This document shows, piece by piece, positions 1 through 64,000 of a stretch of DNA of 64,000 nt. The position numbers and the translations under genes were made by a program. Under the pieces are notes generated by a model that searched no databases, was not told the origin of the DNA, and saw only the letters and a list, made by a program, of their open reading frames with translations. Origin of the DNA: Gammaproteobacteria bacterium. Lineage in GTDB: Bacteria > Pseudomonadota > Gammaproteobacteria > GCA-001735895. The number at the start of each line of letters is the position of its first letter. Positions within the stretch are counted from its first letter, which is position 1. Where the stretch lies: assembly GCA_050298595.1 (NCBI GenBank), contig JBNKUM010000075.1, forward strand, positions 29,597 to 93,596. Direction: 5' to 3'.

Positions 1-576
1 TGCCGTGACCTGATCGAAGAGCATCTGGATATGTGTCTGGAAGCTGGACTGAATGTAGAAGGTATCAATGCTGAAGTTGCTGCAGGTCAATGGGAATTCC
101 AGATCTTTGCCAAGAGCGCGAAGCGTGCTGGTGATGAAATCTGGCTGGCGCGTTACCTGCTGGAGCGTACTGCTGAAAACTATGACCTGGCTGTTGACTG
201 GCATCCAAAGCCTCTGGGCGATACTGACTGGAATGGTTCTGGTATGCACGCAAACTTCTCTAACGGTCCTATGCGTGAATCAGGTGATGAAGCCATTTTC
301 ACCAGAATCTGTGATGAGTTCGGAAAGAATGTTGGTGCCTGTATCGCTGTTTACGGTGCACATAATGAGCAACGTCTGACTGGTAAGCATGAAACTCAGT
401 CTATTGATCAATTCAGCTATGGTGTATCTGACCGCGGTGCATCTATCCGTATTCCGGTTAGCACGGTAGAAGATGGCTGGAAAGGACGTCTGGAAGATCG
501 CCGTCCAGCATCTAACGCTGATCCTTACAAGGTGGCATCTATCATTGTAAAGGTTACTAAGGAAGCTCTGGCTTAA
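1..576 (+). CDS. glnII: Glutamine synthetase, type II (GSII-like); 5' end outside window
   Basis: Frame open from base 1; motifs EGINAEV..GQWEFQI, HPKPLGDTDWNGSGMHANFS, RLTGKHET, RGASIRIP, LEDRRPASNADPY. Confidence 0.85.
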   Translation, partial: CRDLIEEHLDMCLEAGLNVEGINAEVAAGQWEFQIFAKSAKRAGDEIWLARYLLERTAENYDLAVDWHPKPLGDTDWNGSGMHANFSNGPMRESGDEAIFTRICDEFGKNVGACIAVYGAHNEQRLTGKHETQSIDQFSYGVSDRGASIRIPVSTVEDGWKGRLEDRRPASNADPYKVASIIVKVTKEALA

Positions 577-592
577 TTAGTCTGGAAGTATC

Positions 593-628
593 AAAAAAAC
601 CGGAGTAATGCTTTGCTCCGGTTTTTTT
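593..628. terminator. Bidirectional rho-independent terminator
   Basis: A-tract, ccggag..ctccgg stem, T-tract between convergent genes. Confidence 0.85.
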
Positions 629-654
629 ATGCCCGCAGAAAGTTGAAAGCTGTT

Positions 655-1632
655 TTATCTGCGTCCAGGTATTAAATCGCTGGCCCAGTCTTCCTGCAGA
701 ATGCGGATGATTTGATCCATGTTTTCAGGTCGTTTCTCGGGGGCTTTTTCCAGGCACTGCAAACAAAGCGTTTCCAGCAGTTTGGGTACCGGGTATTTAC
801 TTACGCTGGAAAGCTTTGGAGGTTGCTGGTTCTCAACCGCATCGAGGAGTTCATAGGTCTTGTCACTATCAAACGGCGTTTGTCCGGTGAGTAGTTCATA
901 TAATACTGAGCCTAAGCTATAGATGTCGGTACTAAAGCTAATATCCGGGTCGCGTCGGATCTGTTCTGGTGACATATAACAGATGGTCCCCTGTAATTGA
1001 CCATGGCCAGTCATAGACTTGTCAGAGTTGGTGATTCCCTTGCCGGGTTGCTGATCCTGTAAATCGACGCTGCTGCCATCCTTATTCCATACCTTGGCCA
1101 GCCCCCAGTCTAAAAGTAAAACCTCACCATAGGGCCCGACCAGTATATTTTCGGGTTTAATATCTCGGTGTGCGACCCCATGAGCATGTGCATAACCCAG
1201 AGCCTGGGCGATCTGTTCGATAACCTCTATCAGCTGGGTCAGGTCGTAGCGCTCACGATAATCCATGATTTCGCGCAAGGTATAACCGTGTACCAGCTTC
1301 ATGGTGAAATAGTAATTACCTTTCCGGTCACGCCCAATCTCATAGGTGGGTACGGTATTAGGGTGCTGCAGCATGGCAGAAACACGTGCCTCGCGTAGCA
1401 GACGGCGCTGTTCGATAGGGTCGTCCACAAATTCCGAGCGCAGGGTTTTATAGGCAACCACGCGTGCCAGATGCAGATCCTTACAGGATTTGATCAGTGA
1501 TTTCCCACCTTTTGCAATGTCACTCAAAAACAGATAGCGCGTGTTCGGGTTGAGGACCTCGGGCAGGGGGCGATCCGTTTCTTCGAGAAATACATCGCTG
1601 TATTCTTTGGGAGGCTGTTTAAACTTCAGCAT
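655..1632 (-). CDS. Hanks-type Ser/Thr protein kinase (soluble)
   Basis: VAYK, HRDIKPEN, DWG, YMSPEQ, DIYSLG motifs. Confidence 0.9.
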   Translation of the reverse strand: MLKFKQPPKEYSDVFLEETDRPLPEVLNPNTRYLFLSDIAKGGKSLIKSCKDLHLARVVAYKTLRSEFVDDPIEQRRLLREARVSAMLQHPNTVPTYEIGRDRKGNYYFTMKLVHGYTLREIMDYRERYDLTQLIEVIEQIAQALGYAHAHGVAHRDIKPENILVGPYGEVLLLDWGLAKVWNKDGSSVDLQDQQPGKGITNSDKSMTGHGQLQGTICYMSPEQIRRDPDISFSTDIYSLGSVLYELLTGQTPFDSDKTYELLDAVENQQPPKLSSVSKYPVPKLLETLCLQCLEKAPEKRPENMDQIIRILQEDWASDLIPGRR

Positions 1633-1734
1633 GAGTTAGCTATTAGTTAGTTGTGTGTCATTGAGTTTAGCATTACTGTTTCATAGTACGAGCTTTTTTG
1701 CTTCGATTGAGCATTAGCAAGGGGGTGGATATTA

Positions 1735-1753
1735 TAGGGACAGAGTCATTGAT
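1735..1753 (+). repeat. RAYT-flanking REP-like motif (left); related inverted motif at about 2544-2560
   Basis: gggacagagtcattgat left of the RAYT; gtctcaccccttgat right of it. Confidence 0.45.
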
Positions 1754-1812
1754 CAGTGAAAAGTGATATGCTAGCCTTTTACTTTTCTCATCAATAAAAG
1801 TATTCAAAAACA

Positions 1813-2535
1813 ATGCCCGGACTTCCTCGTTTTGTCATTCCTGGTCAACCCCAGCATATTATCCAGCGTGGAAATAACTGACAGGAGATATTTCGAGAAG
1901 AGGGTGATTACCTGTTCTATCTGGAAAAGCTTACAGATGCAGCTAACAAGCACCAGTGTAAAATTCATGCCTATGTATTGATGGGCAATCATGTGCATTT
2001 ACTTGTTACACCGCATAGAGAAAATGGTATTGGTAAAATCATGCAAATGCTGGGACGCTATTATGTCCAGTACTTTAATTATAGCTATCAACGAAATGGA
2101 ACCCTGTGGGAAGGACGCTACAAAGCAACGCTGATTGATAGTAAGGAATACCTGCTAACCTGCATGCGCTATATAGAACTCAATCCGGTTAGAGCGCAAA
2201 ACTGGGTAAATCATCTCTCGAAATACCCCTGGTCGAGTTATTCATTCAATGCATTGGGTATGGAGAATCAACTGATAACATCTCATCAGGAATACAAGCG
2301 TCCAGGACGAACTGATGCTGAGCGACAATCTGCTTATCGACAACTATTTCGATCAAGAATACCGGAGATGACACTGGCAGAAATTCGCGAAGCGACTAAT
2401 AAAGCCTGGGTAATAGGAAGTGATAAATTCAAATCGAGAATAGCGCGTAAAATAGATAGGCCTGTACAATCAAGAGGGCATGGAGGGGATAGGAAGTCAA
2501 AGGCTGATAAGAAAGGGTCGAAAGCGAAAGTTTAA
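1813..2535 (+). pseudogene. REP-associated tyrosine (HUH/Y1) transposase, RAYT, with in-frame TGA at 1879-1881
   Basis: ATG 1813 gives MPGLPRFVIPGQPQHIIQRGNN*QEIF..HAYVLMGNHVHLL..YIELNPVRA..YPWSS; the stop replaces the conserved Arg of RGNNR. Confidence 0.88.
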
Positions 2536-2553
2536 TAGCTTAAGTCTCACCCC

Positions 2554-2634
2554 TTGATTTTGTGAGAAAAACAAAAATCACAGTATTCATTTTTCGTGCG
2601 CTGATAATTTATGGATGAATTATTCAGGGCTTTC
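2554..2634 (+). mobile_element. Degenerate right half of the MITE seen at 58024-58173
   Basis: ttgattttgtgagaaaa..ttttcgtgcgctgataatttatggatgaattattcagggctttc aligns with 58095-58173. Confidence 0.75.
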
Positions 2635-2653
2635 TTAAAAAAAATTAAAGTGA

Positions 2654-4135
2654 TTAAGAGATTGCACTTATAGAGTGAAAACAAACTTTATTTCTACCAG
2701 ACTCTTTAGCTTCATACAGTGCTTCATCAGCTCTTTTTATACAGTCTTTTACCTCATCGCTATCTGCACTTATTGACACTCCAAAACTAGCGGTTTTTTG
2801 TCCAACATCAGAAAATGGATATTTTTCAATTTTTCTTCTTATTGATTCAGCAAGTTTCATTATCCCCACCTCATTGGCTTCGGGAATTATTATTAGAAAC
2901 TCTTCTCCTCCCCATCGCCCAACTACATCAATAAATCTACAGCTATTTTGCAATAAATTCGCGAAATCACATAGAACGCTATCGCCTACTTGATGACCAT
3001 AAGTATCATTAACCTGTTTGAAATAATCTATATCTATTAGAATTAAGCCCATTTCACGAGAATATCTTTTTCCTCTTTCTAATTCATAATTTAAAACATC
3101 TTCTAGTTTAGTACGATTATAAATTCCTGTTAGCTTATCGGTGATAGCGAGTTTTTCCATCTTTAAAGCAAGATTTTGGTTTTGTACAAATTTATATGCA
3201 GTAAATAATATTAAAATAATAAATAAAATATTTGCGATTATGAAATAGGTCAGCTCTATCATCCATTTATCTATAGCTGTTGCTATAGGTAAGCCTACAA
3301 CGATAACAAAAGGGAGATTTTCAATTTTACGAAATGTCCATACTCGGTCAACACCATCTATAGGGGAAACTACACGGACAGACATCTCTGAGATATTTTC
3401 TGTGTTTGTAAAGTTCTCTAAAATCTTATTATCTAACTTTTTCCCTATGGACTTTTTAATAAAAGGTACACGGGCTAAAAGCATTCTATTAAGATCAAAG
3501 ATACTAATAGCAATATCTTTGTTTGCATCATTGCTAACAAGCTTGTCTAACCAGTGTTGAAAAAAATATAAATCTAAGCCTATTAGACCAAACCCAGCCA
3601 TAGTATTGTTATTTTGCATAACTGGATATGTTACTGTCACATTCATTTGTTTTGTTGAAGAGACAGACATATTGCTTGTCTTTAATTTTTCATAAGGTTG
3701 CTTAAAAGCTTCCCCACAATATGGATAATTTTTTAGATTTTTTCCAAGATTAACACCTATTGAGGTATGGGTGATGACACAGTTTTTATCAAATAAGCCA
3801 AGGAATAGTATCTTATCACTTAATTTTGAGAGGTCTTTTACTAATGCTGTTTTACTATCATGTACCTTTTGATTAGTTATAGGATATACCAACTCATGAG
3901 GTTTTGTATTTGAAGTAAGCTGTTGCAGTATCAGTTTTGGTATTTTAAATGATTCCAAGATCCATTGAGAGACAAGATAACTGTTTGTTTTAGTTTCGTT
4001 GGTTACTTTCTCGAAGGTATTGTCGTATGATGTTTTTAATACATAAATACTAATTAAGTTAATTATAATTATTAGTGTAAACGTCAAAACCAATATTTGA
4101 GCTTTTGATAAATTAGGTTTATCGCTCACAAACAA
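2654..4135 (-). CDS. Membrane diguanylate cyclase with periplasmic Cache-type sensor
   Basis: Two TM segments, DKLTGIYNR, DIDYFKQVNDTYGHQVGD, RWGGEEF; visibly AT-rich. Confidence 0.9.
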   Translation of the reverse strand: MFVSDKPNLSKAQILVLTFTLIIIINLISIYVLKTSYDNTFEKVTNETKTNSYLVSQWILESFKIPKLILQQLTSNTKPHELVYPITNQKVHDSKTALVKDLSKLSDKILFLGLFDKNCVITHTSIGVNLGKNLKNYPYCGEAFKQPYEKLKTSNMSVSSTKQMNVTVTYPVMQNNNTMAGFGLIGLDLYFFQHWLDKLVSNDANKDIAISIFDLNRMLLARVPFIKKSIGKKLDNKILENFTNTENISEMSVRVVSPIDGVDRVWTFRKIENLPFVIVVGLPIATAIDKWMIELTYFIIANILFIILILFTAYKFVQNQNLALKMEKLAITDKLTGIYNRTKLEDVLNYELERGKRYSREMGLILIDIDYFKQVNDTYGHQVGDSVLCDFANLLQNSCRFIDVVGRWGGEEFLIIIPEANEVGIMKLAESIRRKIEKYPFSDVGQKTASFGVSISADSDEVKDCIKRADEALYEAKESGRNKVCFHSISAIS

Positions 4136-4254
4136 CCTTTTGCAGAAAAAATATTAGAATTGTGTAGTTAAGAGTATAAGGAGAATAAATGCAACCCTCT
4201 TGGGTATCAAGGCAGGAAACTGGAGTCAGGATACGTCTGAAATAACCGGCTACC

Positions 4255-4338
4255 CGGGAGCATAGAAGACAGCCACCATCTGAATCACCAATGAAACGGG
4301 AGCATAGAGGACAGCCACCATCTGAATCACCAATGAAA
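4255..4338. repeat. 42-bp tandem duplication (2 copies, 1 mismatch)
   Basis: cgggagcatagaRgacagccaccatctgaatcaccaatgaaa at 4255-4296 and 4297-4338. Confidence 0.95.
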
Positions 4339-4408
4339 TGACAGCTTTCACTCAAAACCGGAAATTTTAGAATACTGGAATTCAATGGAGCAGACTCGTT
4401 GATTGCTG

Positions 4409-4587
4409 CGCGTGAAAGATGCATATCCTTCACAGGATTTGATCAGCTATTTTCCAGCTTTCGCGATGTCATCGAGGCACATGTAGCGAGTATTAGTGCT
4501 AACAGGCCATGGGAGGTTGTTTAAACTTCAGCATGAGTCAGCTTTTAGTTAGTTGTGCCTGTTCTTGAGTTTAGTGTTACTGTTCAT
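4409..4587 (-). pseudogene. Degenerate duplicate of the 5' end and upstream region of the Ser/Thr kinase (1461-1684)
   Basis: Shares acaggatttgatcag, tgggaggYtgtttaaacttcagcatgagt and ttgagtttag..ttactgtt with 1461-1684; has an internal deletion. Confidence 0.85.
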
Positions 4588-4730
4588 GTAAATGACCAGT
4601 TTTTGGAGGATTGCTGGTCCAGGTTTAATCAATGAGTTTGAGTTTATGTGGCTTAAAGTCTGTACAAACAAGTGACATTGCTTATAATCCTCGCCCCGGT
4701 ATCACTGTAGATACCGGATTATTTATTTAA

Positions 4731-4762
4731 TTGGGTTCCCTCGCCCCCATTAACAAAAAGGT
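4731..4762 (+). ncRNA. preQ1 class I riboswitch (enterobacterial yhhQ type)
   Basis: ttgggttccctcgcccccattaacaaaaaggt immediately before the yhhQ ATG, overlapping the RBS. Confidence 0.85.
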
Positions 4763-4767
4763 AAATC

Positions 4768-5439
4768 ATGAGTATTCAAATATCCGCGCAAACGCGCAAA
4801 GCTCTGACCTTTCTGGTCGCCTGTCATCTTTTGATCATTGCCGCTAGTAATTATCTGGTGCAATTGCCGTTTACCCTGTTGGGCTTTAATACGACCTGGG
4901 GCGCATTTAGCTTCCCGTTTATTTTTCTAGCCACCGATTTGACGGTACGTATCTTTGGCGCGAATAATGCGCGACGTATTGTCCTGCGAGCAATGATTCC
5001 GGCTTTGTTGCTGTCCTATGTACTATCTGTATTGTTTTACGAAGGGGCTTTTCAAGGCTTTGCACAGCTGGCCGAGTTTAACCTGTTTGTGGCTCGTATA
5101 GCGCTGGCGAGTTTTCTGGCCTATGTGTTTGGACAGTTTCTTGATGTGCTGGTATTTAACCGTTTGCGCCGTAGTCGAAGCTGGTGGGTAGCACCTGCTA
5201 CATCTACTGTGCTAGGCAGTGCGCTGGATACCCTGTTGTTTTTCAGTATTGCATTTTACCAGAGCCCTGATGTCTTCATGGCAGAGCACTGGGTGGAGAT
5301 TGCGCTGGTTGATTTCTCTTTTAAGATGGTTGTCAGTCTATTGTTATTTCTGCCTGCCTATGGTGTGTTGTTGAGCTATCTGGCAGACAGGCTTACTGAT
5401 CAGGCAGAGGCGGTTCAGCCATTGCGAGCAAGAGCTTAA
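4768..5439 (+). CDS. yhhQ: Queuosine precursor (preQ0/preQ1) transporter
   Basis: IAASNYLVQLPF..TTWGAFSFPFIFLATDLTVRIFG; riboswitch upstream. Confidence 0.92.
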   Translation: MSIQISAQTRKALTFLVACHLLIIAASNYLVQLPFTLLGFNTTWGAFSFPFIFLATDLTVRIFGANNARRIVLRAMIPALLLSYVLSVLFYEGAFQGFAQLAEFNLFVARIALASFLAYVFGQFLDVLVFNRLRRSRSWWVAPATSTVLGSALDTLLFFSIAFYQSPDVFMAEHWVEIALVDFSFKMVVSLLLFLPAYGVLLSYLADRLTDQAEAVQPLRARA

Positions 5440-5518
5440 GCTGTGGTTAGCGATTTCATTTTAAGCGTGTATCAGGCTTAATAAGCACAATCTTCGTCAG
5501 TATTAAAAAGTAATCGCT

Positions 5519-6073
5519 ATGCATAAAATCTATATCACTGCTCAGGAGCTACTGGAAAGCTCCTTCAGGCTCGCACACACTATCTATGAAGATGATTTCC
5601 GTCCACAGTTTATTGTCGGTATCTGGCGTGGTGGTTCTCCAATTGGTATCGCTGTGCAGGAGTACTTTGAGTATAAAGGGGTTCACACGGATCATATCTC
5701 TGTGCGCACCTCGTCTTACTATGGTATTAATAAGCAGTCTAAGGAGATACGCGTGCATGGCCTGCATTACCTGCTGGAAAATGCTAATTCCGAAGATAGC
5801 CTGTTGATTGTGGATGATGTGTTTGATTCCGGGCGTAGCGTGGATGCCTTGATTAAGCAGATTAAAAAGCAGTCGCGTCTAAATACTCCTTCCGATATCC
5901 GTGTTGCCTGTACCTGGTATAAGCCATCCAAACGCGCTGTGGATATCGAGCCAGATTATTATATCCATAGCAGTGACGAGTGGCTGGTATTTCCGCATGA
6001 GCTATGCGGTCTGACGCGCGAGGAAGTGGCTGAGGGTAAGTCGGATTTAAAACAGATCATTGACCTGTTTTAA
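5519..6073 (+). CDS. Type I (purine) phosphoribosyltransferase
   Basis: VGIWRGG, PRPP motif LLIVDDVFDSGRS, WLVFPHE. Confidence 0.85.
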   Translation: MHKIYITAQELLESSFRLAHTIYEDDFRPQFIVGIWRGGSPIGIAVQEYFEYKGVHTDHISVRTSSYYGINKQSKEIRVHGLHYLLENANSEDSLLIVDDVFDSGRSVDALIKQIKKQSRLNTPSDIRVACTWYKPSKRAVDIEPDYYIHSSDEWLVFPHELCGLTREEVAEGKSDLKQIIDLF

Positions 6074-6089
6074 ATCCGGGTTGTCAGGG

Positions 6090-7979
6090 CTATATTAAAT
6101 CATCCAGATTGGGGATGTTGCTGTAGATGCGACGGATCTGCAGCTCTGAATCCAGCAAGGCGTCCGCACACTGTGGATCAAAGTGACTGCCTTTACCGGC
6201 ACGCACTTCCTTGAAAGCGGTATCCAGCTCGTAAGCGGGCTTGTATACACGTTCCGAAACCATAGTATCAAAGGCATCTGCCAGTGCGCAGATGCGACCT
6301 TCAAGTGGTATATCGTTACCAGCTAAACCTTGCGGATAGCCATATCCATTCCATTTTTCATGGTGGCTAAGGATGATACGCCTGGCCATAGCCAGCATTT
6401 CGGTTTCCGGATTTTTAAGAATATCGGCACCGATTTGAGGATGGGTTTTGATAATTTCCCATTCCTGAATATCCAGTTTTTCAGGTTTTAGCAGAATTTG
6501 GTCCGGAATACCCAGATTGCCAATATCATGCATGGGTGACGCATGCATGATGGTTTCACAAAACTGCTTATCCTTGCCCAGGGACAGGGCTATCAAGCCT
6601 GCCAGTTGTGACATATGGGTTAAATGATTGCCGGGGGTTGGGTTTTTATATTCGGCTGCCTGAGAAAGCCTGAAAATAGTCGCAAGGCTATTTCTCTGTA
6701 ATGATTTATTCAGGTCTTTATTTACTTTTTGCTGCTTGTTGAGCATATCCGTCATCGAAGAAAAAGCGTCTGCGCTTTGCTGTATCTCGGCATAACGTGT
6801 CTTAATAGGCAGGTTATTCCAGTTTCCCTGCATGATAGCGTTCGATCGTTGCCCCAGCTTGGCAATCGGTTTGCTCATGCTGCGCGCAAGCGCTATACCC
6901 AGCAGGCTGGCGATAATTCCGATGATGAGGGCCAGGATGATATTGTTACGCTGATTTTGGTGGAACACACCCAGGTAATCGTCTTCAGGGACATAGATGC
7001 CGAAAATCCATGGCCATTGATGTTGTTGAAACGGGGTGAAAACAGCCTGGTAATTGGTATCGTCGTAGTTGAAACGCGTGATCTGCTTTTTATCCAGGTG
7101 ATAGGTGTCAGCCAATGGTAGCTTTAATGAACGGAAGGCTGCGCGTGCAATAGGGTCATCTATTTCGGTGATGCGAGTAAAGGTCAGCTGATCAAAACTC
7201 CGCCGACTGATCTTTTCTGAATCTGGGTGAGCCAGTACCTGCCCCTGAGTATCGATAATAAATGCTGAGCCAGATTGACCTATCTTTAAGCCGGAAAGGA
7301 AGGATGATATCTGGTTGATGGTGATATCAACACCAATAACCCCATCAATCGCTTTGTTACCCGATGAAACGTAAACAGGACTGGATATGGTGATGCCGGG
7401 TTGCTGAGAAGTATAAAAGATATAGGGCTCGGTCCAGACTAGCTGATTGAGCCTGGTGGCTTTGATATACCAGGGACGTACCCGTGGGTCATAGCTATCT
7501 CTACTGTCCTGTTCTTGCAGCACAGATTTAAATTCATCATCACGCCAGTTGATATCCACTCTCCGTTGGCCATCCTCTATGGATATGATCTTGCTGCGAT
7601 AGCTGGCTTGTGAATGAGATTGATCACGCATAACGTAAACAAATCCACCATCAGTAGATCCATAATATATGCCTGAAAACTGGGGATGTAGGTTCAACAG
7701 CTCAAAGAAATAGCGTTCCATCGATTGTATATTCAGCTTGCTGACTACATTGTTATTGGCCAGTTTTTGTGTCAGTTTGGCAGCCAGTTGAGCTGGTTCC
7801 AGAAAGCCTACTGATCGATCTATTGCTTCGTTGGAGATGGTCTCCATGACTTCATGTGCATGTCCAATCAAGACCTTTTCAGTTGATTGATAGGTGGAAA
7901 ACATAATGCTGGAAACAGTGATAAGCATCAGGCCAACAATGCTTAGAAACAGGGTTTTTTTTATGGACATCGATGTCAC
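6090..7979 (-). CDS. Cache/HAMP HD-GYP cyclic-di-GMP phosphodiesterase
   Basis: YDPRVRPWY Cache motif, HDIG, HHEKWNGYGYP. Confidence 0.88.
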   Translation of the reverse strand: MTSMSIKKTLFLSIVGLMLITVSSIMFSTYQSTEKVLIGHAHEVMETISNEAIDRSVGFLEPAQLAAKLTQKLANNNVVSKLNIQSMERYFFELLNLHPQFSGIYYGSTDGGFVYVMRDQSHSQASYRSKIISIEDGQRRVDINWRDDEFKSVLQEQDSRDSYDPRVRPWYIKATRLNQLVWTEPYIFYTSQQPGITISSPVYVSSGNKAIDGVIGVDITINQISSFLSGLKIGQSGSAFIIDTQGQVLAHPDSEKISRRSFDQLTFTRITEIDDPIARAAFRSLKLPLADTYHLDKKQITRFNYDDTNYQAVFTPFQQHQWPWIFGIYVPEDDYLGVFHQNQRNNIILALIIGIIASLLGIALARSMSKPIAKLGQRSNAIMQGNWNNLPIKTRYAEIQQSADAFSSMTDMLNKQQKVNKDLNKSLQRNSLATIFRLSQAAEYKNPTPGNHLTHMSQLAGLIALSLGKDKQFCETIMHASPMHDIGNLGIPDQILLKPEKLDIQEWEIIKTHPQIGADILKNPETEMLAMARRIILSHHEKWNGYGYPQGLAGNDIPLEGRICALADAFDTMVSERVYKPAYELDTAFKEVRAGKGSHFDPQCADALLDSELQIRRIYSNIPNLDDLI

Positions 7980-8129
7980 TTATAATTTGAAATTGGGCAA
8001 AGGATAGATCAAACCAGTGACTTTGTAACTAGTGATTGAAACAGCAGGTATTAATGATGTGGTTTAGGTGCTTGTAAGGGTATATCACTATATTCTAATT
8101 CTGGTTATAATCGCGCGCAGTTTTTATCT

Positions 8130-8708
8130 ATGAAAATCGGGAGAGTTAGGGTGACAGCAACGAAGAATAATGAGTTTTCAATTTCGTTGATATTGGTCGT
8201 AGCGCTATTACTGGCGGTCGGCCTGATATATCTATTTGTATTTGTAATGGCTGAAGATGGCTTTGGCAAGAATATGGAACGTGTTAATGCACAGGACGAT
8301 GCAGGGATTGCTATGCGTCTGAAGCCGGTAGTGACGCTGGCCGATTTGCTGGGAGATACACCAAAAGCGGCGGATGAAAGTCAGCCTGTAGCAGCTAAGT
8401 CAGCAAAAGAGCTTTATGATGGTGCCTGCGTAGCCTGTCATAGTACAGGTGTCGCCGGTGCTCCAAAACTGGGAGATGCTGCAGCCTGGCAGCCTCGTTT
8501 TGAGGTGGGTGTGGAAGGATTGCTCAGCTCTGCGATTGCAGGTAAGGGGGCAATGCCACCAAATGGCGGTACTACTTATAGTCGGGATGAAATCCGCAGC
8601 GTGATTGAATTTATGCTGTCCGAAGCAGGGTTACTGGAAGCTTCGGCAGCACAGTCTGGCGGTACGGCTCCAGCTGCTGCGACTGAACAAGTGCCAGAAC
8701 AGCAATAG
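8130..8708 (+). CDS. Cytochrome c5 family protein (start may be GTG 8151)
   Basis: TM anchor, CVACH, GAPKLGD..W, GKGAMPPNGG. Confidence 0.88.
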   Translation: MKIGRVRVTATKNNEFSISLILVVALLLAVGLIYLFVFVMAEDGFGKNMERVNAQDDAGIAMRLKPVVTLADLLGDTPKAADESQPVAAKSAKELYDGACVACHSTGVAGAPKLGDAAAWQPRFEVGVEGLLSSAIAGKGAMPPNGGTTYSRDEIRSVIEFMLSEAGLLEASAAQSGGTAPAAATEQVPEQQ

Positions 8709-8820
8709 GTACAGCAACCTGTAGCACCCAGTGCTACTCCAATCCTCGCTATTGGTGAGAAAGCCTATCGAGCAGACTATTTTGCAGATAGCGAGGTCGC
8801 TAATTTTACATTTTTCATTC

Positions 8821-8860
8821 AAAGCCCCGCTGTATTACTGAGCTATGGCGGGGTTTTTTA
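8821..8860. terminator. Terminator between convergent cytochrome c5 and comM
   Basis: aaagccccgc..gcggggtttttta. Confidence 0.7.
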
Positions 8861-8869
8861 TGCCTGAGA

Positions 8870-10378
8870 TTAGCGCTGTAACAGTGGAATGCGGCGATAA
8901 TTGATGGCTTCGCTGATGCATTCCGTGGATATATGCTCCAGTTCTGTCAGGTCTGCAATCGTGCGTGCCAGTTTTAGCAGACGATGATAGCTGCGAGCAG
9001 AAAGCTTTAGTTTATCGACAGCCTGCGAAAGCAGGGCTTGAGAAGCCTGATCAGGTGTGCAATGATGCTCTATCTGCTGGTTATTCAGCTGCGAGTTCAG
9101 ACAGTTCTGGCGCTTGAGTTGTCGCTTTCTGGCCTGAATGACTCGGTAGCGAACCTGTTGACTGGTTTCCTGAGACTGTACTTTCTGGTGCAATAATTCA
9201 GTGTTTTTCAGTCTTGGTAATTCGATCTGAATATCAATGCGATCCAGGAAGGGGGCAGAGAGCCGGTTTTTATATCTTGAAAGTTGCTCGGCGCTACAGC
9301 TGCATTGCTGAATCGAGTCACAGCCGCCGGGGCAGGGGTTCATTGCTGCTACCAACTGGAATCCGGCAGGGTAACTGACCTGGCGAGAAGCACGCGAGAT
9401 GTGAATTTGTCCGGTTTCCAGTGGCTCTCTAAGAACTTCAATAGATTTGCGATCAAACTCAGTAAGCTCATCGAGAAAAAGAACGCCATTATGCGCTAAT
9501 GATATTTCTCCAGGTTTCGGATTCGAGCCTCCGCCGACTAGTGCGATACCTGAAACGGTATGATGAGGTGAGCGGAATGGGCGTATTTTCCATTGTTCCA
9601 GATCCAGCCCCTGGTCATTGCTGATCGAATGTATACTTAAGGTTTGTAGTGCATCATCCTGATTCATGTCCGGTAGCAGAGTATTCAGACGCTGCGCAAG
9701 CATACTTTTACCAGTACCCGGTGGACCCATCATAAGTAAATGATGACCTCCGGCTGCAGCTATCTCGAGTGCGCGCTTGGCCTGTGATTGTCCGATGACT
9801 TCGGAGATGTCCTGCCCATAGAAAACACTGTGACCAGTGTCGATTTCCGGGGGGCTAGGTAATACCTGGCCTCCGTTTAATGCGCTGCAAACCTGTGCCA
9901 GTGTTGAAGCCAGACGAGCATCGATATTTGGCAGGATAGAGGCTTCAGTGGCGTTATCTTCAGGCAGGATGACCTTGTTACCTGCTTTTTCAGTTTGTAT
10001 CAGCGCAGGGATTAATCCATTAACACGTCTCAATTCGCCGCTTAAAGCCAGCTCTCCATATAGTTCGTATTGATTGATGTGTTGAGTATTGACCTGTTCT
10101 GATGATGCAAGAATACCCAACGCAATGGCGAGGTCGTAGCGACCGCCTTCTTTAGGTAAGTCGGCTGGAGCAAGGTTGACGGTGATCTTGCGTGCAGGGA
10201 ATTGAAATCCTGAATTGATGATGGCACTACGTACACGATCACGGCTTTCTCTCACCGCCGCTTCCGGCAGGCCAACTATAGAAAAACAGGGCAGTCCATT
10301 CGAGATATGGACCTCAACACTAACGGCTGGTGCATGAATGCCTTCTTGCGCCCGGGTAACTAACTGGGTAAGTGCCAT
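8870..10378 (-). CDS. comM: YifB/ComM Mg-chelatase-like AAA+ ATPase
   Basis: VNLAPADLPKEGGRYDL, GPPGTGKS, PFRSPHH, GEISLAHNGVLFLDE. Confidence 0.92.
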   Translation of the reverse strand: MALTQLVTRAQEGIHAPAVSVEVHISNGLPCFSIVGLPEAAVRESRDRVRSAIINSGFQFPARKITVNLAPADLPKEGGRYDLAIALGILASSEQVNTQHINQYELYGELALSGELRRVNGLIPALIQTEKAGNKVILPEDNATEASILPNIDARLASTLAQVCSALNGGQVLPSPPEIDTGHSVFYGQDISEVIGQSQAKRALEIAAAGGHHLLMMGPPGTGKSMLAQRLNTLLPDMNQDDALQTLSIHSISNDQGLDLEQWKIRPFRSPHHTVSGIALVGGGSNPKPGEISLAHNGVLFLDELTEFDRKSIEVLREPLETGQIHISRASRQVSYPAGFQLVAAMNPCPGGCDSIQQCSCSAEQLSRYKNRLSAPFLDRIDIQIELPRLKNTELLHQKVQSQETSQQVRYRVIQARKRQLKRQNCLNSQLNNQQIEHHCTPDQASQALLSQAVDKLKLSARSYHRLLKLARTIADLTELEHISTECISEAINYRRIPLLQR

Positions 10379-10453
10379 AGTAATCCTTTACTCAAAAGAT
10401 CGCGCAATCATAACACCCGTTGGTTAAAACATACATATCTCCTGAAGTTCAGC

Positions 10454-10693
10454 TTATTGGGGGCTGTTTAACTGTTCAATGCGCTTTTCTAACTGTTCCA
10501 GTTTTTCTCGAGTTTTGGCAAGTACTTTGGTTTGAATATCAAACTCTTCGCGACTGACGAAATCCATTTTAGTTAATTGTTGTTGTAATAATGTTTTTAG
10601 CTTGTTATCGAAATCACTTTTCACCTGTTTAATACCTGGAGGTAATAGTGCCTCAATTCTTTCTGCTAGCTGGTTGATATGGCTTGTTTGCAT
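10454..10693 (-). CDS. ubiK: Ubiquinone biosynthesis accessory factor (YqiC/BMFP family)
   Basis: DFVSREEFDIQTKVLAKTREKLEQLE; conserved comM-ubiK-glnK synteny. Confidence 0.85.
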   Translation of the reverse strand: MQTSHINQLAERIEALLPPGIKQVKSDFDNKLKTLLQQQLTKMDFVSREEFDIQTKVLAKTREKLEQLEKRIEQLNSPQ

Positions 10694-10696
10694 GAT

Positions 10697-10763
10697 TGCC
10701 CCAATAGTGTGCGATTGAAAAAATACATGCACTAGATAAGTGCTCTCGCCCCTAAATCGTGCG
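10697..10763 (+). promoter_or_regulatory. Three NtrC-like binding sites upstream of glnK
   Basis: tgccccaatagtgtgcg, tgcactagataagtgct and cgcccctaaatcgtgcg resemble TGCAC-N7-GTGCA. Confidence 0.65.
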
Positions 10764-10838
10764 CGCTATTATTACATTTTTTGTTAAATTTGTCTCTATT
10801 TGCTGGTAAGTAGCTGATTTTACAGGGTTGGTTTTATG

Positions 10839-10855
10839 TTGGTCGATTAATTGCT
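10839..10855 (+). promoter_or_regulatory. sigma54 -24/-12 promoter of glnK-amtB
   Basis: ttGGtcgattaattGCt (GG-N10-GC). Confidence 0.75.
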
Positions 10856-10861
10856 TTGTAG

Positions 10862-11230
<369 letters not shown>

Positions 11231-11239
11231 GAGGACATC

Positions 11240-12508
11240 ATGGAAAATAATATTTTTGAGTTACAGTACGCGATAGACACTTTTTACTTTCTGGTGATGG
11301 GCGCACTTGTTATGTGGATGGCAGCTGGTTTTGCCATGTTAGAAGCCGGACTGGTTCGTGCAAAAAATACTACTGAAATCCTGACAAAAAATGTGGTTCT
11401 TTTCGCCATTGCCTGTACTGCTTATATGGTGATTGGTTATGCCATTATGTACGGTGGTGAATACTTCCTTTCGGGAATCGGTGATGTGGATGCAGATGCG
11501 GTATTGAAAGATTTTGCTGCTCGTGAAGATGGATTCCGTGGTGGTTCTATCTATTCAGGTGCTTCAGATTTCTTCTTCCAGGTGGTGTTCGTTGCAACAG
11601 CGATGTCTATCGTTTCTGGTGCGGTCGCTGAGCGCATGAAGCTTTGGGCATTTATGCTGTTTGCAGTTGTGATGACTGCTTTTATCTACCCTGTAGAAGG
11701 TTCATGGACCTGGGGTTCAGAAGGGTTTCTCGGTCTCAATCTGGATGACCAGTTTGGTTTTTCTGACTTTGCTGGATCCGGTATCGTACATATGGCCGGT
11801 GCTGCAGCAGCTTTAGCGGGTGTGTTATTACTGGGTGCTCGTAAAGGGAAGTATGGTGAAAACGGTCAGGTGAATGCATTCCCTGGTGCTAACCTGCCTT
11901 TAGCTACCCTGGGTACATTCATTCTGTGGTTAGGCTGGTTCGGTTTCAACGGTGGTTCAGTACTTAAATTGGGTGACATTGGCAACGCAAATGCTGTAGC
12001 CATGGTATTCCTGAATACCAATGCTGCTGCAGCTGGTGGTGTTATTGCTGCTCTTGTCGTTGCCAAGATTCTGTTTGGCAAGGCTGACCTGACCATGGCA
12101 TTAAACGGTGCTCTGGCTGGTCTGGTAGCTATTACTGCTGAGCCTTCAACCCCTGGCGCGCTGGCAGCTACCTTGATCGGTGCTTTCGGTGGTGCTCTGG
12201 TTGTTTTCTCAATCATTACTCTGGATAAGCTGAAAATTGATGACCCTGTTGGTGCGATCTCTGTACACGGTGTTGTTGGTTTCTGGGGCGTGATGGCGGT
12301 TCCCCTAACTAATGATGGCACTTCTTTTGGTGGACAATTAGTTGGTGCGGCAGCAATCTTTGGCTGGGTGTTTGTGAGCAGCCTGGTAGTCTGGTTCATC
12401 ATCAAGATGATTATGGGGCTACGTGTTACTGAAGAAGAAGAATACGAAGGTGTCGATCTCGCTGAATGCGGTATGGAAGCCTATCCTGAGTTCACTGGCG
12501 GTAAATAA
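11240..12508 (+). CDS. amtB: Ammonium transporter
   Basis: DFAGSGIVH, WFGFNGGS, IDDPVGAISVHG. Confidence 0.97.
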   Translation: MENNIFELQYAIDTFYFLVMGALVMWMAAGFAMLEAGLVRAKNTTEILTKNVVLFAIACTAYMVIGYAIMYGGEYFLSGIGDVDADAVLKDFAAREDGFRGGSIYSGASDFFFQVVFVATAMSIVSGAVAERMKLWAFMLFAVVMTAFIYPVEGSWTWGSEGFLGLNLDDQFGFSDFAGSGIVHMAGAAAALAGVLLLGARKGKYGENGQVNAFPGANLPLATLGTFILWLGWFGFNGGSVLKLGDIGNANAVAMVFLNTNAAAAGGVIAALVVAKILFGKADLTMALNGALAGLVAITAEPSTPGALAATLIGAFGGALVVFSIITLDKLKIDDPVGAISVHGVVGFWGVMAVPLTNDGTSFGGQLVGAAAIFGWVFVSSLVVWFIIKMIMGLRVTEEEEYEGVDLAECGMEAYPEFTGGK

Positions 12509-12529
12509 TTAACCTCCTTTGTATTTATT

Positions 12530-12556
12530 GCGGGTGCTTTTAGCGCCCGCTTTTTT
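12530..12556 (+). terminator. Rho-independent terminator after amtB
   Basis: gcgggtgc-tttta-gcgcccgc followed by T-tract. Confidence 0.85.
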
Positions 12557-12558
12557 AT

Positions 12559-12696
12559 GTACAGGATGTACGGGCAGATTTTTGCTCGGCTCTGGCTTCC
12601 TCGGCCCAGGCATCCTGCTTCGCCCTACCTCCTCCTTCCATGGAGTCGTGCTTCGCTCTACCATCTAAATCCCTTTAGGTGTCCTCGGCAATTGCT
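12559..12696. repeat. Nested cluster of 48-bp two-hairpin mini-elements
   Basis: Inner copy 12602-12649 lies inside outer copy 12587-12601 + 12650-12682; both align with 60875-60922. Confidence 0.8.
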
Positions 12697-12756
12697 TATA
12701 TAGCCTTGTCAGCACAGCTTTGCTATGATGCCGGCCTTTCTCTAGGGGTACTGTAA

Positions 12757-13149
12757 ATGCGTATAGTCTCTTCTTTTATTGGTTTTGCGCTGGCGATTGC
12801 GATCAGTATCTTCATTTTTGCCCCTGATCGTTTACCGGTGGGTTACGGATTTAAACCCGTACCAGTTGAGCTGGTGGTTGAAAATAATCTGGCGAGCCAA
12901 CTGGTTGAGACGGTTACCGGTAAAAGTGCTAAGAATCTGGTGATAACAAATACATCGGATGCACCTATCTACAATCTAACCTTGACCTTGATGGATGAAA
13001 ATAAGCAGATAAAGCATCAGCATATTAGCGCATTGTTGCCTGCTGCCCAGAAAGTGACTCTGGGTTGGGCTAATAAATGGTCTGTACAGGCCGGTGATCA
13101 ATTAGAAGTAAAGGCATCAGCCTATTATCAGGTGGTTTGGGCGTTATGA
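12757..13149 (+). CDS. Hypothetical protein with N-terminal membrane anchor
   Basis: 130-aa ORF, hydrophobic N-terminus, overlaps next start. Confidence 0.7.
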   Translation: MRIVSSFIGFALAIAISIFIFAPDRLPVGYGFKPVPVELVVENNLASQLVETVTGKSAKNLVITNTSDAPIYNLTLTLMDENKQIKHQHISALLPAAQKVTLGWANKWSVQAGDQLEVKASAYYQVVWAL

Positions 13150-13427
13150 GTAAAGCCATACATTGTTATATCTATCGTAGTGAGCGCAAGGCAGATACCT
13201 ATCTATACCTACGTGAAAAAGATGACTTTTCTGAGATTCCAGTTGAGTTAATGAGAGTATTTGGCGAAGCTGAATTCAGCTTTGAGTTTGATTTAACACC
13301 AGATCGCCAACTGGCTAAAGAAAACCCGGGAGAGGTTTATAACAACCTTAAGCAGCAGGGCTACCATTTGCAGATGGCATCAGATCTATTGATAGAACAG
13401 CAACTGGCACTGAAAGGGCTGAATTAG
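13146..13427 (+). CDS. ycgL: YcgL domain protein
   Basis: CYIYRSERKADTYLY..DDFSEIP..QGYHLQM. Confidence 0.85.
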   Translation: MSKAIHCYIYRSERKADTYLYLREKDDFSEIPVELMRVFGEAEFSFEFDLTPDRQLAKENPGEVYNNLKQQGYHLQMASDLLIEQQLALKGLN

Positions 13428-13670
13428 TAGCTAAATAAATAGGGATTTCTAAGTGGGGTTGGTCAGTAAAACAATAAATTTGAAAAATCCTTGGGCATAG
13501 AGATATCGAGTTTCCGCAATTTTTCCCAACCTTTTATCAGTTTATCGAAATAATTTGCAATAAAAAGCCCCGCTTTTTGCATCACTTTTACCAATATTTA
13601 AATATCTCATATATAATCCGGCCTCCTTATTCATTAGCAGTTATTAATACACTGAAATCCAGAGATTTCC

Positions 13671-15482
13671 ATGATCGAAAAATTACGAAATATTGCCATT
13701 ATTGCCCATGTTGACCATGGGAAGACGACCCTGGTAGATAAACTGCTGGAACAATCCGGAACCTTTGACGCTCGTGCCCAGATGGGTGAACGCGTGATGG
13801 ACAGTAATGAACTGGAACAGGAACGTGGTATCACCATCCTGTCGAAGAATACTGCACTACGCTGGAATGATTATCGCATCAATATTGTAGATACCCCCGG
13901 ACACGCGGATTTTGGCGGCGAGGTCGAGCGCGTTATGTCTATGGTAGATAGCGTGTTATTGCTGGTAGATGCGGTTGATGGCCCCATGCCTCAAACTCGT
14001 TTTGTAACGCAAAAAGCGCTGCAGCAAGGCTTAAAGCCGATTGTGGTTATCAATAAGATAGACCGTCCCAGTAGCCGCCCTGATTGGGTTGTTGATCAAA
14101 CCTTTGATCTATTTGATCGACTCGGCGCTACTGATGAGCAGATGGATTTCCAGGTCGTTTACGCCTCTGCGCTACAGGGATTTTCAACGCTGGATCATGA
14201 AAAACCGGGTACCGATATGACGGCCCTTTTTCAGACTATCGTGGACAAGGTTCCGCCGCCAGATGTGGACATGGATGGTCCCTTCCAGATGCAGGTTAGT
14301 TCACTGGATTACAATAGTTATGTGGGCGTCATTGGTATCGGTCGTATTAAGCGAGGTAGAGTGAAGACCAATGCCCAGGTTGTTTTGATTAACCCTGAAG
14401 GAGAAACCCGTAAAGCCAAGATTTTACAGGTGCTGGGATTCAATGGCCTGGAGAGAATAGAGGTACCTGAAGCTGAAGCGGGCGATATTATTGCTTTTAC
14501 TGGTATTTCTGGATTACAGATCTCAGATACGCTTTGCGACCCGGAACATGTTGAAGCCTTGCCAGCGCTGACGGTCGATGAACCTACGGTAACCATGAAC
14601 TTCCAGGTGAACACTTCCCCATTCGCGGGCAAGGATGGTAAGTATGTGACCTCCAGGCAGATCTATGAGCGTTTACAGAAAGAACTGGAGCACAATGTTG
14701 CTTTGCGCGTAGAAACTACTGACAATCCTGATCGCTTCAAGGTTTCCGGGCGCGGAGAGTTGCATCTTGCGATATTAATAGAAACCATGCGTCGTGAAGG
14801 TTATGAGCTTGCTGTTTCCCGACCAGAAGTTATTAATAGAGAAGTGGATGGTGTCATTATGGAGCCTTTCGAATCGGTAACTATCGATGTTGAGTCGCAG
14901 CACCAGGGCACTATCATGGAAACCTTTGGTAATCGTGGTGGCGAAATAGTCGATATGGTTCCCGATGGTCAGGGGCGTATTCGCCTGGATTATAAGATTC
15001 CTGCCAGAGGTCTGATCGGATTTCGCAATGAATTCCTCACAGCAACTCAGGGTACTGGTTTGATGTATAGTATTTTTGATAGCTATGGTCCGGTTAAAAA
15101 GACCGATTCAGTGACCAGGAATAATGGTGTCATGATATCTAATGGTCAGGGAAAAGCTTTGGGGTACGCACTGTTTAACCTGCAGGAACGTGGTAAATTA
15201 TTTATTGGTCATGGCGAAGAAGTTTACGAAGGCATGCTAATAGGTATACATAGTCGCGCCAATGATCTTACCGTAAACCCTTTGAAGGCCAAGCAGCTTA
15301 CTAATATTCGTGCAGCCGGTACCGATGAAAATCTGGTATTAGTGACACCGATTAAAATGACTCTGGAACAGGCGCTTGAATTTATTGATGACGATGAACT
15401 GGTCGAAGTTACCCCGACATCAATTCGTCTACGTAAAAAACACCTTACAGAAAATGAAAGGAAGCGCGCTTCACGAGGCTAA
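13671..15482 (+). CDS. typA: Translational GTPase TypA/BipA
   Basis: [41 protein letters not shown]. Confidence 0.97.
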
Positions 15483-15565
15483 TAAAGAGGATGATTTTAT
15501 CAATCAAAGCGTACACAATAGTACGCCTTGGTTGATTAATTGGAAGGTAGCAATGGTGTCAAATA

Positions 15566-16675
15566 ATGCCTGAGATGATCGGTACCCCTTCAATTCTGCT
15601 GGTAACCGGGTCTACTCAAACAACGCGTTCTATTGATAAACTGTTGTCATCGCAGTTTAATGTTTTGCATGCTGAAGATGGCAAAAAGGCCTGGGAGATT
15701 TTACAGGACAAGCCTTCTATCGGTGTGCTCATCTGTGCGCTGAAAAAATCTGTTGATAAATCAGCCTTGCTGGAAAGAATTCGTCACGCAAATAATAAGT
15801 TATTGAGAGCTTTACCAGTATTGTTGCTGGTAGGCGAAACTGATACAGAAGACCTGCGGGACCAGGCTTTTTCAGTCGGAGCAACAGACTTTATCAATAT
15901 GCCGTTTTCCAGTATTGAACTGAAAACTCGCGTTCGATTACATGCTCAACTTTATAGTATCTACAGCCAGAACCAGCAAGAGGAAGAGCTGGAAGAAGGT
16001 GTTGATATTGATCTGTTAAATACCCTGATGCAACAGAAGGTATTTCTTACCCGCTTACAGCAGGAGATGTCTTTTTCGATACGCCATAAATCCTATATCA
16101 GTGTATGTCTGCTCAAGATTGATAGCGCTGATGAGCTGAGTGATGAATATGGTAAAGACGTATTTACTGCAATCCTAAGAGCACAGGCCAATAATATAGA
16201 AAAGCAAATCCGCAAAGAAGACAGTTTTGCCTATATGGGGGATGCTACTTTTGCAATTCTGTTACCAGTCACTAATGGAATGGGCGCTAATGTGGCAGTT
16301 AACCGTATCATGGAAAAGCTAAAAAGAATGAATCTGAAGCATGAAGGAGTGTCCATCGTTTCAACTCATAGTGCCGGGTTATACTCCTTTCTGCCCGAGG
16401 AAAGCATGACAACAGATGACATCATGCAAACTCTTGAGAAGCGATTATTAACGGCAGAACAAAAAGGTCCTGGTCAGTTAGTGAGTAGTAAAAGCGAAGT
16501 AGAAGGAGCTAAAATCAGTGTGGAGCAGGCGCTTAACAAGATTCATTACGGGCATACCGATGATTTGGGCAGGTATTTACCCGATTTACTTGAAACACTA
16601 AAACCTTTACTCAGGTTTGCTCATCAACAGAATGCAATTGATTTGCAGGATCTTATCGAAACTCTTGATGACTAG
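15566..16675 (+). CDS. Pseudo-receiver plus degenerate GGDEF protein
   Basis: REC fold (GATDFINMPF) lacks the acidic pocket; GGDEF position reads MGDATF. Confidence 0.75.
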   Translation: MPEMIGTPSILLVTGSTQTTRSIDKLLSSQFNVLHAEDGKKAWEILQDKPSIGVLICALKKSVDKSALLERIRHANNKLLRALPVLLLVGETDTEDLRDQAFSVGATDFINMPFSSIELKTRVRLHAQLYSIYSQNQQEEELEEGVDIDLLNTLMQQKVFLTRLQQEMSFSIRHKSYISVCLLKIDSADELSDEYGKDVFTAILRAQANNIEKQIRKEDSFAYMGDATFAILLPVTNGMGANVAVNRIMEKLKRMNLKHEGVSIVSTHSAGLYSFLPEESMTTDDIMQTLEKRLLTAEQKGPGQLVSSKSEVEGAKISVEQALNKIHYGHTDDLGRYLPDLLETLKPLLRFAHQQNAIDLQDLIETLDD

Positions 16676-16680
16676 CCATT

Positions 16681-17205
16681 ATGCAGGCAGAAGCTAGTAG
16701 AAACCGTTTGCTAAGTTGGCTGCGCACTCTATTTATCTATTCACTCATCTTTATTGTAAGCAGTTTTATCGGAAACCTCTGGTTAACCCGAAATCAGGCA
16801 AAGGATGCAGCACCTCAAATTGTTGGGCAAGATTTAGAAGGTAATGAGCTACAGATAAAATTCAGTCAGTATGATAAGCCTGCAATTCTGTATTTTTTTG
16901 CCGACTGGTGCCCTATCTGTAAATTTCAGCACCCAGTAATCAGTGCTCTTGCTGCAGATTATCCGGTTATTGCGATAGCAATGCAGTCAGGTAATAACCT
17001 GCAACTCAAACAATATATCCAGCAACAGGAAGTATCTTTACCTGTGATCAATGATAGCGACGGTAGAATCAGTGCAGCATTCGGTGTACAGGGTGTTCCA
17101 GCAGTTTTTATTATTCAGCAAGATGATACTATTGCCTATAGTACACGAGGTTATAGCAGTGAAATAGGTCTGCTTATTCGCCTGTGGCTTGCTCAAATAG
17201 AATAG
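16681..17205 (+). CDS. Membrane-anchored thioredoxin-like protein (TlpA/ScsD-like)
   Basis: YFFADWCPIC, FGVQGVPA. Confidence 0.85.
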   Translation: MQAEASRNRLLSWLRTLFIYSLIFIVSSFIGNLWLTRNQAKDAAPQIVGQDLEGNELQIKFSQYDKPAILYFFADWCPICKFQHPVISALAADYPVIAIAMQSGNNLQLKQYIQQQEVSLPVINDSDGRISAAFGVQGVPAVFIIQQDDTIAYSTRGYSSEIGLLIRLWLAQIE

Positions 17206-17355
17206 TTTCAGGTTTAAATCAAATCATACTATTTGAGCATAGAATAGAGGCTTGTAAAGCCTTCATTAAGCCATAAAAGTTGTATATTGAAACTATTTGC
17301 GTTATAGATAGGTTCCTATCAACCTGTTGGCAGTAATTTTGAGGAGAGCATCGTA

Positions 17356-19809
17356 ATGAATACCCTGATATTTATTGGCGGATTACTCGCCCTGATATAC
17401 GCCACTACACGCATCTCTTTGCCGTTCAGGCATTGGTCTTTGATCGGTATTGCCGCGTTGACACTGTTCACTTTTAATAACGGTTTTAGTCTGACATGGG
17501 GCTTGATAATCTGGACCCTGTTGTTGATTCCTTTAGTGTTTCTGGGTATCGAGAGCCTGCGCATGCGGCTGTTATCCGTTCCCTTGTTAAATCGAATTAG
17601 AAAGATACTGCCGCCGATGTCTGAAACCGAGCGAGATGCTATCGAATCCGGTACGGTCTGGTGGGAAGCAGAATTATTCCGTGGCAATCCAGACTGGGAC
17701 AAGCTGCTTAAATACAAAAAACCAGTTCTTAGTCAGCGCGAACAGGAGTTTCTAGACGGTCCCGTTGAAGAACTTTGCGCAATGATCGATGACTGGGATA
17801 TCACACATAATCGAAATGATCTGCCTCCAGAAGTATGGGACTTTCTTAAACAGAAAGGATTCTTTGGCATGATCATTCCGCGTAAATATGGCGGCCTTGA
17901 ATTCTCTGCGCATGCGCACTCAGCAGTTGTAATGAAGATTTCTTCACGCAGTATTTCTGTGGGGGTGACAGCCATGGTGCCGAATTCGCTAGGACCTGCA
18001 GAACTGTTACAGCATTACGGAACCGAAGAGCAGAAAGAATACTACCTGCCACGCCTGGCGGATGGTCGAGAAATCCCCTGTTTTGCCTTAAGCGGGCCAT
18101 CTGCCGGCTCAGATGCTGGATCAATACCAGATGCTGGGATAGTGTGCGAAGGGGAGTTTGAAGGTGAAACCGTTGTGGGTCTGCGCATCAATTGGGAGAA
18201 AAGATACATAACGCTGGGGCCGGTTGCGACAGTGCTAGGGCTGGCTTTTAAGGTATATGATCCTGATGGCTTGCTGGGTGATAAGCCAGAGCTTGGCATT
18301 ACCTGCGCTTTGATTCCAGTGAATACGCCAGGTATTGATATCGGCAATCGACATCTACCTCTGAGCGCGGCCTTTCAAATCGGACCGAACCGTGGCAAGG
18401 ATGTATTTATTCCAATGGATTACATCATCGGTGGTGAGAAAATGATCGGTAAGGGCTGGCGCATGCTGGTCGAGTCGCTGTCGGTTGGTCGCGGAATATC
18501 TCTACCTGCGGTAAGTGCCGGTGCCGGTAAGATGAGTGCGCGTGTTACTGGAGCTTATGCTCGAGTTCGAAAGCAATTCAAAACCTCTATAGGTCGATTT
18601 GAAGGGGTGGAAGAAGTTTTAGCACGTATGGCTGGCATGAGTTATTTTATGGATGCGGGTCGTCTGTTAACGCTATCTGCACTGGATGCAGGTGAAAAAC
18701 CCTCGGTGGTTACTGCGATGATCAAGTATCACAATACTGAACAAATGCGTCAGGTCATTAATGACTCTATGGATATTCACGGCGGTCGAGGTATCTGCCT
18801 GGGGCCAACCAATTATATTGGGCGTGGATATCAAACGCTACCTGTAGGGATTACCGTTGAAGGTGCGAATATCCTGACCCGAACCATGATTATTTTCGGA
18901 CAGGGTGCAATTCGCTGTCATCCCTATCTGGTGCGAGAAATGGAAGCAGCAACCAATGAAGATCGAGCTGCAGGAGAAAAAGCATTTGATCAGGCGCTAA
19001 CTGGGCACATGTCATATTTTGCATTAAACATGATGCGGGCATTTATCCTGGGTTTGAGTGGTTCACACCTCGCAGGTAGTCCGATCAAGGGGCATGTTTC
19101 TCAGTATTACAAGCGCCTGTCACAGATGAGTGCGGCCTTTGCTGTGGTGGCTGATCTGGCGCTCATGATGTTGGGTGGCAGCTTGAAGCGAAAGGAAAAG
19201 ATTTCTGGTCGTTTTGCCGATGCACTGAGTTATATGTTTTATACCTCAGCAATCCTGAAAAAATTTGAAGATGATGGGCGACCCAGCGCTGATCTTCCGC
19301 TGATGGAATATAGTGCTAAGTATAGCCTCTATCAAACTCAGAAGGCGCTCGATGAAATCCTGCGCAACTTTCCCAGTAAAGCTGTGGGATTGATTGTACG
19401 TTTGATGATTTTCCCATTAGGTCTAAGTTTGAGATTACCAAACGACGCCCTGGGTCATCGTGCAGCATCCATATTGTTAAATCCAGGAGAGGTGAGAGAT
19501 CGTTTAACCAGAGGTATATATGTCAGTCATGATGCTGAGGATATTACTGGTCGGTTAGAAGATGCGCTTGAAAAAATGATACAGGCTGAAGTCATTGAAA
19601 AAAGATTGCGTGCAGATAACAAAGTGCAGCCAGCTCTGATGGATGATGAGAGCTGGATGAAACAATTACTGGAAGAGGGCAAGTTGACAGAGGAAGAGCT
19701 AGCAAAGCTCCAGGCGTCAGCTATTGCGACTCGCACAGTGATTATGGTGGATGAATTTACACCAGAACAGGTAACTGGCCAAAGCAAGCCGGCCAATAAA
19801 GAGGCTTAA
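17356..19809 (+). CDS. fadE: Acyl-CoA dehydrogenase
   Basis: 817 aa; VPNSLGPAELL, KRYITLGPVATVLGLAF, ITVEGANILTR. Confidence 0.93.
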   Translation: MNTLIFIGGLLALIYATTRISLPFRHWSLIGIAALTLFTFNNGFSLTWGLIIWTLLLIPLVFLGIESLRMRLLSVPLLNRIRKILPPMSETERDAIESGTVWWEAELFRGNPDWDKLLKYKKPVLSQREQEFLDGPVEELCAMIDDWDITHNRNDLPPEVWDFLKQKGFFGMIIPRKYGGLEFSAHAHSAVVMKISSRSISVGVTAMVPNSLGPAELLQHYGTEEQKEYYLPRLADGREIPCFALSGPSAGSDAGSIPDAGIVCEGEFEGETVVGLRINWEKRYITLGPVATVLGLAFKVYDPDGLLGDKPELGITCALIPVNTPGIDIGNRHLPLSAAFQIGPNRGKDVFIPMDYIIGGEKMIGKGWRMLVESLSVGRGISLPAVSAGAGKMSARVTGAYARVRKQFKTSIGRFEGVEEVLARMAGMSYFMDAGRLLTLSALDAGEKPSVVTAMIKYHNTEQMRQVINDSMDIHGGRGICLGPTNYIGRGYQTLPVGITVEGANILTRTMIIFGQGAIRCHPYLVREMEAATNEDRAAGEKAFDQALTGHMSYFALNMMRAFILGLSGSHLAGSPIKGHVSQYYKRLSQMSAAFAVVADLALMMLGGSLKRKEKISGRFADALSYMFYTSAILKKFEDDGRPSADLPLMEYSAKYSLYQTQKALDEILRNFPSKAVGLIVRLMIFPLGLSLRLPNDALGHRAASILLNPGEVRDRLTRGIYVSHDAEDITGRLEDALEKMIQAEVIEKRLRADNKVQPALMDDESWMKQLLEEGKLTEEELAKLQASAIATRTVIMVDEFTPEQVTGQSKPANKEA

Positions 19810-19899
19810 AATGGATTTACCATCCTTGCCTGCTCAAGGATGGTTATTTCATGATTTTAACGATATGACTAGTTCATAATAAGTACTATTGAGGATAAT

Positions 19900-21558
19900 A
19901 TGCAGAAAATCTGGTTAAATTCTTACCCTGAAGGAATCGCTCATGAAATAAACGTTGATGAGTATCAATCGGTTGCAGAAGTATTTGAGACGTCGGTAGA
20001 AAAATATACTGATTTACCCGCCTTTAGTAATATGGGGAAAACACTCAGCTACTCGGAGATGGATCGTCTGACCCGTGACCTGGCTGCCTATCTACAATCT
20101 ATTCCTGGGATGCAAAAAGGGGATCGAGTAGCGATAATGATGCCCAATATTCTGCAAAACCCTATAGCAATATTTGCCATACTGCGTGGAGGTTTTACGG
20201 TGGTTAATACCAATCCTCTGTATACAACTCGTGAGCTAAGGCATCAGCTTAAAGACTCTGGCGCAAAAGTTATTATCGTTGTCGATAACTTTTGTCACAC
20301 TCTTGATGAAGTCATTAAAGATACCGATGTGCAGCAGGTGATTACAACACAATTGGGTGATTTGCTTAAATTCCCAAAATCACTGATTGTTAATCTGGTG
20401 GTGAAATACGTCAAAAAGATGGTGCCTGAATACTCGCTGCCAGGAAGGGTGACCTTTAAAAGAGCTTTGAAACTGGGTAGGAACAAACAGTTTACGAAGC
20501 CGAAGATTGGCCATGAAGATATCGCATTCCTGCAATATACCGGCGGCACCACCGGTCTGGCCAAAGGTGCGATTCTGACCAATCGGAATATGGTTGCGAA
20601 TATGCAGCAGGCATCAGAATGGATAAACATCGCTGTTGAACCGAAGCAGGAGCTGATCGTAACCGCATTACCGCTTTATCATATCTTTTCACTCACAGCG
20701 AACTGCCTGACTTTTATGAAGTTTGGTGCGCATAACTATTTGATCACCAATCCTCGTGATATGGCAGGTTTTGTCAAAGAGTTAAGTGGTGTGAAGTTCA
20801 GTATTATAACAGGGGTGAATACCCTGTTTAATGGATTGCTTAATACCCCTGGTTTTGCCGAGTTAGATTTTTCGTCACTCAAGCTAACACTAGGAGGAGG
20901 TATGGCGGTTCAACAGGCGGTTGCCGAGCATTGGCGACGCGTGACAGGTGCGCCATTACTGGAGGCCTATGGCTTAACAGAAACCTCACCTGCAGTGTGT
21001 ATTAACCCGTTAAATCTGCATGACTTTAATGGCAGTATTGGCTTGCCGGTACCCTCTACCGAGGTGTCGATACGTAGTGATGATGGTGAATTTATGCCTC
21101 AGGGTGAGGTCGGTGAATTGTGTGTCAGAGGGCCTCAGGTAATGCGAGGCTACTGGAATAAACCCGATGAAACTGCCTTTGTACTGGATGATCAGGGCTG
21201 GTTGAAAACCGGTGATATTGCAATGATGGATGAGAAAGGTTTTTTTCGTATCGTAGATCGTAAAAAAGATATGATTCTGGTGTCAGGTTTTAATGTTTAT
21301 CCGAATGAGGTTGAGTCTATTATTGCGGCGTGTCCCGGCGTGTTAGAGGTTGGCGTCATCGGTGTGTCAGATAACAATAGCGGTGAGGCAGTAAAGGCCG
21401 TTATAGTGAAAAATGATGACAGCTTAACCGAAAAAGATGTCATTGATCATTGCCGGAAAAATCTGACTAACTATAAGGTGCCAAAGTTAATTGAGTTTCG
21501 TAATGAGCTACCCAAAACAAATGTTGGCAAGATATTACGTCGCGAACTCAGGAAATAG
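19900..21558 (+). CDS. fadD: Long-chain fatty acid-CoA ligase
   Basis: LQYTGGTTG, YGLTETSP, DRKKDMILVSGFNVYPNE. Confidence 0.95.
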   Translation: MQKIWLNSYPEGIAHEINVDEYQSVAEVFETSVEKYTDLPAFSNMGKTLSYSEMDRLTRDLAAYLQSIPGMQKGDRVAIMMPNILQNPIAIFAILRGGFTVVNTNPLYTTRELRHQLKDSGAKVIIVVDNFCHTLDEVIKDTDVQQVITTQLGDLLKFPKSLIVNLVVKYVKKMVPEYSLPGRVTFKRALKLGRNKQFTKPKIGHEDIAFLQYTGGTTGLAKGAILTNRNMVANMQQASEWINIAVEPKQELIVTALPLYHIFSLTANCLTFMKFGAHNYLITNPRDMAGFVKELSGVKFSIITGVNTLFNGLLNTPGFAELDFSSLKLTLGGGMAVQQAVAEHWRRVTGAPLLEAYGLTETSPAVCINPLNLHDFNGSIGLPVPSTEVSIRSDDGEFMPQGEVGELCVRGPQVMRGYWNKPDETAFVLDDQGWLKTGDIAMMDEKGFFRIVDRKKDMILVSGFNVYPNEVESIIAACPGVLEVGVIGVSDNNSGEAVKAVIVKNDDSLTEKDVIDHCRKNLTNYKVPKLIEFRNELPKTNVGKILRRELRK

Positions 21559-21585
21559 TTAGTAAAGGTTTTCTATCAGAAGAGG

Positions 21586-22806
21586 CTACTCCTTAATGCT
21601 GTAGCCAGCATCGATGACCACCTGCTTCAGCAGCTTGCTATCTATCTGGCTATCGCAGTTTATAATGACATTGCCGCTGGCCAGATCAGGGGTGGCTTCT
21701 TCAACACCATCAACTGCTTCGAGTGATTTTTTAACATTCGCCACACAGTGCTGGCAGGTCATGCCTTCGACATTTAATGTAATACCCATATCGTTCTCCT
21801 GATGTTTTTCAAGGTTAATTTGCTTTCTTTTTGATCGCTCTACATATAGCCAGATGGTCATAAATGCAAGCACTACCAGGCTAACTATGCCCACTAGATT
21901 GTTACCGTGCTGATGCAGTTGGATAAGGACCTGCTGGGAGAAAAAGGCTTCAAAAAACAATGCAAACCCAATGCTCATAATAATCACAGTAGCCAGGTAA
22001 ACCGCTAGCAGGCGAATGCCTAGTGTCCGATAAATAGCACCCATGGTGGCGATATTAGTGACGGGGCCAGCCATCAGAAATACCAGTGCAGTACCCAGTG
22101 GCATGCCTGCCAGAACCAGTGATGCAGCAATGGGCACTGAGCCGGTAGCGCATACGTATAAAGGTATCGAAATGAGTAGCATCAGAAGCATGCCGCTGAT
22201 ACCCTGAGTCAGGGCCATATCGGAAAAATAATTTTCCGGAGTTAATGCGGTGATCAAAGCAGCCAGCAGTACGCCAATAAAAATCCATTTATCAATAGCG
22301 CCATACAGGTCGTACACCGTGTATTCCCAGAACTCATGCCAGGTTTTTGGCGTAGGCTCATAAACAGCGGAATAGTTTTCAACAATCTCAGACGGTTTAT
22401 CAGCATAATCGGCAATCATGCCGCCAATAATACCGGTTACAAAAGCGGTTAATACCTTGAAAATGGCGAACGGCCAGCCGAGGAAATTGGCACACACCAG
22501 TACCGAATCTAACCCGGTTTGTGGTGTGCTAATCAGAAATGCAGTGGTTGCACCATTTGATGCACCTTCCTTACGTAAGCCAAGGGCCGTGGGTACAACG
22601 CCGCAGGAACATAAAGGTAAGGGTACGCCAACTAGAACTGATTTGAATACACTGGATAAGCTACGTCGACTTAATGTGCGATGGATAAATCCAGCAGGGA
22701 TTAGCAAATGAATTAAACCGGCCAGGATCAATCCGCCCAGCAAAGGTGGGCTCAGTTCCAGTAATATCTGCCATAATGAGAGAAAGTATTCATTAATCAG
22801 AGGCAC
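21586..22806 (-). CDS. ArsP/SO_0444-like permease with C-terminal HMA metal-binding domain
   Basis: PLPLCSCGVVP, PLYVCATGSVP, GMTCQHC. Confidence 0.87.
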   Translation of the reverse strand: MPLINEYFLSLWQILLELSPPLLGGLILAGLIHLLIPAGFIHRTLSRRSLSSVFKSVLVGVPLPLCSCGVVPTALGLRKEGASNGATTAFLISTPQTGLDSVLVCANFLGWPFAIFKVLTAFVTGIIGGMIADYADKPSEIVENYSAVYEPTPKTWHEFWEYTVYDLYGAIDKWIFIGVLLAALITALTPENYFSDMALTQGISGMLLMLLISIPLYVCATGSVPIAASLVLAGMPLGTALVFLMAGPVTNIATMGAIYRTLGIRLLAVYLATVIIMSIGFALFFEAFFSQQVLIQLHQHGNNLVGIVSLVVLAFMTIWLYVERSKRKQINLEKHQENDMGITLNVEGMTCQHCVANVKKSLEAVDGVEEATPDLASGNVIINCDSQIDSKLLKQVVIDAGYSIKE

Positions 22807-22818
22807 TATACATACCTG

Positions 22819-23076
22819 TTATTGTTGAACCCATTTGCCATGTTTCTGGTTCCAGATCTTAGTTTTCTCAGTTGAGATAAAATCGTTACCATCAATTTGG
22901 CCGTTATACATTATGGTATCGCCGAAATAGGCCCACATATGTCCATCATCGGTATCCAGAATCAGATAGTTTTTGCCATTCCAGTAAGCCTGGTAACGGC
23001 CTTCTTTTGCATCTGCTGTAGTGGTGATAAGTAAAAATGCACTGATAAATATTAAGGTAAGTAGTTTAAGTTTCAT
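22819..23076 (-). CDS. Small secreted hypothetical protein
   Basis: Signal peptide ending ADA; RBS gagga. Confidence 0.7.
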   Translation of the reverse strand: MKLKLLTLIFISAFLLITTTADAKEGRYQAYWNGKNYLILDTDDGHMWAYFGDTIMYNGQIDGNDFISTEKTKIWNQKHGKWVQQ

Positions 23077-23119
23077 CTTGATTTCCTCTTTAATAGAAAT
23101 CCTATTATAGATAGAGGGG

Positions 23120-23437
23120 TTAGTTATGGCCGCTAATTTTGGCGTGTAAAGGCCTGGTTTGTTGAAAAGTTCTCATCTGTTCCTCAGTGGCAGGGGTTTG
23201 ATGGTCGCGCTTCCACTGTTCGATGGACATGCCATAAACCTTTTCCTGAGCCCCGGCATAATCCATTTCAAGACCCTGATTAAGTGCTTCGGCCAGATAC
23301 CATTTTGCAAGGCAGTTGCGGCAAAAACCGGCCAGGTTCATCAAGTCTATATTTTGCACATCGGTGCGTTCCTGCAAATGTTTTACAAGGCCACGAAAAG
23401 CGGCGGCTTCAATTTCGATCTGTTGTTCTCTGGTCAT
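23120..23437 (-). CDS. DUF1244 family protein
   Basis: EAAAFR.L..HL..R.DVQNIDLMNLAGFCRNCL. Confidence 0.88.
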   Translation of the reverse strand: MTREQQIEIEAAAFRGLVKHLQERTDVQNIDLMNLAGFCRNCLAKWYLAEALNQGLEMDYAGAQEKVYGMSIEQWKRDHQTPATEEQMRTFQQTRPLHAKISGHN

Positions 23438-23479
23438 GATAAACTCCGCGTAATGAACCTCTACCCTAACACAAATTCG

Positions 23480-25531
23480 ATGCAGGATTTAACGCAAAAT
23501 GAAAGGCTATTAAGCTGGTTTGATGCGCTAAAAAACAATCTGGAAGATTCGCATCAGCGCGCTTGTGTGATGCTACGTGGACCGAAAGAGTGGTCATTGG
23601 CGGTAATACAGTTATGTATCGGCAAAAGCCCGTTATTTTTGTCGAATGATAAAGCCATGCCGGGCGCGGTAAGTTTTTCCAGGGCAGAAAATCTACTGGG
23701 CCAGGAAGCTGATAGCCTGGTATACGACCTGTATGGTGGTATCAATAGTGATGTACTGTGTATGGCAGCAGGACTTATTCGAAGTGGTGGTATTCTGCTG
23801 CTGCTTTGTCCGCAGGAATTGAATCCAGGTGATGATGTTTATGGTCATTGGCAGGGAAACGCGGCACAGAGTCCAGTATTTTTTAACTACCTGATGGATC
23901 AATGGTCTACCTGTGAAAGCTATTTCTGCATTCAACCCACACAACCTTTACCCACAATAAAACCTTTTACAGTCTCTCCCGTGGTAGAAATTGAACAGGG
24001 TAAAACTCGCGATCAGCAGGTATTAATTCAGCAGTTGCACAGTTGGTATGAAGATAAAGCAAAGCCTCTTTTTCTACTGACCGCAGATCGAGGTCGCGGT
24101 AAAAGTACTGCTCTCGGCATGTTTGCAAATAGTCTTAATAATCATTGTTGCGTTGTGATTACCGCAGCATCGCGTATGCAGGTTGAGATACTGTTGCAGC
24201 AGATCAATGATAAGCCCTCGTTGACGTTCAGGGCTCCAGATGAAATTATCCGCCGACAGCAGACTATCGACGTGTTGATCATTGATGAAGCGGCTATGCT
24301 GCCAGCCAGTGTGTTACAGCAATGTATTGAGCTTGCGCAGAAGACTATTCTATCCACCACTACTGGTGGCTATGAAGGCACCGGGCAGGGCTTTATGTTG
24401 AAGTTTATCGCCGCATTTAATCCACAGCAGATGCAATCCATGCAGCTTTTGCAGGCGGTTCGCTGGGGTCAGAATGACTTGCTGGAACAGAGTATGAATA
24501 ACGCACTACTGCTGAAATCTAGTGAATTGAAGCCTTATGTGAAAGGCACAAAGATCAAAACCAGGCTGATTTCTAAAACAGAACTGGTCAAAGACCTGGC
24601 TTTATTGCGCGAAATCTACCAATTACTGGTATCTGCGCACTATCGTACACGGCCATCTGACCTACGTCAGTTAATGGAGGATGAAAACCAGTTATTGTTG
24701 CTGGCACGCGATGAATTCGCAGTGCTTGGCGTTTTGCTGCTAAACCGTGAAGGCGGTTTTGAGCAGAACCTGAGCGAAGAAATATTCATGGGCAGGCGCA
24801 GACCACAGGGACATTTGCTGGCACAGATGCTAACTGCTCAGGCAGGGATTAAGTATTTTTCCTGTTATCAGGGTTTTAGAGTACAACGCATTGCAGTTGA
24901 AAAGAATTTCAGGCGTAAAGGATTGGGACGAATGCTGATCCAGCACGCAAGAGACCTGGTGGACTTGCATCAAGTGGATTATCTGGGCAGTAGTTTTGCG
25001 CTGGATCAGATTAATGCGGCTTTCTGGAAGTCCTGTGGATTTCAGCTGGTACACATCGCCTCTGGTAAAGGCAAATCCAGTGGGCGGCAAACAGTGGTGG
25101 TTTTGCAAAGTAGTTGTGCAGACGTCACTGCTGATATGCAAACACTGCAGAATAAAATTCAACGTGATCTTGCGTTATGGTTGCTAAGTTACTGTAATGA
25201 AATGTTCTGGCGCGATGTCATTGCGCTGTTATCGCTGGTTATTACTGAAAATCCACTTACCCATCAGGATGAAGATGAAATCCGAGCCTTTGCTTTTGGT
25301 TTTCACGGTCTGGACTACAGCCTGCCCGCATTACAACGTTTACTAATCAGTCAATCAGGTAAATTATCCCAATTTGATCCAAATACCCGGCGCTTACTGG
25401 TAGAGAAAATATTACTCAACCGGAGCTGGGAAGCCGTTTTGGGGCATAGTGATTTTGCTGGCCGCAAACCCCTGCTACAAAACCTTCGACATAATATTAG
25501 TGAATTATATGAACAGTCTTATGCATCCTGA
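23480..25531 (+). CDS. tmcA: tRNA(Met) cytidine acetyltransferase (start about 23453-23480)
   Basis: TADRGRGKS, DEAA, GYEGTGQGF, AHYRTRPSDL, RRPQGHL, GNAT domain. Confidence 0.9.
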   Translation: MQDLTQNERLLSWFDALKNNLEDSHQRACVMLRGPKEWSLAVIQLCIGKSPLFLSNDKAMPGAVSFSRAENLLGQEADSLVYDLYGGINSDVLCMAAGLIRSGGILLLLCPQELNPGDDVYGHWQGNAAQSPVFFNYLMDQWSTCESYFCIQPTQPLPTIKPFTVSPVVEIEQGKTRDQQVLIQQLHSWYEDKAKPLFLLTADRGRGKSTALGMFANSLNNHCCVVITAASRMQVEILLQQINDKPSLTFRAPDEIIRRQQTIDVLIIDEAAMLPASVLQQCIELAQKTILSTTTGGYEGTGQGFMLKFIAAFNPQQMQSMQLLQAVRWGQNDLLEQSMNNALLLKSSELKPYVKGTKIKTRLISKTELVKDLALLREIYQLLVSAHYRTRPSDLRQLMEDENQLLLLARDEFAVLGVLLLNREGGFEQNLSEEIFMGRRRPQGHLLAQMLTAQAGIKYFSCYQGFRVQRIAVEKNFRRKGLGRMLIQHARDLVDLHQVDYLGSSFALDQINAAFWKSCGFQLVHIASGKGKSSGRQTVVVLQSSCADVTADMQTLQNKIQRDLALWLLSYCNEMFWRDVIALLSLVITENPLTHQDEDEIRAFAFGFHGLDYSLPALQRLLISQSGKLSQFDPNTRRLLVEKILLNRSWEAVLGHSDFAGRKPLLQNLRHNISELYEQSYAS

Positions 25532-26819
25532 ATTTAGAGGCGCCGATAATTGGGTTAATCAAGATAAAGATTATGTCTGGCACCCCTATTCAGCTATGGG
25601 TTCAGAACAGCCAGTGTTTCCCGTGCAATCTGCGAAAGGTGTGCGAATCAAGCTGCAGGATGGTCGTCAGTTGATCGATGGCATGTCATCCTGGTGGTGC
25701 GCCGTGCACGGATATAATCACCCCCGTTTGAATCGGGCGATCCAGGATCAGTTACAAACCATGGCACATGTGATGTTTGGCGGGTTAACGCATGAACCGG
25801 CGGTTACGTTGGCAAAAAAACTGGTTGAACTGACTCCAGCATCTTTGGCAACGGTATTCTTTGCGGACAGTGGTTCGGTCTCTGTAGAAGTCGCTATGAA
25901 AATGGCTATCCAGTACTGGAGTGCGAAAGGGCAAAAGAGTAAACAGAAATTTGTCAGTTTGCGTTCTGGGTATCATGGAGATACCTTCGCAGCGATGTCT
26001 GTATGCGATCCAGAAACGGGAATGCATAGCCTTTTTTCCAGGGTATTGACAAAACAGTATTTCGTGCCACAACCATCCTCTCGATTTGCTCAGCCCTGTG
26101 ATGAATCGGAGCTGGAAGCTATGCGAGACACGCTGCAAAACCACCAGAAGGATATAGCAGCAGTCATCCTGGAGCCCATCGTTCAGGGTGCTGGTGGTAT
26201 GTGGTTTTATTCGGCTGATTATCTGGAAGGAGTACGCAAGCTGTGCGATGAATATGAAGTGCTGCTGATAGCTGATGAAATTGCTACTGGTTTTGGTCGT
26301 ACTGGAAAATTTTTTGCCTGTGAACATGCCGGAATATCACCGGATATTATGTGCGTCGGCAAGGCGCTTACCGGTGGCTATATGACATTGGCGGCAACGC
26401 TAACAACTCGGGAAGTCAGTGAGGTCATCAGTAATTCTGACCCTGGTGTCTTCATGCATGGTCCCACATTTATGGCTAACCCCATGGCCTGTGCAGTGTC
26501 CAATGCGAGTATAGATTTGTTGATGTCCTCTTACTGGAGCCAAAAGGTCAAAGCCGTGGAGCAGGGACTCAATGAAGGCCTACAGAAGTGTAGCGAGCTT
26601 ACTTCAGTCAAAGAGGTGCGCGTGTTGGGTGCCATTGGTGTGGTTGAAATGCACAAGCCTGTCGATATGAAAACCATCCAGCCAGCATTTGTTCAAGAGG
26701 GAGTCTGGGTTAGACCATTCGGACGACTGGTATACCTGATGCCACCCTATATCATACAACCACAGGATCTGGCCAGGCTGACTGATGCTGTCTATAGCGT
26801 ATTAAGTAAGCTCAATTAG
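25509..26819 (+). CDS. bioA: Adenosylmethionine-8-amino-7-oxononanoate aminotransferase
   Basis: VWHPY, DGMSSWW, DEIATGFGRTG, GKALTGGY, HGPTFMANP. Confidence 0.95.
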   Translation: MNSLMHPEFRGADNWVNQDKDYVWHPYSAMGSEQPVFPVQSAKGVRIKLQDGRQLIDGMSSWWCAVHGYNHPRLNRAIQDQLQTMAHVMFGGLTHEPAVTLAKKLVELTPASLATVFFADSGSVSVEVAMKMAIQYWSAKGQKSKQKFVSLRSGYHGDTFAAMSVCDPETGMHSLFSRVLTKQYFVPQPSSRFAQPCDESELEAMRDTLQNHQKDIAAVILEPIVQGAGGMWFYSADYLEGVRKLCDEYEVLLIADEIATGFGRTGKFFACEHAGISPDIMCVGKALTGGYMTLAATLTTREVSEVISNSDPGVFMHGPTFMANPMACAVSNASIDLLMSSYWSQKVKAVEQGLNEGLQKCSELTSVKEVRVLGAIGVVEMHKPVDMKTIQPAFVQEGVWVRPFGRLVYLMPPYIIQPQDLARLTDAVYSVLSKLN

Positions 26820-26839
26820 CAGGCATCTGGATCTACTTC

Positions 26840-27265
26840 TTGTCTTTGGCTTATCTCGGTCTTTTTTTATCAGCATTTCTATCAGCTACGTTGTTACCGG
26901 GCAGTTCGGAAATTTTGCTGGTCAGCTTAATGCAGCAGGATTTAAGTCAGGCTCTGCTATGGCTATGGGCAACCTCGGGCAATTCTCTGGGCTCAATAGT
27001 TAACTGGGTACTGGGCAGGTACTTTTTGCATTTCCAGCATAGACGCTGGTTTCCGGTAAACGAGCAGGCGCTGGAAAAAGCCCAGCACTGGTTTCAACGC
27101 TATGGTATCTGGTCATTACTGCTATCATGGGCACCAGTGATTGGCGACCCTTTGACTCTGCTGGCAGGAGTGATGAAGGTCAGGCTGAGCCTGTTCATAT
27201 TGCTGGTAGTTATCGCCAAAGGCGTACGTTATGCGCTATTGCTGGGTCTGGTGAATGGATTCTAG
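26840..27265 (+). CDS. YqaA/DedA family membrane protein
   Basis: FLSATLLPGSSE, WAPVIGDPLT. Confidence 0.88.
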   Translation: MSLAYLGLFLSAFLSATLLPGSSEILLVSLMQQDLSQALLWLWATSGNSLGSIVNWVLGRYFLHFQHRRWFPVNEQALEKAQHWFQRYGIWSLLLSWAPVIGDPLTLLAGVMKVRLSLFILLVVIAKGVRYALLLGLVNGF

Positions 27266-27371
27266 GTTGACACTCAACAAAATTGATCAAAGCTGCCCAG
27301 GAAATCGAGATCGATGATATTATTTCTTTTACTCAGAGAGTAGCGCTCTTCTAATAAATCAGGTAGGCAGA

Positions 27372-27995
27372 ATGACCGATAAACTTTTCAGGGGATATCA
27401 ACGTTTTCGAGAAGGATATTTTGAAAAGAATAAAGACCGGCTAGAGCAGCTCGCGCTAAGTCAGGCGCCTGAGATCGCCATGGTCTCCTGCTGTGATTCG
27501 CGGGTAGATCCTGGCATTTTGTTTGATGTTGATCCCGGTGAAATCTTTGTTATTCGCAATGTGGCAAATCTGGTGCCGCCCTATGAAACTACCGGTAACT
27601 ATCATGGAACCAGTGCTGCGCTGGAATTTGCAGTGACCTGTCTACATGTAAAACAGATTGTAGTGTTAGGGCATGCGAACTGCGGTGGTATCAGAGCTTT
27701 AATGGAACATGAAACCTCATTTCAGGCAAAAGGCTTTATCGATAGCTGGATGAACCTGGCTGCTCCAGCAAAAGAAGAAGTGCTGGCTCGCGAAGATTTG
27801 CATGATATGCAGCAAAAAATTACCGCCTGCGAAAAAACTGCAGTCAGTCATTCATTGCAGAATTTAATGCTGTACCCCTGGATAAAACAAAGAGTTGAAG
27901 CAGGTCAACTGGAATTACTCGGATGCTTTTACGATTTACGTAATGGTGACCTGCTGATTCTGGATAAAAAAGGCTCAGGCCCTGAGCCCGAATAA
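27372..27995 (+). CDS. Beta-class carbonic anhydrase
   Basis: CCDSRV, RNVANLVPP, GHANCGG. Confidence 0.93.
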   Translation: MTDKLFRGYQRFREGYFEKNKDRLEQLALSQAPEIAMVSCCDSRVDPGILFDVDPGEIFVIRNVANLVPPYETTGNYHGTSAALEFAVTCLHVKQIVVLGHANCGGIRALMEHETSFQAKGFIDSWMNLAAPAKEEVLAREDLHDMQQKITACEKTAVSHSLQNLMLYPWIKQRVEAGQLELLGCFYDLRNGDLLILDKKGSGPEPE

Positions 27996-28078
27996 ATAAT
28001 TTAACTTATAGCGCCGCTATAGCTTTTCAGGCCTCAACAAGCTTCTCCTGACTGAGAAGCCTGTTACCTGAATATGTG

Positions 28079-28205
28079 TTATGACATGATCAATCCACCA
28101 CAGACATTCACCGATTGATCGGTAATGTATGTAGCGTCTTCACTGGCCAGAAAAGCGACAAGCCCGGCAACATCGGCTCCGTTCCAGCTCGTTTCACGGG
28201 AAGAT
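28079..28205 (-). pseudogene. C-terminal remnant of a short-chain dehydrogenase/reductase
   Basis: Minus strand reads PVKRAGT/(frameshift)GADVAGLVAFLASEDATYITDQSVNVCGGLIMS*. Confidence 0.75.
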
Positions 28206-28622
28206 TCTATCAATGGCCAAATAGCAGCTTACTTTGCTGGTAGGGGCATGGTCGCTGTAATCCAGGCAGCCAGTGCTGAGAAGAATAAATTTTTTATCGG
28301 TAATCATGTGCACGAATAGCTCTTGCATAATCTGAAATATTAGCAATCTGAGTAAAAGTGATGAGGCTTGTGCTTTCGTACGGAGTAAATATTGTGAGGG
28401 CAGATATATGTGGCTGGTGTGGCATATTACGATATGCTTATTTAGGTAATGTTGGTACAATTCCGCACCGCAGAGCTTAGAGCCAGTCGAGTGTAAAGCT
28501 GTTTTCCTGCGAAGCTTTTAGTAATATTTAATGCTCAGTCATCCTGATTTTCGATTTTCACGATGCAAAATGTAATACAGTTTGTGTAGCGCAACCAATC
28601 AAGTTTGGAGTTCACGAGATAT

Positions 28623-29726
28623 ATGGCAATCAGCAGCCCTAAAGAAATAATTGAAGATATTCGCCAAGGTAAGATGGTCATTCTCATGGATGACGAAGAT
28701 CGCGAAAACGAAGGCGATATCCTGATCGCAGCGGATAAAATAACTCCCGAGGCCATCAACTTTATGGCTACCCATGGTCGTGGTTTGATCTGTCTGACGT
28801 TAACGGCTGAACGTTGCCAGCAGCTAAACCTGCCATTGATGGTTAGTAAAAATACAGAGAGCTTCGAAACTAACTTTACAGTGTCTATAGAAGCAGCAAA
28901 GGGTATCCTGACAGGTATCTCAGCGAAGGACCGTTGTCGTACCATACAGGCTGCCGTTGCAGCAGATGCAATGCCAGAAGATATCGTGATGCCGGGACAT
29001 ATCTTCCCTATCATGGCTCGCCCCGGTGGTGTACTGACCAGAGCAGGGCATACTGAAGCAGGTTGTGACATAGCCCGCATGGCCGGATTGACGCCTGCTA
29101 GTGTAATCGTAGAAATTTTAAACGATGATGGCACTATGGCACGCAGACCCCAACTGGAGATCTTTGCTGAAGAACATGGCATAAAGCTCGGCACCATCGC
29201 TGATCTTATTGCTTACCGATATGCCAATGAAAAGACCATAAAGAGAGTGGATGAATCACCAATACAGACTCCTTTCGGTGAATTCAAGGTTGTTATTTTT
29301 GAAGATTTAATCGATGGCGATATGCATTTCGCACTTATCAAAGGCGACATTGATCCGGATGAAGCAACTCTGGTGCGTGTAGTACATACTCAAAATGCAC
29401 TGGTCGATTTATTACAATCTGGTGATAAGACATGGACCCTGCCGAATGCTATGCAAAAGATCGCGGATGAAGGTGGCGTGCTAGTTATACTGGCCAGTCA
29501 GGAAACCAATCAATCGGTGCTGTATAAAATCCACAAACTCTGTTCAAGAGAGGTTGCGCCAGCAAATACACCAACTCCAGATCAGTTCAATCAGGTCGGT
29601 GCCGGTTCACAAATTCTTTCTGATCTGGGTATCTCAAAGATGCGTCTGTTGACATCCACCTCTCAGCGTTATCATGCCCTGTCCGGTTTTGGTCTTGAGG
29701 TGGTTGAATATATCTGCGAACACTGA
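28623..29726 (+). CDS. ribB: DHBP synthase fused to a degenerate GTP cyclohydrolase II domain (RibBX type)
   Basis: [20 protein letters not shown]; C-terminal domain lacks the Zn-binding cysteines. Confidence 0.88.
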
Positions 29727-29742
29727 CATATTCTAACTCAGC

Positions 29743-30054
29743 ATGGCAAACCAGAATGGCTTACGCTTACTGACCAGGATAGCGACGCTCTATTACACCG
29801 AAGGGATGAAACAGACTGAAATTGCGAGAGTATTAAACCTCTCTCAATCTCAGGTCTCGCGATCGTTAAATCGTTGTGTTAAGGAAGAAGACCCTGTTAT
29901 TTCGATGACATTGGCACAATTAAAAGCCTGTACACGCGTGGTTGCACTCGCTGGAAGTATGCAAAAAGTACCAGCTATCTGGGCCGCACTGAAGGGAGGT
30001 CTCATTGATGTGCTGATTACTGATAGAATCACAGCTGTGGAGTTAGCCCAGTAG
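29743..30054 (+). pseudogene. SorC/DeoR-family sugar-binding regulator with large in-frame internal deletion
   Basis: HTH (LYYTEGMKQTEIARVLNLSQSQVSR) joined directly to the C-terminus (VVALAG..K..AI.AALKGGLIDVLITD); only 103 aa. Confidence 0.8.
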
Positions 30055-30129
30055 CCTGCTGGTGATCTACGGGTTGTCAATTTAGCCTTTTAACTTCAAA
30101 CTTATAATACTTTTATCGGATACCATTTT

Positions 30130-30540
30130 ATGACAAAGAATTTACTACTCATACTGATATTTTTTTTTAGTGCACAGGTCCTTGCAGTCGAGTTTCCCAT
30201 TGAGATATCAGAATACATTGATGATGTTAAAATTGATGCCTATATCAATAAAGAAGACTTGAAAAAAACCAGTCAATGGACACCCTTCGAATCATCTCCT
30301 CCACTTACTATCAACCAGGCCTTAACAGCGATATTGAATGATGAAAAGTCTGAAATTGATTTTACTAATTCACGTGTTATTGGTATTGAATTAAAACCGG
30401 TTCCTCATCACAAATCATACTGGCACTACCTGGTTAAGATAAAAACTATTTCAGAAGAGGGTTCTGAGCCCAGTTTTTTCATAGTGCTGATGGATGGCAA
30501 AGTAATAACGGCAATAAAAGAGCCTGAGTCAATAAAATAA
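30130..30540 (+). CDS. Secreted hypothetical protein
   Basis: Signal peptide ending VLA; 136 aa. Confidence 0.7.
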   Translation: MTKNLLLILIFFFSAQVLAVEFPIEISEYIDDVKIDAYINKEDLKKTSQWTPFESSPPLTINQALTAILNDEKSEIDFTNSRVIGIELKPVPHHKSYWHYLVKIKTISEEGSEPSFFIVLMDGKVITAIKEPESIK

Positions 30541-30622
30541 TAAATAATTAACTCCAGGAGCCTGAATACAGTGTAGCCACTATTCGATTCCCAACCGGTC
30601 TGCTTTAGTTACGGCTCAGAGA

Positions 30623-33247
30623 TTAGCGGTCAACTGTGGAATCCGAGTTTCTACCGTCAAGCGCAATAAGTATTGACTGGTAATCGAAGTTTTCCGTCAG
30701 GCGAGACAATGTGTAACCTAGCTCGGCTTCGACTTCAGTGATTTTTTTGATGGTATCGTCGATGCTAGCACTGTCCAGGCTTTCAAGGACATCATGAAGT
30801 TCCTTACGTAGCGCTTGCGGTAGTATGCTAAGCATCTCTGGCGTCAAGGTCACAACCTCCTGTTGCGGCTCGAGTGAATCCTGATAAATGTATTTTACGC
30901 CCAGATGCTTTGACAGGCAGTCGTAGATTTCGCTCGCGCGGAAGGGCTTTCGTACATAATCGTCCATGCCGATATCGAGTATCGCATTGCGCTCTTCGGC
31001 AAATGCCGAGGCGGTCACAGCAGCTATCTTTACAGCCTTTCCGTCGGGCAGTTCACGAATGCGTTGTGTAGCTTCCATACCATCCATCACTGGCATGCGT
31101 CTATCCATCCAGATGAAGTGTGGATGCCAGCTCTGGAATAGTTGCACACCCTGCTCGCCGTTTTCTGCCAGTTTGACCTTAAAACCGACACTTTCCATAA
31201 GTTTGGTAAGAAGCAGCTGATTATCGCGCTGATCTTCGACGATCAGGATGCGGTATTCGGGTTGGCCTGGCTGCAACCCGGCTACTTCTCCCTCATCTAC
31301 CCCATTCGATTTACTAATATCGACTTCCTTCGCTTCCTGCAGTGGCAACTCAATCCTGAATAGTGAGCCTTTACCGGATTCACTTTGCAGGCTGATACTG
31401 CCCCCCATCATCCGTATAAACTGGCGCGTTATAGTCAGTCCAAGCCCGGTGCCCTTGCTGGCGCCCTGTTCCCCCAGTTGAACGAACGGTTCGAAAACAT
31501 GTCGCTGGTCTTCAGGTGTCATACCGATACCGCTATCTTCAACCTCGATGATCAAATGAGAGTATTTGTTTTGCCTGGTACCTAAGCGCAGAGTAACGCC
31601 ACCCTGGTCGGTGAATTTGACCGCATTGCCCAGCAGATTGATGAGTATCTGGCGCAGGCGGGCTTCGTCGCCTACAATGAAGCGCGGGAACATCGATGTC
31701 TGGTCAATCAACAGTTGCAGCCCTTTGCTCTGTGCGCGTTGCGACATCATTTCGCTGACGTCGCGTACCATACCGCCCAGATCGAACGGCGCGTTCTCCA
31801 GTTGCACTCGTCCAGCTTCGATCTTGGCCATTTCCAGTACGTCATTGATCAGGCTCAGCAGGTGTTTGCCGCTACGGTTGATGATGTCGATGTTTTGCTG
31901 TTCGTTCTCTGGCAACCGCGAGTCTTGACGGATCATGTCGGAGAAACCAAGTATAGCATTCAGTGGGGTGCGTAGTTCATGGCTCATATTAGCGAGAAAA
32001 ACGCTCTTGGCATGGTTAGCGGCTTCGGCATTATCTCGCGCCTTGATGAGTTCTGCTTCGATCTGTTTCTGGGTGGTGACGTCATGCATTGAGGCTACTG
32101 CGCCCAGCTTTTCTCCCGACTCACTGAACATCGCCTGGGCGGCACACAGCATGAAATGTCGACTACCATCCGCATGCACGATAATCATAGGATGTTCCCG
32201 AACCTGCTCCCCATTGAAGGCGCGAAACAGGGGGGTCTGATCGGTTGACATTGGCGTGATACCATCCTCCTGCAGCAATCTATAATGCTCGGACCAACGC
32301 TCCGGCGGCAAATCCTCCTGCTCTATACCATGTATCAGACGCGTGGCACGATTAAAGTAGGTAAGCACACCCTGTTTGTCGCAGGCGACTATGCCATCGG
32401 TGATATTTTCCAGCACTGCCTGGGTAAAGACCTGCTGCTGCAGCAGCTCCTCAGTCCGCTCCTCCACCAGCTCTGTGAGGTGGTCTCGGTGTAGCTGAAG
32501 TTCATTCTCTCGCTGGGTCAGGGTGTTCAACATGGCGTTGAAAGCATGACCGAGTTTAGCCGCCTCATCCTGACCTTTGAGTCGAACCCGGATCTCCCGA
32601 TCACCAGCATGGATAGCGTCTGCCACCGTTTGAATGGCGTATAAGCGGTGCGTCAGCCGCCAACCCATGAGCGCAGCCAGGATGGAAACGATAAAGATGG
32701 TTACTATGGCCTGCAGAACACCATTGCGAGTGATCGTGCGCAGACGTCTTGCTGTTGTCTCCTGGCCCAGGCCCACGCGTATCCAGCCTATGTTGCTACC
32801 AGCCAATACCACGGGGCTGACCACATCCAATACTTCAGCGGTCTGACTGATAATGCGGGTGTGCGATTCTGTTATCCGGCTATCCAGAAAACCTTTCAGG
32901 GATTTGCCTACCAGTGAGGTATCGCTATGGGCGAGCACCTGGCCCTGCGGGTCAAGAATCATGGCGAACAGAAGATCGGGGTAGCGGCTCTGAGCCTCGA
33001 TAATTTCCTGCAGACCGGAATAATCTCTCGCCGCTAGCCAGTCAGATGAGGAGGTCGCAATGCTCTGGGCCAGGGCGGTGGCGTGCTCGGCTTGACGTTC
33101 AAGTAGCATATCCTGTTGCCGATCAGTGAGATACCAGATGAACAGCGTCATCATCACAGCATTGAGCAGGGCTACGCCGAGTATGAGCTGGCCGCGCAGG
33201 GTGCCGAAGATCGGCCTCAGATAGCGTTCAAGCAGAGTCTGTCTCAC
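30623..33247 (-). CDS. Hybrid histidine kinase (TM-HAMP-PAS-HisKA-HATPase-REC)
   Basis: [34 protein letters not shown]. Confidence 0.92.
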
Positions 33248-34065
33248 TTTAATTCCACTGGGCGAACATCCTGCTCGAAGGTTGCAATATAATCGCGCAC
33301 CCTGTCATAGCTGGTGTTATTGGCGACATGGAAGCGAGCGGTCGACATTCCAGTGAGGGTGGCGTTTCCTGCAGGGGTTTGTTGAAGGGAAACCAGCAAG
33401 GCCTGTACTTTATCGCTTAGCACCGTTGGCACATCATCGCGAGCCATAACCGAGTTGTTCATCAGTGGAGGCGTCTCCAGGATCAACTTCAACTGGGCGG
33501 CTTGCTCAGGATGGTCATGCTGGAACAGTCGCCAGGGTGGCGGCCAGGTGGTAGCGGCGGTAAACCTGCCCAGATAGGCGTTCATGATAGACGATTCCTG
33601 CGAGCCTACATAGACGTTATCTATATCCCTGTTGATATCCAGCCCATGCTGGTAGAGGAAATACTGCGGCATGATGCAGGTGGCCTTGAAATCTGCAGTG
33701 TCACCCGCCATCGCGATTACCCGGTAGCCGACTTTGATAGCTTCCAGTGTATGCCAGGGATTGGGCAGCAGGAGTTCAGGGCTACGGGCGCAAAACTTCT
33801 CCTCGTATACCTGGTAATCGCGTGTTGCCTCCAGTAAGAAGCTCACTTCAGGAATGTTTGCATTCAGATAATCGATCAACGGCTGGTAGGCTTCTGCAAG
33901 CTTCTTTGGGTTGTGCAATGGGTGGATGGCCAGGTAGTAGCGCAGCTTTGCGCTACTCACTATTGCGTTGTCATATTGTGGTCCGCTAGGTGGCGGCGCA
34001 GAGTCGCAAGCAACGCTGAATATCAGCGTCAATACAAGGCTCAGGGCCAGGCGTATGTCACTCAT
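33244..34065 (-). pseudogene. PhnD-like substrate-binding lipoprotein, probably with an internal in-frame deletion
   Basis: Lipobox VAC, AIHPLHNP, YVGSQESSI; DFK joins directly to ATCIMPQ, lacking the usual VRKDS..LKGK..YP segment. Confidence 0.6.
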
Positions 34066-34214
34066 CTCTCGCTCCTACGGCAGGCGGCAGAACAGGCATC
34101 AATAGTTTCCTGCTATGCCAGATAAACAGATTACACAGTGCTTCAACAATATTTCATCGTGTTTTCACATTATGTATATTTATCCAGACATGCTTGCAGA
34201 GTTCCTCAATCTAA

Positions 34215-34231
34215 GGAACCTCTGATCAATT
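34215..34231 (+). repeat. Isolated MITE terminal repeat
   Basis: ggaacctctgatcaatt matches the TIR at 58024. Confidence 0.6.
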
Positions 34232-34280
34232 ATGTTATGTCTCTGTGCATCAAGACCTCGCTTTATAAGTTTCCTGCGAG

Positions 34281-37200
34281 TTACTTTAACAGCTTCAGAA
34301 TAGCCGGATAGTTATAGTTCTCGACGAGTCGGTTAAGCGTCTTCTCTAAAGCCGGGTTCTGCATGGCTATCTGCTGAACAACTGCTTCAATTCGACTTCT
34401 GTCCAGCAGTTCTAGTGCATTAATAAACTCATTGCGCAATTCTTCCGACAATTCCTCCAGCATATTACCTGTTAGAGTCTCATCCTGTTGTTTAAGCTCT
34501 GGCTCATCCTCGTAAATGTATTTTACGCCAAGGTGTTTTGACAGGCAGTCGTAAACTTCGCTCGCGCGGTAGGGCTTGCTCACATGGTCGTCCATCCCGG
34601 CATCGAGCATTTCGTTGCGCTGTTGAGGAAATACCGAGGCAGTGACTGCTACGATCTTTACCGCCTTGCCACCAGGCAGTTCACGGATGCGTCGTGTCGC
34701 CTGCATGCCATCCATCACCGGCATGCGCTGATCCATCCAGATGAAGTGTGGCTTCCAGTTCTGGAACAGTTGAACCCCCTGTTTCCCGTCCTCAGCGGTT
34801 CTGACCTTGAAACCGACAGGCTCAAGCAGCCGGGTTAGTAGTAACTGGTTATCACGGTTGTCTTCGACGATCAGAATACGGAATTCGGACTGACCGGGAG
34901 CGAGTCCCAGCACCTCTCCCTTGTGGTGTATTTGTGGTTTATTGATGCCGTTTTCAGGTGCTTCGAGTAGCGGCACGTCAACCCGGAACAGAGAACCTTT
35001 GCCGAACTCGCTTTGCACGCTGATATTTCCCCCCATCATCTGTACAAATTGGCGCGTGATGGTCAGCCCCAGTCCGGTACCCTTGTTGACGGCAAGCTCT
35101 CCAAGTTGAACGAACGGTTCGAACACATGCTGCTGCTGTTCTGGCGTCATGCCGATACCGCTATCCTCAACCTCGATCAGCAGATGTGCGATCTTGTTTT
35201 GCCTGGTGCCCAGACGTAGAGTCACATTGCCCTGGCGGGTGAATTTGATGGCATTGCTCAGCAGGTTGATCACAATCTGACGCAGGCGAGCCTCGTCACC
35301 GACGATGAAACGCGGAAACTCCGATGACTGCTCAATCAACAGCTTTAAGCCATTGTTCAGTGCACGTATCTCCATCATGTCTGTAGTGTCCTGGAGCATG
35401 GCACGCAGGTCGAACGGTCTGTTTTCCAGTTGCAACCTGCCAGATTCAATCTTGGCCATTTCAAGCACGTCATTAATCAGGTTCAGCAGGTGGGTACCGC
35501 TACGGTTAATAATTTCAATATTCTGATGCTCACTAGAGGGCAGTAGCGGATCTTTACTCATTATGGAGGAAAAGCCGAGAATGGCGTTGAGTGGTGTACG
35601 TAGTTCGTGGCTCATATTGGCGAGGAAGACACTCTTGGCATGGTTCGCGGCTTCCGCTGCATTGCGTGCCAGCACCAGATCGGCAGTGCGCTGCTGAATC
35701 TTCTCCTCCAGATCATCCTTGTACTGCCTAAGCTCCTCTGTTGCCCTCTTCTGCTCGTCAATATCTATCCGTAAGCCAAGCATGCGGCTCAGCTTGCCCT
35801 CTTTATCATGCTCAATAGCAAAACCGATCACCCGTTGCCAGCGATAACTGCCGTCGGCATGAAGCATACGTGCTTCGTAGGTATAATTGTCGCTGTTGCG
35901 GGAGAGGATCTGCTGGATATTTTTCTGCACCATGGGTACGTCTTCCGGGTGGATCCGTTCAAGCCACTCCTGACGATCTCCCTGGCCCTCACGAGCTTCG
36001 TAGCCCAACATTCTGTAGTAGATTGGGGAGGGATAAAAGAGGTCTTGTTTGACGTCCCAGTCCCAGACACCAATCTGTGCTGCCTCCAGGGTAAGTCTAA
36101 AGCGCGCCTCGGAAACCGTAAGCCTTTCCTCGGTGAGCTTGCGCTCGGTGATGTCGATAAAACTCACGATAACCTGCTCGATAACACCCTCGCTGTCGAA
36201 CACTGGTTCGGCATTCACCAGGACCCATATATGCTCCTGCTGATGCGGACGGTGTATGCCCAGGGTGATATTTCTCAGTGCGCGCTGCGAGTTTAGCACC
36301 CAGTTAACCGGATATTCGTCCAGTGGTAAAGTGCTGCCATCTTCGCGTATGAAATGCCAGGCTGGATCAATTGCCTTTTTGCCTAGCATCTGCTCATCAC
36401 TTAGCCCGAGCAATTGCTGCGCCATGGAATTGGAAATAAGGACTTGAGTATCCGCCCCATGTATGATCACAGCGGCCTGTATCTTCTGTACCAGTGTGCG
36501 GAACTTTTCTTCGCTCTGTTGCAACAGAGCGTTGTGTTGTTCCAGCTCGGCAGTCGAGCTTTGTAGTTTCTCGGTCATGGTGTTGAATGCAGTTGCCAGC
36601 AGACCGATTTCATCCTTCGAATTCACATCAGCCCTGATATTCAGGTCCCCCCGGGTAATGTGGTCAGCCATGTCGACCAAATGCTTAATGGGACTGGTTA
36701 GCAGGCGTGTAACAACAACAGCCAGTATAGCCACAATAAGTACCACGATTCCCGCCAGTATGGCAGTATTTTGCGTCAGTGCCTGTGTCGGCTCAAGAAG
36801 CCTTGCCTGTGGCTTAAGGAAGACGACCAGCCAGGGACGCGTCTTCATTTGAGCTACAGCGGCCGCATCCGCTACGGTGGATCGGTAAACATTAAAATAA
36901 GGACTGGAGGTATTGACCAGTTGCAGGCTATCTGCCAACCCAGGTGTTTTAGCCATCTGATAGAGCGAACCAGAAGGGCTGCCGGGAGAGGAGAGTCCAT
37001 CCGCCAGAATCACCCCTTCGCTGTCCAGCAAAAGAGGATAGGACTGAGGGCCGATGAGGCCTTTATCCTGTTCCAGCAATTGCTGCAAAACTGACGCCGT
37101 ATATCGTGCACGCAAGACGCCTAGCGGTTTTTCAGTCACTGAGTCGAAAACGAGATGGCTGTAGTAGAGATAGGCTATTTCGGAGTCAGCTTCGAATTCG

Positions 37201-37688
37201 ATGGAAGATACGTATGCCTTTCCGCTTTCCAGTGCCACCTGGAAATAATCTTTTGCGGATTCATCCTGGCCAATACCGTTTGCATCAGTATCCGCTATGT
37301 TGTGTCCACTCAGGTCCAGCAGGGCATAGGAGGAGATGAATGCCGGGTTCCTGTTGGTGAGCGATTGCAGGGTCTCCAGCGCCCGACGTTGCGCATCTGG
37401 ACTACTGGATTTGTCCCCTGGCAGGCGCAAATAAGAGGCTAGTGCTGGTAAATGAGATTCGACACTGATGACAGTAAGTTCAGAGCCGATGGATGCATCC
37501 AGCCGCGCAACTGTTTGCGAAGCTGCGGCAAACAGCGCCTGGTTAGCCGACTCGGTCAGTGCTCGCCGGGTGATGGTATCGTTGTACAGGACCAGGATGG
37601 TGAGCGGAACCAGAGCCACCATCACAAACGAGATTAACAGCTTGGCACGTAGCGAGGTTGCAATGGATTTCCAGACCTGCCCGATCAT
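34281..37688 (-). CDS. Hybrid histidine kinase (dCache-HAMP-PAS-PAS-HisKA-HATPase-REC)
   Basis: [46 protein letters not shown]. Confidence 0.92.
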
Positions 37689-38044
37689 ATCCAGTACCTG
37701 TTCACCAGTGTATTCATCAGTTCTCTGGTTGTAGCAGATGGCGATGTGTCTTTGGACGCTGGACGCAAGGTGGTACCGGCAAAGGTCTTGCCGACATCTC
37801 GGAGGAACTTTTGTTGATCGCCTGAAGGCTCGATGGCCGAGTCAGGCCCGATCATTTGCAGAATATTTTCACTGGTCGGCGCGGCCAGGACTGATCGCAA
37901 CGGCATTCCGACCCCATAAAGACCGAAGGCAAATCCAGCCTGGGCACGCAGCTGCAAAAATTCGCGACGCTTCAACCTGCCGCGCTCGAACTGATCATTG
38001 GCCGACTTCAGAAAACAACGACGCTGACGCTCATAGTTATTCAT
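37685..38044 (-). pseudogene. Truncated Tat-exported extracellular solute-binding protein
   Basis: KRREFL twin-arginine motif, FLRDVGKTFAGTTLR; ends after about 120 aa and abuts the kinase start. Confidence 0.55.
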
Positions 38045-38328
38045 CTAACCTGCCTCTATCTCTATTCAAGTCCATTGATATTGTGTTTTAAATCGGCTTT
38101 TAGAAACTTAGTCTGGACACTTTAATATTGCTATACCAGAACCGACTGTGGGTTTTATTTTTCACCCGCCCGTGGAGTTACACTGTCCACTATATTGATA
38201 ATAGCCGCTTTATCGTATTTGTAGGTAATACTTTCCTGCTCTAAGCATGAAATTCACTGTGTCCCCCAAAAACTGCTCATCAGTCTCAACACATCGGAGT
38301 CTACCTGTCTGAGCATAAGGGGCATGTT

Positions 38329-41300
38329 TCATCGCTTTGCCTCGCTCAGCACATCGAGTATCAGCTGATACTCAAAATTTCCAGCGAGCTGGCTAAGCCT
38401 CTTATGTAATGCCTGATCATGTCTGGCAAGCTGCTGGATGGCTGTCTCAATGCGGCCCATATCCAGGCTTTCCAGCGCTTCAATAAGCTCGCCACGCAAT
38501 GTCTGCGGTAAATCCTCCACCATCTTTGCTGTTAAGATCTCAACCATCTGCTGTGGTTCGGGTTCACTCTGGTAAAGGTATTTCACGCCCAGCTGTTTTG
38601 CCAGGCAGCCGTAAATTTCGCTTGCGCGGTAAGGTTTGCGTACATAGTCGTCCATGCCAGCATCGAGCATTTCGCTGCGTTGTTCGGCAAACGCCGAGGC
38701 GGTCACTGCGACAATCTTCACCTCCTTGCCTCCAGGTAATTCACGGATGCGACGTGTTGCCTGTATGCCATCCATCACAGGCATACGTCTATCCATCCAG
38801 ATAAAGTGTGGTTTCCAGCTCTGGAATAGCTGTATGCCCTGCTCACCATTTTCTGCCAATTTAACTTTAAAGCCTACAGACTCAAGCAGTCGGGTCAGCA
38901 GCAACTGATTATCACGCTGATCTTCGACGATCAGGATTCGGTATTCAGGTTGCCCAGCAGCCAACCCCGTGACGTCACCCTTGATATTCAATTTCTGTTT
39001 GCCGATGTCAGCCGCAGATACTTGCTGCAATGGCAGTTCTACCCTGAATAGCGATCCTTTACCGGGTTCGCTTTCAAGACTGATACTGCCTCCCATCATC
39101 TGCACGAACTGCTGAGTGATGGTCAGCCCAAGCCCAGTGCCTTTGTTGATGCCATGTCCAGCAAGTTGTACGAAGGGCTCGAAGATGTGCCGCTGTTCTT
39201 CAGGGATAATACCTATGCCACTATCCTCAACCTCGATTATCAGGTGGGAGGGCTTGTTCTGCTTTGTGTCCAGGCGCAGTGTCACGCCCCCTTGCTGAGT
39301 GTATTTGATGGCATTTCCTAGCAGATTGATCAGGATCTGGCGCAGCCGAGCCTCGTCACCGACGATGTAACGCGGGAACAGCGGTGACTGATCGATTAAC
39401 ATTTCCAGCCCCTTGCTGAGTGCGCGCTGAGTCATCATGTCGCTGACATCCTGTACCAGGCCACCCAGATCGAACGGCACGTTTTCCAGTTGCACCCGCC
39501 CGGCTTCGATCTTGGCCATATCCAGTACATCGTTGATCAAATTGAGAAGGTGTTTACCACTGCGCGTGATGATATCCAGATATTCCTTCTGCTCTGCTGT
39601 GGCCTGGCGATTATTGTGCATCAGTTGGGAAAATCCGAGCACCGCGTTCAGCGGGGTACGGATCTCATGGCTCATATTGGACAGGAATACACTCTTGGCG
39701 AGATTCGCGGCTTGCGCAGCATCGCGCGCAAGCACCAGTTCGGCGGTGCGTTGCTGGATGATTTCTTCAAGATTGTCTTTGTGGCTACGCAGTGCCTCTT
39801 GCATGTGCATGTGCTCGGTCACATCACGTGACAGCACTAGAAAGCGAGGTTCAGCCGAAACATCAGTCACAGGTTTCTTAGACAGCGACAGTTCGAACCA
39901 GTGTGCCTCCTGAGGCAGATCTATACGTATGATATTGCCGACCGAAAGCTCACTCTCGTTCGCTTCTCGGATAGCCTCCATGGCGATGGCGGCAGCGGCG
40001 GGAGGGAGTACTTCTTCCACTGTCTTGCCGAGCAATTCTTCTCTGGGTAAAGCCAGTAGCTCTGGTCTTCTTGTCCATACATTAAGATATTGCCCTTGTG
40101 CATTCACCTCAAACAGAATGTCGGGAATCGCGTTGATAATCCCTTCGGTGAATTCTAGCGCCTGCTTGAGTTGCAACTCCGCTTTCTTGCGTTCAATAAT
40201 TTCCCAGGCCTGATCAGCAAGCAGCGTAGCGACTTCGATATCTTTTTCAGTATAGTCGGTAGGCTTGTTGCCTACCCCAAGACTGGCCATTATGGTGTTA
40301 CCGCGAAAGACCGGCACCACTATTTCGCGTATCACCGTTGCATGCCCTTCTGGCATCCCTTTGCGATGGGTAAGTGAAGCATAGTCGTTATGCACAACTG
40401 CTTTTCTCAGGCGCACACTATCTGCCCAGACTCCGGCTTCGGAGACAGGATAATGCAACCCCATGCCTGCCGCCTTGCAGAATTCCTGCCGGGTTCTTGT
40501 GGACCAGTTCTGAAGCGTCAGGGTATCCTGGTCAGCATCGACAAAGTGGAAAAATCCTATCAGGCTTCCTGTCAGTTTCTCGACTTGATTGAGGGTTTCT
40601 TCCAGCAACTCATCCATGGTATGCGTCTCTGAAAAGCTCACCAGATGTATCCTTGCAGTATTAACCGCCTCATTACGCATGCGCTCAGTAATATCACGGT
40701 TGGAAACCCGCCGTCCCATGTACCTGTTGTCATCCCCATACACCGCCTGACAAACATGTGATATCCAGCGACTCTCACTATCACGCCGAACAATCCGAAA
40801 ATCCACCTCAGCAGAGTCAGTTTGTTCCAGATTGTGCGGGTGATTTTTCATTCGATGCTGATCATCTGGATGAATGATACGGAATAGCAGGTCTGGATCG
40901 GCAATAAACTCTGCCTGAGAGTAGCCTGTGACACGCTCACAGGATGGCGATGTGTAAACGATATTGCCGTCGCGCCCCTCCCAATATTCCCAATCGTAGG
41001 TATGGTCGGCGATGGTATGGAATTTCTCCTCCTCTAGTGCCAGCTTGTGGGTGATTTCCAGTTGCTGTCTCCACGAACGTCTGGTCATCCATATGCCAAT
41101 TGACGAAATCAAAATAAACAGTATCAGCAGTCCGCTGAGTTCCTGCACTTCATTCCACCAGTCCAGCAGATACTCTTCATTTGCCAGTCTCACGCTAATA
41201 AAAAGGGGGTAACTACTCGTTTTATGAAAGGAAACGATCTGTGTATCGCTGTCAAAGATGCTAGACGTGTGAAAGACTCCTGAAGTGAGCCCAGCATGCA

Positions 41301-42090
41301 CCATCTTGTTAAAATCACTCTCAATCACTTTACTACCGATGACGTTAGCAAAATCCTGTGGACGGGGGTGCAGGACAATCAGACCCATATCACCGCCTCG
41401 TAGGGCGATCTGCCCATGTATACCGACATCCACTGTGGCAAATATTTTGTTGATATTCTCCAGTGAGATATTGGCAAACACGACACCGGCGAAGCGACCG
41501 TCTGGATAATTCAGACGGTGAGCTAAGATGAGGACCCAAACCTTATTGATGTAGGACTTGACGGGTTTGTTAATAAACAGGCCAAGATTTGCTTCATCGC
41601 GTTGGCGCATGAAATACATCCGGTTTGTCAGATCAACCTTCCTGTCCCGAGGAACATCGACGCCATATTTCACGAAGCCGTATTCATCCGTTGCACGCAG
41701 ACCGATCACCCACGGCAGGCGCCCTTGTAAACGGGTCATGAAAACCTCCAGTTCAGCGCTGTTGGGGTTGCCTGTCTTGAGCTCGTGTTCGATTTCGTCC
41801 ACCGCTGAACGCAAACCTATATCCACTATATTAATGGCGTTTTCAATACTTTGCGTGAGGGCAGCAGACAAATTCTGTGTGGTAACTTCAGCGCGTTGCT
41901 GATGATTACCCAGGCTGTGAATGAGTAAAAATACCACCAGAGCAATGACCATCAAATTGAGCAATACGATGCTTATGCCAAAGTGCCGAGTGAAGTCGGC
42001 TTTGCCGGTTGATGTCATGCGAAGACGGTTTTGCATTTTTAAAACCTTCCCAGTATTTAGCCTTACTTTTTTTGGAAAATTTCCGACCAA
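38329..42090 (-). CDS. Hybrid histidine kinase (Cache-PAS-GAF-PAS-HisKA-HATPase-REC); start uncertain
   Basis: DWEYW..IIHPDD, GAF segment [35 protein letters not shown]. Confidence 0.92.
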   Translation of the reverse strand: MVGNFPKKVRLNTGKVLKMQNRLRMTSTGKADFTRHFGISIVLLNLMVIALVVFLLIHSLGNHQQRAEVTTQNLSAALTQSIENAINIVDIGLRSAVDEIEHELKTGNPNSAELEVFMTRLQGRLPWVIGLRATDEYGFVKYGVDVPRDRKVDLTNRMYFMRQRDEANLGLFINKPVKSYINKVWVLILAHRLNYPDGRFAGVVFANISLENINKIFATVDVGIHGQIALRGGDMGLIVLHPRPQDFANVIGSKVIESDFNKMVHAGLTSGVFHTSSIFDSDTQIVSFHKTSSYPLFISVRLANEEYLLDWWNEVQELSGLLILFILISSIGIWMTRRSWRQQLEITHKLALEEEKFHTIADHTYDWEYWEGRDGNIVYTSPSCERVTGYSQAEFIADPDLLFRIIHPDDQHRMKNHPHNLEQTDSAEVDFRIVRRDSESRWISHVCQAVYGDDNRYMGRRVSNRDITERMRNEAVNTARIHLVSFSETHTMDELLEETLNQVEKLTGSLIGFFHFVDADQDTLTLQNWSTRTRQEFCKAAGMGLHYPVSEAGVWADSVRLRKAVVHNDYASLTHRKGMPEGHATVIREIVVPVFRGNTIMASLGVGNKPTDYTEKDIEVATLLADQAWEIIERKKAELQLKQALEFTEGIINAIPDILFEVNAQGQYLNVWTRRPELLALPREELLGKTVEEVLPPAAAAIAMEAIREANESELSVGNIIRIDLPQEAHWFELSLSKKPVTDVSAEPRFLVLSRDVTEHMHMQEALRSHKDNLEEIIQQRTAELVLARDAAQAANLAKSVFLSNMSHEIRTPLNAVLGFSQLMHNNRQATAEQKEYLDIITRSGKHLLNLINDVLDMAKIEAGRVQLENVPFDLGGLVQDVSDMMTQRALSKGLEMLIDQSPLFPRYIVGDEARLRQILINLLGNAIKYTQQGGVTLRLDTKQNKPSHLIIEVEDSGIGIIPEEQRHIFEPFVQLAGHGINKGTGLGLTITQQFVQMMGGSISLESEPGKGSLFRVELPLQQVSAADIGKQKLNIKGDVTGLAAGQPEYRILIVEDQRDNQLLLTRLLESVGFKVKLAENGEQGIQLFQSWKPHFIWMDRRMPVMDGIQATRRIRELPGGKEVKIVAVTASAFAEQRSEMLDAGMDDYVRKPYRASEIYGCLAKQLGVKYLYQSEPEPQQMVEILTAKMVEDLPQTLRGELIEALESLDMGRIETAIQQLARHDQALHKRLSQLAGNFEYQLILDVLSEAKR

Positions 42091-42220
42091 TCAACATAAT
42101 CATCCCTGCGCAATATCTAAGGTACCTCATCTGTGCTTAGGTATTACTTCAAGTATAACCGGATACTCATAGTTCACGACCCGTGTTATATCTTCTTTGT
42201 AGCGTTTTATAAAGCCTTGC

Positions 42221-42735
42221 TCAGTCATCGATTATACCGCCAGGCGCAATCAGTATTGGCTGGTAATCGTATTTTTTCGTCAGGCTAGATAATGTGCTAG
42301 CTAACTCGGCTTCGGTTTCACTTATCCTGCTGATGATAACGGCGATTCCTGCGCTGTCCAGGCTTTCCAGTACATCCCGCAGTTCCTGACGCAGCGCTTG
42401 CTGCAATATGGTAAGCTTCTCCGATGTCAAGGTATCAGCCTCCTGTTGCGGCTTGAGTGTATCCTGATAAAGGTATTGCACCCAGATGTTTCGACAGACA
42501 GTCGTAGATTTCGCTCGCGCGGAAGGGCTTACGCACAAAATCAAGTCCTGTTCGTGGGTGCGCATGTAATCAAGGGCTCTAAAATGACTTGCTGTCAGGG
42601 CTCTTATCAGCGGCAACACCTCGGGCTGATCCTGCCGTACTGCCAGCACGTCAATGATGGCATCGGGCATCTGCCGACTGTCGAACAGTGTATGTGCCCC
42701 GGCACGTAGAATAGCTGTGGCGTTCGGCTCATTGG
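42221..42735 (-). pseudogene. Chimeric remnant: ABC substrate-binding fragment fused to the tail of a fourth hybrid kinase
   Basis: EPNA..GAHTLFDSRQMPDAIIDVLAVR, then DNA encoding [19 protein letters not shown] closely similar to 30890-30955. Confidence 0.8.
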
Positions 42736-42881
42736 TAATTTGGATTTATTATTAGAAGAGATAAGCTTTCGAAGCGAGCCTCAGTTTAGAACGCTACACT
42801 AGAACCGAAGGTCCAGGGACATAACTTGGGCGTAATGGTTGAACCTGGAATCCGCAGTATGATGGTTAAGGACGGCATTTT

Positions 42882-43142
42882 TTAAATATCTCTGCGCTCA
42901 ACCAGCTCTGGGTCAGCAGTAATCGCCCGATAGATTTCAATCCTGGAGCCTTCCTCTGCTGGTGCATCGAGTTTTGTGACCTTGCCAAATACACCGACCT
43001 TTTGCTTTTCCAGATCAATATCGGGAAATTGATCCAGTAATCCTGAATGCTCAATAGCTTCTCTTACGCTGCTGCCGTCGGGAATTTCCAGTTTTAGCCA
43101 GACCTGTTTGAACTTGTCTGCATAGGCTACGCCAATATTCAT
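42882..43142 (-). CDS. rnfH: RnfH
   Basis: KVGVFGK..RIEIYRAITADP; last gene of rnf operon. Confidence 0.92.
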   Translation of the reverse strand: MNIGVAYADKFKQVWLKLEIPDGSSVREAIEHSGLLDQFPDIDLEKQKVGVFGKVTKLDAPAEEGSRIEIYRAITADPELVERRDI

Positions 43143-43163
43143 AACGTCTATCCTCCTTTGAAA

Positions 43164-43832
43164 TTAAGCAGTTGCCAGAACGGGTTGCTGACGTTCAGCC
43201 AGTCTTTTATCCAGTAATCTTTTACCGGCTAAAAGAAAGCCCAATACCAGAAATCCTCCGGGTGGCAGGATGATTAATAGAAAACCTTTGTATTCAGGTA
43301 TCAGAACCATTTCCAGATGCTGCGCCCAGGATCCTAACAGTAATGACGCATTGGCAAATAAGGTACCGCTGCCGATAATTTCACGTGTTGCACCCAGTAT
43401 CATCAGCGCAAGTGTGAAACCCAGACCCATCATCAGGCCATCCATAATGCTCGGTAATACCTTGTTGCGCGAAGCAAAGGATTCAGCTCGGCCCAGGATT
43501 GCACAGTTGGTTACTATGAGTGGAATAAACAGACCTAGTACCTTATGCAGATCATGCACCCAGGCATTCATCGCCATGTCTACCATGGTGACCAGTACGG
43601 CGATGATTAATACGAAAACCGGGATACGAACCTGTGGCGTGATAATGCCGCGTAGAACTGCTATGCAAAGTCCTGAAGCGGCCAGTACCACGGTGGTGGC
43701 GAGACCCATGCCCAGACCATTACTGGCGGTGCCGGTAACTGCCAGCAATGGACATAACCCAAGTGCCTGCACGAATATAATATTATTGTCCCATAAACCA
43801 TCTTTGGCGATGGTCGAGTATTGATTACTCAT
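43164..43832 (-). CDS. rnfE: Rnf complex subunit E
   Basis: LGLCPLLAVT, FIPLIVTNCAILGRAE, LPPGGF. Confidence 0.95.
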   Translation of the reverse strand: MSNQYSTIAKDGLWDNNIIFVQALGLCPLLAVTGTASNGLGMGLATTVVLAASGLCIAVLRGIITPQVRIPVFVLIIAVLVTMVDMAMNAWVHDLHKVLGLFIPLIVTNCAILGRAESFASRNKVLPSIMDGLMMGLGFTLALMILGATREIIGSGTLFANASLLLGSWAQHLEMVLIPEYKGFLLIILPPGGFLVLGFLLAGKRLLDKRLAERQQPVLATA

Positions 43833-44508
43833 GTGCTTTCTCCGTACTATCCAGGGATGACACGCTTACACTGCTATCTGATTGATCAGGGATTGAGATT
43901 AATCGACTACGATTAGCCTTAAAAAACTCCAGGCTTTCGGTAATGCCTTTAACCACTGCGCGTGGGGTGATGGTGGCACCGGAAAACGCATCGAATCGTC
44001 CACCGTCTTTTTTCACTTTCCATTCGGCTTTTGGAGGGTTGCCTAAAGACAGGCCGTTAAAATCAAAAATCCAGTTACTTTTTTTTTCTTCGATTTTGTC
44101 ACCCAGCCCGGGGGTTTCTGAGTGAGCAATGACACGAACGCCAAGAATCTTTCCATCGGTATCAACGCCGATAATCATCTTGATTTCATCAGCAAAACCC
44201 TGTTCGGAAATCTCCCAGGCCAGGGCACTGACCTGTGAATTTTTAAATCCACGGTAAATCTTTATGCTGTGATTCTTTTGATCGGTGACCTGCAGTATGT
44301 TATCCAGCAGATTGTTATCGTATAAATTATCGGGTATTACCTGACTGAGTGATTGCAGCAGGTCTTCTTTAAGGCGTTCATCAATAGCATCTCTGGTGGC
44401 TATGTTGCCAGACACTAAAAATACCGATGCAAAGGTGGCGAAGCCACCCAGCAGCATGGCCTGGTAACCTATGCGTTTTCTGTATGCGGGTTCCTGTGGT
44501 GTGCTCAT
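43825..44508 (-). CDS. rnfG: Rnf complex subunit G
   Basis: HSETPGLGD, FDAFSGATITPRAV FMN-binding motif. Confidence 0.95.
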   Translation of the reverse strand: MSTPQEPAYRKRIGYQAMLLGGFATFASVFLVSGNIATRDAIDERLKEDLLQSLSQVIPDNLYDNNLLDNILQVTDQKNHSIKIYRGFKNSQVSALAWEISEQGFADEIKMIIGVDTDGKILGVRVIAHSETPGLGDKIEEKKSNWIFDFNGLSLGNPPKAEWKVKKDGGRFDAFSGATITPRAVVKGITESLEFFKANRSRLISIPDQSDSSVSVSSLDSTEKAHE

Positions 44509-45602
44509 GATGCGCTCTCTTTACTGCTTTCGCTGGGTGCATAATTGAGTGGTTCACCTTTTCTATCACGACCATAGATGCGTGGCTTAAGGTAATGATC
44601 GATTAAAGGCGTACAGGCATTCATTAGCATGACTGCAAAAGCTACCCCCTCGGGGTATCCTGCCCAGGTACGGATGACATATACAAACAGTCCGCAGCCG
44701 GCACCAAACAAAAGTTGTCCTCGTACTGAAACCGGAGAGGTGACCAGATCGGTAGCGATAAAGAATGCCCCCAGCATCGCGCCCCCTGACATCAGATGGG
44801 TTAAGCTTCCGGGGTAAAGCTCAGGATTGATCAGGTGAAACATCTCTGATAAAAGAGCCAGAGTAGCTAGCATAGAAACAGGTATGTACCAGGTGATAAT
44901 CTTTTTATACAGCAAAAACAGGCCGCCTAATAAAATAAAGATGGCGGAGGTTTCACCCAGGCTGCCAGAGGATTTTCCGTAGCCCATCTGCAATAATGAT
45001 GCGGTGCCCTGCATAACCTCGCTCAGGCCTTTGCCTGTAGTCAATTCAGTTTTAATATGACCTAAAGGTGTTGCACTACTGATGGCATCGAATTCAGGCG
45101 CGAAGCCAAAGGTAATGGACAGACCCTGAAACCAGTCAGGCGCATTAGCAGAAAAAAGCGGTGCTGGCGCAGTGAATAAAGTCATCTCCAGCGGAAAAGA
45201 AATTAGTAATGCAACGCGAGCCACCATGGCCGGGTTAAACAGGTTTTGTCCCAGACCACCAAATACCTGTTTGCCGATAACAATGGCTAAAAAAGATCCG
45301 ACTACGGCTATCCACCAGGGGGCCCAGGGTGGCAGAGTCATCGCCAGTAACCAGCCGGTAAGAATGGCTGAACCATCCCACATAAAAGGGCGCACAGGTT
45401 TACCGGCTACCCTGAGCGACAGGTATTCCGCCAGTAATGCGCTGGCTACGGTCACAATAAATAGATAGATCGCAGGCCAGCCGAACATATAAAAGCCAAG
45501 CAGCGTGGCGGGTACCAATGCAAGCATCACCATTTGCATGGTTTTGCTGATGCTATTCCCGCCGTGGGTATAAGGCCCGGCGATGAGTGGTTGTTCGGTC
45601 AT
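44505..45602 (-). CDS. rnfD: Rnf complex subunit D
   Basis: KQVFGGLGQNLFNPAM, SSATPL, FFIATDLVTSP. Confidence 0.95.
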   Translation of the reverse strand: MTEQPLIAGPYTHGGNSISKTMQMVMLALVPATLLGFYMFGWPAIYLFIVTVASALLAEYLSLRVAGKPVRPFMWDGSAILTGWLLAMTLPPWAPWWIAVVGSFLAIVIGKQVFGGLGQNLFNPAMVARVALLISFPLEMTLFTAPAPLFSANAPDWFQGLSITFGFAPEFDAISSATPLGHIKTELTTGKGLSEVMQGTASLLQMGYGKSSGSLGETSAIFILLGGLFLLYKKIITWYIPVSMLATLALLSEMFHLINPELYPGSLTHLMSGGAMLGAFFIATDLVTSPVSVRGQLLFGAGCGLFVYVIRTWAGYPEGVAFAVMLMNACTPLIDHYLKPRIYGRDRKGEPLNYAPSESSKESAS

Positions 45603-47152
45603 ACTGCTTCCTGTTGAGTGATTTCTGCTTTTTCAGAGGATGCTTCTGTAGCTGCCTGTGCAAGTGCTGCAGCCTCCTCGGCTTCCTTTTTCTTTTTGGC
45701 TTCCATTTCCAGCTTACGTTTTTGCATCGCTTCGCGTTTTGCCTGCTGGATTTTTTCCATACGCTCGGCACGCGCTTCGGTAAGGCGTTTGGTTTCACCC
45801 TGTTTGTGCTGTAGACGCTGACGCTGAGCGAGTTCACCTTTAGCGTAATTAAAATATTGCACCAATGGGATATGTGCAGGGCAGACATAAGCACAGGAAC
45901 CGCAGGCGATACAGTCGAGCAGGCCGAGGTTGACCGAGGTATCCAGACTACCGGATCGAATATTAGCGGCCATTTCAAGTGGCACGAGACCGCAGGGGCA
46001 GGCCTGCACACAGCTGGCACAGCGTATACAGGGCATTTCATCAGCGTCCTGAATTTCGGATGCAGTTAAAGCCAGCAGGCCATTGCTGCCTTTTACGGCA
46101 GGTACGCGCGTGCTGGGTAGTGGTTGTCCCATCATTGGACCACCGCTGATTATTTTAGCGGGATCCTGTTTAAATCCACCGCAAAATTCGACCAGATTAT
46201 CCAGTGGCGTACCAATCAGTACTCGCACATTTTTGGGTTCATTAATGGCTGAGCCAGAAACTGTCATCACGCGTGAAATCAATGGGCGGCCATGTTTGAG
46301 TGCATCAAATACTGCCAGAGCGGTTGCGACGTTATGTACCACGATACCGATATCAGCGGTTAGACCGCGTGCTGGGGTTTCCTTGCCCGTGAGGGTCTGT
46401 ACCAGATGTTTTTCCGAGCCCATGGGGTATCGTGTAGGCAGGCCAACCACCTGTACCTGTGGATAGTCAGCGGCTGCCTGCTGCATAGCGGCAATCGCAT
46501 CGGGCTTATTGTTTTCAATCGCAAACAGAATGTTCTCCACTTCCAGAGCTCTCGCCATCAGCAATACACCCTGCAGTACTTCCTCGCTATGCTCCTGCAT
46601 CAGGCGGTCATCGCAGGTTAGATAGGGCTCGCATTCTGCACCGTTGATCACCAGCGTATTCAGGCTGTAGCGGTTACGTAAATTTAATTTCACCGATGAA
46701 GGAAAGGTCGCACCGCCCATACCGACTATGCCAGCATTGGCAACGCGTTGTGAGATTTCATCGGCTGACAGCAGGAAAGGATCAGCTTGTGGATCAATGT
46801 CATCTATCCATTCATCCAGCCCATCGGGTTGCAGGGTAATGGTGCGTACCGATAAACCAGAGGCATGGTGAGCCGGGTAGCTACCTACACCCATAATACG
46901 TCCCGAGGTAGGGGCGTGTACCGGGGCGGAAATCACACCCTGACTGCGCGCAAGTAATTGGCCCTTCTGAACCGTTTCGCCACGCATGACCAGAGAAGCT
47001 GCAGGAGCGCCTATATGCTGTTGCAGGGGAATATGCAGCAGTGCAGGCATGGGCAGGTTTTCGATGGTCCTGTCTGCACTCAATGTCTTACGGTCATCAG
47101 GATGTACCCCACCGCGAATTTTAAATAATTTAAATGCTTTTGCGACGGACAT
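45599..47152 (-). CDS. rnfC: Rnf complex subunit C
   Basis: RGGVHP, QHIGAP, NGAECEPYLTCD, two 4Fe-4S motifs. Confidence 0.95.
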   Translation of the reverse strand: MSVAKAFKLFKIRGGVHPDDRKTLSADRTIENLPMPALLHIPLQQHIGAPAASLVMRGETVQKGQLLARSQGVISAPVHAPTSGRIMGVGSYPAHHASGLSVRTITLQPDGLDEWIDDIDPQADPFLLSADEISQRVANAGIVGMGGATFPSSVKLNLRNRYSLNTLVINGAECEPYLTCDDRLMQEHSEEVLQGVLLMARALEVENILFAIENNKPDAIAAMQQAAADYPQVQVVGLPTRYPMGSEKHLVQTLTGKETPARGLTADIGIVVHNVATALAVFDALKHGRPLISRVMTVSGSAINEPKNVRVLIGTPLDNLVEFCGGFKQDPAKIISGGPMMGQPLPSTRVPAVKGSNGLLALTASEIQDADEMPCIRCASCVQACPCGLVPLEMAANIRSGSLDTSVNLGLLDCIACGSCAYVCPAHIPLVQYFNYAKGELAQRQRLQHKQGETKRLTEARAERMEKIQQAKREAMQKRKLEMEAKKKKEAEEAAALAQAATEASSEKAEITQQEAV

Positions 47153-47153
47153 A

Positions 47154-47684
47154 TCAGGCAACCTTCGCCGGTTCAGGCCAGTACCAGGTCTGTAGTGTGT
47201 GTTCAACCTTGCGCATTTCGATACATTCAGTGGGGCAGACATCAAAGCATTTTTCGCAACCGGTGCAGGCATCCATAAAAACCGCATGGATCATTTTCGG
47301 GCCACCCAGAATGGCATCGGTCGGACAGCGCTTGAAGCACTTGGTGCAACCGACGCAAAGATTTTCATGGATGAAGGCAACGCGTGGTTCCTGCTCTTCA
47401 ACACCTGACAGGTCAACACTAACGCCCATTTTTTCTGCCAGTGCTTCTACCAGTGCCTTACCGCCTGGAGGGCATAAAGTCACCGGTGCCTCGCTATTAG
47501 CAATGGCTGCTGCAGCTGGTGAGCACCCGGGGTAGCCGCATTGACCGCATTGAGATCCCGGTAACAGCTCTTCAATTTCAGCCTCCAGCGGGTTGCCTTC
47601 AACGGCAAAAAACTTTGCCGCATAGCCGAGCAAGGTACCCATACTCAAACCTAATAGAGCAATGATGATAATGGCTGCAGACAT
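47154..47684 (-). CDS. rnfB: Rnf complex subunit B
   Basis: LPGSQCGQCGYPGC, CVGCTKC..CP, CTGCEKC..CP. Confidence 0.95.
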   Translation of the reverse strand: MSAAIIIIALLGLSMGTLLGYAAKFFAVEGNPLEAEIEELLPGSQCGQCGYPGCSPAAAAIANSEAPVTLCPPGGKALVEALAEKMGVSVDLSGVEEQEPRVAFIHENLCVGCTKCFKRCPTDAILGGPKMIHAVFMDACTGCEKCFDVCPTECIEMRKVEHTLQTWYWPEPAKVA

Positions 47685-47697
47685 AATGTTTCTCTCC

Positions 47698-48273
47698 CTA
47701 ACTTGTTAATCCGGCAAAACCCATGAATGCCAGTGACAGCAAACCGGCCACCACATAAGCGATGGGGGCGCCACGAAAAGCGGCAGGAACGTTTGAGATA
47801 GCAAGACGCTCACGTAACCCGGCAAAGATGACCAGTACCAGGGTGAAGCCCAGTGCAGAGCCGAAACCGTAGATCAGGCTTTCCAGTAGATTGTTTTCTT
47901 TTTGAACATTGAGCAGGGCGACACCCAGCACCGCGCAGTTGGTGGTGATCAGGGGCAGGAAGATACCCAGTACCTGATATAAGGCAGGTGAGGTTTTACG
48001 CACCGCCATTTCGGTGAATTGAACCACCACCGCGATCACCAGAATAAACGTCAGAATACGCAGATAACCGATATCCAGTGGTTGCAGAATAAAGTGTTCC
48101 AGTAACCAGCTGGCAAATGCAGCAAGGGTCAATACAAAGGTAGTCGCCAGCCCCATACCCAATGCTGAATCCAGTTTGTTCGAAACACCCATCAATGGGC
48201 ATAAGCCTAAAAACTTAACCAGTACGACATTATTAACCAGTGCCGTTGAAAGAATGATCAGAATGTATTCCAT
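47698..48273 (-). CDS. rnfA: Rnf complex subunit A
   Basis: [31 protein letters not shown]. Confidence 0.95.
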
Positions 48274-48308
48274 GAACTCAAACAATATTTCTAGATAACA
48301 AGCGATAG

Positions 48309-48324
48309 TCAAAAAATATGCCAA
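48309..48324 (-). promoter_or_regulatory. Putative sigma54 promoter of rnf operon (non-canonical -12)
   Basis: Minus strand tTGGCAtattttTTGA, with GA in place of GC at -12. Confidence 0.5.
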
Positions 48325-48476
48325 CTAGACATCTGTTGTGTAGTGTTACCAGCAGCTATGGATAAAACCGGGGTAACAAGCCTGAGCTGGCGCGGTTTCG
48401 CCGCAACATAAAACGGCAGAAAATTTAAACAATATGATTGCTGACAAATAAAGGCTGTGCGCTTTAATGGTGCTTT

Positions 48477-48525
48477 TGTAATGATCACTACAAACCCCCA
48501 GTCGAAGAATGTAGTATTTGTTACA
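48477..48525. promoter_or_regulatory. Two NifA upstream activator sequences
   Basis: TGT-N10-ACA at 48477-48492 and 48510-48525. Confidence 0.8.
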
Positions 48526-48585
48526 TATTCGACAGGGGCGTTGGGCATAAGTAAACCAGCACCTCAAACTTGGGCGTAAAATTCT

Positions 48586-48602
48586 TTGGTATGAATTTTG
48601 CT
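48586..48602 (+). promoter_or_regulatory. sigma54 promoter of nifLA
   Basis: tTGGtatgaattTTGCt (GG-N10-GC). Confidence 0.75.
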
Positions 48603-48639
48603 GTTTCGATTACTCAGGTATTAAATTCAGGCTTACATT

Positions 48640-50265
48640 ATGGCTCAACCAAAAGAGACTAGTGCCCCAGATAAGGTGATTGATGCGATCAGTCGATTTC
48701 TTGATGCGCCACCCGAAGGCACGCCGACTGAAGTTATAGAGGCTTTCACGGATCTGGGGTCGAAGGAATTTTTACCGCCCAGGGTATTTTTCGAAACCGT
48801 TATGCAATCACCGATTGCGATCTCAATCACCGATCCGCATGCCTGTATTCTGTTTGTGAACCAGGCATTTGAGCGCCTGACCGGCTACCAGAGTCATGAA
48901 GTGATTGGTAAAAATGAGTCGGTGCTTTCGAGTAAATCTACCCCCATAGAAATCTATCAGGATCTGTGGAGTAGCATAAAGGCTCTCAAGGTGTGGAAGG
49001 GTATGTTGGTGAATCATGGCAAGCATAAGAATGAATACCTTGCTGAGCTCACCATCTCTCCGGTACTGAATCATCAGGGCGAAATTGCCTATTATCTGGG
49101 CATGCATCGAGATATTACTCAGATGCACCAGCTCAAGCAGCGTCTGGAGTTCCAGAAAAATCTGACCGAGGCAGCGCTGGATGCCGCGCCCATGGTCGTT
49201 GCCATGTTGTCATCGGATGGAAGTCTGGTGATGGATAACCTGGCCTACAAGGCGCTGATGGGTGATTTTAAAGGCCTTGAACCGGCCAGGCTGTTTCTGG
49301 ATGTGCTGGAAACACAGCTGGGCGAGTGCCTGGATAAGGTGTCTGAAACAGGGGAAGGTTTTACCAATGTCGATGTCAGACTAGATCCACCGGGTAGTGC
49401 AACACCGCGCTGGTTTTCCTGCTCAGGTGTGCATATTGATGAGCTGGATGAGGCGGCACACAATTACTTCACCGGACCTGACCACTCCAAAGGGTATCTG
49501 TTGTTAATAGCGAATGAAGTGACTGGCAGTCGGCAGCGTATCAATGAAGCCAGAATGAATATGATTCGGGCTAATATGACCGAGCACCAGCTTACTCAAA
49601 CCATGCGCGAAGCGATTTCTGCGGCAATTTATAAATTGCAGGTACCGTTGAATGTGATTAAGGCGGCGCTTGCGATTCCTGGTGATAAAAGAAGCGAAGG
49701 CAGCCTGCAAAATATTTTAAAGCAGGCGCTGGAAAGTGGTGAAGATGCGATGGATAGCCTGCATTCCGCCTTGCCCGACCCCTCTAACGAACAGCTTTCT
49801 CAGGTTAACATCAATGAGATCCTGCATGAGGTGTTGAAGCTGTCTACCGATGTTATGCTGGCCTCGGGTGTTATTGTCGACTGGCGACCCACTACGGTAT
49901 TGCCTCCAGTGGATGGTAGAGCGAATGCATTGCGAGGACTGTTTAAATACCTGATCGATAATGCCATACAGGCAGTGAATCAAACCCATCAGGATCATCG
50001 TGAGATCAGGGTGCAAACCCATCAAGATGGTAATGAGCTGGTGATAGAGGTTATGGATAATGGACCGGGTGTTTCTGAAGCACATCGACTTAAGGTATTT
50101 GAGCCTTTTTACTGTGGCTGGGAGTCATCCAGAAATCACTCAGGTATGGGCCTGACCATGGCTCAGGAAGTAGTGATTGGACACAATGGTAGTATTGAAA
50201 TTGATGCAGATTTTTATGGTGGGTGTCGAGTATTTGTCCGCCTGCCCGTTAATTTCAATGTTTGA
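48640..50265 (+). CDS. nifL: Nitrogen fixation negative regulator
   Basis: PAS domain (AISITD..NESVLS), GHKL domain, directly upstream of nifA. Confidence 0.93.
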   Translation: MAQPKETSAPDKVIDAISRFLDAPPEGTPTEVIEAFTDLGSKEFLPPRVFFETVMQSPIAISITDPHACILFVNQAFERLTGYQSHEVIGKNESVLSSKSTPIEIYQDLWSSIKALKVWKGMLVNHGKHKNEYLAELTISPVLNHQGEIAYYLGMHRDITQMHQLKQRLEFQKNLTEAALDAAPMVVAMLSSDGSLVMDNLAYKALMGDFKGLEPARLFLDVLETQLGECLDKVSETGEGFTNVDVRLDPPGSATPRWFSCSGVHIDELDEAAHNYFTGPDHSKGYLLLIANEVTGSRQRINEARMNMIRANMTEHQLTQTMREAISAAIYKLQVPLNVIKAALAIPGDKRSEGSLQNILKQALESGEDAMDSLHSALPDPSNEQLSQVNINEILHEVLKLSTDVMLASGVIVDWRPTTVLPPVDGRANALRGLFKYLIDNAIQAVNQTHQDHREIRVQTHQDGNELVIEVMDNGPGVSEAHRLKVFEPFYCGWESSRNHSGMGLTMAQEVVIGHNGSIEIDADFYGGCRVFVRLPVNFNV

Positions 50266-50272
50266 GAATTAG

Positions 50273-51853
50273 ATGAATATTGACCACGATAGAATAGATA
50301 CGGATATGAATAATCAGCAACGTCAGGTGATGCAATCGGGGTTGGAGAGTCTGTATCAGGTGAGCAAGGTACTGAGCCGATCACTTGATTTTCGCGAGAC
50401 ACTCACCGAAGTGCTGAATGCACTCAATGACACGGGCAATCTAAGTCATGGCATGATCAGTCTGATCGATGATGAAAGTGGCGACCTGATGATGATTGCG
50501 CTGCATGGCAATCCAAAGCCCGCCAATGCCGTGAGGTATAAGCTGGGTGAAGGCATCGTTGGCTCTATTCTACAAACTGGAGAATCTGTGGTACTCAAGC
50601 GAGTGTCTGACGAAGATCGTTTTCTTGATCGTCTGAATGTATATGACCAATCCCTGCCCTTCATCGGTGCCCCTATCCTGATAGGTGATGATCAGGCAAT
50701 CGGTGTATTGACTGCACAACCGGTATCTGCGTTGGGTGAGCTGGGCGAATACTTACGCTTTATGGAAATGGTCGCCAATCTGATCGGGCAAAGTGTAAGA
50801 CTGGCGAAGAAGGTTGAAGATGAGCAGCTGGCGCTCAAGGTAGAGCGTGATGCCCTGCGACGAAAGGTGCGCGGTGAGCATGGTTTCTCCAATATGGTGG
50901 GTCGTTCTCACGGTATGCAACTGGTGTTCGGTCAGGTACGTCAGGTTGCCAAATGGAATACCACTGTTTTGATTCGTGGTGAATCAGGTACCGGTAAGGA
51001 ATTGATCGCCAACGCAATCCACTATAACTCACAGCGTGCCAATGGCGCCTTCATCAAGCTTAACTGCGCCGCGCTGCCGGACAACCTGCTTGAATCCGAG
51101 TTATTCGGCCACGAAAAAGGCGCTTTTACCGGCGCAGTCAATCAACGAAAGGGACGCTTTGAACAGGCAAATGGCGGTACGATTTTTCTCGATGAAATCG
51201 GTGAAATTAGTCCCGCTTTCCAGGCCAAGCTGTTGCGTGTATTACAGGAAGGTGAGTTCGAGCGCGTCGGTGGCAGTAAAACCATCAAGGTGGATGTACG
51301 GGTAGTAGCAGCCACCAACAAGAATCTTGAGGCCGAGGTGCAGGAAGGCGAGTTTCGTGAAGATCTTTATTACCGGCTCAATGTTATGCCGATTTTCATG
51401 CCAGCGCTTCGTGAAAGATCCGAAGACATTCCTGATCTGGCGCGTTTTCTGGTGACCAAAATAGGCAAGATGCAGGGTCGTGAGTTAACCCTTAAGGACA
51501 ATGCGATAGGCCGTCTGATGCAATACGACTGGCCGGGTAATGTGCGCGAGCTGGAAAACTGTCTGGAGCGCGCTGCGGTCATGAGTGAAGAAGGTGTTAT
51601 CAATAATATGGCGATCAACCTGTCTGGCTTGCAGAACAATCAATCTTCTGTACCAGTGCAGCAGCAGGATTTCAGTAGCGGTAATAATGACATTGATATC
51701 GATGACCCCGATATGGATGAACGCGAACGCGTCATTGCAGCGCTGGAAAAGGTAGGCTGGGTTCAGGCGAAAGCTGCTCGCCTGCTCGGTATGACACCGC
51801 GTCAGATCGGTTATCGGATTCAAACCCTGAATATTAAGGTGCAGCAGTACTAA
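50273..51853 (+). CDS. nifA: Nif-specific sigma54 transcriptional activator
   Basis: GAF, GESGTGKE, GAFTGA, GWVQAKAARLLGMTPRQIGYR. Confidence 0.96.
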   Translation: MNIDHDRIDTDMNNQQRQVMQSGLESLYQVSKVLSRSLDFRETLTEVLNALNDTGNLSHGMISLIDDESGDLMMIALHGNPKPANAVRYKLGEGIVGSILQTGESVVLKRVSDEDRFLDRLNVYDQSLPFIGAPILIGDDQAIGVLTAQPVSALGELGEYLRFMEMVANLIGQSVRLAKKVEDEQLALKVERDALRRKVRGEHGFSNMVGRSHGMQLVFGQVRQVAKWNTTVLIRGESGTGKELIANAIHYNSQRANGAFIKLNCAALPDNLLESELFGHEKGAFTGAVNQRKGRFEQANGGTIFLDEIGEISPAFQAKLLRVLQEGEFERVGGSKTIKVDVRVVAATNKNLEAEVQEGEFREDLYYRLNVMPIFMPALRERSEDIPDLARFLVTKIGKMQGRELTLKDNAIGRLMQYDWPGNVRELENCLERAAVMSEEGVINNMAINLSGLQNNQSSVPVQQQDFSSGNNDIDIDDPDMDERERVIAALEKVGWVQAKAARLLGMTPRQIGYRIQTLNIKVQQY

Positions 51854-51891
51854 TAGTACTGCTTGCGCGCTTCTAATGTCCTCTCACCTGC

Positions 51892-51940
51892 TGTAGTACA
51901 CCCCACATCAACACAAAATTGTCGTGTAATAAAGCCTACA
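51892..51940. promoter_or_regulatory. Two NifA UASs upstream of nifB
   Basis: TGT-N10-ACA at 51892-51907 and 51925-51940. Confidence 0.8.
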
Positions 51941-52002
51941 TAAAGACTTTATGAGATGATTTAATTCGTTAAAATTCAATGCCTTAATTCATTTTTCCAA
52001 AA

Positions 52003-52019
52003 CAGGCATGCTGTTTGCA
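52003..52019 (+). promoter_or_regulatory. sigma54 promoter of nifB operon
   Basis: caGGcatgctgtTTGCA (GG-N10-GC). Confidence 0.8.
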
Positions 52020-52089
52020 TTGGATAATATAACAAGCAATACCAACGTATTAATCAATAGCTGTAGCAGCATGTGGTCGAGGAGAATCG

Positions 52090-53595
52090 ATGATGGAATT
52101 AACCGTATTAGGTCAGTCTGAAGAAGCAAGTGCAGGTGGTTGTAGTTCATCCGGTTGTGGCGGCAGTAATGATCAACTTTCGCACCTGCCAGAAAACATC
52201 CGTGAAAAGGTGCATAACCATCCCTGTTATTCCGAAGAAGCGCATCATCACTTTGCGCGTATGCATGTCGCCGTAGCACCGGCCTGTAATATTCAATGTC
52301 ATTATTGCAACCGAAAATACGATTGCGCCAATGAATCCCGCCCTGGTGTAGTGTCTGAGCTGCTAACCCCTGATCAGGCAGTAAAAAAAGTGATGGCCGT
52401 AGCGGCTAATATCCCTCAGATGACTGTTCTAGGTATCGCGGGCCCTGGTGATCCATTAGCCAACCCGGAACGTACCTTTGAAACCTTTCGTCAATTGACC
52501 GCTAAAGCACCCGATATCAAACTCTGTGTTTCTACCAATGGTCTGTCATTGCCGGATCAGGTGGATGAATTATGCAAGCACAATATTGACCATGTCACCA
52601 TTACTATCAACTGTGTAGACCCTGGAGTAGGTGCCAAGATTTACCCATGGATATTCTGGAATAACCGTCGTATCAAAGGTGTCAAAGCGGCAAAAATCCT
52701 GATCGAGCAGCAACAAAAGGGATTAGAGATGCTGACTAAGCGTGGCATTCTGGTAAAGGTTAATTCCGTAATGATTCCTGGTGTAAATGATAAGCATCTG
52801 GAAGAAGTGAGTAAGGTAGTTAAAGCTAAAGGCGCATTCTTACATAACGTAATGCCGCTAATCGCCGAAGCTGAGCATGGAACCTTTTACGGCGTGATGG
52901 GCCAGCGTGGTCCAACGCATAATGAATTACAGGTACTACAGGATAGCTGTGCAGGCGATATGAACATGATGCGCCATTGCCGTCAATGCCGTGCAGATGC
53001 CGTGGGTATGCTGGGTGAAGATCGTGGAGATGAATTCACCATGGACAAGGTTGAAACCATGCATATCGATTATGAAGAAGCCATGGTTAAGCGTGCAGAG
53101 TATCAGGCGGATGTCGAAGCTAAACTAAAACAACAACAGGACGCCAAAAAAGGATTTGTCTCTCTTGAATCTCTAGGCGTTAAGAAAAAAGAATCTCGCC
53201 CCGTATTGATGGCAGTGGCTACCAGCGGTGGTGGTGTTATCAATCAACATTTTGGTCATGCCAGAGAATTCCTGGTGTACGAAGCCTCAATGACTGATGT
53301 GCGCTTTATTGGTCATCGCAAGGTTGATCTGTATTGCTCAGGTGATGATACCTGCGGTGATGCCGAAACTACTCTGGATAACATCATCAAAACGCTTGAA
53401 GGCTGTGAAGCCGTATTGTGTTCCAAAATTGGCTACGAGCCCTGGGATATGCTGGAGCAGGCCGGTATACAGCCGAATGGTGAGCATGCTATGGAACCGA
53501 TAGAAGAAGCCGTAGCCGCCGTGTATGCAGAAATGGTTGAGAAGGGTATACCCGATAAAAAAGCAGCAGAAGAATTGTTACTGGCTAAGGCCTGA
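52090..53595 (+). CDS. nifB: FeMo-cofactor biosynthesis radical SAM protein
   Basis: [41 protein letters not shown], NifX-like C-domain. Confidence 0.97.
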
Positions 53596-53605
53596 GGAGA
53601 ACATC

Positions 53606-53884
53606 ATGGCATATGAAATCATAAGCAGTTGTGTGAATTGTTGGGCCTGCGAACCCTTGTGCCCCAGCAAGGCGATTTATGAGTCTCGTCCGCACTTTAA
53701 GATAGATGCAAAAAAATGCACCGAATGTGATGGCGATTTTATGGATGCTCAGTGCGTCAGCATCTGTCCTATAGAGGGAGCAATATTAAATTCCTTCGGT
53801 GAGCAGGCAAACCCACCGGGTTCTTTGACTGGCATACCGCCAGAAAAAATGGCTGCAGCAATGGCAGAAATGCAGGCCAGATAG
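53606..53884 (+). CDS. fdxN: 2[4Fe-4S] ferredoxin
   Basis: CVNCWACEPLCP, CTECDG..QCVSICP; follows nifB. Confidence 0.88.
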   Translation: MAYEIISSCVNCWACEPLCPSKAIYESRPHFKIDAKKCTECDGDFMDAQCVSICPIEGAILNSFGEQANPPGSLTGIPPEKMAAAMAEMQAR

Positions 53885-53895
53885 AGGTAAGCAAA

Positions 53896-54135
53896 ATGAT
53901 CGTACTTAATCAGGATTATATCGGGATCACTTTGGCCCCTAAGTTATTATCAGTTTTCAGGAGCCTTTATAAAGGTATGTTAGCTATACATCACTGGTTT
54001 TTTCAGGATATTACCTGCGATAAGCCAAAAGGGATGCCCTACAGTAATCGTGAATGGAATCGACACTCGGCATTTATCATGAGTCAGTACGAGCTTGGTC
54101 ATGGTAATTCTGTTAGCGGCAGAGTGAATGACTGA
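53896..54135 (+). CDS. Small hypothetical protein in nifB operon
   Basis: RBS gagg, 79 aa, overlaps nifO start. Confidence 0.5.
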   Translation: MIVLNQDYIGITLAPKLLSVFRSLYKGMLAIHHWFFQDITCDKPKGMPYSNREWNRHSAFIMSQYELGHGNSVSGRVND

Positions 54136-54550
54136 GGACGTTATTTTCTGGGAAAAGCCGGGTTGCATTGGGAATGCGCAACAGAAAGCCGTATTACGAC
54201 AGTATGGATATAAGCTAGATGTCAGGGACCTGTTAACAACGCCCTGGACAGCTGAGCAGTTGCGACCATTCTTTGCCGATAAGTCCGTGAATGAGTGGTT
54301 TAATCAGTCTGCACCAGATGTTAAATCAGGAGTTATTAACACCGATGAATTGAGTGAAGCTGAAGCATTAGACATGATGCTGAAAACCCCCTTGCTGATT
54401 TGTAGACCTTTACTACAGGTAAACGAATTAAGGCAAAGCGGCTTTGTCGAGGGCGTGGTACTCAATCATTTGAATATCAGTTTGAAAACTAATGAAGACC
54501 TGCAATCCTGTCCCATGGCTGATGATGCACCCTGTGAGGTGAATACATGA
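54128..54550 (+). CDS. nifO: ArsC-like nitrogenase-associated protein
   Basis: FWEKPGCIGN..QK, PLLICRPL. Confidence 0.82.
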   Translation: MTEDVIFWEKPGCIGNAQQKAVLRQYGYKLDVRDLLTTPWTAEQLRPFFADKSVNEWFNQSAPDVKSGVINTDELSEAEALDMMLKTPLLICRPLLQVNELRQSGFVEGVVLNHLNISLKTNEDLQSCPMADDAPCEVNT

Positions 54551-55833
54551 ATCAGCAGATAGATGTATCAGCGCATCGCAATGCGGTTGAGATCGCTGAT
54601 GATGTCTACTGGATAGGCGCGCTCGATCCTACCCTGCGCAGTTTTGATATTATTCTACGCACCGCCAATGGAACCACCTATAACTCCTACCTGATCAGAG
54701 GTAGCGAAGGTGTCGCGATTATCGATACGGTAAAAGAGAAATTTAGTCAGGAGTTTTTTGCCAGACTCGAATCTGAAGTCGATTACAGTGAAATCAAGGT
54801 TATCGTTTTAAATCATCTGGAACCTGATCATACGGGTGCCCTGCCTGAATTAATGCGGCGTGCACCACAGGCGCAGCTATATATTTCACAACGTGCAACC
54901 AGCATGTTAAAAGCACTGCTAAAACCTGAGACTCAGGAGTTTGAATACAGCACGGTAAATACCGGTGACTCTGTAAGACTGGGTAACAGGACGCTGCAGT
55001 TTTTGCATACCCCATTTCTGCACTGGCCCGATACTCAATGTACCTATCTTGAAGAGGAGCATATATTATTTTCCGGTGATGTTTTTGGCTGCCATTACTG
55101 TGATAAAAGATTGTTTAACGATCGCGTCGGCGATTTTCGTTTTTCCTTTGATTACTACTACGCTCACATCATGCGTCCCTTTAAAAAGCATGTAATGGAT
55201 GCATTAAAGCTGATTGAGCCATTAAAGATTAAACAGATCGCTCCCACGCACGGACCGATACTGCGCGAACGGCCACGACGCTATATCACCCATTACCGGG
55301 AGCTATCCACATCCAGCCTGACACGGGAGATTGGATATAACGATGATAAATCAGTGATTATTTTTTATATGAGCTCTTACGGTAATACCGCAAAAATGGC
55401 CGATGAAATTAGCGAAGGAGCCAGCAGTATCGAGGGTGTTCGCGTATCACTATACGATCTCGAAGGCGGAGAGATTGACCCCTTTGTTGACCTGATAGAA
55501 GAAGCTGATGCCCTGTTGTTTGGCTCTCCAACCATTAATGGCGATGCAGTAAAACCGGTATGGGATTTATTATCATCACTGGCAGTGGTGAATCTGAAGG
55601 GAAAGATAGGTGCAGCATTTGGCTCCTACGGATGGAGTGGAGAAGCAGTGCAGATGATTGAAGACAGGATGAGTGGTCTAAAAATGACCATCCCTAAAAA
55701 AGGTCTACGAGTAAAATTAATTCCAACTAATGAAGAGCTGGGTGAATGTAGAGACTTCGGAAAATTTATCGCTGAGTTTCTAACGGGTAAATCGGGAGAA
55801 AATAAGGTAATAGATTTTGCAGATCTGGGATAA
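54547..55833 (+). CDS. fprA: Flavodiiron protein (class A, FprA)
   Basis: GTTYNSYLI, NHLEPDH, LHWPD, PTHG, flavodoxin domain with AFGSYGWSGEA. Confidence 0.92.
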   Translation: MNQQIDVSAHRNAVEIADDVYWIGALDPTLRSFDIILRTANGTTYNSYLIRGSEGVAIIDTVKEKFSQEFFARLESEVDYSEIKVIVLNHLEPDHTGALPELMRRAPQAQLYISQRATSMLKALLKPETQEFEYSTVNTGDSVRLGNRTLQFLHTPFLHWPDTQCTYLEEEHILFSGDVFGCHYCDKRLFNDRVGDFRFSFDYYYAHIMRPFKKHVMDALKLIEPLKIKQIAPTHGPILRERPRRYITHYRELSTSSLTREIGYNDDKSVIIFYMSSYGNTAKMADEISEGASSIEGVRVSLYDLEGGEIDPFVDLIEEADALLFGSPTINGDAVKPVWDLLSSLAVVNLKGKIGAAFGSYGWSGEAVQMIEDRMSGLKMTIPKKGLRVKLIPTNEELGECRDFGKFIAEFLTGKSGENKVIDFADLG

Positions 55834-55878
55834 GCAGTAATTTTTTTAACATTAAAATCAACTTTAAAGGTATAGGAA

Positions 55879-56163
55879 ATGGCGAAGGGTAAAATAACTT
55901 TTGAAGATATCGATCAAACCGTGAATGTACCTGCAGGTACGCGCGTGATCGAAGTATCAGAAAAAATAGGTGCAGGTATCATCTATGGTTGTCGTGAAGG
56001 TGATTGTGGTACCTGTATTATGGAAGTCACAGAAGGCTGGAATAACCTGACGACACCTTCAGTACTGGAAGAAAAAGTACTCAAGGAAAATATGGCTGGA
56101 CGTCATAACCGCCTTGCCTGTCAGGCTCAAATTTTAGGCGACTGCAAGGTGAAGCCAACCTGA
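55879..56163 (+). CDS. [2Fe-2S] ferredoxin
   Basis: CREGDCGTC..RLACQ. Confidence 0.9.
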   Translation: MAKGKITFEDIDQTVNVPAGTRVIEVSEKIGAGIIYGCREGDCGTCIMEVTEGWNNLTTPSVLEEKVLKENMAGRHNRLACQAQILGDCKVKPT

Positions 56164-56182
56164 TTGATAGGGAGAATGAATT

Positions 56183-56539
56183 ATGCCATTAGTGACATTT
56201 AGTAATCCTGAATACAAGGATAAAACCGTATATGCCGTTGCCGGTAGTTTTACCGATACCGTACTGAAAATTGCAAAAACCAATAAGATCCCTGTCAAAT
56301 TTGAATGTGGAGATGGGGAGTGCGGAAGCTGTGCCATAAAGGTCAAATATCTGAGTAACAATACGCCTATGGGTTATCATCTGGAAGAAAAGGAAAAAAC
56401 CGTATTAAGCGAACTGGGAAAAATCAGCAAAGAAGAAATGGAGCAAATGATCGTCGATGATTTGCCCAGTACATGGAGACTTGCTTGCCAGTTTATTCCT
56501 CGCGATGAAGACGTGTTGGTAGAATACGAGGCCATGTAA
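56183..56539 (+). CDS. FeSII/Shethna protein II-like [2Fe-2S] ferredoxin
   Basis: AVAG, FECGDGECGSC, EK.VL..LGK, DLP.T.RLACQ..DED.LVE recall Azotobacter FeSII. Confidence 0.78.
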   Translation: MPLVTFSNPEYKDKTVYAVAGSFTDTVLKIAKTNKIPVKFECGDGECGSCAIKVKYLSNNTPMGYHLEEKEKTVLSELGKISKEEMEQMIVDDLPSTWRLACQFIPRDEDVLVEYEAM

Positions 56540-56543
56540 TTTC

Positions 56544-57128
56544 ATGTTGAGATCGGTTAGTCAAGTGAGTCAGTTTATTACGCCAGAGCAAGTTTATGAA
56601 CGATTGATGCGCGCACGTCAGGGGCATGAAATTGAAGACACTCTGGCGCGTATGCTTGCCTCATGGACCTGTTGTGAAGGCGCATTACCCGACTGGCTGG
56701 GCCTAACAGAAGACAATTTCTTACGCATGATGCAAAAACATTTTCCATCCTTTGATCTATCTGAATTTAATAACCCTGGAATTCCTTTAGACCTGGATCG
56801 TATGGACGAGGTTGATGACCTTAGAAAGTTACTCCTGCAATCCTGTCCAGAAACTGATGAATCGAAGTTATGGATGCTGGATATTCTGATCGCTGGCTGT
56901 CTGGGTAACGATCACCTGTGGCAGGATCTTGGATTATGGGAACGTGCAGATCTAAGCAAATTGATGTTGCAAAATTTTGCACCATTGGCTGAAAGAAATG
57001 TTAAAGATATGAAGTGGAAAAAATTCCTCTATAAACAACTGTGTGAAGCAGAAGGGATTTACACCTGCCGAGCCCCTAGTTGTGAAGTCTGCGTCGATTA
57101 TGATGTCTGCTTTGGGCCAGAAGATTAA
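56544..57128 (+). CDS. nifQ: Molybdenum-processing protein
   Basis: DHLWQDLGL, NVKDMKWKKFLYKQLC, CRAPSCEVC..Y..CFG. Confidence 0.93.
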   Translation: MLRSVSQVSQFITPEQVYERLMRARQGHEIEDTLARMLASWTCCEGALPDWLGLTEDNFLRMMQKHFPSFDLSEFNNPGIPLDLDRMDEVDDLRKLLLQSCPETDESKLWMLDILIAGCLGNDHLWQDLGLWERADLSKLMLQNFAPLAERNVKDMKWKKFLYKQLCEAEGIYTCRAPSCEVCVDYDVCFGPED

Positions 57129-58017
57129 ACAGCAAAATTCAATATCAGTAAAACAGCGCGCAACAGGTGCGTATCTAGGCCTGGCAATCGGTGATGCACT
57201 GGGTGCAACCACTGAGTTTATGACACCGTCTGAAATAAGGCTCAAACATAAACAACATAATAAGATCATTGGTGGCGGGTGGTTAAATCTAAGGCCCGGC
57301 AAGGTCACTGATGACACAGAAATGACCCTCGCACTTGGTGAAACCATTATTCAAAACCAGGCAGTTATTGCTGAAAAAGTAGCGCAGTCATTCAGTGACT
57401 GGATGCGCAGCAAACCCGTCGATATCGGCCATACCGTAAGGCGCGGTATCATACAGTTTCGCAACAACGGTACAACTGAAGTCCCCGAAAATGAACACGA
57501 TGCCGGCAATGGCGCCTGCATGCGCTGTTTGCCAATTGCGCTTTATCACTGGAACAAACCGCTGGAGCAAATGCTACAGGCCAACAGAATTCAATCACAT
57601 GTTACACATCACAGCCCGGTAGCCGATGCAGGTACCGAAGCTGTATTGCAAATGATCACCTGTGCATTGAATGGCGGCAGCAAGACAGAGATGCAGCAGA
57701 TCGCAGATGCATTGGTAGATAAGCACAAAATCTATCGTTACGACCAGAAGCGGCAGGAAAACCCCAGCGGCTGGATCGTAGAAACCCTGAAGGTGGTATT
57801 CCAGGCGTTTTTCGAGAACCAGAGTTTTTATGACATTCTGGTTGATGTGGTGAATAGGGGCGGTGATGCCGATACTACCGGAGCAATAGCAGGGATGTTG
57901 GCTGGTGCCTGTTATGGGCTGGATGAGATTCCTGGACAGTGGTTAAAAGCGCTGGATAAGGAGGTTAGGGTGGATTGTGAGCGGCAGGCTTTGGGGTTGA
58001 TTGGGAGTCCTATATAA
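57100..58017 (+). CDS. draG: Dinitrogenase reductase-activating glycohydrolase
   Basis: GDALGATTEF, GGGWL, TDDTEM, AGNGACMR, NRGGDADTTGA; nif context. Confidence 0.9.
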   Translation: MMSALGQKIKQQNSISVKQRATGAYLGLAIGDALGATTEFMTPSEIRLKHKQHNKIIGGGWLNLRPGKVTDDTEMTLALGETIIQNQAVIAEKVAQSFSDWMRSKPVDIGHTVRRGIIQFRNNGTTEVPENEHDAGNGACMRCLPIALYHWNKPLEQMLQANRIQSHVTHHSPVADAGTEAVLQMITCALNGGSKTEMQQIADALVDKHKIYRYDQKRQENPSGWIVETLKVVFQAFFENQSFYDILVDVVNRGGDADTTGAIAGMLAGACYGLDEIPGQWLKALDKEVRVDCERQALGLIGSPI

Positions 58018-58023
58018 AATAAT

Positions 58024-58173
58024 GGAACCTCTGATTAATTCAGAGGTTCCTGCGGCACAGGGATGTACCGCCAAAATCGATGGCTGCAAGCCGTTGATTT
58101 TTTGAGAAAACTAAAATTGCACTTTTAGTTTTTCGTGCTCTGAGAATTCATGGATGAATTATTCAGAGCTTCC
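58024..58173. mobile_element. 150-bp MITE with terminal inverted repeats
   Basis: ggaacctctgattaattc ... gaattattcagagcttcc; no ORF; partial copies at 2554 and 34215. Confidence 0.8.
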
Positions 58174-58235
58174 ATAATATTTTTAGTTAATAAAATGTTG
58201 TTGATAGTCACTCCGAAGTTATAAAGGTGATTATT

Positions 58236-59614
58236 TTAAAGATCATTCAGAGGGCTTGAAGTCTTGCCATTAGAAAAATTAGCCAGATGAGTGTAAATCA
58301 TCGTGGTTGAAACATCGGCATGGCCGAGTAGCGATTGAATTGTACGAATATCCATGCCTTTTTCGAGTAAGTGGGTGGCGTAACTATGTCGGAAAGTATG
58401 GCAGGTAACGCGTTTATTAATTTTCAAATCACGAGCAGTTGTGCGTACACGTTTTTGAATAGTGCTCTCGTTAATATGATGTCTCTGGATAATGCCGGAT
58501 CGGGGGTCAACGGATAATTTTTTACTGGGGAAAACATACTGCCATACCCATTGCTTGTTAGATTTTGTGTATTTGTTTTGTAAGCCAGGCGGCATAAATA
58601 CGCTACTGTAACCGGTTTTCAGATCTTCATCATGCTGTTGTTTAATGCTAGTTAGGTGCGATTTTAATTGATCAATGAGCCGAGCAGGCAACGGAACAAC
58701 TCTCTCTTTGTTCCCTTTGTTTTCCCGTACAATAATCTGATTAAAGCCAAAATCTATATCATGTACTCTAAGCCTCATCGCCTCCATAATTCTTAAACCT
58801 GCACCATAAAGAAGAGAAACGACTATCCATTGTATGCCTTCCAGAGAATTTAGAATATCTCCCACCTCTTGTCGTGTGAGAATAACTGGCAGCTTTTGGC
58901 GCGGTTTGGCACGAATAAAGTTGCTGATATCGCCAAGCTCCCGCTTACGAACCTGTTTAAAATAGTAAGACAGCGCATTTAGTGCAGCACTCTGAGTGTT
59001 TGGGGCAACCTCGAGTTGAACCGCCAGATGTTCAATAAATGAAACGACATCTGAAGGGCTAATATCATCTACTTTTTTTTCTGGAATAAATCTGAAAAAC
59101 CTTGGGTTCAGTCGGTATAAGATTTTTCAGTACGTATACTGCTGTTCTTTCTACGTATTGCTATGCGGAGTTGATCAACCTAATTGTTGAAAGCTTCATT
59201 AACGGGCGTCTTTGGCTTATAGGTCAAATCTGACCTGCTAAGTTTGACGGGGTGCTGAGAGCGGTAATGAGTATCATGCTCTGGCGGAAGGTCAACACAG
59301 GAGGATTTCCAATACTGCCAGTCAATTTCCTTATATAGAGGCGCACGGATAGATAAGAATAAATAACTTAATGCATCGATGGCCTGTTTCTTTTGCCAGG
59401 AAGCCTTGTTGGATGAGTTGATCAGCTTTTCAAGAAAAGAAGATACTGACCGGCCGGTATGTTCTTTTAATCGAATTTCCTTACTATCCCGGATAAAAGC
59501 CTCACAATGACTCACATACCAGGAGTATAGATCAGACTTGATCTGGTACTCAGAAAGTTGAGATAAGTAATTGTTCCAGAAGTATTTTTCTTTTTCAGCC
59601 TGGTTCATTGACAA
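58236..59614 (-). pseudogene. intI: Integron integrase with N-terminal extension, inactivated
   Basis: YGAGLR, HTFRHSYATHLL, LGHADVSTTMIYTH and IntI patch WQYVFPS; TAG at 59180-59182, TGA at 59108-59110, frameshift near 59103. Confidence 0.92.
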
Positions 59615-59679
59615 CTCCTTTGTCGGTCGATTAGTATGGGTAATTTAAAATTAAGGATACCGAAATAGAAGGAATCCGT

Positions 59680-59722
59680 CTATATTCTAATAGTTCTGCT
59701 TCCTTCTATAAAAATGTTAGCT
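59680..59722 (+). other. Putative attI; crossover G/TTAGCT at 59716
   Basis: GTTAGCT is the exact complement of the AGCTAAC inverse core of attC1; lies between intI and the first cassette. Confidence 0.75.
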
Positions 59723-59741
59723 CTCAAAGCCGGAGAAGTCA

Positions 59742-60518
59742 TTGCAAGTTTGGATAAGAATCAGTTTTTATGGACTTCTGCTAATCACAGCAATGGTCGC
59801 ATATCTTAATTCTTCTATATCTTTATCTACGCTTCCCGAAAGCGACTGGAAAAATATCTTTTTTTCAACAATAAGCCTCATTTTCGCAATCGTAATATTT
59901 GACGGAACCATATACGCTTATGAATGGAAAAAGAAAGAGCGATCAAAACGAAGATTAAAACAAACTTTACGCCCAATATTCATAAAGATGCATGAACTGT
60001 GGTTCGGAATGGCGTATCACTCAATGAATCAAATAATGGGTGCCAACAAAGATGTCTTTTCGGAAGAGTATAAAATTGAAATATGCAAATACTTAGATTT
60101 GGAATGCGATGCCCCAGTATTAGGAAACGTGTCTTGGAGGGATTATCTATTTTCCAGTTTTGATACTTTTGAAAAAGAGCTGAACGAAATAAATGTATTG
60201 GCATTTACCATAGGCTGGGAAGATCTAGAAGATTCTATATCAAAATATTTGAATTCTGGATTCAACCAAAACATTCGAACCTATCTTTATTCAGCACGCT
60301 CTGTACCAGGTGGTCTGGTGAAACACCCCCACCTCAGAGTGTTTGGCCATCTGGGTAATACATGTTTCAGTGAGTACCTTGTATTCTTGGAAACGTTAAA
60401 CAGAATTCTTGGTTTGGATAACTTCGATTTCCACCAAGAAGAACGCTTGGAGCGCATTGGTGCAGCTAATGAATTTGGCAAATGCAGAATCCCTGCTACA
60501 CCAGTTAAGAATTTATGA
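59742..60518 (+). CDS. Integron cassette 1: hypothetical protein with two N-terminal TM segments
   Basis: AT-rich ORF between attI and attC1; ggaga RBS before TTG start. Confidence 0.75.
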   Translation: MQVWIRISFYGLLLITAMVAYLNSSISLSTLPESDWKNIFFSTISLIFAIVIFDGTIYAYEWKKKERSKRRLKQTLRPIFIKMHELWFGMAYHSMNQIMGANKDVFSEEYKIEICKYLDLECDAPVLGNVSWRDYLFSSFDTFEKELNEINVLAFTIGWEDLEDSISKYLNSGFNQNIRTYLYSARSVPGGLVKHPHLRVFGHLGNTCFSEYLVFLETLNRILGLDNFDFHQEERLERIGAANEFGKCRIPATPVKNL

Positions 60519-60542
60519 AGGCCAAGTTTATTAAGGCAAAAG

Positions 60543-60622
60543 AGCTAACAAGCGGGTCAAATACGCCCGCAAACTACGCGGGCTCGGACGCGCAAAAGAC
60601 GCGCGCCGTTTACCCTTATCGT
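60543..60622 (+). other. attC1, interrupted in its R' core (GT|TATAC, remainder at 62608-62612)
   Basis: AGCTAAC, gggtcaaa/tttaccc pairing with an extra C, GC-rich inner palindromes. Confidence 0.9.
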
Positions 60623-60734
60623 GTGTGCCGGGCATGGCACTTAACTAGAGAGGTGAAAGTCCTCTTACCAGGTATTCGCAGAGCCGAAGGTTAGTCAAAG
60701 GGCAAGGGCGTCATTGTGAGGTGGGGTCTGAAGG

Positions 60735-60783
60735 ACAGGTTTTTGCTCCTGCAAAACCTGCATTTCCACCATCCATGGTGGTC
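60735..60783. mobile_element. 49-bp two-hairpin mini-element (type A) in intron domain I
   Basis: Removal restores TCTGAAGG|AAG, as in IIC introns; near-identical copy at 62199. Confidence 0.85.
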
Positions 60784-60874
60784 AAGTCCAGGACAAAATC
60801 GCGGGGCGATGGACAAGAACCCAATATGAGGTGTGACGTATTCGGGGCCAGCGGGCACGTGACTGCTAAGCCCT

Positions 60875-60922
60875 CGGCTTTAGCCTCCTGCGTCGCACTA
60901 CCTCCTGCATCCATGCAGTCGT
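60875..60922. mobile_element. 48-bp two-hairpin mini-element (type B) in intron domain I
   Basis: 38/48 identical to 12602-12649, with a compensatory stem change. Confidence 0.8.
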
Positions 60923-61142
60923 CCATCTGCAAGCGGGATACGTTTTATAAATTGGGCGTTTACGCGATGAAAGTTAAGTGTCTTACCCCGGGAGGTCTGT
61001 ACTGTGTTGAAGGAGCAACTGACTATCGAGAGATCGATAGTGATCGCAGTACAGAAGTCAGCAGAAGGCATAATAGGTTGCACTCTCGCAACTTAAGGCC
61101 GGAACAAATCGAGGAGAGTACTCGTTGGAGAAGTATTACTAA

Positions 61143-62517
61143 ATGGCACCTGATAAGCAGATAACACTGCCTCTGGAAATTCCAGAGGGTGAATTGGTAA
61201 TGGGAGATTCAACTGAACCAAAATCCAGCTTTTGTTCATCATTACTTAATCGCATACTAGAGAGGAATAATCTAGTACGCGCGTTAAAACAGGTTCGTCG
61301 CAATAAAGGTGCTTCGGGTATCGACGGTATGAGCGTCAATGAACTACCTGATTTTCTCAAACAACACTGGCCCCAAATTCGGCAACAATTAATCGAAGGA
61401 ACCTATAGGCCAAAACCGGTTATGCGTGTCGAGATCCCCAAGCCAGATGGGCGTAGGCGAAAACTGGGCATACCAACTGCATTGGATTGACTGATCCAGC
61501 AGGCGATTGCACAGGTGCTGCAAGCAGAATGGGACGGTAACTTCCATGACAACAGTTATGGATTTCGCCCCAAACGCAATGCACACCAGGCACTCCAATA
61601 CGCGCAGGAAACGATCCGGCAAGGTAATCGCTGGGTCGTCGACTGTGATCTAGAAGCCTTCTTCGATAACGTGAACCATGATCTACTCATGACGCGTTTA
61701 AAAGACAGGCATCAAGACCCAAAGTTACTGAGATTAATCAACCGCTACCTCAAAGCGGGAGTCCAGATAGGCACTACGACAAAAGCCAGCATCCATGGCG
61801 TACCGCAGGGCGGCCCGCTGTCACCGATACTGTCTAACATCGTACTTAACCAACTGGACTGGGAACTCAATACCCGAGGGCACCGGTTCGTTCGCTATGC
61901 TGATGACTTTGTCGTATTCGTTAAAAGTCAGCAAGCAGGTGAGCGAGTCATGCATAGTCTACAGCGTTATATTGGGAATACACTCCGACTCAAAGTGAAC
62001 ACCCAAAAGAGTGCTGTAGACAGGCCCTGGAACAGAACCTTCCTCGGCTTTACGTTCAGCAGAAAGGGCTCGAAAATCAAGGTGAGTGATAAATCACTGA
62101 AGAAACTAAAAGCCACAGTCAGGCTGCTAAGCCGTCGAACGAGAGGCCATGCCTTATTACAGGTTATCGCAGACTTAAGAAAATCCCTGCTTGGTTGGAC
62201 AGGTTTATGCTCCTGCAAAACCTGCATTTCCACCATCCCGGGCGGTCAAAGCCTACTTCGATATAGCCGAAGTATTGAGTCCACTGCGAGATCTGGATAA
62301 ATGGATTCGACGACGATTGCGAAGTTACGTGTGGAAACAGTGGGGACGTAAAGGTTATAGGATGCTCAGGCGTCTGGGCGTAAAGCGGCAACTGGCCTGG
62401 AATACTGCCAAGTCAGCGCACGGCCCCTGGAGACTCAGCGCTAGTCCAGCACTTTACACTGCACTACCAAACAAGTACTTTAAGAACCTGGGGCTACCAG
62501 AGCTGGTAGCAAGATGA
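61143..62517 (+). pseudogene. Intron-encoded RT/maturase (no endonuclease domain), disrupted
   Basis: NKGASGIDG, IPKPDG..LGIPT, SYGFRP, GVPQGGPLSP, RYADD; TGA at 61488-61490 (ALD*LIQQA) and 49-bp insertion frameshift at 62199-62247. Confidence 0.92.
62199..62247. mobile_element. 49-bp mini-element (type A) in RT ORF
   Basis: Removal restores GGT TGG|AAA GCC TAC TTC (GWKAYF) and the reading frame. Confidence 0.9.
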
Positions 62518-62645
62518 ACACAAAGAGATTTGAACCGCCGTGGTACGTGATCCGTATGCCCGGTGGTGTGGGAGGAGGGGTGTCGTGAGGCATCCCCCTA
62601 TCCCGATTATACGGAATATTAGGACAAACCAACATTTGATATCTA

Positions 62646-63536
62646 ATGAAAAATCTAGAGAGACTAAGATTAATAAATCAAATCGCGGTTACCCTTCAAG
62701 AGGGGTATTCAACCAGCCAGATCAATGTATTTTTGGCTGGATTTGGAATTCCTAATTCTGGCGAACAAATTGTTCCATCTAAACGAGTGCACGTTGAAAA
62801 TAAGCTTTCAAACGAACCAGAATCAGTGATAATCAAAATTGCAAAAGAGCTGGAAATACCACTAGATCTAAAGATAGATCAGACTCATGAATCAATATCT
62901 CTTAAAGAAAACATTGTTTCTGCTCTCGAATCGAGTGACTTTTCTATCATCGATTTAATTCTAGATGAATACAATACGCCAAAGCATAGCCACTATGATT
63001 TTGATAATGCTAAGGAATACATCCTTTTCAAAATTAATGAATTATCGATAGATAAATTATATTCAATAAATGAATACCTAAATAAAAGAAAGAAAACGCA
63101 TGACAATCCCAAGCTATGGGGTAAATGCGCTCTGAGAGTATTTATTAGCCACCTATCAAAGGATAAACAGAAAGCAAAGGCCCTAGCTAAAGAGCTTAAA
63201 AATTACAATGCATCTGGATTTGTTGCGCATATTGATATTAAACCAAATGATGAGTGGCTAAAAACTATAGAGTCAGCTCTAGAGTCAATGGATGTTCTTC
63301 TTGCGCTAGTCACAGAGGGTTTTAAAGAAAGTGACTGGACGGTGCAAGAAATTGGCTTTGCCTTAGGAAAGGGTGTTCCGGTAGTTGCAATTCGAAATGG
63401 AATGGATCCCTTCGGATTTTTCGGGAAACGGCAGGCAATACCAGGAAACGGGCGCTATCCTAAAGATATTATTAATGACTTTATTTTAATAGCAAATGAA
63501 AAACTAGGTACCCACTTGAAACATGGGCCCGTATAA
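62646..63536 (+). CDS. Integron cassette 2: TIR-domain protein
   Basis: RVFISH..DK..A, FVAH.DI, ES.WT.QEIGFA (putative catalytic Glu); stop codon overlaps the attC2 inverse core. Confidence 0.85.
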   Translation: MKNLERLRLINQIAVTLQEGYSTSQINVFLAGFGIPNSGEQIVPSKRVHVENKLSNEPESVIIKIAKELEIPLDLKIDQTHESISLKENIVSALESSDFSIIDLILDEYNTPKHSHYDFDNAKEYILFKINELSIDKLYSINEYLNKRKKTHDNPKLWGKCALRVFISHLSKDKQKAKALAKELKNYNASGFVAHIDIKPNDEWLKTIESALESMDVLLALVTEGFKESDWTVQEIGFALGKGVPVVAIRNGMDPFGFFGKRQAIPGNGRYPKDIINDFILIANEKLGTHLKHGPV

Positions 63537-63600
63537 CAATGCGCTCGTGTGGGATGCTGCGCCGCGTTGCGGCTTGCACCCCCCAGCTTAAACGTTATGT
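63531..63600 (+). other. attC2
   Basis: GTATAAC ... palindromic stem ... aaacGTTATGT; GTATAAC complements the reconstructed GTTATAC. Confidence 0.9.
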
Positions 63601-63609
63601 AACAAAAAA

Positions 63610-64000
63610 ATGTTTTGGCTACTTTTTATATCTGCAACCTTGATGGTCATTTACTCCCTATTCAATATATACATAGGGTACAGTTCTGTTCACTGGCCGT
63701 ATGTGGTTGGGTTGGTAAAGCATTCGTGTGTACAAATTAGAGTAAATAAGGCATCGAGTTCTAAGAATAAGCACTACCACCCCACGGTGGTTTATGAATA
63801 TGAAGTGGAAAGTAAAAAATATACCAATAATAAAGTTGGCAACTTTCTAGGATTCGGAAACGACGAAGAGTTTGCAAATCAACTAATAAGCCGATACCCG
63901 GAGGGTGGTAAAGTTAAAGTTTACTATTGGCCAGTGTTTCCCAAAGTATCGTTTTTGTCCCCGGGGATGAAGCAGGCATTAGCCAGTTATATATTTCTGC
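63610..64000 (+). CDS. Integron cassette 3 (partial): DUF3592-like membrane protein
   Basis: MFWLLF..SVHWPYVVG..YHPTVVYEYEV..KY..YPEGGKVKVYY; open to window end. Confidence 0.7.
   Translation, partial: MFWLLFISATLMVIYSLFNIYIGYSSVHWPYVVGLVKHSCVQIRVNKASSSKNKHYHPTVVYEYEVESKKYTNNKVGNFLGFGNDEEFANQLISRYPEGGKVKVYYWPVFPKVSFLSPGMKQALASYIFL

What the first reader, a model, noticed from the sequence alone, without database searches (positions are those of the whole stretch)
60543..62612. Group IIC intron inserted in the top-strand R' core of attC, co-oriented with the cassettes
Seen: removing 60623-62607 rebuilds ...cccttatcGT|TATAC, a GTT core whose exact complement GTATAAC is the inverse core of attC2. 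The intron therefore sits 1 nt past the G/TT crossover, on the cassette-coding strand, right after the attC stem-loop. Known: described IIC-attC introns (S.ma.I2, N.e.I1, Sh.ba.I2) insert in the bottom strand at TTGT/T in the inverse core, antisense to cassettes. Inference: this may be a mirror-image attC-targeting lineage. It would be transcribed with the array, be removable by splicing, and break the attC1 core so that cassettes 1 and 2 become one unit.
Basis: partly seen in the sequence, partly recalled or inferred. Interest (0 to 1): 0.88.

Follow-up and report, generated by a model that had tools for sequence, protein, structure and literature searches.

The report
Same-strand group IIC intron in attC
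A decayed group II intron sits inside the recombination site of an integron gene cassette on the coding strand, the mirror image of the usual arrangement, but this rarer arrangement has been reported before in resistance integrons.

Summary
A 1985-nt class C group II intron (60623-62607, + strand) splits the R' core of attC1 as GT|T and points the same way as the cassettes of a chromosomal integron.

It is not a one-off. Of 12 5' junctions in its RT clade, 11 end in CGT| and 1 in CAT|. They come from 5 places in this genome, related genomes and class 1 integrons on plasmids. All 17 3' exons start with T, and neighbouring ORFs mostly run the same way. A D1 loop (ACGUG) pairs with the exon. Canonical IIC-attC introns carry ACAAG there and pair with TTTGT on the other strand.

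It is not new in kind. A top-strand, co-oriented IIC intron in an Enterobacter cloacae integron was published in 2012. The same orientation was noted again in Shewanella algae in 2022. Plasmid relatives (RT 61-77% identical) sit at exactly GT|TAGAT in the aadA1 and aacA4 attC sites.

This copy is decayed. It has an in-frame stop, a frameshifting 49-nt insertion in the maturase, and two ~49-nt insertions in domain 1. intI is frameshifted.

Verdict: a new member of a known kind, of modest interest.

The parts
58236..59179 (-). Integron integrase gene intI, probably a pseudogene. The N-terminal ~25 codons lie in another frame, with a frameshift near 59110-59130.
   Evidence: TIGR02249 integron integrase, 374.8 bits (cut-off 265), on 58239-59126, profile positions 28-314 of 315. 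Frames are shown. Pfam Phage_integrase.
59706..59712 (+). attI/cassette 1 junction, G|TTAGCT. Cassette 1 runs 59707-60621.
   Evidence: Sequence. It is the complement of AGCTAAC at 60543-60549.
59742..60518 (+). Cassette 1 ORF, 258 aa, no family match.
   Evidence: No Pfam or NCBIfam hit.
60543..60622 (+). attC1, 5' part: R'' AGCTAAC, spacer AAGC, L'' GGGT[C]AAA, two inner hairpins, L' TTTACCC, spacer TTATC, then GT of the R' core. It also serves as the intron's upstream hairpin plus IBS1 (CGT).
   Evidence: top-strand fold -20.1 kcal/mol, z -2.65, extrahelical C in the 5' arm.
60623..62607 (+). Group IIC intron, 1985 nt, 5' GUGUG ... GAU 3'. It equals the ~1840-nt intact form plus three ~49-nt insertions.
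   Evidence: Rfam hits. Alignment to the intact L055 (1840 nt) and L056 (1838 nt) introns: 80.2% and 65.6% nt identity.
60735..60783 (+). 49-nt hairpin element ('type A') inserted in D1 at GAAGG^AAG.
   Evidence: Absent from L055 and L056. Unaligned insert in the Rfam alignment. Contigs without it occur in runs X3 and X5.
60857..60861 (+). EBS1 (ACGUG) in the terminal loop of a D1 hairpin. It pairs with the 5' exon ...CGT.
   Evidence: Loop position from the RF02001 alignment. The loop pentamer covaries with the exon in 18 of 20 introns.
60874..60921 (+). 48-nt element ('type B') inserted in D1 just after the EBS1 hairpin.
   Evidence: Copies occur genome-wide. Contigs without it occur in X3, X5 and X13.
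61143..62517 (+). Intron-encoded RT/maturase ORF, broken in two ways: an in-frame TGA at 61488-61490 and a 49-nt type A insertion at 62199-62247 (+1 frameshift inside the GIIM domain). No endonuclease domain.
   Evidence: RVT_1 6e-39; GIIM 3e-07 downstream of the insertion.
62534..62605 (+). Domain 5 (62534-62567) and domain 6 (62569-62605), with bulged A62600.
   Evidence: -39.6 kcal/mol, z -3.75.
62608..62612 (+). attC1, 3' part (TATAC). This is the rest of the R' core G T|T A T A C, IBS3 (T62608), and the start of cassette 2.
   Evidence: The complement GTATAAC lies at 63531-63537.
62646..63536 (+). Cassette 2 ORF, a TIR-domain protein (296 aa).
   Evidence: Pfam TIR_2 1.5e-14. Weak Thoeris/retron TIR matches, below cut-off.
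63531..63600 (+). attC2: R'' GTATAAC ... R' GTTATGT.
   Evidence: The fold is weak.

Best explanation
This is a decayed copy of a class C (IIC) group II intron. It belongs to a lineage that retrohomes into the TOP strand of integron attC sites.

Inferred mechanism: the intron RNP uses the folded attC top strand as the upstream hairpin that IIC introns need. Its D1 loop EBS1 (ACGU) pairs with the last 3-4 exon bases, (R)CGT. These bases are the end of the L'-R' spacer plus GT of the R' core. EBS3 pairs with the next T. The intron therefore lands at GT|T, 1 nt past the integrase crossover and co-oriented with the cassettes. Canonical IIC-attC introns carry ACAAG in the same loop and land at TTGT|T on the bottom strand. 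Two loop bases therefore appear to set the strand.

Shown: the position, the strand, the clade, and the loop/exon covariation.

Inferred: the retrohoming pathway, and that the split R' core blocks IntI recombination at attC1, so that cassettes 1 and 2 plus the intron form one unit.

This copy is probably no longer autonomous. Its RT/maturase has a stop and a frameshifting insertion, and D1 has two insertions.
For: Anatomy is covered.

Repeated same-type junctions: 12 5' junctions were examined in the RT clade.
- This genome: C75, C9, C53, C118 and C22.
- Related genomes: E. acroporae L013, two copies, and the Nitrospinota MAG L026.
- Same-family genomes: L083 and L067.
- Plasmids: L055 and L056.
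Eleven end in CGT| and one (C9) in CAT|. Ten follow an attC-like layout of L', a 5-6 nt spacer, then GT|.

3' exons: all 17 of 17 begin with T, and 14 of 17 with TA, which gives GTTA... cores.

Orientation: the nearest upstream ORF is co-oriented at 9 of 12 5' junctions. A same-strand ORF starts 15-180 nt downstream at 9 of 10 same-family 3' junctions.

Unambiguous polarity controls: in class 1 integrons the intron lies on the cassette strand. The aadA1 attC reads GTCTAAC...CTCAAGCGT|intron|TAGATGCAC, and the aacA4 attC reads ...GTCAAACGT|intron|TAGATG.

Mirror controls: L057 (blaIMP-4) and L059 (dfrA12-orfF) are antisense to the cassettes and read ..AGCTTTGT|GTACGCC. An ORF-less copy of that type sits antisense on C74 of this same genome.

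EBS1: 18 of 20 introns show at least 3 contiguous pairs. The mean is 3.45 against 1.07 in shuffles, and 0 of 2000 shuffles reach it.

Tree: the 10-row clade has 99/95 support, and the canonical pair falls elsewhere.
Against: - The AU test does not reject a single clade of top-strand plus canonical attC introns (p 0.229), and the class C backbone is unresolved. Independent origin of the two attC specificities is therefore not shown.
- For five clade rows (L033, L040, L063, L065, L066) only the 3' junction is known. Their 'top-strand' label is inferred.
- One E. acroporae copy (L013 at 3602) has an opposite-strand ORF upstream.
- The C22 and L013-1335 flanks are not clearly attC.
- The downstream R''-complement test is weak: an exact 7-mer in 5 of 18 loci against 2 of 18 for a reversed control.
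- The sequences are related, so the shuffle statistics overstate independence.
- Nothing was measured on splicing, mobility or IntI activity.
- Read evidence is contigs only, and they reach just 26-28 nt into the intron.
Confidence: 0.85

Rival explanations
1. This is an opportunistic off-target event. An ordinary terminator-homing IIC intron mistook one attC hairpin for a terminator, and there is no attC-specialised lineage.
For: IIC introns need only a hairpin plus 3-5 exon bases. The clade's nearest outgroup, L050, sits after a terminator-like hairpin and T-run (CTCTTTC|). Relatives at about 50% RT identity all sit after hairpin-plus-T-run sites. The C22 and L013-1335 flanks are not clearly attC.
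Against: Ten of 12 5' junctions in the clade fit the attC layout, and 11 of 12 end in CGT. All 17 3' exons start with T, and 14 of 17 with TA, as a GTTA core requires. These junctions come from this genome, seven other genomes of the family, a Nitrospinota MAG, and two unrelated class 1 cassettes.
Confidence: 0.07
2. The attC polarity was misread. The + strand is really the bottom strand, so this would be a normal IIC-attC insertion.
For: attC sites are imperfect palindromes.
Against: - intI and attI lie to the left, and all three cassette ORFs are on the + strand.
- The extrahelical base is in the 5' arm of the intron-sense strand, as in the aadA1 top strand. In the canonical controls L057 and C74 the extra base is in the 3' arm.
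- The exon is TCGT, not TTGT, and EBS1 is ACGUG, not ACAAG.
- The RT falls outside the L057/L059 pair.
Confidence: 0.03
3. This is an assembly artefact. A repeated intron was joined wrongly to the attC1 and cassette 2 flanks.
For: The intron is repeated, with 5' fragments on four other contigs. Intron depth exceeds flank depth in runs X1 and X3. Contigs break inside the intron. The junction contigs reach only 26-28 nt into it. The contig ends 1.4 kb downstream.
Against: Both junction contigs occur in two runs with 0 differing letters. The two flanks rebuild a complete attC whose R' core is the exact complement of attC2's R''. The same junction type occurs in relatives.
Confidence: 0.04

Closest known systems
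Group IIC intron with top-strand attC target in class 1 integrons (Rodriguez-Martinez, Nordmann & Poirel 2012, J Bacteriol 194:150). I equate this with the introns seen here in IncC plasmids (pVb0267, pKC-Na-R1, pR148) and, separately, in Proteus penneri pPp47.
   Same: Class C. Same orientation as the cassettes. Insertion at (R)CGT|T in the R' core of attC (aadA1: CAAGCGT|TAGAT; aacA4: CAAACGT|TAGAT). Same EBS1 loop ACGUG. Same RT clade (99/95). RT identity to this window is 61.2% (IncC type) and 76.7% (pPp47).
   Different: The plasmid copies are intact (1838-1840 nt; 441-444 aa ORF) and sit in mobile resistance integrons. This copy is 1985 nt, broken, and sits in a chromosomal integron beside nif genes. 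I could not read the 2012 paper (not held). That its intron is the aadA1-attC intron of L056/L062 is my inference from the array content and from what PMC7923331 and PMC9229058 say.
Group IIC-attC introns (S.ma.I2 type). Controls here are L057 (blaIMP-4 attC) and L059 (dfrA12-orfF).
   Same: Class C. They target integron attC sites, use the folded attC as the hairpin, and insert at GT|T of a GTT triplet with IBS3 = T.
   Different: They use the bottom strand, at R'' rather than R', and are antisense to the cassettes. The exon is TTTGT, the EBS1 loop is ACAAG, and the 5' end reads GUACG. They separate a gene from its own attC. The RT falls outside the clade in the free tree, although an AU test does not reject a union.
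Terminator-homing class C introns. Here these are the Peribacillus, Spirochaetes and Bryobacteraceae relatives, L016-L034, L011 and L050.
   Same: RNA architecture, En-less RT, a hairpin plus short IBS1 target, and the same EBS1 loop position.
   Different: Their targets are a GC-rich hairpin plus T-run (..TTTTC|..TTTTG|) with matching EBS1 (GAAA, CAAU). There is no link to attC.
IS1111-attC insertion sequences. Cited in PMC9229058 (passage seen); otherwise recalled.
   Same: They are mobile elements that target attC sites and disrupt them.
   Different: They are DNA transposons, not retroelements. They were not examined here.

Membership tests
Group II intron, class C (IIC) | Ribozyme domains recognised by group II covariance models. 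| tested here: met
   RF02001 78.7 bits (gathering score 32); RF01998 53.8 bits (gathering score 35).
Group II intron, class C (IIC) | D5 and D6 with a bulged branch-point A near the 3' end, and GUGYG...AY boundaries. | tested here: met
   D5 62534-62567 and D6 62569-62605, with A62600 bulged 7 nt from the end; z -3.75. 5' GUGUG, 3' GAU.
Group II intron, class C (IIC) | Intron-encoded RT plus maturase without an endonuclease domain, grouping with class C RTs. | tested here: met
   RVT_1 6e-39 and GIIM 3e-07, with nothing after them. The RT groups with hairpin-targeting relatives against two non-C outgroups at 95/95. The class label of the relatives is inferred from their targets, not from a curated database.
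Group II intron, class C (IIC) | Insertion just after a DNA hairpin, with a short IBS1 and a single-base IBS3. | tested here: met
   The attC1 hairpin ends 7 nt before the junction. EBS1 ACG pairs with the exon CGT. EBS3 was not located.
IIC-attC lineage (S.ma.I2 type) | Inserted in an attC site. | tested here: met
IIC-attC lineage (S.ma.I2 type) | Bottom strand, antisense to the cassettes. | tested here: not met
   The intron is on the + strand with the three cassette ORFs, and intI lies to the left. The extrahelical-base position is opposite to that in L057 and C74.
IIC-attC lineage (S.ma.I2 type) | TTGT/T target at R''. | tested here: not met
   The exon is TCGT|T at R'. EBS1 is ACGUG against ACAAG in L057 and L059.
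IIC-attC lineage (S.ma.I2 type) | RT inside the monophyletic IIC-attC clade. | tested here: inconclusive
   The free tree places it apart, with a terminator-homing sister at 93/86. An AU test of the union gives p 0.229. Only two canonical members were sampled.
Top-strand attC IIC introns of class 1 integrons (2012 E. cloacae type) | Same orientation as the cassettes, inserted in the attC top strand. | tested here: met
   Window. Plasmid relatives.
Top-strand attC IIC introns of class 1 integrons (2012 E. cloacae type) | RT and ribozyme homology to the plasmid-borne introns. | tested here: met
   RT 76.7% and 61.2% identical. Intron DNA 80.2% and 65.6% identical. Clade support 99/95.
Top-strand attC IIC introns of class 1 integrons (2012 E. 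cloacae type) | Splicing and mobility into attC. I recall these being reported in the 2012 paper, which I could not read. | not testable with these tools
   This copy has a broken RT/maturase and D1 insertions. The RNA-library contigs do not show a spliced junction.
Integron | intI of the integron-integrase subfamily next to an attI and an array of attC-bounded cassettes. | tested here: met
   TIGR02249 374.8 bits. G|TT junctions at 59706, 60621 and 63594, and cassette ORFs on the + strand. intI is frameshifted. No attC covariance model was available.

The most novel reading that the evidence does not exclude
A monophyletic IIC clade is specialised on the attC top strand. The specialisation rests on a two-base change in the EBS1 loop (ACGU against ACAA in IIC-attC). 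The clade's natural home is the chromosomal integrons and attC clusters of marine or salt-marsh gammaproteobacteria related to Endozoicomonas. The co-oriented introns now seen in clinical class 1 integrons (pPp47 blaIMP-4 array; IncC aadA1 arrays) were recruited from that pool. In the tree the pPp47 intron nests among the environmental copies at 100/99.
Probability: 0.45. Interest if true: 0.5.

Novelty: new member of a known kind. Interest (0 to 1): 0.4.

Why it matters
Group II introns in attC sites have been proposed to help build cassettes, and they alter cassette expression and mobility. Nearly all described cases are antisense, on the bottom strand.

This locus and its relatives show that the rare sense, top-strand arrangement is the habit of a whole clade and not an accident. 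They also point to a simple determinant, EBS1 pairing with the spacer-GT of R', which can be tested directly.

A sense-strand intron can in principle be spliced out of the array transcript. It would then freeze cassettes at the DNA level without silencing downstream genes.

The environmental copies also hint at where the introns of some carbapenemase and VEB-type integrons came from. The copy itself is a decayed relic, so the locus is an example and not a new system.

Tried and rejected
Literature. The 2012 E. cloacae paper and the two Leon & Roy 2009 papers are not held. I rely on what PMC7923331, PMC3001079 and PMC9229058 say about them. Supplementary figures (PMC9229058 Fig. S2; PMC7923331 additional files) are closed and may show the exact junctions. 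A search for 'group II intron' + integron + Endozoicomonas found 0 papers in the held library.

Reads. No contig joins 60622 to 62608, so neither an empty site nor a spliced RNA was seen. With contigs only, this says nothing about absence. Junction contigs reach 26-28 nt into the intron, below the tool's 31-nt rule, so I do not count them as formal bridges. RNA-library run X13 holds pieces of a near-identical intron; this does not show transcription.

Test of the R' identity of 3' exons. I searched downstream for the exact R'' complement. It was found in 5 of 18 loci, against 2 of 18 for a reversed control. The 6-mer version was found in 10 of 18, close to chance. The test is too weak to use as main evidence.

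First EBS1 guess. The stretch before GAAAG did not covary with the exons and was dropped in favour of the hairpin loop. EBS3 was not located.

Boundary searches. Regex searches missed the canonical introns, which start GUACG, and missed nested or truncated copies (L026, L040). Those were read by eye.

Translational bypass of the 49-nt insertion in the RT ORF. I considered this because the downstream codons are strongly conserved. No matching take-off and landing codons are visible, so independent recent insertions at a hot spot are favoured. This remains open.

Taxonomic name of the host. Not established; group codes cannot be matched to names.

Full report
WHAT IS THERE

The 3' end of the window is an integron.

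- An integron-integrase gene lies on the - strand at 58236-59179. It scores 374.8 bits on TIGR02249 (cut-off 265) over profile positions 28-314 of 315. Its first ~25 codons are in another frame, so it is frameshifted near 59110-59130.
- Cassette 1 starts at G|TTAGCT (59706-59712).
- Three cassette ORFs follow on the + strand: 59742-60518 (no family), 62646-63536 (TIR domain) and 63610-> (DUF3592).
- The contig ends at the window's end.

Between cassette ORFs 1 and 2 lies a 1985-nt group II intron on the + strand, at 60623-62607.

- Rfam group II models match at 78.7 and 53.8 bits.
- D5 and D6 fold, with a bulged A 7 nt from the 3' end (z -3.75).
- The ends are GUGUG...GAU.
- The ORF has RVT_1 and GIIM domains and no endonuclease domain.

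The 5' exon is an attC (60543-60622): R'' AGCTAAC, spacer, L'' GGGT[C]AAA, two inner hairpins, L' TTTACCC, spacer TTATC, then GT. The 3' exon starts TATAC. Together they form the core GT|TATAC. Its exact complement GTATAAC is the R'' of the next attC, at 63531-63537.

WHICH STRAND

Four other lines give the polarity.

- intI and attI lie to the left of the array.
- All cassette ORFs are on the + strand, each followed closely by its attC.
- In the fold of the intron-sense strand, the extrahelical base lies in the 5' arm (C after GGGT). The aadA1 attC top strand shows the same, GTT[C]AAGCC.
- In canonical IIC-attC controls the extra base is in the 3' arm of the intron-sense strand. These controls are L057 and the C74 copy in this genome.

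The intron is therefore on the top strand and co-oriented with the cassettes, 1 nt past the G|TT crossover.

IS IT A ONE-OFF?

No.

In this genome there are four further 5' fragments of the same intron:
- C9, 95% identity over 288 nt, exon ..GCAT|
- C53, 87%, ..GCGT|
- C118, 96% over 114 nt, ..TCGT|
- C22, 54 nt, ..GCGT|

C9, C53 and C118 follow attC-like hairpins with the same layout (L', a 5-6 nt spacer, then GT| or AT|). They sit 62-85 nt after co-oriented ORFs within runs of co-oriented ORFs.

The same genome also holds an ORF-less intron of the canonical type on C74. Its exon is ..CCTTGT|GTACGCC and it is antisense to its neighbours. This makes a useful internal contrast.

A scan of one genome per species returned 44 loci.
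- The close relatives are two short gammaproteobacterial MAG contigs (97-98% RT identity) and Endozoicomonas acroporae (68-76%).
- E. acroporae has junctions ..TTTGGCGT| twice and a 3' exon |TATGTT. A Nitrospinota MAG reads ..CTTCGCGT|...|TCGGCG after an attC much like that of aadA1.
- Relatives at about 50% identity (Peribacillus, Spirochaetes, Bryobacteraceae and others) sit after hairpin-plus-T-run sites..TTTTC| or ..TTTTG|.

A search of the family covered 79 genomes including this one, with only 3 candidates scored per genome.
- Twenty genomes matched, but many only through the small repeats described below.
- Intron-specific matches are in 7 other genomes: G010, G015, G059, G072, G073, G074 and G075.
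- Their junctions add two 5' exons..GGCGGCGT| and ..CTCTACGT|, both in the attC layout with an extrahelical base in the 5' arm.
- They add ten distinct 3' exons: TACACT, TAGCCT, TAGCTG, TAGAAT, TAGCCA, TATGCG, TATCTG, TAGAGG, TATGTC and TTGGCA.
- A same-strand ORF starts 15-180 nt downstream at 9 of these 10 sites.

Overall:
- 11 of 12 5' junctions in the clade end in CGT.
- All 17 of 17 3' exons start with T, and 14 of 17 with TA.
- The nearest upstream ORF is co-oriented at 9 of 12 5' junctions.

Exceptions and unclear cases:
- One E. acroporae copy has an opposite-strand ORF upstream.
- Two flanks (C22 and L013-1335) are not clearly attC.
- L026 has only 181 nt of upstream sequence.

ALREADY KNOWN

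A tblastn search of plasmids found 9 records at 60-80% RT identity. I inspected three of them.

- Proteus penneri pPp47 (76.7% identical, intact 441-aa ORF, 1840-nt intron). The array is intI1 - blaIMP-4 - qacG2 - aacA4 - [intron, same strand] - qacG2 - qacEdelta1. The junction is ...GTCAAACGT|intron|TAGATG in the aacA4 attC.
- V. parahaemolyticus pVb0267 and S. algae pKC-Na-R1 (61.2% identical). The array is aadB - arr-2 - cmlA5 - blaOXA-10 - aadA1 - [intron, same strand] - qacEdelta1-sul1. The junction is GTCTAAC...CTCAAGCGT|intron|TAGATGCAC in the aadA1 attC.

These are the same site and strand as in the window.

The literature agrees:
- PMC3001079 and PMC7923331 (passages read) state that IIC-attC introns insert in the bottom strand, at TTGT/T in R'', opposite to the cassettes.
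[quoted passage not shown] It cites Rodriguez-Martinez, Nordmann & Poirel 2012.
- PMC9229058 (passage) notes the same-orientation intron of S. algae KC-Na-R1.

I could not read the 2012 paper. That its intron is the aadA1-attC one is my inference.

HOW THE STRAND IS CHOSEN (INFERRED)

I aligned D1 of 22 introns with known 5' exons. In this alignment the terminal loop of one hairpin covaries with the exon. The hairpin is the Rfam RF02001 loop 'GCaaaacA', and in the window it lies at 60857-61.

| Intron or group | Loop | 5' exon |
|---|---|---|
| Top-strand clade | ACGUG | (R)CGT |
| Canonical L057 and L059 | ACAAG | TTTGT |
| Peribacillus | GAAAC | TTTTC |
| L011 | CAAUA | TATTG |
| L045 | AGGAG | GTCCT |
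| L017 | GCAUG | CATGC |

Eighteen of 20 introns show at least 3 contiguous pairs. The mean is 3.45 against 1.07 in shuffles, and 0 of 2000 shuffles reach the observed value. The rows are related, so this overstates independence.

This confirms the 5' splice site. It also suggests that strand choice follows from the exon bases:
- The top strand of these attC sites ends ...spacer(..GC/TC)-GT|T.
- The bottom strand ends ...TT-GT|T, because R'' is followed by AAG or AAA. In this genome it reads CTAACAAG.

PHYLOGENY

The tree is an IQ-TREE of 33 RT rows, aligned on the intact pPp47 protein, with two non-class-C outgroups.

- A clade with 99/95 support holds the window, G073, E. acroporae, pPp47, G015, G010, the IncC intron, a Hyphomicrobiaceae MAG and two Nitrospinota copies.
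- Its sister is a terminator-homing intron (93/86).
- The canonical pair L057 + L059 is separate (94/81).
- pPp47 nests among the environmental copies (100/99).
- The class C backbone is unresolved.
- An AU test does not reject a union of the two attC-targeting groups (p 0.229). Independent origin of the two specificities is therefore likely but not shown.

STATE OF THIS COPY

Against the intact plasmid introns, this copy carries three clean insertions:
- 60735-60783, 49 nt, 'type A', in D1 at GAAGG^AAG
- 60874-60921, 48 nt, 'type B', just after the EBS1 hairpin
- 62199-62247, 49 nt, type A, between codons TGG and AAA of the maturase domain, giving a +1 frameshift

There is also an in-frame TGA at 61488. 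Contigs of three runs read C at that position, giving CGA.

The assembly holds no other RT of this clade. Its only other group II RT is a 41%-identical one on C13.

The copy is therefore probably not autonomous, and its splicing is uncertain.

Contigs in the runs also show copies lacking the two D1 insertions. One run shows a 1467-nt ORF deletion form. Intron depth exceeds flank depth, so a varied population of copies exists.

CONSEQUENCES (INFERRED)

The R' core is split, leaving only GT next to unrelated intron sequence. IntI should then be unable to use attC1, and cassette 1 + intron + cassette 2 would behave as one unit bounded by attI and attC2. With intI frameshifted, the array may be frozen anyway. 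Because the intron is in sense, a splicing-competent copy would leave read-through expression intact. Antisense IIC-attC introns differ here: they block Pc transcription and supply their own outward promoter (PMC3001079 abstract).

VERDICT

The lineage idea is supported. The novelty claim is not, because the arrangement was published in 2012 and is present in public resistance plasmids.

What is added here:
- a chromosomal, environmental member, with several sister insertions
- clade-level consistency of the target
- a candidate two-base determinant of strand choice

Noticed in passing
window 60735-60783 and 62199-62247; also G000 C9, C53, C74, C66, C108; loci L063, L064, L066/L082, L067, L083, L092, L013: A 49-nt two-hairpin element ('type A') always sits at ..GG^A.. 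sites. It occupies the same D1 site (GAAGG^AAG) in two different intron lineages. It also occupies the same RT codon junction (TGG^AAA) in copies from at least four genomes, and E. acroporae carries a diverged subfamily of the element there. The site is empty in L055, L056 and L065. The 89 codons downstream remain under strong purifying selection between two insertion-bearing copies: window against L066 gives Sd 37, Nd 4, dS 1.11, dN 0.02. Independent recent hits on a hot spot seem likeliest. Inheritance with trans-mobilisation, or recoding, is not excluded.
   Followed up: partly
window 60874-60921; at least 10 further copies of 35 nt or more in G000 (C80, C115, C100, C56, C51, C21, C23 and others): A 48-nt repeat ('type B') is scattered through the genome and through related genomes. 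In the C9 and C53 intron fragments, the intron breaks off inside this element. It is followed by a sequence shared by both contigs, which may be an insertion sequence that targets the repeat.
   Followed up: partly
window 61488: The T of the in-frame TGA stop reads C (CGA, Arg) in the contigs of runs X1, X3 and X5, at full depth. The stop is therefore specific to this copy or assembly.
   Followed up: no
window 61076-62544 (joint in run X1): A contig in one run joins 61076 to 62544, skipping 1467 nt. This is an ORF-less derivative of the intron, at depth 66.
   Followed up: no
G000 C74, about 12500-13041 (- strand); also L092 (G072:C100): An ORF-less mini-intron of the canonical IIC-attC type (exon ..CCTTGT|GTACGCC, 3' exon |TATGCAG) lies antisense to its neighbours. 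The genome therefore holds both the bottom-strand and the top-strand attC intron types.
   Followed up: partly
window 59180-59614 (- strand): A 144-aa ORF lies between intI and the first cassette. It has weak similarity to the N-terminal part of integron integrases (TIGR02249 positions 20-78, E 2.5e-05; Pfam SAM-like domain, below cut-off). It ends with a stop directly in frame with the intI start region. It may be a duplicated or remnant N-terminus.
   Followed up: no
window 62646-63536: Cassette 2 encodes a TIR-domain protein, with weak Thoeris/retron-TIR similarity (below cut-off). It may be an anti-phage gene carried as an integron cassette.
   Followed up: no
locus L055 (Proteus penneri pPp47): The intact intron in the blaIMP-4 - qacG2 - aacA4 class 1 array nests among the environmental copies in the RT tree (100/99). 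This hints at a marine or environmental origin.
   Followed up: partly
window 28723-28823 (- strand): There is an Rfam match to Vibrio antisense RNA V_AS9 (55.5 bits, gathering score 50), far from the finding.
   Followed up: no
G000 C13 (3753-nt contig): A further group II intron has an apparently intact RT, 41% identical to the pPp47 RT. It belongs to a different lineage and starts GTGCGACCGGC.
   Followed up: no
window 54128-58017: Genes for NifQ, two ferredoxins, a flavodiiron-like protein and an ADP-ribosylglycohydrolase (DraG-like) lie directly beside the integron.
   Followed up: no

What the first reader, a model, noticed from the sequence alone, without database searches (positions are those of the whole stretch)
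60735..62247. 49-bp mini-element inserted twice, precisely, at GG|AA sites
Seen: two near-identical 49-bp units (hairpin with TCCT loop, spacer, hairpin with ATCC-containing loop) interrupt conserved sequence. Excision restores TCTGAAGG|AAG in the ribozyme and TGG|AAA (GWKAYF) in the RT. There are no terminal inverted repeats and no target duplication beyond a 1-nt boundary ambiguity. This is direct evidence of mobility for a very small non-coding element. Inference: TSD-free insertion with hairpins suggests a single-strand HUH-type mechanism acting in trans, such as a RAYT relative. I do not recognise a named family.
Basis: partly seen in the sequence, partly recalled or inferred. Interest (0 to 1): 0.82.

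Follow-up and report, generated by a model that had tools for sequence, protein, structure and literature searches.

The report
Tiny two-hairpin mobile DNA in intron
A 49-base, gene-less, two-hairpin piece of DNA has been pasted precisely and without any footprint into a self-splicing intron (twice) and into hairpin loops of many other Gammaproteobacteria, so it is one of the smallest mobile elements with direct evidence of movement, but the enzyme that moves it is still unknown.

Summary
Two 49-nt units (60735-60783, 62199-62247; 4 of 49 differ) interrupt a group II intron, one in ribozyme domain I and one between the W and K codons of its reverse transcriptase. Empty sites exist: a paralogous intron in the same genome, an intact intron on another contig, and environmental contigs that skip exactly these 49 nt.

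A third, related 48-nt unit sits at 60874-60921. The genome holds about 100 units of one nested superfamily at 69 loci. The 49-nt type occurs in at least 123 loci across many gammaproteobacterial orders, and compensatory changes keep both hairpins paired.

Insertion is after GG and before a purine, often in hairpin loops, with no duplication and no inverted ends. Related units insert into each other's TCC loops and into a TwoAYGGAY-like repeat.

The mobiliser is not identified. The genome's 26 Y1 (RAYT/IS200-like) genes carry other repeats at their flanks. IS91, IS110 and reverse transcriptase are each missing from some carrier genomes. A single-strand, hairpin-reading HUH-type enzyme remains the best guess (about one in three).

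I found no description of the family. Earlier notes of this scan report similar two-hairpin mini-elements in other phyla; I did not check them.

The parts
60621..62612 (+). Degenerate group II intron that hosts the elements. Both ends are approximate: GTGTG lies at 60621/60623 and the 3' end was not mapped.
   Evidence: Rfam RF02001 at 60710-60981 and RF01998 at 61019-61100. RVT_1 match with one TGA. RT frame.
60735..60783 (+). Mini-element A, copy 1 (49 nt). It sits in ribozyme domain I between GTCTGAAGG and AAGTCC.
   Evidence: Empty paralogue at C56. Environmental contigs skip exactly 60735-60783.
60874..60921 (+).
   Evidence: It appears as an insert against the Rfam consensus. It aligns with A and is an nhmmer family hit. 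Contigs with 0-1 mismatch skip exactly these 48 nt.
62199..62247 (+). Mini-element A, copy 2 (49 nt). It sits between the W and K codons of the RT thumb/X region and shifts the frame.
   Evidence: The same insertion is present in near-identical introns of two other genomes of the genus (L024 and L025).
61143..62516 (+). Intron-encoded reverse transcriptase gene. It is broken by copy 2 and by a TGA at 61488-61490.
   Evidence: Position 61488 reads C in contigs of two DNA runs.
12574..12695 (+). Nested cluster outside the intron. The left arm of an A-type unit follows GG of a GTAC-AGGAT-GTAC hairpin. Its TCCT loop holds B units in the order head-head-module-module.
   Evidence: The same context occurs in two relatives (L027 and L028).

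Best explanation
The 49-nt unit is a non-autonomous mobile element of an undescribed superfamily of about 33-50-nt hairpin units.

Structure: each A unit has two hairpins with TCC-containing tetraloops, a fixed spacer (CAYTTCC) and a GGTC end.

What is shown: it is inserted, in one orientation, between GG and a purine, often in the loop of a pre-existing hairpin. It leaves no duplication. Near-identical host sequences exist without it. Relatives (B types) insert at the edges of the TCC loops of other units and of a TwoAYGGAY-like repeat, which builds nested arrays.

What is inferred: the element is recognised as a folded single strand and is cut and joined by an enzyme supplied in trans. A single-strand HUH-type (Y1, IS200/IS605- or RAYT-like) reaction is the most likely chemistry. 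The enzyme itself is not identified.

The two intron copies are passengers. The domain-I site lies in an unpaired joiner that tolerates the insert, so introns carry the element between genomes. The RT-site copy inactivates the gene.

Sub-probabilities: mobile element 0.95; recognised as a single-strand hairpin 0.7; HUH-type enzyme about 0.3-0.35.
For: Precise filled and empty pairs:
- Intron C74 is filled and C56 is empty (GTCTGAAGG|AAGCCGCTAG). Flanks are 100% and 91.5% identical.
- The intact intron on C13 has both sites empty.
- In the domain-I census of this genome, 8 sites are filled and 5 are empty, of 13.
- Environmental contigs skip exactly the 49 nt (one DNA run, one RNA run) and exactly the 48 nt of B (3 DNA contigs and 2 RNA contigs, one of 279 nt with 0-1 mismatch).
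- For B, a host repeat is filled in several copies and empty at C36 and C67.

The element is more conserved than its host: 96% between the window and C74, against about 80% for the flanking intron.

Distribution:
- 5 exact-core copies plus 3 variants in this genome.
- 8 of 41 relatives.
- At least 123 loci in named Gammaproteobacteria. Of 82 matches read, 71 are uninterrupted units, 8 are interrupted and 3 look like chance.
- 11 of 401 genomes of the class, with control 0.

Structure: 93.1% of cells are paired against at most 38.8% when slid. Four pairs show double changes. 0 of 500 shuffles reach the covariation score.

Target: G at -2 in 60 of 65 copies and a purine after GGTC in 65 of 65. 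Flanking stems of 4 bp or more occur in 15 of 65, against 5.6 expected and a maximum of 12 in 200 shuffles.

Nesting is shown.

The HUH analogy rests on recalled knowledge of IS608/ISDra2 and of RAYT-REP: no duplication, no inverted ends, subterminal hairpins, a short specific target and a fixed orientation.
Against: - No candidate enzyme is linked. Only 1 of 26 Y1_Tnp matches lies within 3 kb of a family member. I estimate about 2.8 expected by chance from copy density.
- The RAYT-like genes carry other, TIR-like repeats at their flanks.
- Y1_Tnp is present in 36 of 41 relatives whether or not the elements are.
- There is no replication-strand bias (31:21). This test is confounded by target orientation.
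- The hairpins abut the element ends more closely than in IS608 (recalled).
- A and B insert with opposite polarity relative to the TCC/GGA target strand, which one simple guide rule does not explain.
- All runs that were laid are contigs, so no excised circles or fresh insertions could be seen.
Confidence: 0.5

Rival explanations
1. Another DNA enzyme moves the element. Candidates are a site-specific recombinase or DEDD (IS110-like) transposase, or a loop-nicking Rep/relaxase-like protein that cuts AYGG|AY-type loops. The 1-nt overlap would be the crossover point.
For: Insertion is precise, free of duplication and of inverted ends, and falls in hairpin or REP loops. IS110-family elements behave this way (recalled). 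There is a 1-nt ambiguity at both junctions. The target lies at the centre of AYGGAY-like loops.
Against: G010 has 36 B-core matches and 0 DEDD_Tnp_IS110 matches. No known IS110 relative has a 49-nt non-coding derivative (recalled). Covariation that keeps pairing while the sequence changes points to a folded single strand rather than a duplex site.
Confidence: 0.17
2. The element moves through RNA. The unit would be transcribed and copied by a reverse transcriptase (group II intron or retron-like), and the cDNA hairpin would be integrated.
For: Within the genus, RVT_1 tracks the B core: 8 of 9 genomes with B have it, against 1 of 5 without B. The elements ride in introns. Short cDNA hairpins made by other RT systems are described in 10.64898/2026.09.22.753630 (passages read).
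Against: The three genomes of genus g4 that carry A have 0 RVT_1 matches at 96-99% completeness. The elements show no co-orientation with flanking genes (9 against 12). No contig joins across the RT-site copy.
Confidence: 0.1
3. No dedicated enzyme is involved. Copies would spread by replication template switching or by gene conversion between hairpin loops that share TCC/GGA microhomology.
For: Targets and element loops share or complement the TCC motif. Secondary deletions occur between repeated TCCATG motifs (C101).
Against: Boundaries are identical to the base at dozens of unrelated sites and in distant orders. Donor flanks differ, so there is no homology to guide two exact switches. Orientation is fixed.
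Confidence: 0.08
4. The segments are native, lineage-specific structure of the intron and are not mobile.
For: The domain-I site is occupied in 8 of 13 intron segments of this genome and in introns of other genera. The RT-site copy is shared by three genomes.
Against: Empty sites exist in paralogues and in near-identical environmental contigs. The Rfam consensus lacks the segment. The same unit lies in terminator and REP loops far from any intron. The RT-site copy breaks the frame.
Confidence: 0.01

Closest known systems
REP / REPIN elements mobilised by RAYT (Y1 HUH) transposases. Seen: PMC3116915 abstract; PMC3733652 passages.
   Same: Both are short, non-coding, hairpin-forming, mostly extragenic repeats. 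Both form clusters and tandem arrays, lack a classic duplication, and are presumed to be handled as single strands. B units end in a CGTC-like tag.
   Different: A has two different hairpins in tandem, not one palindrome or two inverted REPs. It has no GTAG tag. No RAYT gene is flanked by the units. The same sequence occurs in many orders, whereas REPINs are reported as lineage-bound and vertically inherited (abstract of 10.1101/2022.05.22.493013, search listing).
IS200/IS605-family elements and their gene-less derivatives (PATEs). Recalled, not read here.
   Same: No duplication, no inverted ends, a hairpin near each end, insertion next to a short specific sequence, and a fixed orientation.
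   Different: A is ten times smaller than known derivatives. Its hairpins reach almost to the ends. No parent element with the same ends was found. No strand bias was seen.
TwoAYGGAY RNA motif, Rfam RF01731. Seen: Weinberg 2010 table row; Gardner and Eldai 2015 passages; 10.64898/2026.09.22.753630 section 8 and discussion passages.
   Same: Both have two successive hairpins, and on the reverse strand of A the loops read AUGGAU and AGGA. Both are multi-copy in Gammaproteobacteria and associated with REPs. The preprint suspects TwoAYGGAY of 'mobile-element-like' expansion. A repeat in this genome of about 330 nt and about 45-55 copies has a TwoAYGGAY-like core, and it is a landing site for B.
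   Different: The RF01731 model matches nothing in the genome or in the host repeat. A has no basal stem. Only one of its two loops fits AYGGAY, and only in part of the copies.
Small dispersed repeats (SDR) of Nostoc, Elhai et al. 2008. Recalled: the paper is not held and was seen only as a reference entry.
   Same: Both are very small hairpin units shown to be mobile by comparison. Both insert into copies of themselves and can sit in RNA and protein genes.
   Different: SDRs are 21-27 nt, are cyanobacterial, and have other sequences and contexts (HIP1, heptamer arrays). The comparison rests on memory.
Classic MITEs. Review PMC10969869 was searched for terms only.
   Same: Both are non-autonomous, short and dispersed.
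   Different: MITEs have terminal inverted repeats and target-site duplications. This element has neither.

Membership tests
REP/REPIN-RAYT system | A cognate RAYT gene flanked by the repeats | tested here: not met
   Only 1 of 26 Y1_Tnp matches has a family hit within 3 kb. The flanks of 14 RAYT-like genes show other repeats.
REP/REPIN-RAYT system | A single palindrome of 20-40 nt with a GTAG or CGTC tag; REPIN = two inverted REPs | tested here: not met
   A has two different hairpins in direct order and ends in GGTC, with no GTAG. Some B units end in GGCGTC, so they are CGTC-like.
IS200/IS605-type (HUH) non-autonomous element | No target duplication, no inverted ends, hairpins near both ends | tested here: met
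IS200/IS605-type (HUH) non-autonomous element | Insertion next to a conserved short target in a fixed orientation | tested here: met
   G at -2 in 60 of 65 copies and a purine at the junction in 65 of 65. The target is only 2-3 nt, which is shorter than the 4-5 nt recalled for IS608/ISDra2.
IS200/IS605-type (HUH) non-autonomous element | A parent element or TnpA with the same ends | tested here: not met
   None in this genome and none among the 82 matches read elsewhere.
IS200/IS605-type (HUH) non-autonomous element | Bias for one replication strand | tested here: inconclusive
   31 against 21 loci by local GC skew, in a draft assembly.
TwoAYGGAY RNA (RF01731) | Match to the covariance model | tested here: not met
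   No match at E up to 0.1 around the element. None in the window at gathering score. None in the genome at E up to 0.001; the control genomes were also silent. None at E up to 10 on three host-repeat copies.
TwoAYGGAY RNA (RF01731) | Two hairpins with AYGGAY loops on a common basal stem | tested here: inconclusive
   The reverse strand of A has AUGGAU and AGGA loops but no basal stem. The host-repeat core has both loops, and by eye a TTTTCA/TGAAAA stem, but its fold is not better than shuffles (z -0.27).
Classic MITE | Terminal inverted repeats and target-site duplication | tested here: not met
Native group II intron substructure | Present in all homologous introns and part of the consensus | tested here: not met
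   Absent from the Rfam consensus. 5 of 13 sites in this genome are empty. Empty environmental contigs exist.

The most novel reading that the evidence does not exclude
These units, together with the orphan TwoAYGGAY-type repeats, are one undescribed class of hairpin-loop-homing mobile DNA. A still unknown enzyme would nick the centre of AYGGAY/RTCCRT loops in folded single strands and paste in 33-50-nt hairpin modules. This would build nested arrays, use group II introns as vehicles between genomes, and at the same time scatter GGA-loop (Csr/Rsm-type) binding hairpins through transcripts.
Probability: 0.25. Interest if true: 0.9.

Novelty: new variant of a known kind. Interest (0 to 1): 0.72.

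Why it matters
Mobile DNA below 100 nt is rarely shown to move. Here the proof is direct: base-exact filled and empty alleles exist in paralogues, in relatives and in environmental contigs.

The element is conserved across gammaproteobacterial orders, yet it is patchy (11 of 401 sampled genomes). It rides inside a retroelement. It also lands in the same kind of loop that defines the orphan TwoAYGGAY RNA family, whose spread is unexplained.

That gives a concrete handle for three things. The first is finding a new hairpin-directed insertion activity. The second is explaining nested hairpin arrays that inflate intergenic regions and break assemblies. The third is asking whether such units rewire Csr/Rsm-type regulation.

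The domain-I site also marks a place where a group II ribozyme appears to tolerate about 50 extra nucleotides. One genome holds at least four intron copies that carry it, but no splicing test was made.

Tried and rejected
- RAYT flanking test: negative.
- Phyletic patterns of Y1_Tnp, RVT_1, DEDD_Tnp_IS110 and Y2_Tnp across relatives: none fits. Kin are not independent, so these are hints only.
- Retron-like RT on C119: it lies between an rRNA-methylase-like gene end (named by eye from the sequence) and rpsF (Pfam). No family units lie beside it.
- Crude scan for TCC-loop hairpins genome-wide: no enrichment over other triplets, so the descriptor is too loose.
- Replication-strand and transcription-orientation tests: no bias.
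- The shared left flank of several B arrays is not a gene.
- DNA downstream of the truncated intron on C9: no transposase-like ORF.
- Loop-to-target 'kissing' covariation between the variable loop base and the base before GG: four copies checked by eye and it did not hold; not computed.
- Plasmid collection: no match.
- Viral contigs: 1 match for each of the two patterns.
- Earlier-findings look-up by sequence: nothing.
- Read laying: no contig bridges or skips the RT-site copy. Contigs simply end at its edges, as expected at repeats, so this says nothing about RNA-level removal.
- A consensus of the ~330-nt host repeat failed because the query was badly chosen.
- Literature: searches were poorly targeted. 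The Elhai 2008 paper is not held.
- Not used: complex prediction, structure prediction and the large protein searches, because no candidate protein emerged.

Full report
**1. Observation**

None was expected in 100 shuffles. The full units are 60735-60783 and 62199-62247, and 4 of 49 positions differ.

Copy 1 folds, as RNA or as DNA, into two hairpins. One has 10 bp with one bulge and a TCCT loop. The other has 6 bp and a TCCA loop. The z-scores are -4.1 and -4.8. In copy 2 the second hairpin is weakened.

Rfam places a group II intron here: RF02001 at 60710-60981 (78.7 bits) and RF01998 at 61019-61100 (53.8 bits). Its alignment prints copy 1 as a 49-nt insert in the unpaired consensus stretch UCUGAAGGA|AG.

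The intron's RT frame starts at 61143, reads ...RKSLLGW up to 62198, and continues in frame 0 from 62248 with KAYFDIAEV.... Copy 2 therefore sits exactly between two codons and shifts the frame. The RT also has a TGA at 61488-61490. Contigs of two DNA runs read C at 61488.

**2.

The same Rfam alignment shows a second insert of about 50 nt. It is a 48-nt unit at 60874-60921 (B). B aligns with A column by column: TCCTGC in the same place, a pyrimidine-rich spacer ending in CC, a second hairpin with a TCC loop, and a GTC(G) end.

Iterated nhmmer finds 98 family hits at 69 loci in this 5.49-Mb genome. Almost all are between genes: 2 of 66 loci lie inside long ORFs. The second hairpin comes in several compensatory versions.

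Units are nested.
- B sits in the TCCT loop of A-type units, for example at window 12574-12695, at C103 and at C96.
- One B subtype sits inside another at TCC|TGC, giving the order head-head-module-module.
- Tandem arrays with a 48-nt period also occur.

**3. Proof of mobility**

- The intron on C74 carries A. A paralogue on C56 reads GTCTGAAGG|AAGCCGCTAG without it. The flanks are 100% and 91.5% identical.
- The intact intron on C13 (474-aa RT) has both sites empty.
- A census of domain-I segments gives 8 filled and 5 empty of 13. One of the 'empty' sites, C118, differs by one base at the junction. That could be a substitution or an imprecise loss.
- In public runs, contigs skip exactly 60735-60783 (one DNA run and one RNA run). 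Others skip exactly 60874-60921 (three contigs of a DNA run and one contig in each of two RNA runs; one is 279 nt with 0-1 mismatch to the window). Because DNA runs hold these forms, they are DNA alleles, not evidence of RNA splicing.
- For B, a repeat of about 330 nt present in some 45-55 copies is filled in several copies, as CACGCTCCTATGCA[48 nt]TCCATGCATTCGCG, and empty at C36 and C67.
- No junction shows a duplication. Each has a 1-nt ambiguity.

**4. Distribution**

The A core occurs in 8 of 41 related genomes including this one: 4 of 13 others in the genus, 3 of 7 in a sister genus, and 0 of 16 single genomes of other families.

Contexts in the relatives are as follows.
- The same domain-I site.
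- The same RT site in near-identical introns of two genomes, so that insertion is shared, not private.
- Loops of terminator-like palindromes with no intron nearby.

These lie in Microbulbifer, Marinobacter, Thalassolituus, Paraglaciecola, Methylococcaceae, Shewanella, Enterovibrio and others. Of the 82 matches I read, 71 are uninterrupted two-hairpin units. Eight are interrupted or truncated after TTCC, some by further nested units. Three (Leifsonia, Marvinbryantia, Bacteroidales) look like chance.

In an even sample of the class, 11 of 401 genomes have the core and the reversed control has none. Viral contigs give 1 match and plasmids none.

Several copies lie at the homologous domain-I site of unrelated introns. 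One Thalassolituus genome has at least four such intron copies. This suggests that the ribozyme tolerates the insert and that introns carry it along (inference).

**5. Structure and target**

On 65 copies the two-hairpin model pairs 93.1% of cells, against at most 38.8% when slid. Four pairs show changes on both sides: AU/GC 30:30; UA/AU 48:10; four pair types at one position; CG/AU 44:16. 0 of 500 shuffles reach the covariation score.

The 3' arm of hairpin 1 was part of the search pattern. Its 5' arm and all of hairpin 2 were free. Loop 2 keeps TCC in 90% or more of copies, although it lay outside the pattern.

Pairing that is kept while the sequence changes argues that a folded single strand is what is recognised (inference).

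Flanks: G at -2 in 60 of 65 copies, a purine at -1 in 64 of 65, and a purine after GGTC in 65 of 65. Flanks that pair with each other over 4 bp or more occur in 15 of 65, against 5.6 expected and a maximum of 12 in 200 shuffles.

Many targets read CATGG|ATG, the centre of an AYGGAY-type hairpin loop. One B subtype enters at the 5' edge of TCC loops and another at the 3' edge. A and B thus enter with opposite polarity relative to the TCC/GGA strand. I cannot explain this.

**6. Mechanism**

The features shown are precise insertion, no duplication, no inverted ends, a hairpin at each end, a short specific target, a fixed orientation and a liking for loops. Among mechanisms I know, they fit single-strand HUH (Y1) transposition of the IS200/IS605 or RAYT kind best. 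This rests on recall, not on a test.

The tests I could run did not find the enzyme.
- The genome has 26 Y1_Tnp matches, but only one lies within 3 kb of a unit.
- Fourteen RAYT-like genes are flanked by other, TIR-like repeats.
- Y1_Tnp is present in 36 of 41 relatives regardless of the elements.
- IS91-type Y2 has 0 matches in this genome.
- IS110-type DEDD has 0 matches in a genome with 36 B cores.
- RVT_1 follows B within the genus (8 of 9 against 1 of 5). However, the three sister-genus genomes with A have none.
- Strand tests were flat.

I therefore commit to 'trans-acting, hairpin-reading, single-strand enzyme, HUH-type most likely' at about one in three for the HUH part. The rivals are listed separately.

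**7. Comparison with what is known**

- Rfam 15 has no family for the unit.
- Six literature searches gave no description of it. This is a limited search of an open-access library.
- The closest published objects are REP/REPIN-RAYT systems, the IS200/IS605 family (recalled), the cyanobacterial SDRs (recalled; the paper is not held) and the TwoAYGGAY motif.
- TwoAYGGAY has two hairpins with AYGGAY loops. It was proposed to bind CsrA (PMC4333381, passages). A 2026 preprint reports it as multi-copy, REP-associated and 'mobile-element-like' in Pseudomonas (10.64898/2026.09.22.753630, section 8 and discussion passages).
- The reverse strand of A shows AUGGAU and AGGA loops. The repeat that B invades has a TwoAYGGAY-like core. 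The RF01731 model nevertheless matches neither. I call this a resemblance and a shared target, not membership.
- Earlier notes of this scan describe similar two-hairpin units of about 50 nt nested in hairpin loops in Methylotenera, in Bacteroidota and elsewhere. I did not check them.

**8. Verdict**

This is a real, very small mobile element of an apparently undescribed, widely scattered superfamily. Its proposed mobiliser is untested at best and unsupported by the genome's own RAYT genes.

Noticed in passing
window 60874-60921: A third mini-element (B, 48 nt) in the same intron. It is absent from near-identical environmental contigs.
   Followed up: yes
window 12574-12695: A nested cluster downstream of a terminator. 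The left arm of an A-type unit has its loop filled by two B heads and two B modules. The right arm of A is missing.
   Followed up: partly
G000 C8:74290-74670 and about 45-55 other places: A non-coding repeat of about 330 nt. Its core has two hairpins with ATGGAT/ACGGAT loops between TTTTCA and TGAAAA, so it is TwoAYGGAY-like but not matched by RF01731. It is the commonest landing site of B.
   Followed up: partly
G000 C118:67587-67704 (-): An intron 5' fragment, 96.6% identical to the window's. Its site reads GAAGGACGCCC, one base off a clean empty site. The fragment is cut off by a repeat (AAAGGGGTCGGAGG...) that also flanks RAYT-like genes on C30 and C111.
   Followed up: partly
G000 C9:4577-4618 and C53:744-785: Two intron fragments carry A and the first 40 nt of B. 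They then diverge exactly in the loop of B's second hairpin, so the TCC loop was hit again by something larger. No ORF follows on C9.
   Followed up: partly
window 1813-2535 (+): A RAYT-like Y1 transposase frame (240 aa) with one in-frame TGA. No A or B units lie beside it.
   Followed up: partly
window 28723-28823 (-): Rfam RF02820 (V_AS9, Vibrio antisense RNA) at 55.5 bits, just above its gathering score of 50.
   Followed up: no
window 60540-60620: The intron starts right after a GC-rich palindromic repeat (GGACGCGCAAAAGACGCGCGCC). The C118 copy has the same kind of sequence upstream, so the intron may home next to this palindrome.
   Followed up: no
L066, L075, L105, L109 (Microbulbifer): One to three tandem copies of a 15-nt unit (GCTGGGCGGCATTCC) sit inside A, between the spacer and hairpin 2.
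   Followed up: no
L083, L093, L110: A further unit of about 78 nt, with its own TCCTGC and ATCC-loop motifs, is nested in hairpin 2 of A.
   Followed up: no
G000 C119:11996-13297 (-) (L158:2997-4298): A retron-like reverse transcriptase (433 aa; PADLOC RT_other, E 5e-124) lies between an rRNA-methylase-like gene end (named by eye) and rpsF. RVT_1 matches of similar size and score occur in four other genomes of the genus.
   Followed up: partly
L034 (a gammaproteobacterial MAG): At least three head-to-tail A units with a 50-nt period and no spacer.
   Followed up: no

What the first reader, a model, noticed from the sequence alone, without database searches (positions are those of the whole stretch)
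60844..60874. Putative EBS1 loop (ACGU) matches the top-strand attC core
Seen: at the position equivalent to the IIC EBS1 hairpin the sequence is gcgg-gcACGTga-ctgc (ACGT at 60857-60860). ACG pairs with the CGT just 5' of the intron, and attC2 carries a full 4-nt match (aaACGT|TATGT). Known: bottom-strand IIC-attC introns pair EBS1 with a TTGT IBS1. Inference: an EBS1 change could explain the strand switch and predicts attC2 as another target.
Basis: partly seen in the sequence, partly recalled or inferred. Interest (0 to 1): 0.72.

Follow-up and report, generated by a model that had tools for sequence, protein, structure and literature searches.

The report
Intron loop reading attC top strand
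A four-base loop in a mobile self-splicing intron pairs with the DNA just before its insertion point in an integron recombination site, which fits this intron family lying in the same direction as the captured genes; close relatives already sit in drug-resistance plasmids.

Summary
A group IIC intron occupies 60623-62607 on the + strand. It is inserted GT|TATAC in the R' core of attC1, co-oriented with the cassettes of a chromosomal integron whose intI is broken. The hairpin 60844-60873 has the loop GCACGUGA, and ACGU (60857-60860) is EBS1. Across 45 distinct insertion events with 15 loop types, loop positions 3-6 pair with the last four exon bases (mean 3.33 of 4). Other registers give 1.2-2.2, and 0 of 20,000 permutations reach the observed value.

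The ACGU loop is invariant in a supported clade from Endozoicomonadaceae, Marinobacter, Halomonas and two class 1 integron plasmid types. Exons in that clade end GCGT (19), ACGT (3), TCGT (2) or GCAT (2) of 26. In 28 of 34 events the intron follows a same-strand open frame, and in none an opposite one. Classical IIC-attC introns have ACAA or ACAU with TTGT.

ACGU could still wobble-pair with UUGU. An AU test does not separate the two attC lineages. This copy is defective, with three 48-49-nt insertions, one causing a frameshift, plus a stop codon. One top-strand intron was reported in 2012. This is a new member of a known kind.

The parts
58236..59614 (-). Integron integrase gene intI, broken into at least two frames
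   Evidence: 58236-58865 matches TIGR02249 'integron integrase' at 291.9 bits (cut-off 265), profile positions 109-314. 59180-59614 matches positions 20-78 weakly. Stops lie between the two frames.
59742..60518 (+). Cassette 1 open frame (258 aa, no family match)
60542..60622 (+). attC1, 5' part: R'' GAGCTAAC, branched stem, then TTATCGT up to the splice site
   Evidence: Sequence read. DNA fold with the intron removed in silico, -22.5 kcal/mol.
60619..60622 (+). IBS1 (TCGT). CGT at 60620-60622 pairs with ACG of EBS1. G60621-T60622 are the first two bases of the R' core.
60623..62607 (+). Group IIC intron, 1985 nt. Without the three insertions it is 1839 nt; relatives measure 1836-1842.
   Evidence: Rfam RF02001 and RF01998. 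5' GTGTG and 3' ...CCCGAT. Intron lengths of relatives.
60736..60784 (+). 49-nt two-hairpin repeat (e1) inserted in the conserved GAAGGA|AG motif of domain I
   Evidence: Absent from all full-length relatives. Insert-free form seen in runs X5 and X20. Other copies listed.
60844..60873 (+). EBS1 hairpin: outer stem, inner stem, 8-nt loop GCACGUGA
60857..60860 (+). EBS1 = ACGU (loop positions 3-6)
   Evidence: Covariation with exon ends over 15 loop types
60874..60921 (+). 48-nt repeat (e2) inserted directly 3' of the EBS1 hairpin
   Evidence: Absent from relatives. Insert-free joint 60873>60922 in X5, X13 and X20. Genome copies, some in tandem.
61143..62517 (+). Intron-encoded protein gene (RT plus maturase, no endonuclease domain), broken
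   Evidence: RVT_1 and GIIM matches. In-frame TGA at 61488-61490 and a frameshift caused by the insertion at 62200-62248.
61488..61490 (+). In-frame TGA at the conserved Arg of the PTALD-R-LIQQ motif
   Evidence: Contigs of runs X1 and X5 read C at 61488, which gives CGA.
62200..62248 (+). Second e1 copy (49 nt) inside the maturase region, at TTGGA|AAGCC, shifting the frame
   Evidence: The same insertion is present in L038 and L023.
62534..62607 (+). Domains V and VI. The basal stem of domain V begins CCGCCG, i.e. a CGC triad.
   Evidence: Fold at -39.6 kcal/mol, z = -3.63, 0 of 200 shuffles as good
62608..62612 (+). Start of the 3' exon, TATAC. T62608 is IBS3 and the rest completes the R' core GT|TATAC.
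   Evidence: R'' of attC2 (GTATAAC, 63532-63538) is the exact reverse complement of G60621-T60622 plus 62608-62612
62646..63536 (+). Cassette 2 open frame, TIR domain protein
   Evidence: PF13676 TIR_2, E 1.5e-14. Weak similarity to Thoeris ThcB4.
63532..63600 (+). attC2, unoccupied. ACGT at 63592-63595 precedes T63596 of the R' core GTTATGT.

Best explanation
The stretch is the EBS1 stem-loop of domain I of a group IIC intron. The intron lies in the top, cassette-sense strand of attC1, one base 3' of the G|TT crossover point. Loop positions 3-6 (ACGU) pair with the last bases of the 5' exon: three pairs here with CGU, and four at GCGU or ACGU sites. As in other IIC introns, the upstream hairpin, here the folded attC top strand, stands in for IBS2, and the T at +1 is IBS3.

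The first two EBS1 bases (AC) read the conserved GT of the GTT core, which is the same on both strands. The third and fourth (GU) read the strand-specific bases just 5' of the core. These are GC, AC or TC on the top strand and TT on the bottom strand. An ACGU lineage therefore fits top strands, while the classical IIC-attC introns (ACAA or ACAU) fit bottom strands.

Shown here: anatomy, pairing, covariation, clade-wide site preference and co-orientation. Inferred: reverse splicing into single-stranded DNA, priming by the replication fork because the protein lacks an endonuclease domain, and that EBS1 is causal for strand choice. The copy in the window is an inactive relic.
For: Boundaries and strand: one search gives the boundaries and the exact R''/R' complementarity that defines cassette 2. 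intI is on the - strand.

Hairpin position: Rfam places the hairpin at the consensus position. Stem covariation is 78 of 80 and 60 of 60 cells.

EBS1-IBS1 covariation: 55 rows gave 45 distinct events and 15 loop types. Loop positions 3-6 average 3.33 of 4 pairs, against 1.18, 1.62, 1.71 and 2.24 in the other registers. Permuting exons among loop types gives 2.00 +/- 0.22, and 0 of 20,000 permutations reach the observed value. Examples: CGGT with ACCG, GAAA with TTTC, CAAC with GTTG, ACAA with TTGT.

The ACGU clade: 26 distinct events end in GCGT (19), ACGT (3), TCGT (2) or GCAT (2). The loop is invariant while the stems vary. The 3' exon starts with T in 23 of 23. In 28 of 34 events a frame of at least 100 aa ends 15-170 nt upstream on the same strand, in 0 on the opposite strand, and in 6 there is none.

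Annotated plasmids: the intron is co-oriented with the cassettes at CAAACGT|TAGATGC (pPp47, aacA4 attC) and CAAGCGT|TAGATGC (pVb0499, aadA1 attC). A classical intron on a K. pneumoniae plasmid lies opposite to blaIMP-4, with TTGT and ACAA.

Tree: the ACGU rows form one side of a branch with 99/92 support.

Both strands of one attC: in L079 and L107 an ACGU intron and a CAAU intron face each other across a single attC.

Literature: IIC introns use a 3-4 bp IBS1-EBS1 pairing plus a stem-loop (PMC1702495, passages). IIC-attC introns insert at TTGT/T in the bottom strand (PMC7923331 and PMC3001079, passages).
Against: - There is no experiment; all of this is comparative.
- At the window's own site only 3 pairs form, with U-U at -4. 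In 19 of 26 events the fourth pair is a U.G wobble.
- ACGU could pair with bottom-strand UUGU through a G.U wobble, so the absence of TTGT sites (0 of 34) needs a further determinant.
- Two of 26 events (own-genome C9 and L079) sit at GCAT, with a C-A mismatch next to the splice site. The C9 copy lies 6 nt 3' of the expected GT|T.
- Some loop types fit poorly: TTTG with TTTA gives 2 of 4, and CGGT with CGAT occurs where a copy follows another intron.
- Within the clade the loop never varies, so the covariation evidence comes only from comparison between clades.
- The hairpin's folding energy alone is unremarkable.
- One clade member (L050) lies after a terminator-like hairpin rather than an attC, so the lineage may read 'hairpin plus GCGT' in general.
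- The test for an R'' heptamer upstream is only modest: 14 of 22 against 8 of 22 in a control region, and 2 of 500 shuffles reach it.
Confidence: 0.8

Rival explanations
1. EBS1 is mapped correctly, but it does not choose the strand. The choice is made by how the intron RNA and protein recognise the hairpin (bulged bases, spacing), or by which strand is single-stranded at the replication fork. The ACGU loop has merely adapted to what that strand offers.
For: - ACGU can pair with UUGU through a G.U wobble, yet 0 of 34 events are at TTGT.
- In B.h.I1 the stem-loop contributes to exon recognition beyond IBS1 (PMC1702495, passages).
- GCAT sites are tolerated in 2 of 26 events.
- GC skew of the contig is positive (+0.07 overall, 9 of 10 bins). 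This fits the + strand being the lagging-strand template, which endonuclease-less introns are said to prefer (recalled; PMC4424553 says only that the fork supplies the primer).
Against: - IBS1 mutations abolish correct splicing in B.h.I1, whereas loss of the stem is partly tolerated (PMC1702495).
- ACAA or ACAU cannot pair with C at -3, so for the classical lineage EBS1 does exclude top strands.
- The loop is invariant over about 50% protein divergence, which argues that it is under selection for the target.
Confidence: 0.15
2. EBS1 lies in another loop or another register, for example GUG at loop positions 5-7, and the ACG/CGU match is chance.
For: - GUG could pair with both CGU and CAU through wobbles, which would cover the two GCAT sites.
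- A 3-nt match in one 8-nt loop is not rare by chance (my arithmetic, about 0.09).
Against: - Register test: positions 5-8 give 2.24 of 4 and positions 4-7 give 1.71 of 4, against 3.33 for positions 3-6.
- Rfam aligns the hairpin to the consensus EBS1-type hairpin.
- The loop frame GC-NNNN-(G/C/A/T)(A/T/C) is shared by all 15 loop types.
Confidence: 0.03
3. The intron did not home into attC1 here. It arrived already inserted, carried with cassette DNA by integrase or by homologous recombination, so the local site says nothing about targeting in this genome.
For: - The copy is defective.
- intI is broken.
- The other copies in the genome are 5' fragments; a 3' end is found only in C75.
- An almost identical attC plus exon occurs in another genome: L052 ends ...CCCTAATCGT|.
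Against: - Origin by inheritance does not change the pairing logic, since the first insertion still obeyed it.
- Four other copies in this genome sit at different attC-like sites ending GCGT, TCGT, GCGT and GCAT, which indicates several insertions within the lineage.
Confidence: 0.02

Closest known systems
Group IIC-attC introns (S.ma.I2, N.e.I1, and the intron opposite blaIMP-4 on K. pneumoniae plasmids)
   Same: Class C ribozyme. RT-maturase protein without an endonuclease domain. Insertion inside attC at GT|T of a GTTRRRY motif after the folded hairpin. EBS1 in the same GC-NNNN-GA loop. The first two EBS1 bases are AC.
   Different: - Those introns lie in the bottom strand, opposite to the cassettes, with IBS1 TTGT and EBS1 ACAA or ACAU (PMC3001079, PMC7923331).
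- This one lies in the top strand, with IBS1 NCGT and EBS1 ACGU.
- The free tree puts them in different clades, though the AU test does not reject one joint clade.
The 'unusual target' group IIC intron of Enterobacter cloacae (Rodriguez-Martinez, Nordmann, Poirel 2012), and the co-oriented introns in class 1 integrons on pVb0499-type IncC plasmids and on pPp47
   Same: Top strand of attC, same orientation as the cassettes, same loop GCACGUGA, exon ends GCGT or ACGT, 3' exon TAGATGC. RT region 60.7% (L128) and 77.7% (L126) identical to the window.
   Different: - Those are intact copies in mobile class 1 integrons. The window's is a decayed copy in a chromosomal integron of an environmental gammaproteobacterium.
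- I could not read the 2012 paper (not held). That L128 is the published intron is my inference from the cassette array, and I do not know whether its EBS1 was mapped there.
Terminator-targeting IIC introns (B.h.I1, O.i.I1)
   Same: A 3-4 bp EBS1-IBS1 pairing, no EBS2, a hairpin upstream, insertion a few bases 3' of the stem, and sense orientation behind a gene (PMC1702495). One member of the clade (L050) is itself behind a terminator-like hairpin.
   Different: Their IBS1 is usually part of the U-run. Here the IBS1 is the GC-rich spacer plus the core of attC.

Membership tests
Group II intron, bacterial class C (IIC) | Domain I-IV ribozyme structure recognised by curated models | tested here: met
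   RF02001 at 78.7 bits (gathering score 32) and RF01998 at 53.8 bits (gathering score 35)
Group II intron, bacterial class C (IIC) | 5' GUGYG and 3' AY ends | tested here: met
   GTGTG at 60623 and ...CCCGAT ending at 62607. The ends are fixed by alignment to relatives.
Group II intron, bacterial class C (IIC) | Domain V with a CGC triad in place of AGC and a shortened distal stem (PMC1702495) | tested here: met
   Basal stem CCGCCG/CGGUGG in the fold of 62524-62607. The triad was read by eye.
Group II intron, bacterial class C (IIC) | Protein with RT and maturase domains and no endonuclease domain | tested here: met
   Only RVT_1 and GIIM match, both in the window's pieces and in the intact 441-aa relative from L126
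Group II intron, bacterial class C (IIC) | 3-4 bp EBS1-IBS1 pairing, a hairpin in place of IBS2, IBS3 at +1 | tested here: met
   EBS3 itself was not located.
IIC-attC lineage (sensu Quiroga/Centron and Leon/Roy) | Insertion inside an attC site | tested here: met
   GT|TATAC in R' of attC1
IIC-attC lineage (sensu Quiroga/Centron and Leon/Roy) | Bottom strand, opposite to cassette transcription | tested here: not met
   The intron and the cassette frames are on the + strand and intI is on the - strand
IIC-attC lineage (sensu Quiroga/Centron and Leon/Roy) | IBS1/IBS3 consensus TTGT/T | tested here: not met
   TCGT/T here. 0 of 26 events in the clade are at TTGT.
IIC-attC lineage (sensu Quiroga/Centron and Leon/Roy) | Membership of the monophyletic IEP subset that holds N.e.I1 and S.ma.I2-like introns | tested here: inconclusive
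   The free tree separates them (99/92 and 100/99). The AU test does not reject a joint clade (p = 0.351). Only 225 columns were used, there were 2 classical rows, and the sample was chosen by likeness to the window.
Top-strand attC IIC introns (E. cloacae type) | Same orientation as the cassettes, in the top strand of attC | tested here: met
   Annotated parallels.
Top-strand attC IIC introns (E. cloacae type) | Sequence relationship to the published intron | not testable with these tools
   The paper (PMC3256610) is not held. Relationship to the co-oriented plasmid introns L126 and L128 is shown.

The most novel reading that the evidence does not exclude
ACGU-EBS1 introns may be a dedicated lineage of the non-recombining attC strand that also helps make new cassettes. 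They are co-oriented with genes, and they insert both behind ordinary terminator hairpins that end in GCGT (L050) and at GCGT|T of attC sites. Recombination between two such copies, followed by splicing, would therefore leave any gene's terminator hairpin joined to a TTRRRY core. That product is a proto-attC in the correct orientation, which is something the antisense IIC-attC introns cannot deliver so directly.
Probability: 0.07. Interest if true: 0.8.

Novelty: new member of a known kind. Interest (0 to 1): 0.45.

Why it matters
The result gives a simple base-pairing account of why some integron-borne group II introns lie in the sense direction. A 2022 survey could only call this 'a different invasion process' (PMC9229058). 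Two EBS1 bases read the strand-specific bases next to the GTT core.

Sense-oriented introns are transcribed together with the cassettes and could in principle splice out of that transcript. Their effect on cassette expression should therefore differ from that of the antisense IIC-attC introns, which block Pc-driven transcription and supply their own promoter (PMC3001079).

The lineage links chromosomal integrons of marine Gammaproteobacteria with class 1 integrons on clinical and wildlife plasmids. That makes it useful as a marker of exchange between those pools.

The rule is directly testable by EBS1 swaps.

Tried and rejected
- The pattern search for AAACGTTATG with 2 mismatches showed no enrichment: 70 matches against 58.7 expected. 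I used it only to confirm the exact site.
- My first regex scan for hairpins found nothing because the pattern was written wrongly. The second missed many. I replaced them with nhmmer plus an anchored search.
- A crude genome-wide attC finder gave 193 scattered hits and was too noisy to count CGT|T sites, so it was dropped. No census of free attC targets in this genome was made.
- The R'' heptamer test gave only modest support.
- Iterating an HMM for the e2 repeat collapsed to 1 hit. e2 copy numbers therefore rest on BLAST and nhmmer single-sequence hits.
- Laying the runs gave no contig that joins 60622 to 62608. Neither an empty attC1 nor spliced exons were seen. These runs are contigs, which show presence and not absence, so this says nothing either way.
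- The shares of words in salt-marsh and other runs were not used to name a habitat.
- EBS3 was not located, because IBS3 is T in all 23 clade members and so offers no covariation.
- O. iheyensis was not aligned.
- Four papers were not held: the E. cloacae intron paper of 2012, the two Leon and Roy papers of 2009, and Robart 2007. Quiroga and Centron 2009 was seen only as a reference. Whether any of them maps the ACGU EBS1 or describes the Marinobacter/Endozoicomonadaceae clade is unknown to me.
- Searches for a printed description of top-strand attC introns returned only PMC7923331, PMC3001079, PMC4424553 and PMC9229058 as relevant.
- Supplementary files were not opened. Figure S2 of PMC9229058 and the supplements of PMC7923331 may bear on orientation and EBS assignments.

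Full report
**Setting.** The last 6 kb of the window is the start of a chromosomal integron. An integron integrase gene lies on the - strand. Frame 58236-58865 scores 291.9 bits on TIGR02249 (cut-off 265), and frame 59180-59614 matches the N-terminal part weakly. Stops lie between the two frames, so the gene is broken.

On the + strand follow these elements:
- cassette 1 (59742-60518, no family match)
- attC1
- a group II intron
- cassette 2 (62646-63536, TIR domain)
- attC2
- the start of a third cassette (DUF3592), where the contig ends

**Intron and its site.** Rfam places RF02001 at 60710-60981 (78.7 bits) and RF01998 at 61019-61100. The intron starts GTGTG at 60623 and ends CCCGAT at 62607.

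The boundaries are confirmed independently by integron logic. The R'' of attC2 (GTATAAC, 63532-63538) is the exact reverse complement of G60621-T60622 joined to TATAC (62608-62612). Cassette 2 therefore begins TTATAC, and the intron sits GT|TATAC, one base 3' of the G|TT crossover and in the cassette-sense (top) strand.

The intron belongs to class C on three counts:
- Domain V has the CGC triad, and domains V-VI fold at -39.6 kcal/mol with z = -3.63.
- The protein has RVT_1 and GIIM domains only.
- A branched hairpin precedes the site.

**The observation.** The exon ends TATCGT. attC2 reads AAACGT|TATG at 63590-63599. Taken alone, a 3-nt match is weak evidence, and the hairpin's energy is ordinary (z = -1.42).

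**Relatives.**
- A scan of species-representative genomes with the RT region found that 207 of 499 candidate stretches encode a relative. The best 80 became loci L046-L125.
- The plasmid collection gave at least 5000 records, 9 of them at 60-80% identity.
- The closest is pPp47 of Proteus penneri at 77.7%. There the intron follows aac(6')-Ib4 in a class 1 integron and is co-oriented with the cassettes.
- A second type occurs on eight plasmids from Aeromonas, E. coli, Shewanella, Klebsiella, Enterobacter and Vibrio. It follows aadA1 and is again co-oriented.
- A K. pneumoniae plasmid carries a classical intron opposite to blaIMP-4.
- The window's own genome holds four further 5' fragments of the window's type, in C9, C53, C118 and C22.
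- It also holds classical TTGT-type copies in C18, C56 and C74.

**Mapping EBS1.** In an alignment of 49 domain I sequences made without structural input, the hairpin is conserved with covarying stems: the inner stem pairs in 78 of 80 cells and the outer stem in 60 of 60, over 20 distinct hairpins. The loop has the frame GC-NNNN-NN.

I collected 72 intron 5' ends. A loop and at least 8 exon bases were available for 55 rows, which represent 45 distinct events and 15 loop types.
- Loop positions 3-6 pair antiparallel with the last four exon bases at a mean of 3.33 of 4 per loop type.
- The other four registers give 1.18, 1.62, 1.71 and 2.24.
- Permuting exons among loop types gives 2.00 +/- 0.22, and 0 of 20,000 permutations reach 3.33.

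Poor fits exist and were kept in the count: TTTG with TTTA (2 of 4), TAGG with CCCA (3 of 4, non-contiguous), and CGGT with CGAT where a copy follows another intron.

**The ACGU clade.** All 27 rows with the loop GCACGUGA end in CGT except one, which ends in CAT. After de-duplication and the addition of plasmid and own-genome copies there are 26 events:

| Exon end | Events |
|---|---|
| GCGT | 19 |
| ACGT | 3 |
| TCGT | 2 |
| GCAT | 2 |

- The 3' exon starts with T in 23 of 23, mostly TA or TG as in TRRRY.
- In 28 of 34 distinct events the largest frame of at least 100 aa that ends 15-170 nt upstream is on the intron's strand. In 0 it is on the other strand, and in 6 there is none.
- Upstream sequences commonly show the top-strand signature ...TAACAA...GCGT|.
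- A heptamer complementary to R' is found in 14 of 22, against 8 of 22 in a control region.
- One member (L050) lies behind a terminator-like hairpin that ends in GCGT.

**Comparison with classical introns.** Classical introns show ACAA with TTGT (L127 and own C18) and ACAU with TTGT (N. europaea, a named IIC-attC intron in PMC3001079). The lineages therefore differ at EBS1 positions 3-4, which read the bases just 5' of the GTT core. That these bases belong to the unpaired spacer between the R and L boxes of attC is recalled knowledge, not something tested here. In L079 and L107 an ACGU intron and a CAAU intron face each other across a single attC.

**Phylogeny.** In a tree of 58 RT regions (225 columns) the 23 ACGU rows lie on one side of a branch with 99/92 support, together with 2 rows whose 5' ends were not available. 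The two classical rows form a separate pair at 100/99. An AU test does not reject a tree that holds the two groups together (delta lnL 5.92, p = 0.351). Whether the top-strand lineage arose from bottom-strand ancestors is therefore open.

**Limits of the interpretation.**
- ACGU can still form three pairs with UUGU if G.U is allowed, so EBS1 alone does not forbid bottom strands. The total absence of TTGT sites points to an added determinant.
- The window's own site has three pairs.
- The GCAT sites show some tolerance of mismatch, or mutation after insertion.
- GC skew of the contig is positive. That fits insertion into the lagging-strand template, but this is a weak inference.

**State of this copy.** The intron is 1985 nt. 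Relatives measure 1836-1842 nt. The difference is made up by three insertions:
- a 49-nt repeat at 60736-60784, inside the conserved GAAGGA|AG motif
- a 48-nt repeat at 60874-60921, directly after the EBS1 hairpin
- a second 49-nt copy at 62200-62248, which shifts the maturase frame

There is also an in-frame TGA at 61488. Contigs of public runs show insert-free forms of both domain I sites. They also read C at 61488, which would give CGA (runs X1 and X5). The copy in the window is a relic. attC2 is a sequence-compatible site for the lineage, but it is not a live prediction for this copy.

**Literature.**
- PMC7923331 (passages read) states the TTGT/T bottom-strand rule. [quoted passage not shown]
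- PMC9229058 (passages read) notes a co-oriented intron in Shewanella algae and suggests 'a different invasion process'.
- PMC1702495 (passages read) gives the IIC rules of exon recognition.
- The primary 2012 paper was not held.

**Verdict.** The mechanism is well supported by comparison across relatives. The kind is already known from at least one published case. What this analysis adds is the clade-wide rule and the breadth of the lineage.

Noticed in passing
window 60736-60784 and 62200-62248; also G000 C9, C53, C74, C66, C108; L017-L023, L029, L031, L033, L038-L040: A 49-nt two-hairpin repeat (e1) is always inserted after GGA or GGG (GAAGGA|A, TTGGA|A, CTGGA|A), with no visible target duplication. 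It sits in the conserved AGGAA motif of several unrelated group II introns and also in open frames, and copies are 92-98% alike across genera. Insert-free forms exist in runs X5 and X20. It may be a miniature element moved by a Y1 transposase; the genome has 26 Y1_Tnp matches. That idea is untested.
   Followed up: partly
window 60874-60921; L006-L012 (G000 C80, C115, C100, C56, C51, C21, C109): A related repeat of about 48 nt (e2) occurs at many intergenic places in the genome, sometimes as tandem arrays of 2-3 units whose second hairpin shows compensatory changes. In C9 and C53 the same intron site holds a longer insertion that begins like e2.
   Followed up: partly
window 61488: The TGA that interrupts the RT is read as C (CGA, Arg) in contigs of runs X1 and X5. 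The stop is therefore strain-specific or an assembly difference.
   Followed up: partly
window 61076 to 62544: Run X1 holds a contig that joins 61076 to 62544 at depth 66, against about 37 for the ORF. This looks like an ORF-less derivative of the intron. The shorter side of the joint is only 25 letters, so it is weak.
   Followed up: no
L079 about 2138-2183 and L107 about 6450-6496: Two group IIC introns of different lineages lie head to head across one attC of about 44 nt. An ACGU-type intron is on one strand and a CAAU-type intron (start GTACG, exon ...CTTG| or ...TTTG|) is on the other.
   Followed up: partly
G000 C74:12830-12966 (L005), C18, C56: The same genome carries classical TTGT-type IIC-attC introns. 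The C74 copy appears ORF-less. It has the e1 repeat at the same GAAGGA|A site and a further insertion of about 29 nt inside its EBS1 loop.
   Followed up: partly
window 58236-59614 (-): The integron integrase gene is interrupted by stops and frame changes, so cassette recombination here would need an integrase supplied from elsewhere.
   Followed up: partly
L088 (Rhodothermales chromosome), 1542-6200: There are tandem arrays of short intron units (659 nt) and full copies. Some copies are inserted directly after the 3' end of another copy, with exon ...CCCGAT|.
   Followed up: no
window 28723-28823 (-): Rfam match to V_AS9 (Vibrio antisense RNA) at 55.5 bits, just above its gathering score of 50. 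The window's genome family has only 79 species genomes, and the intron's nearest relatives are from Endozoicomonadaceae.
   Followed up: no
window 62646-63536: Cassette 2 encodes a TIR-domain protein with weak likeness to Thoeris and retron-TIR anti-phage proteins. It may be a defence gene carried as an integron cassette.
   Followed up: no
L050 (Kistimonas chromosome) about 2160-2231: A member of the ACGU clade sits behind a terminator-like hairpin plus T-run that ends in GCGT, not behind an attC.
   Followed up: no
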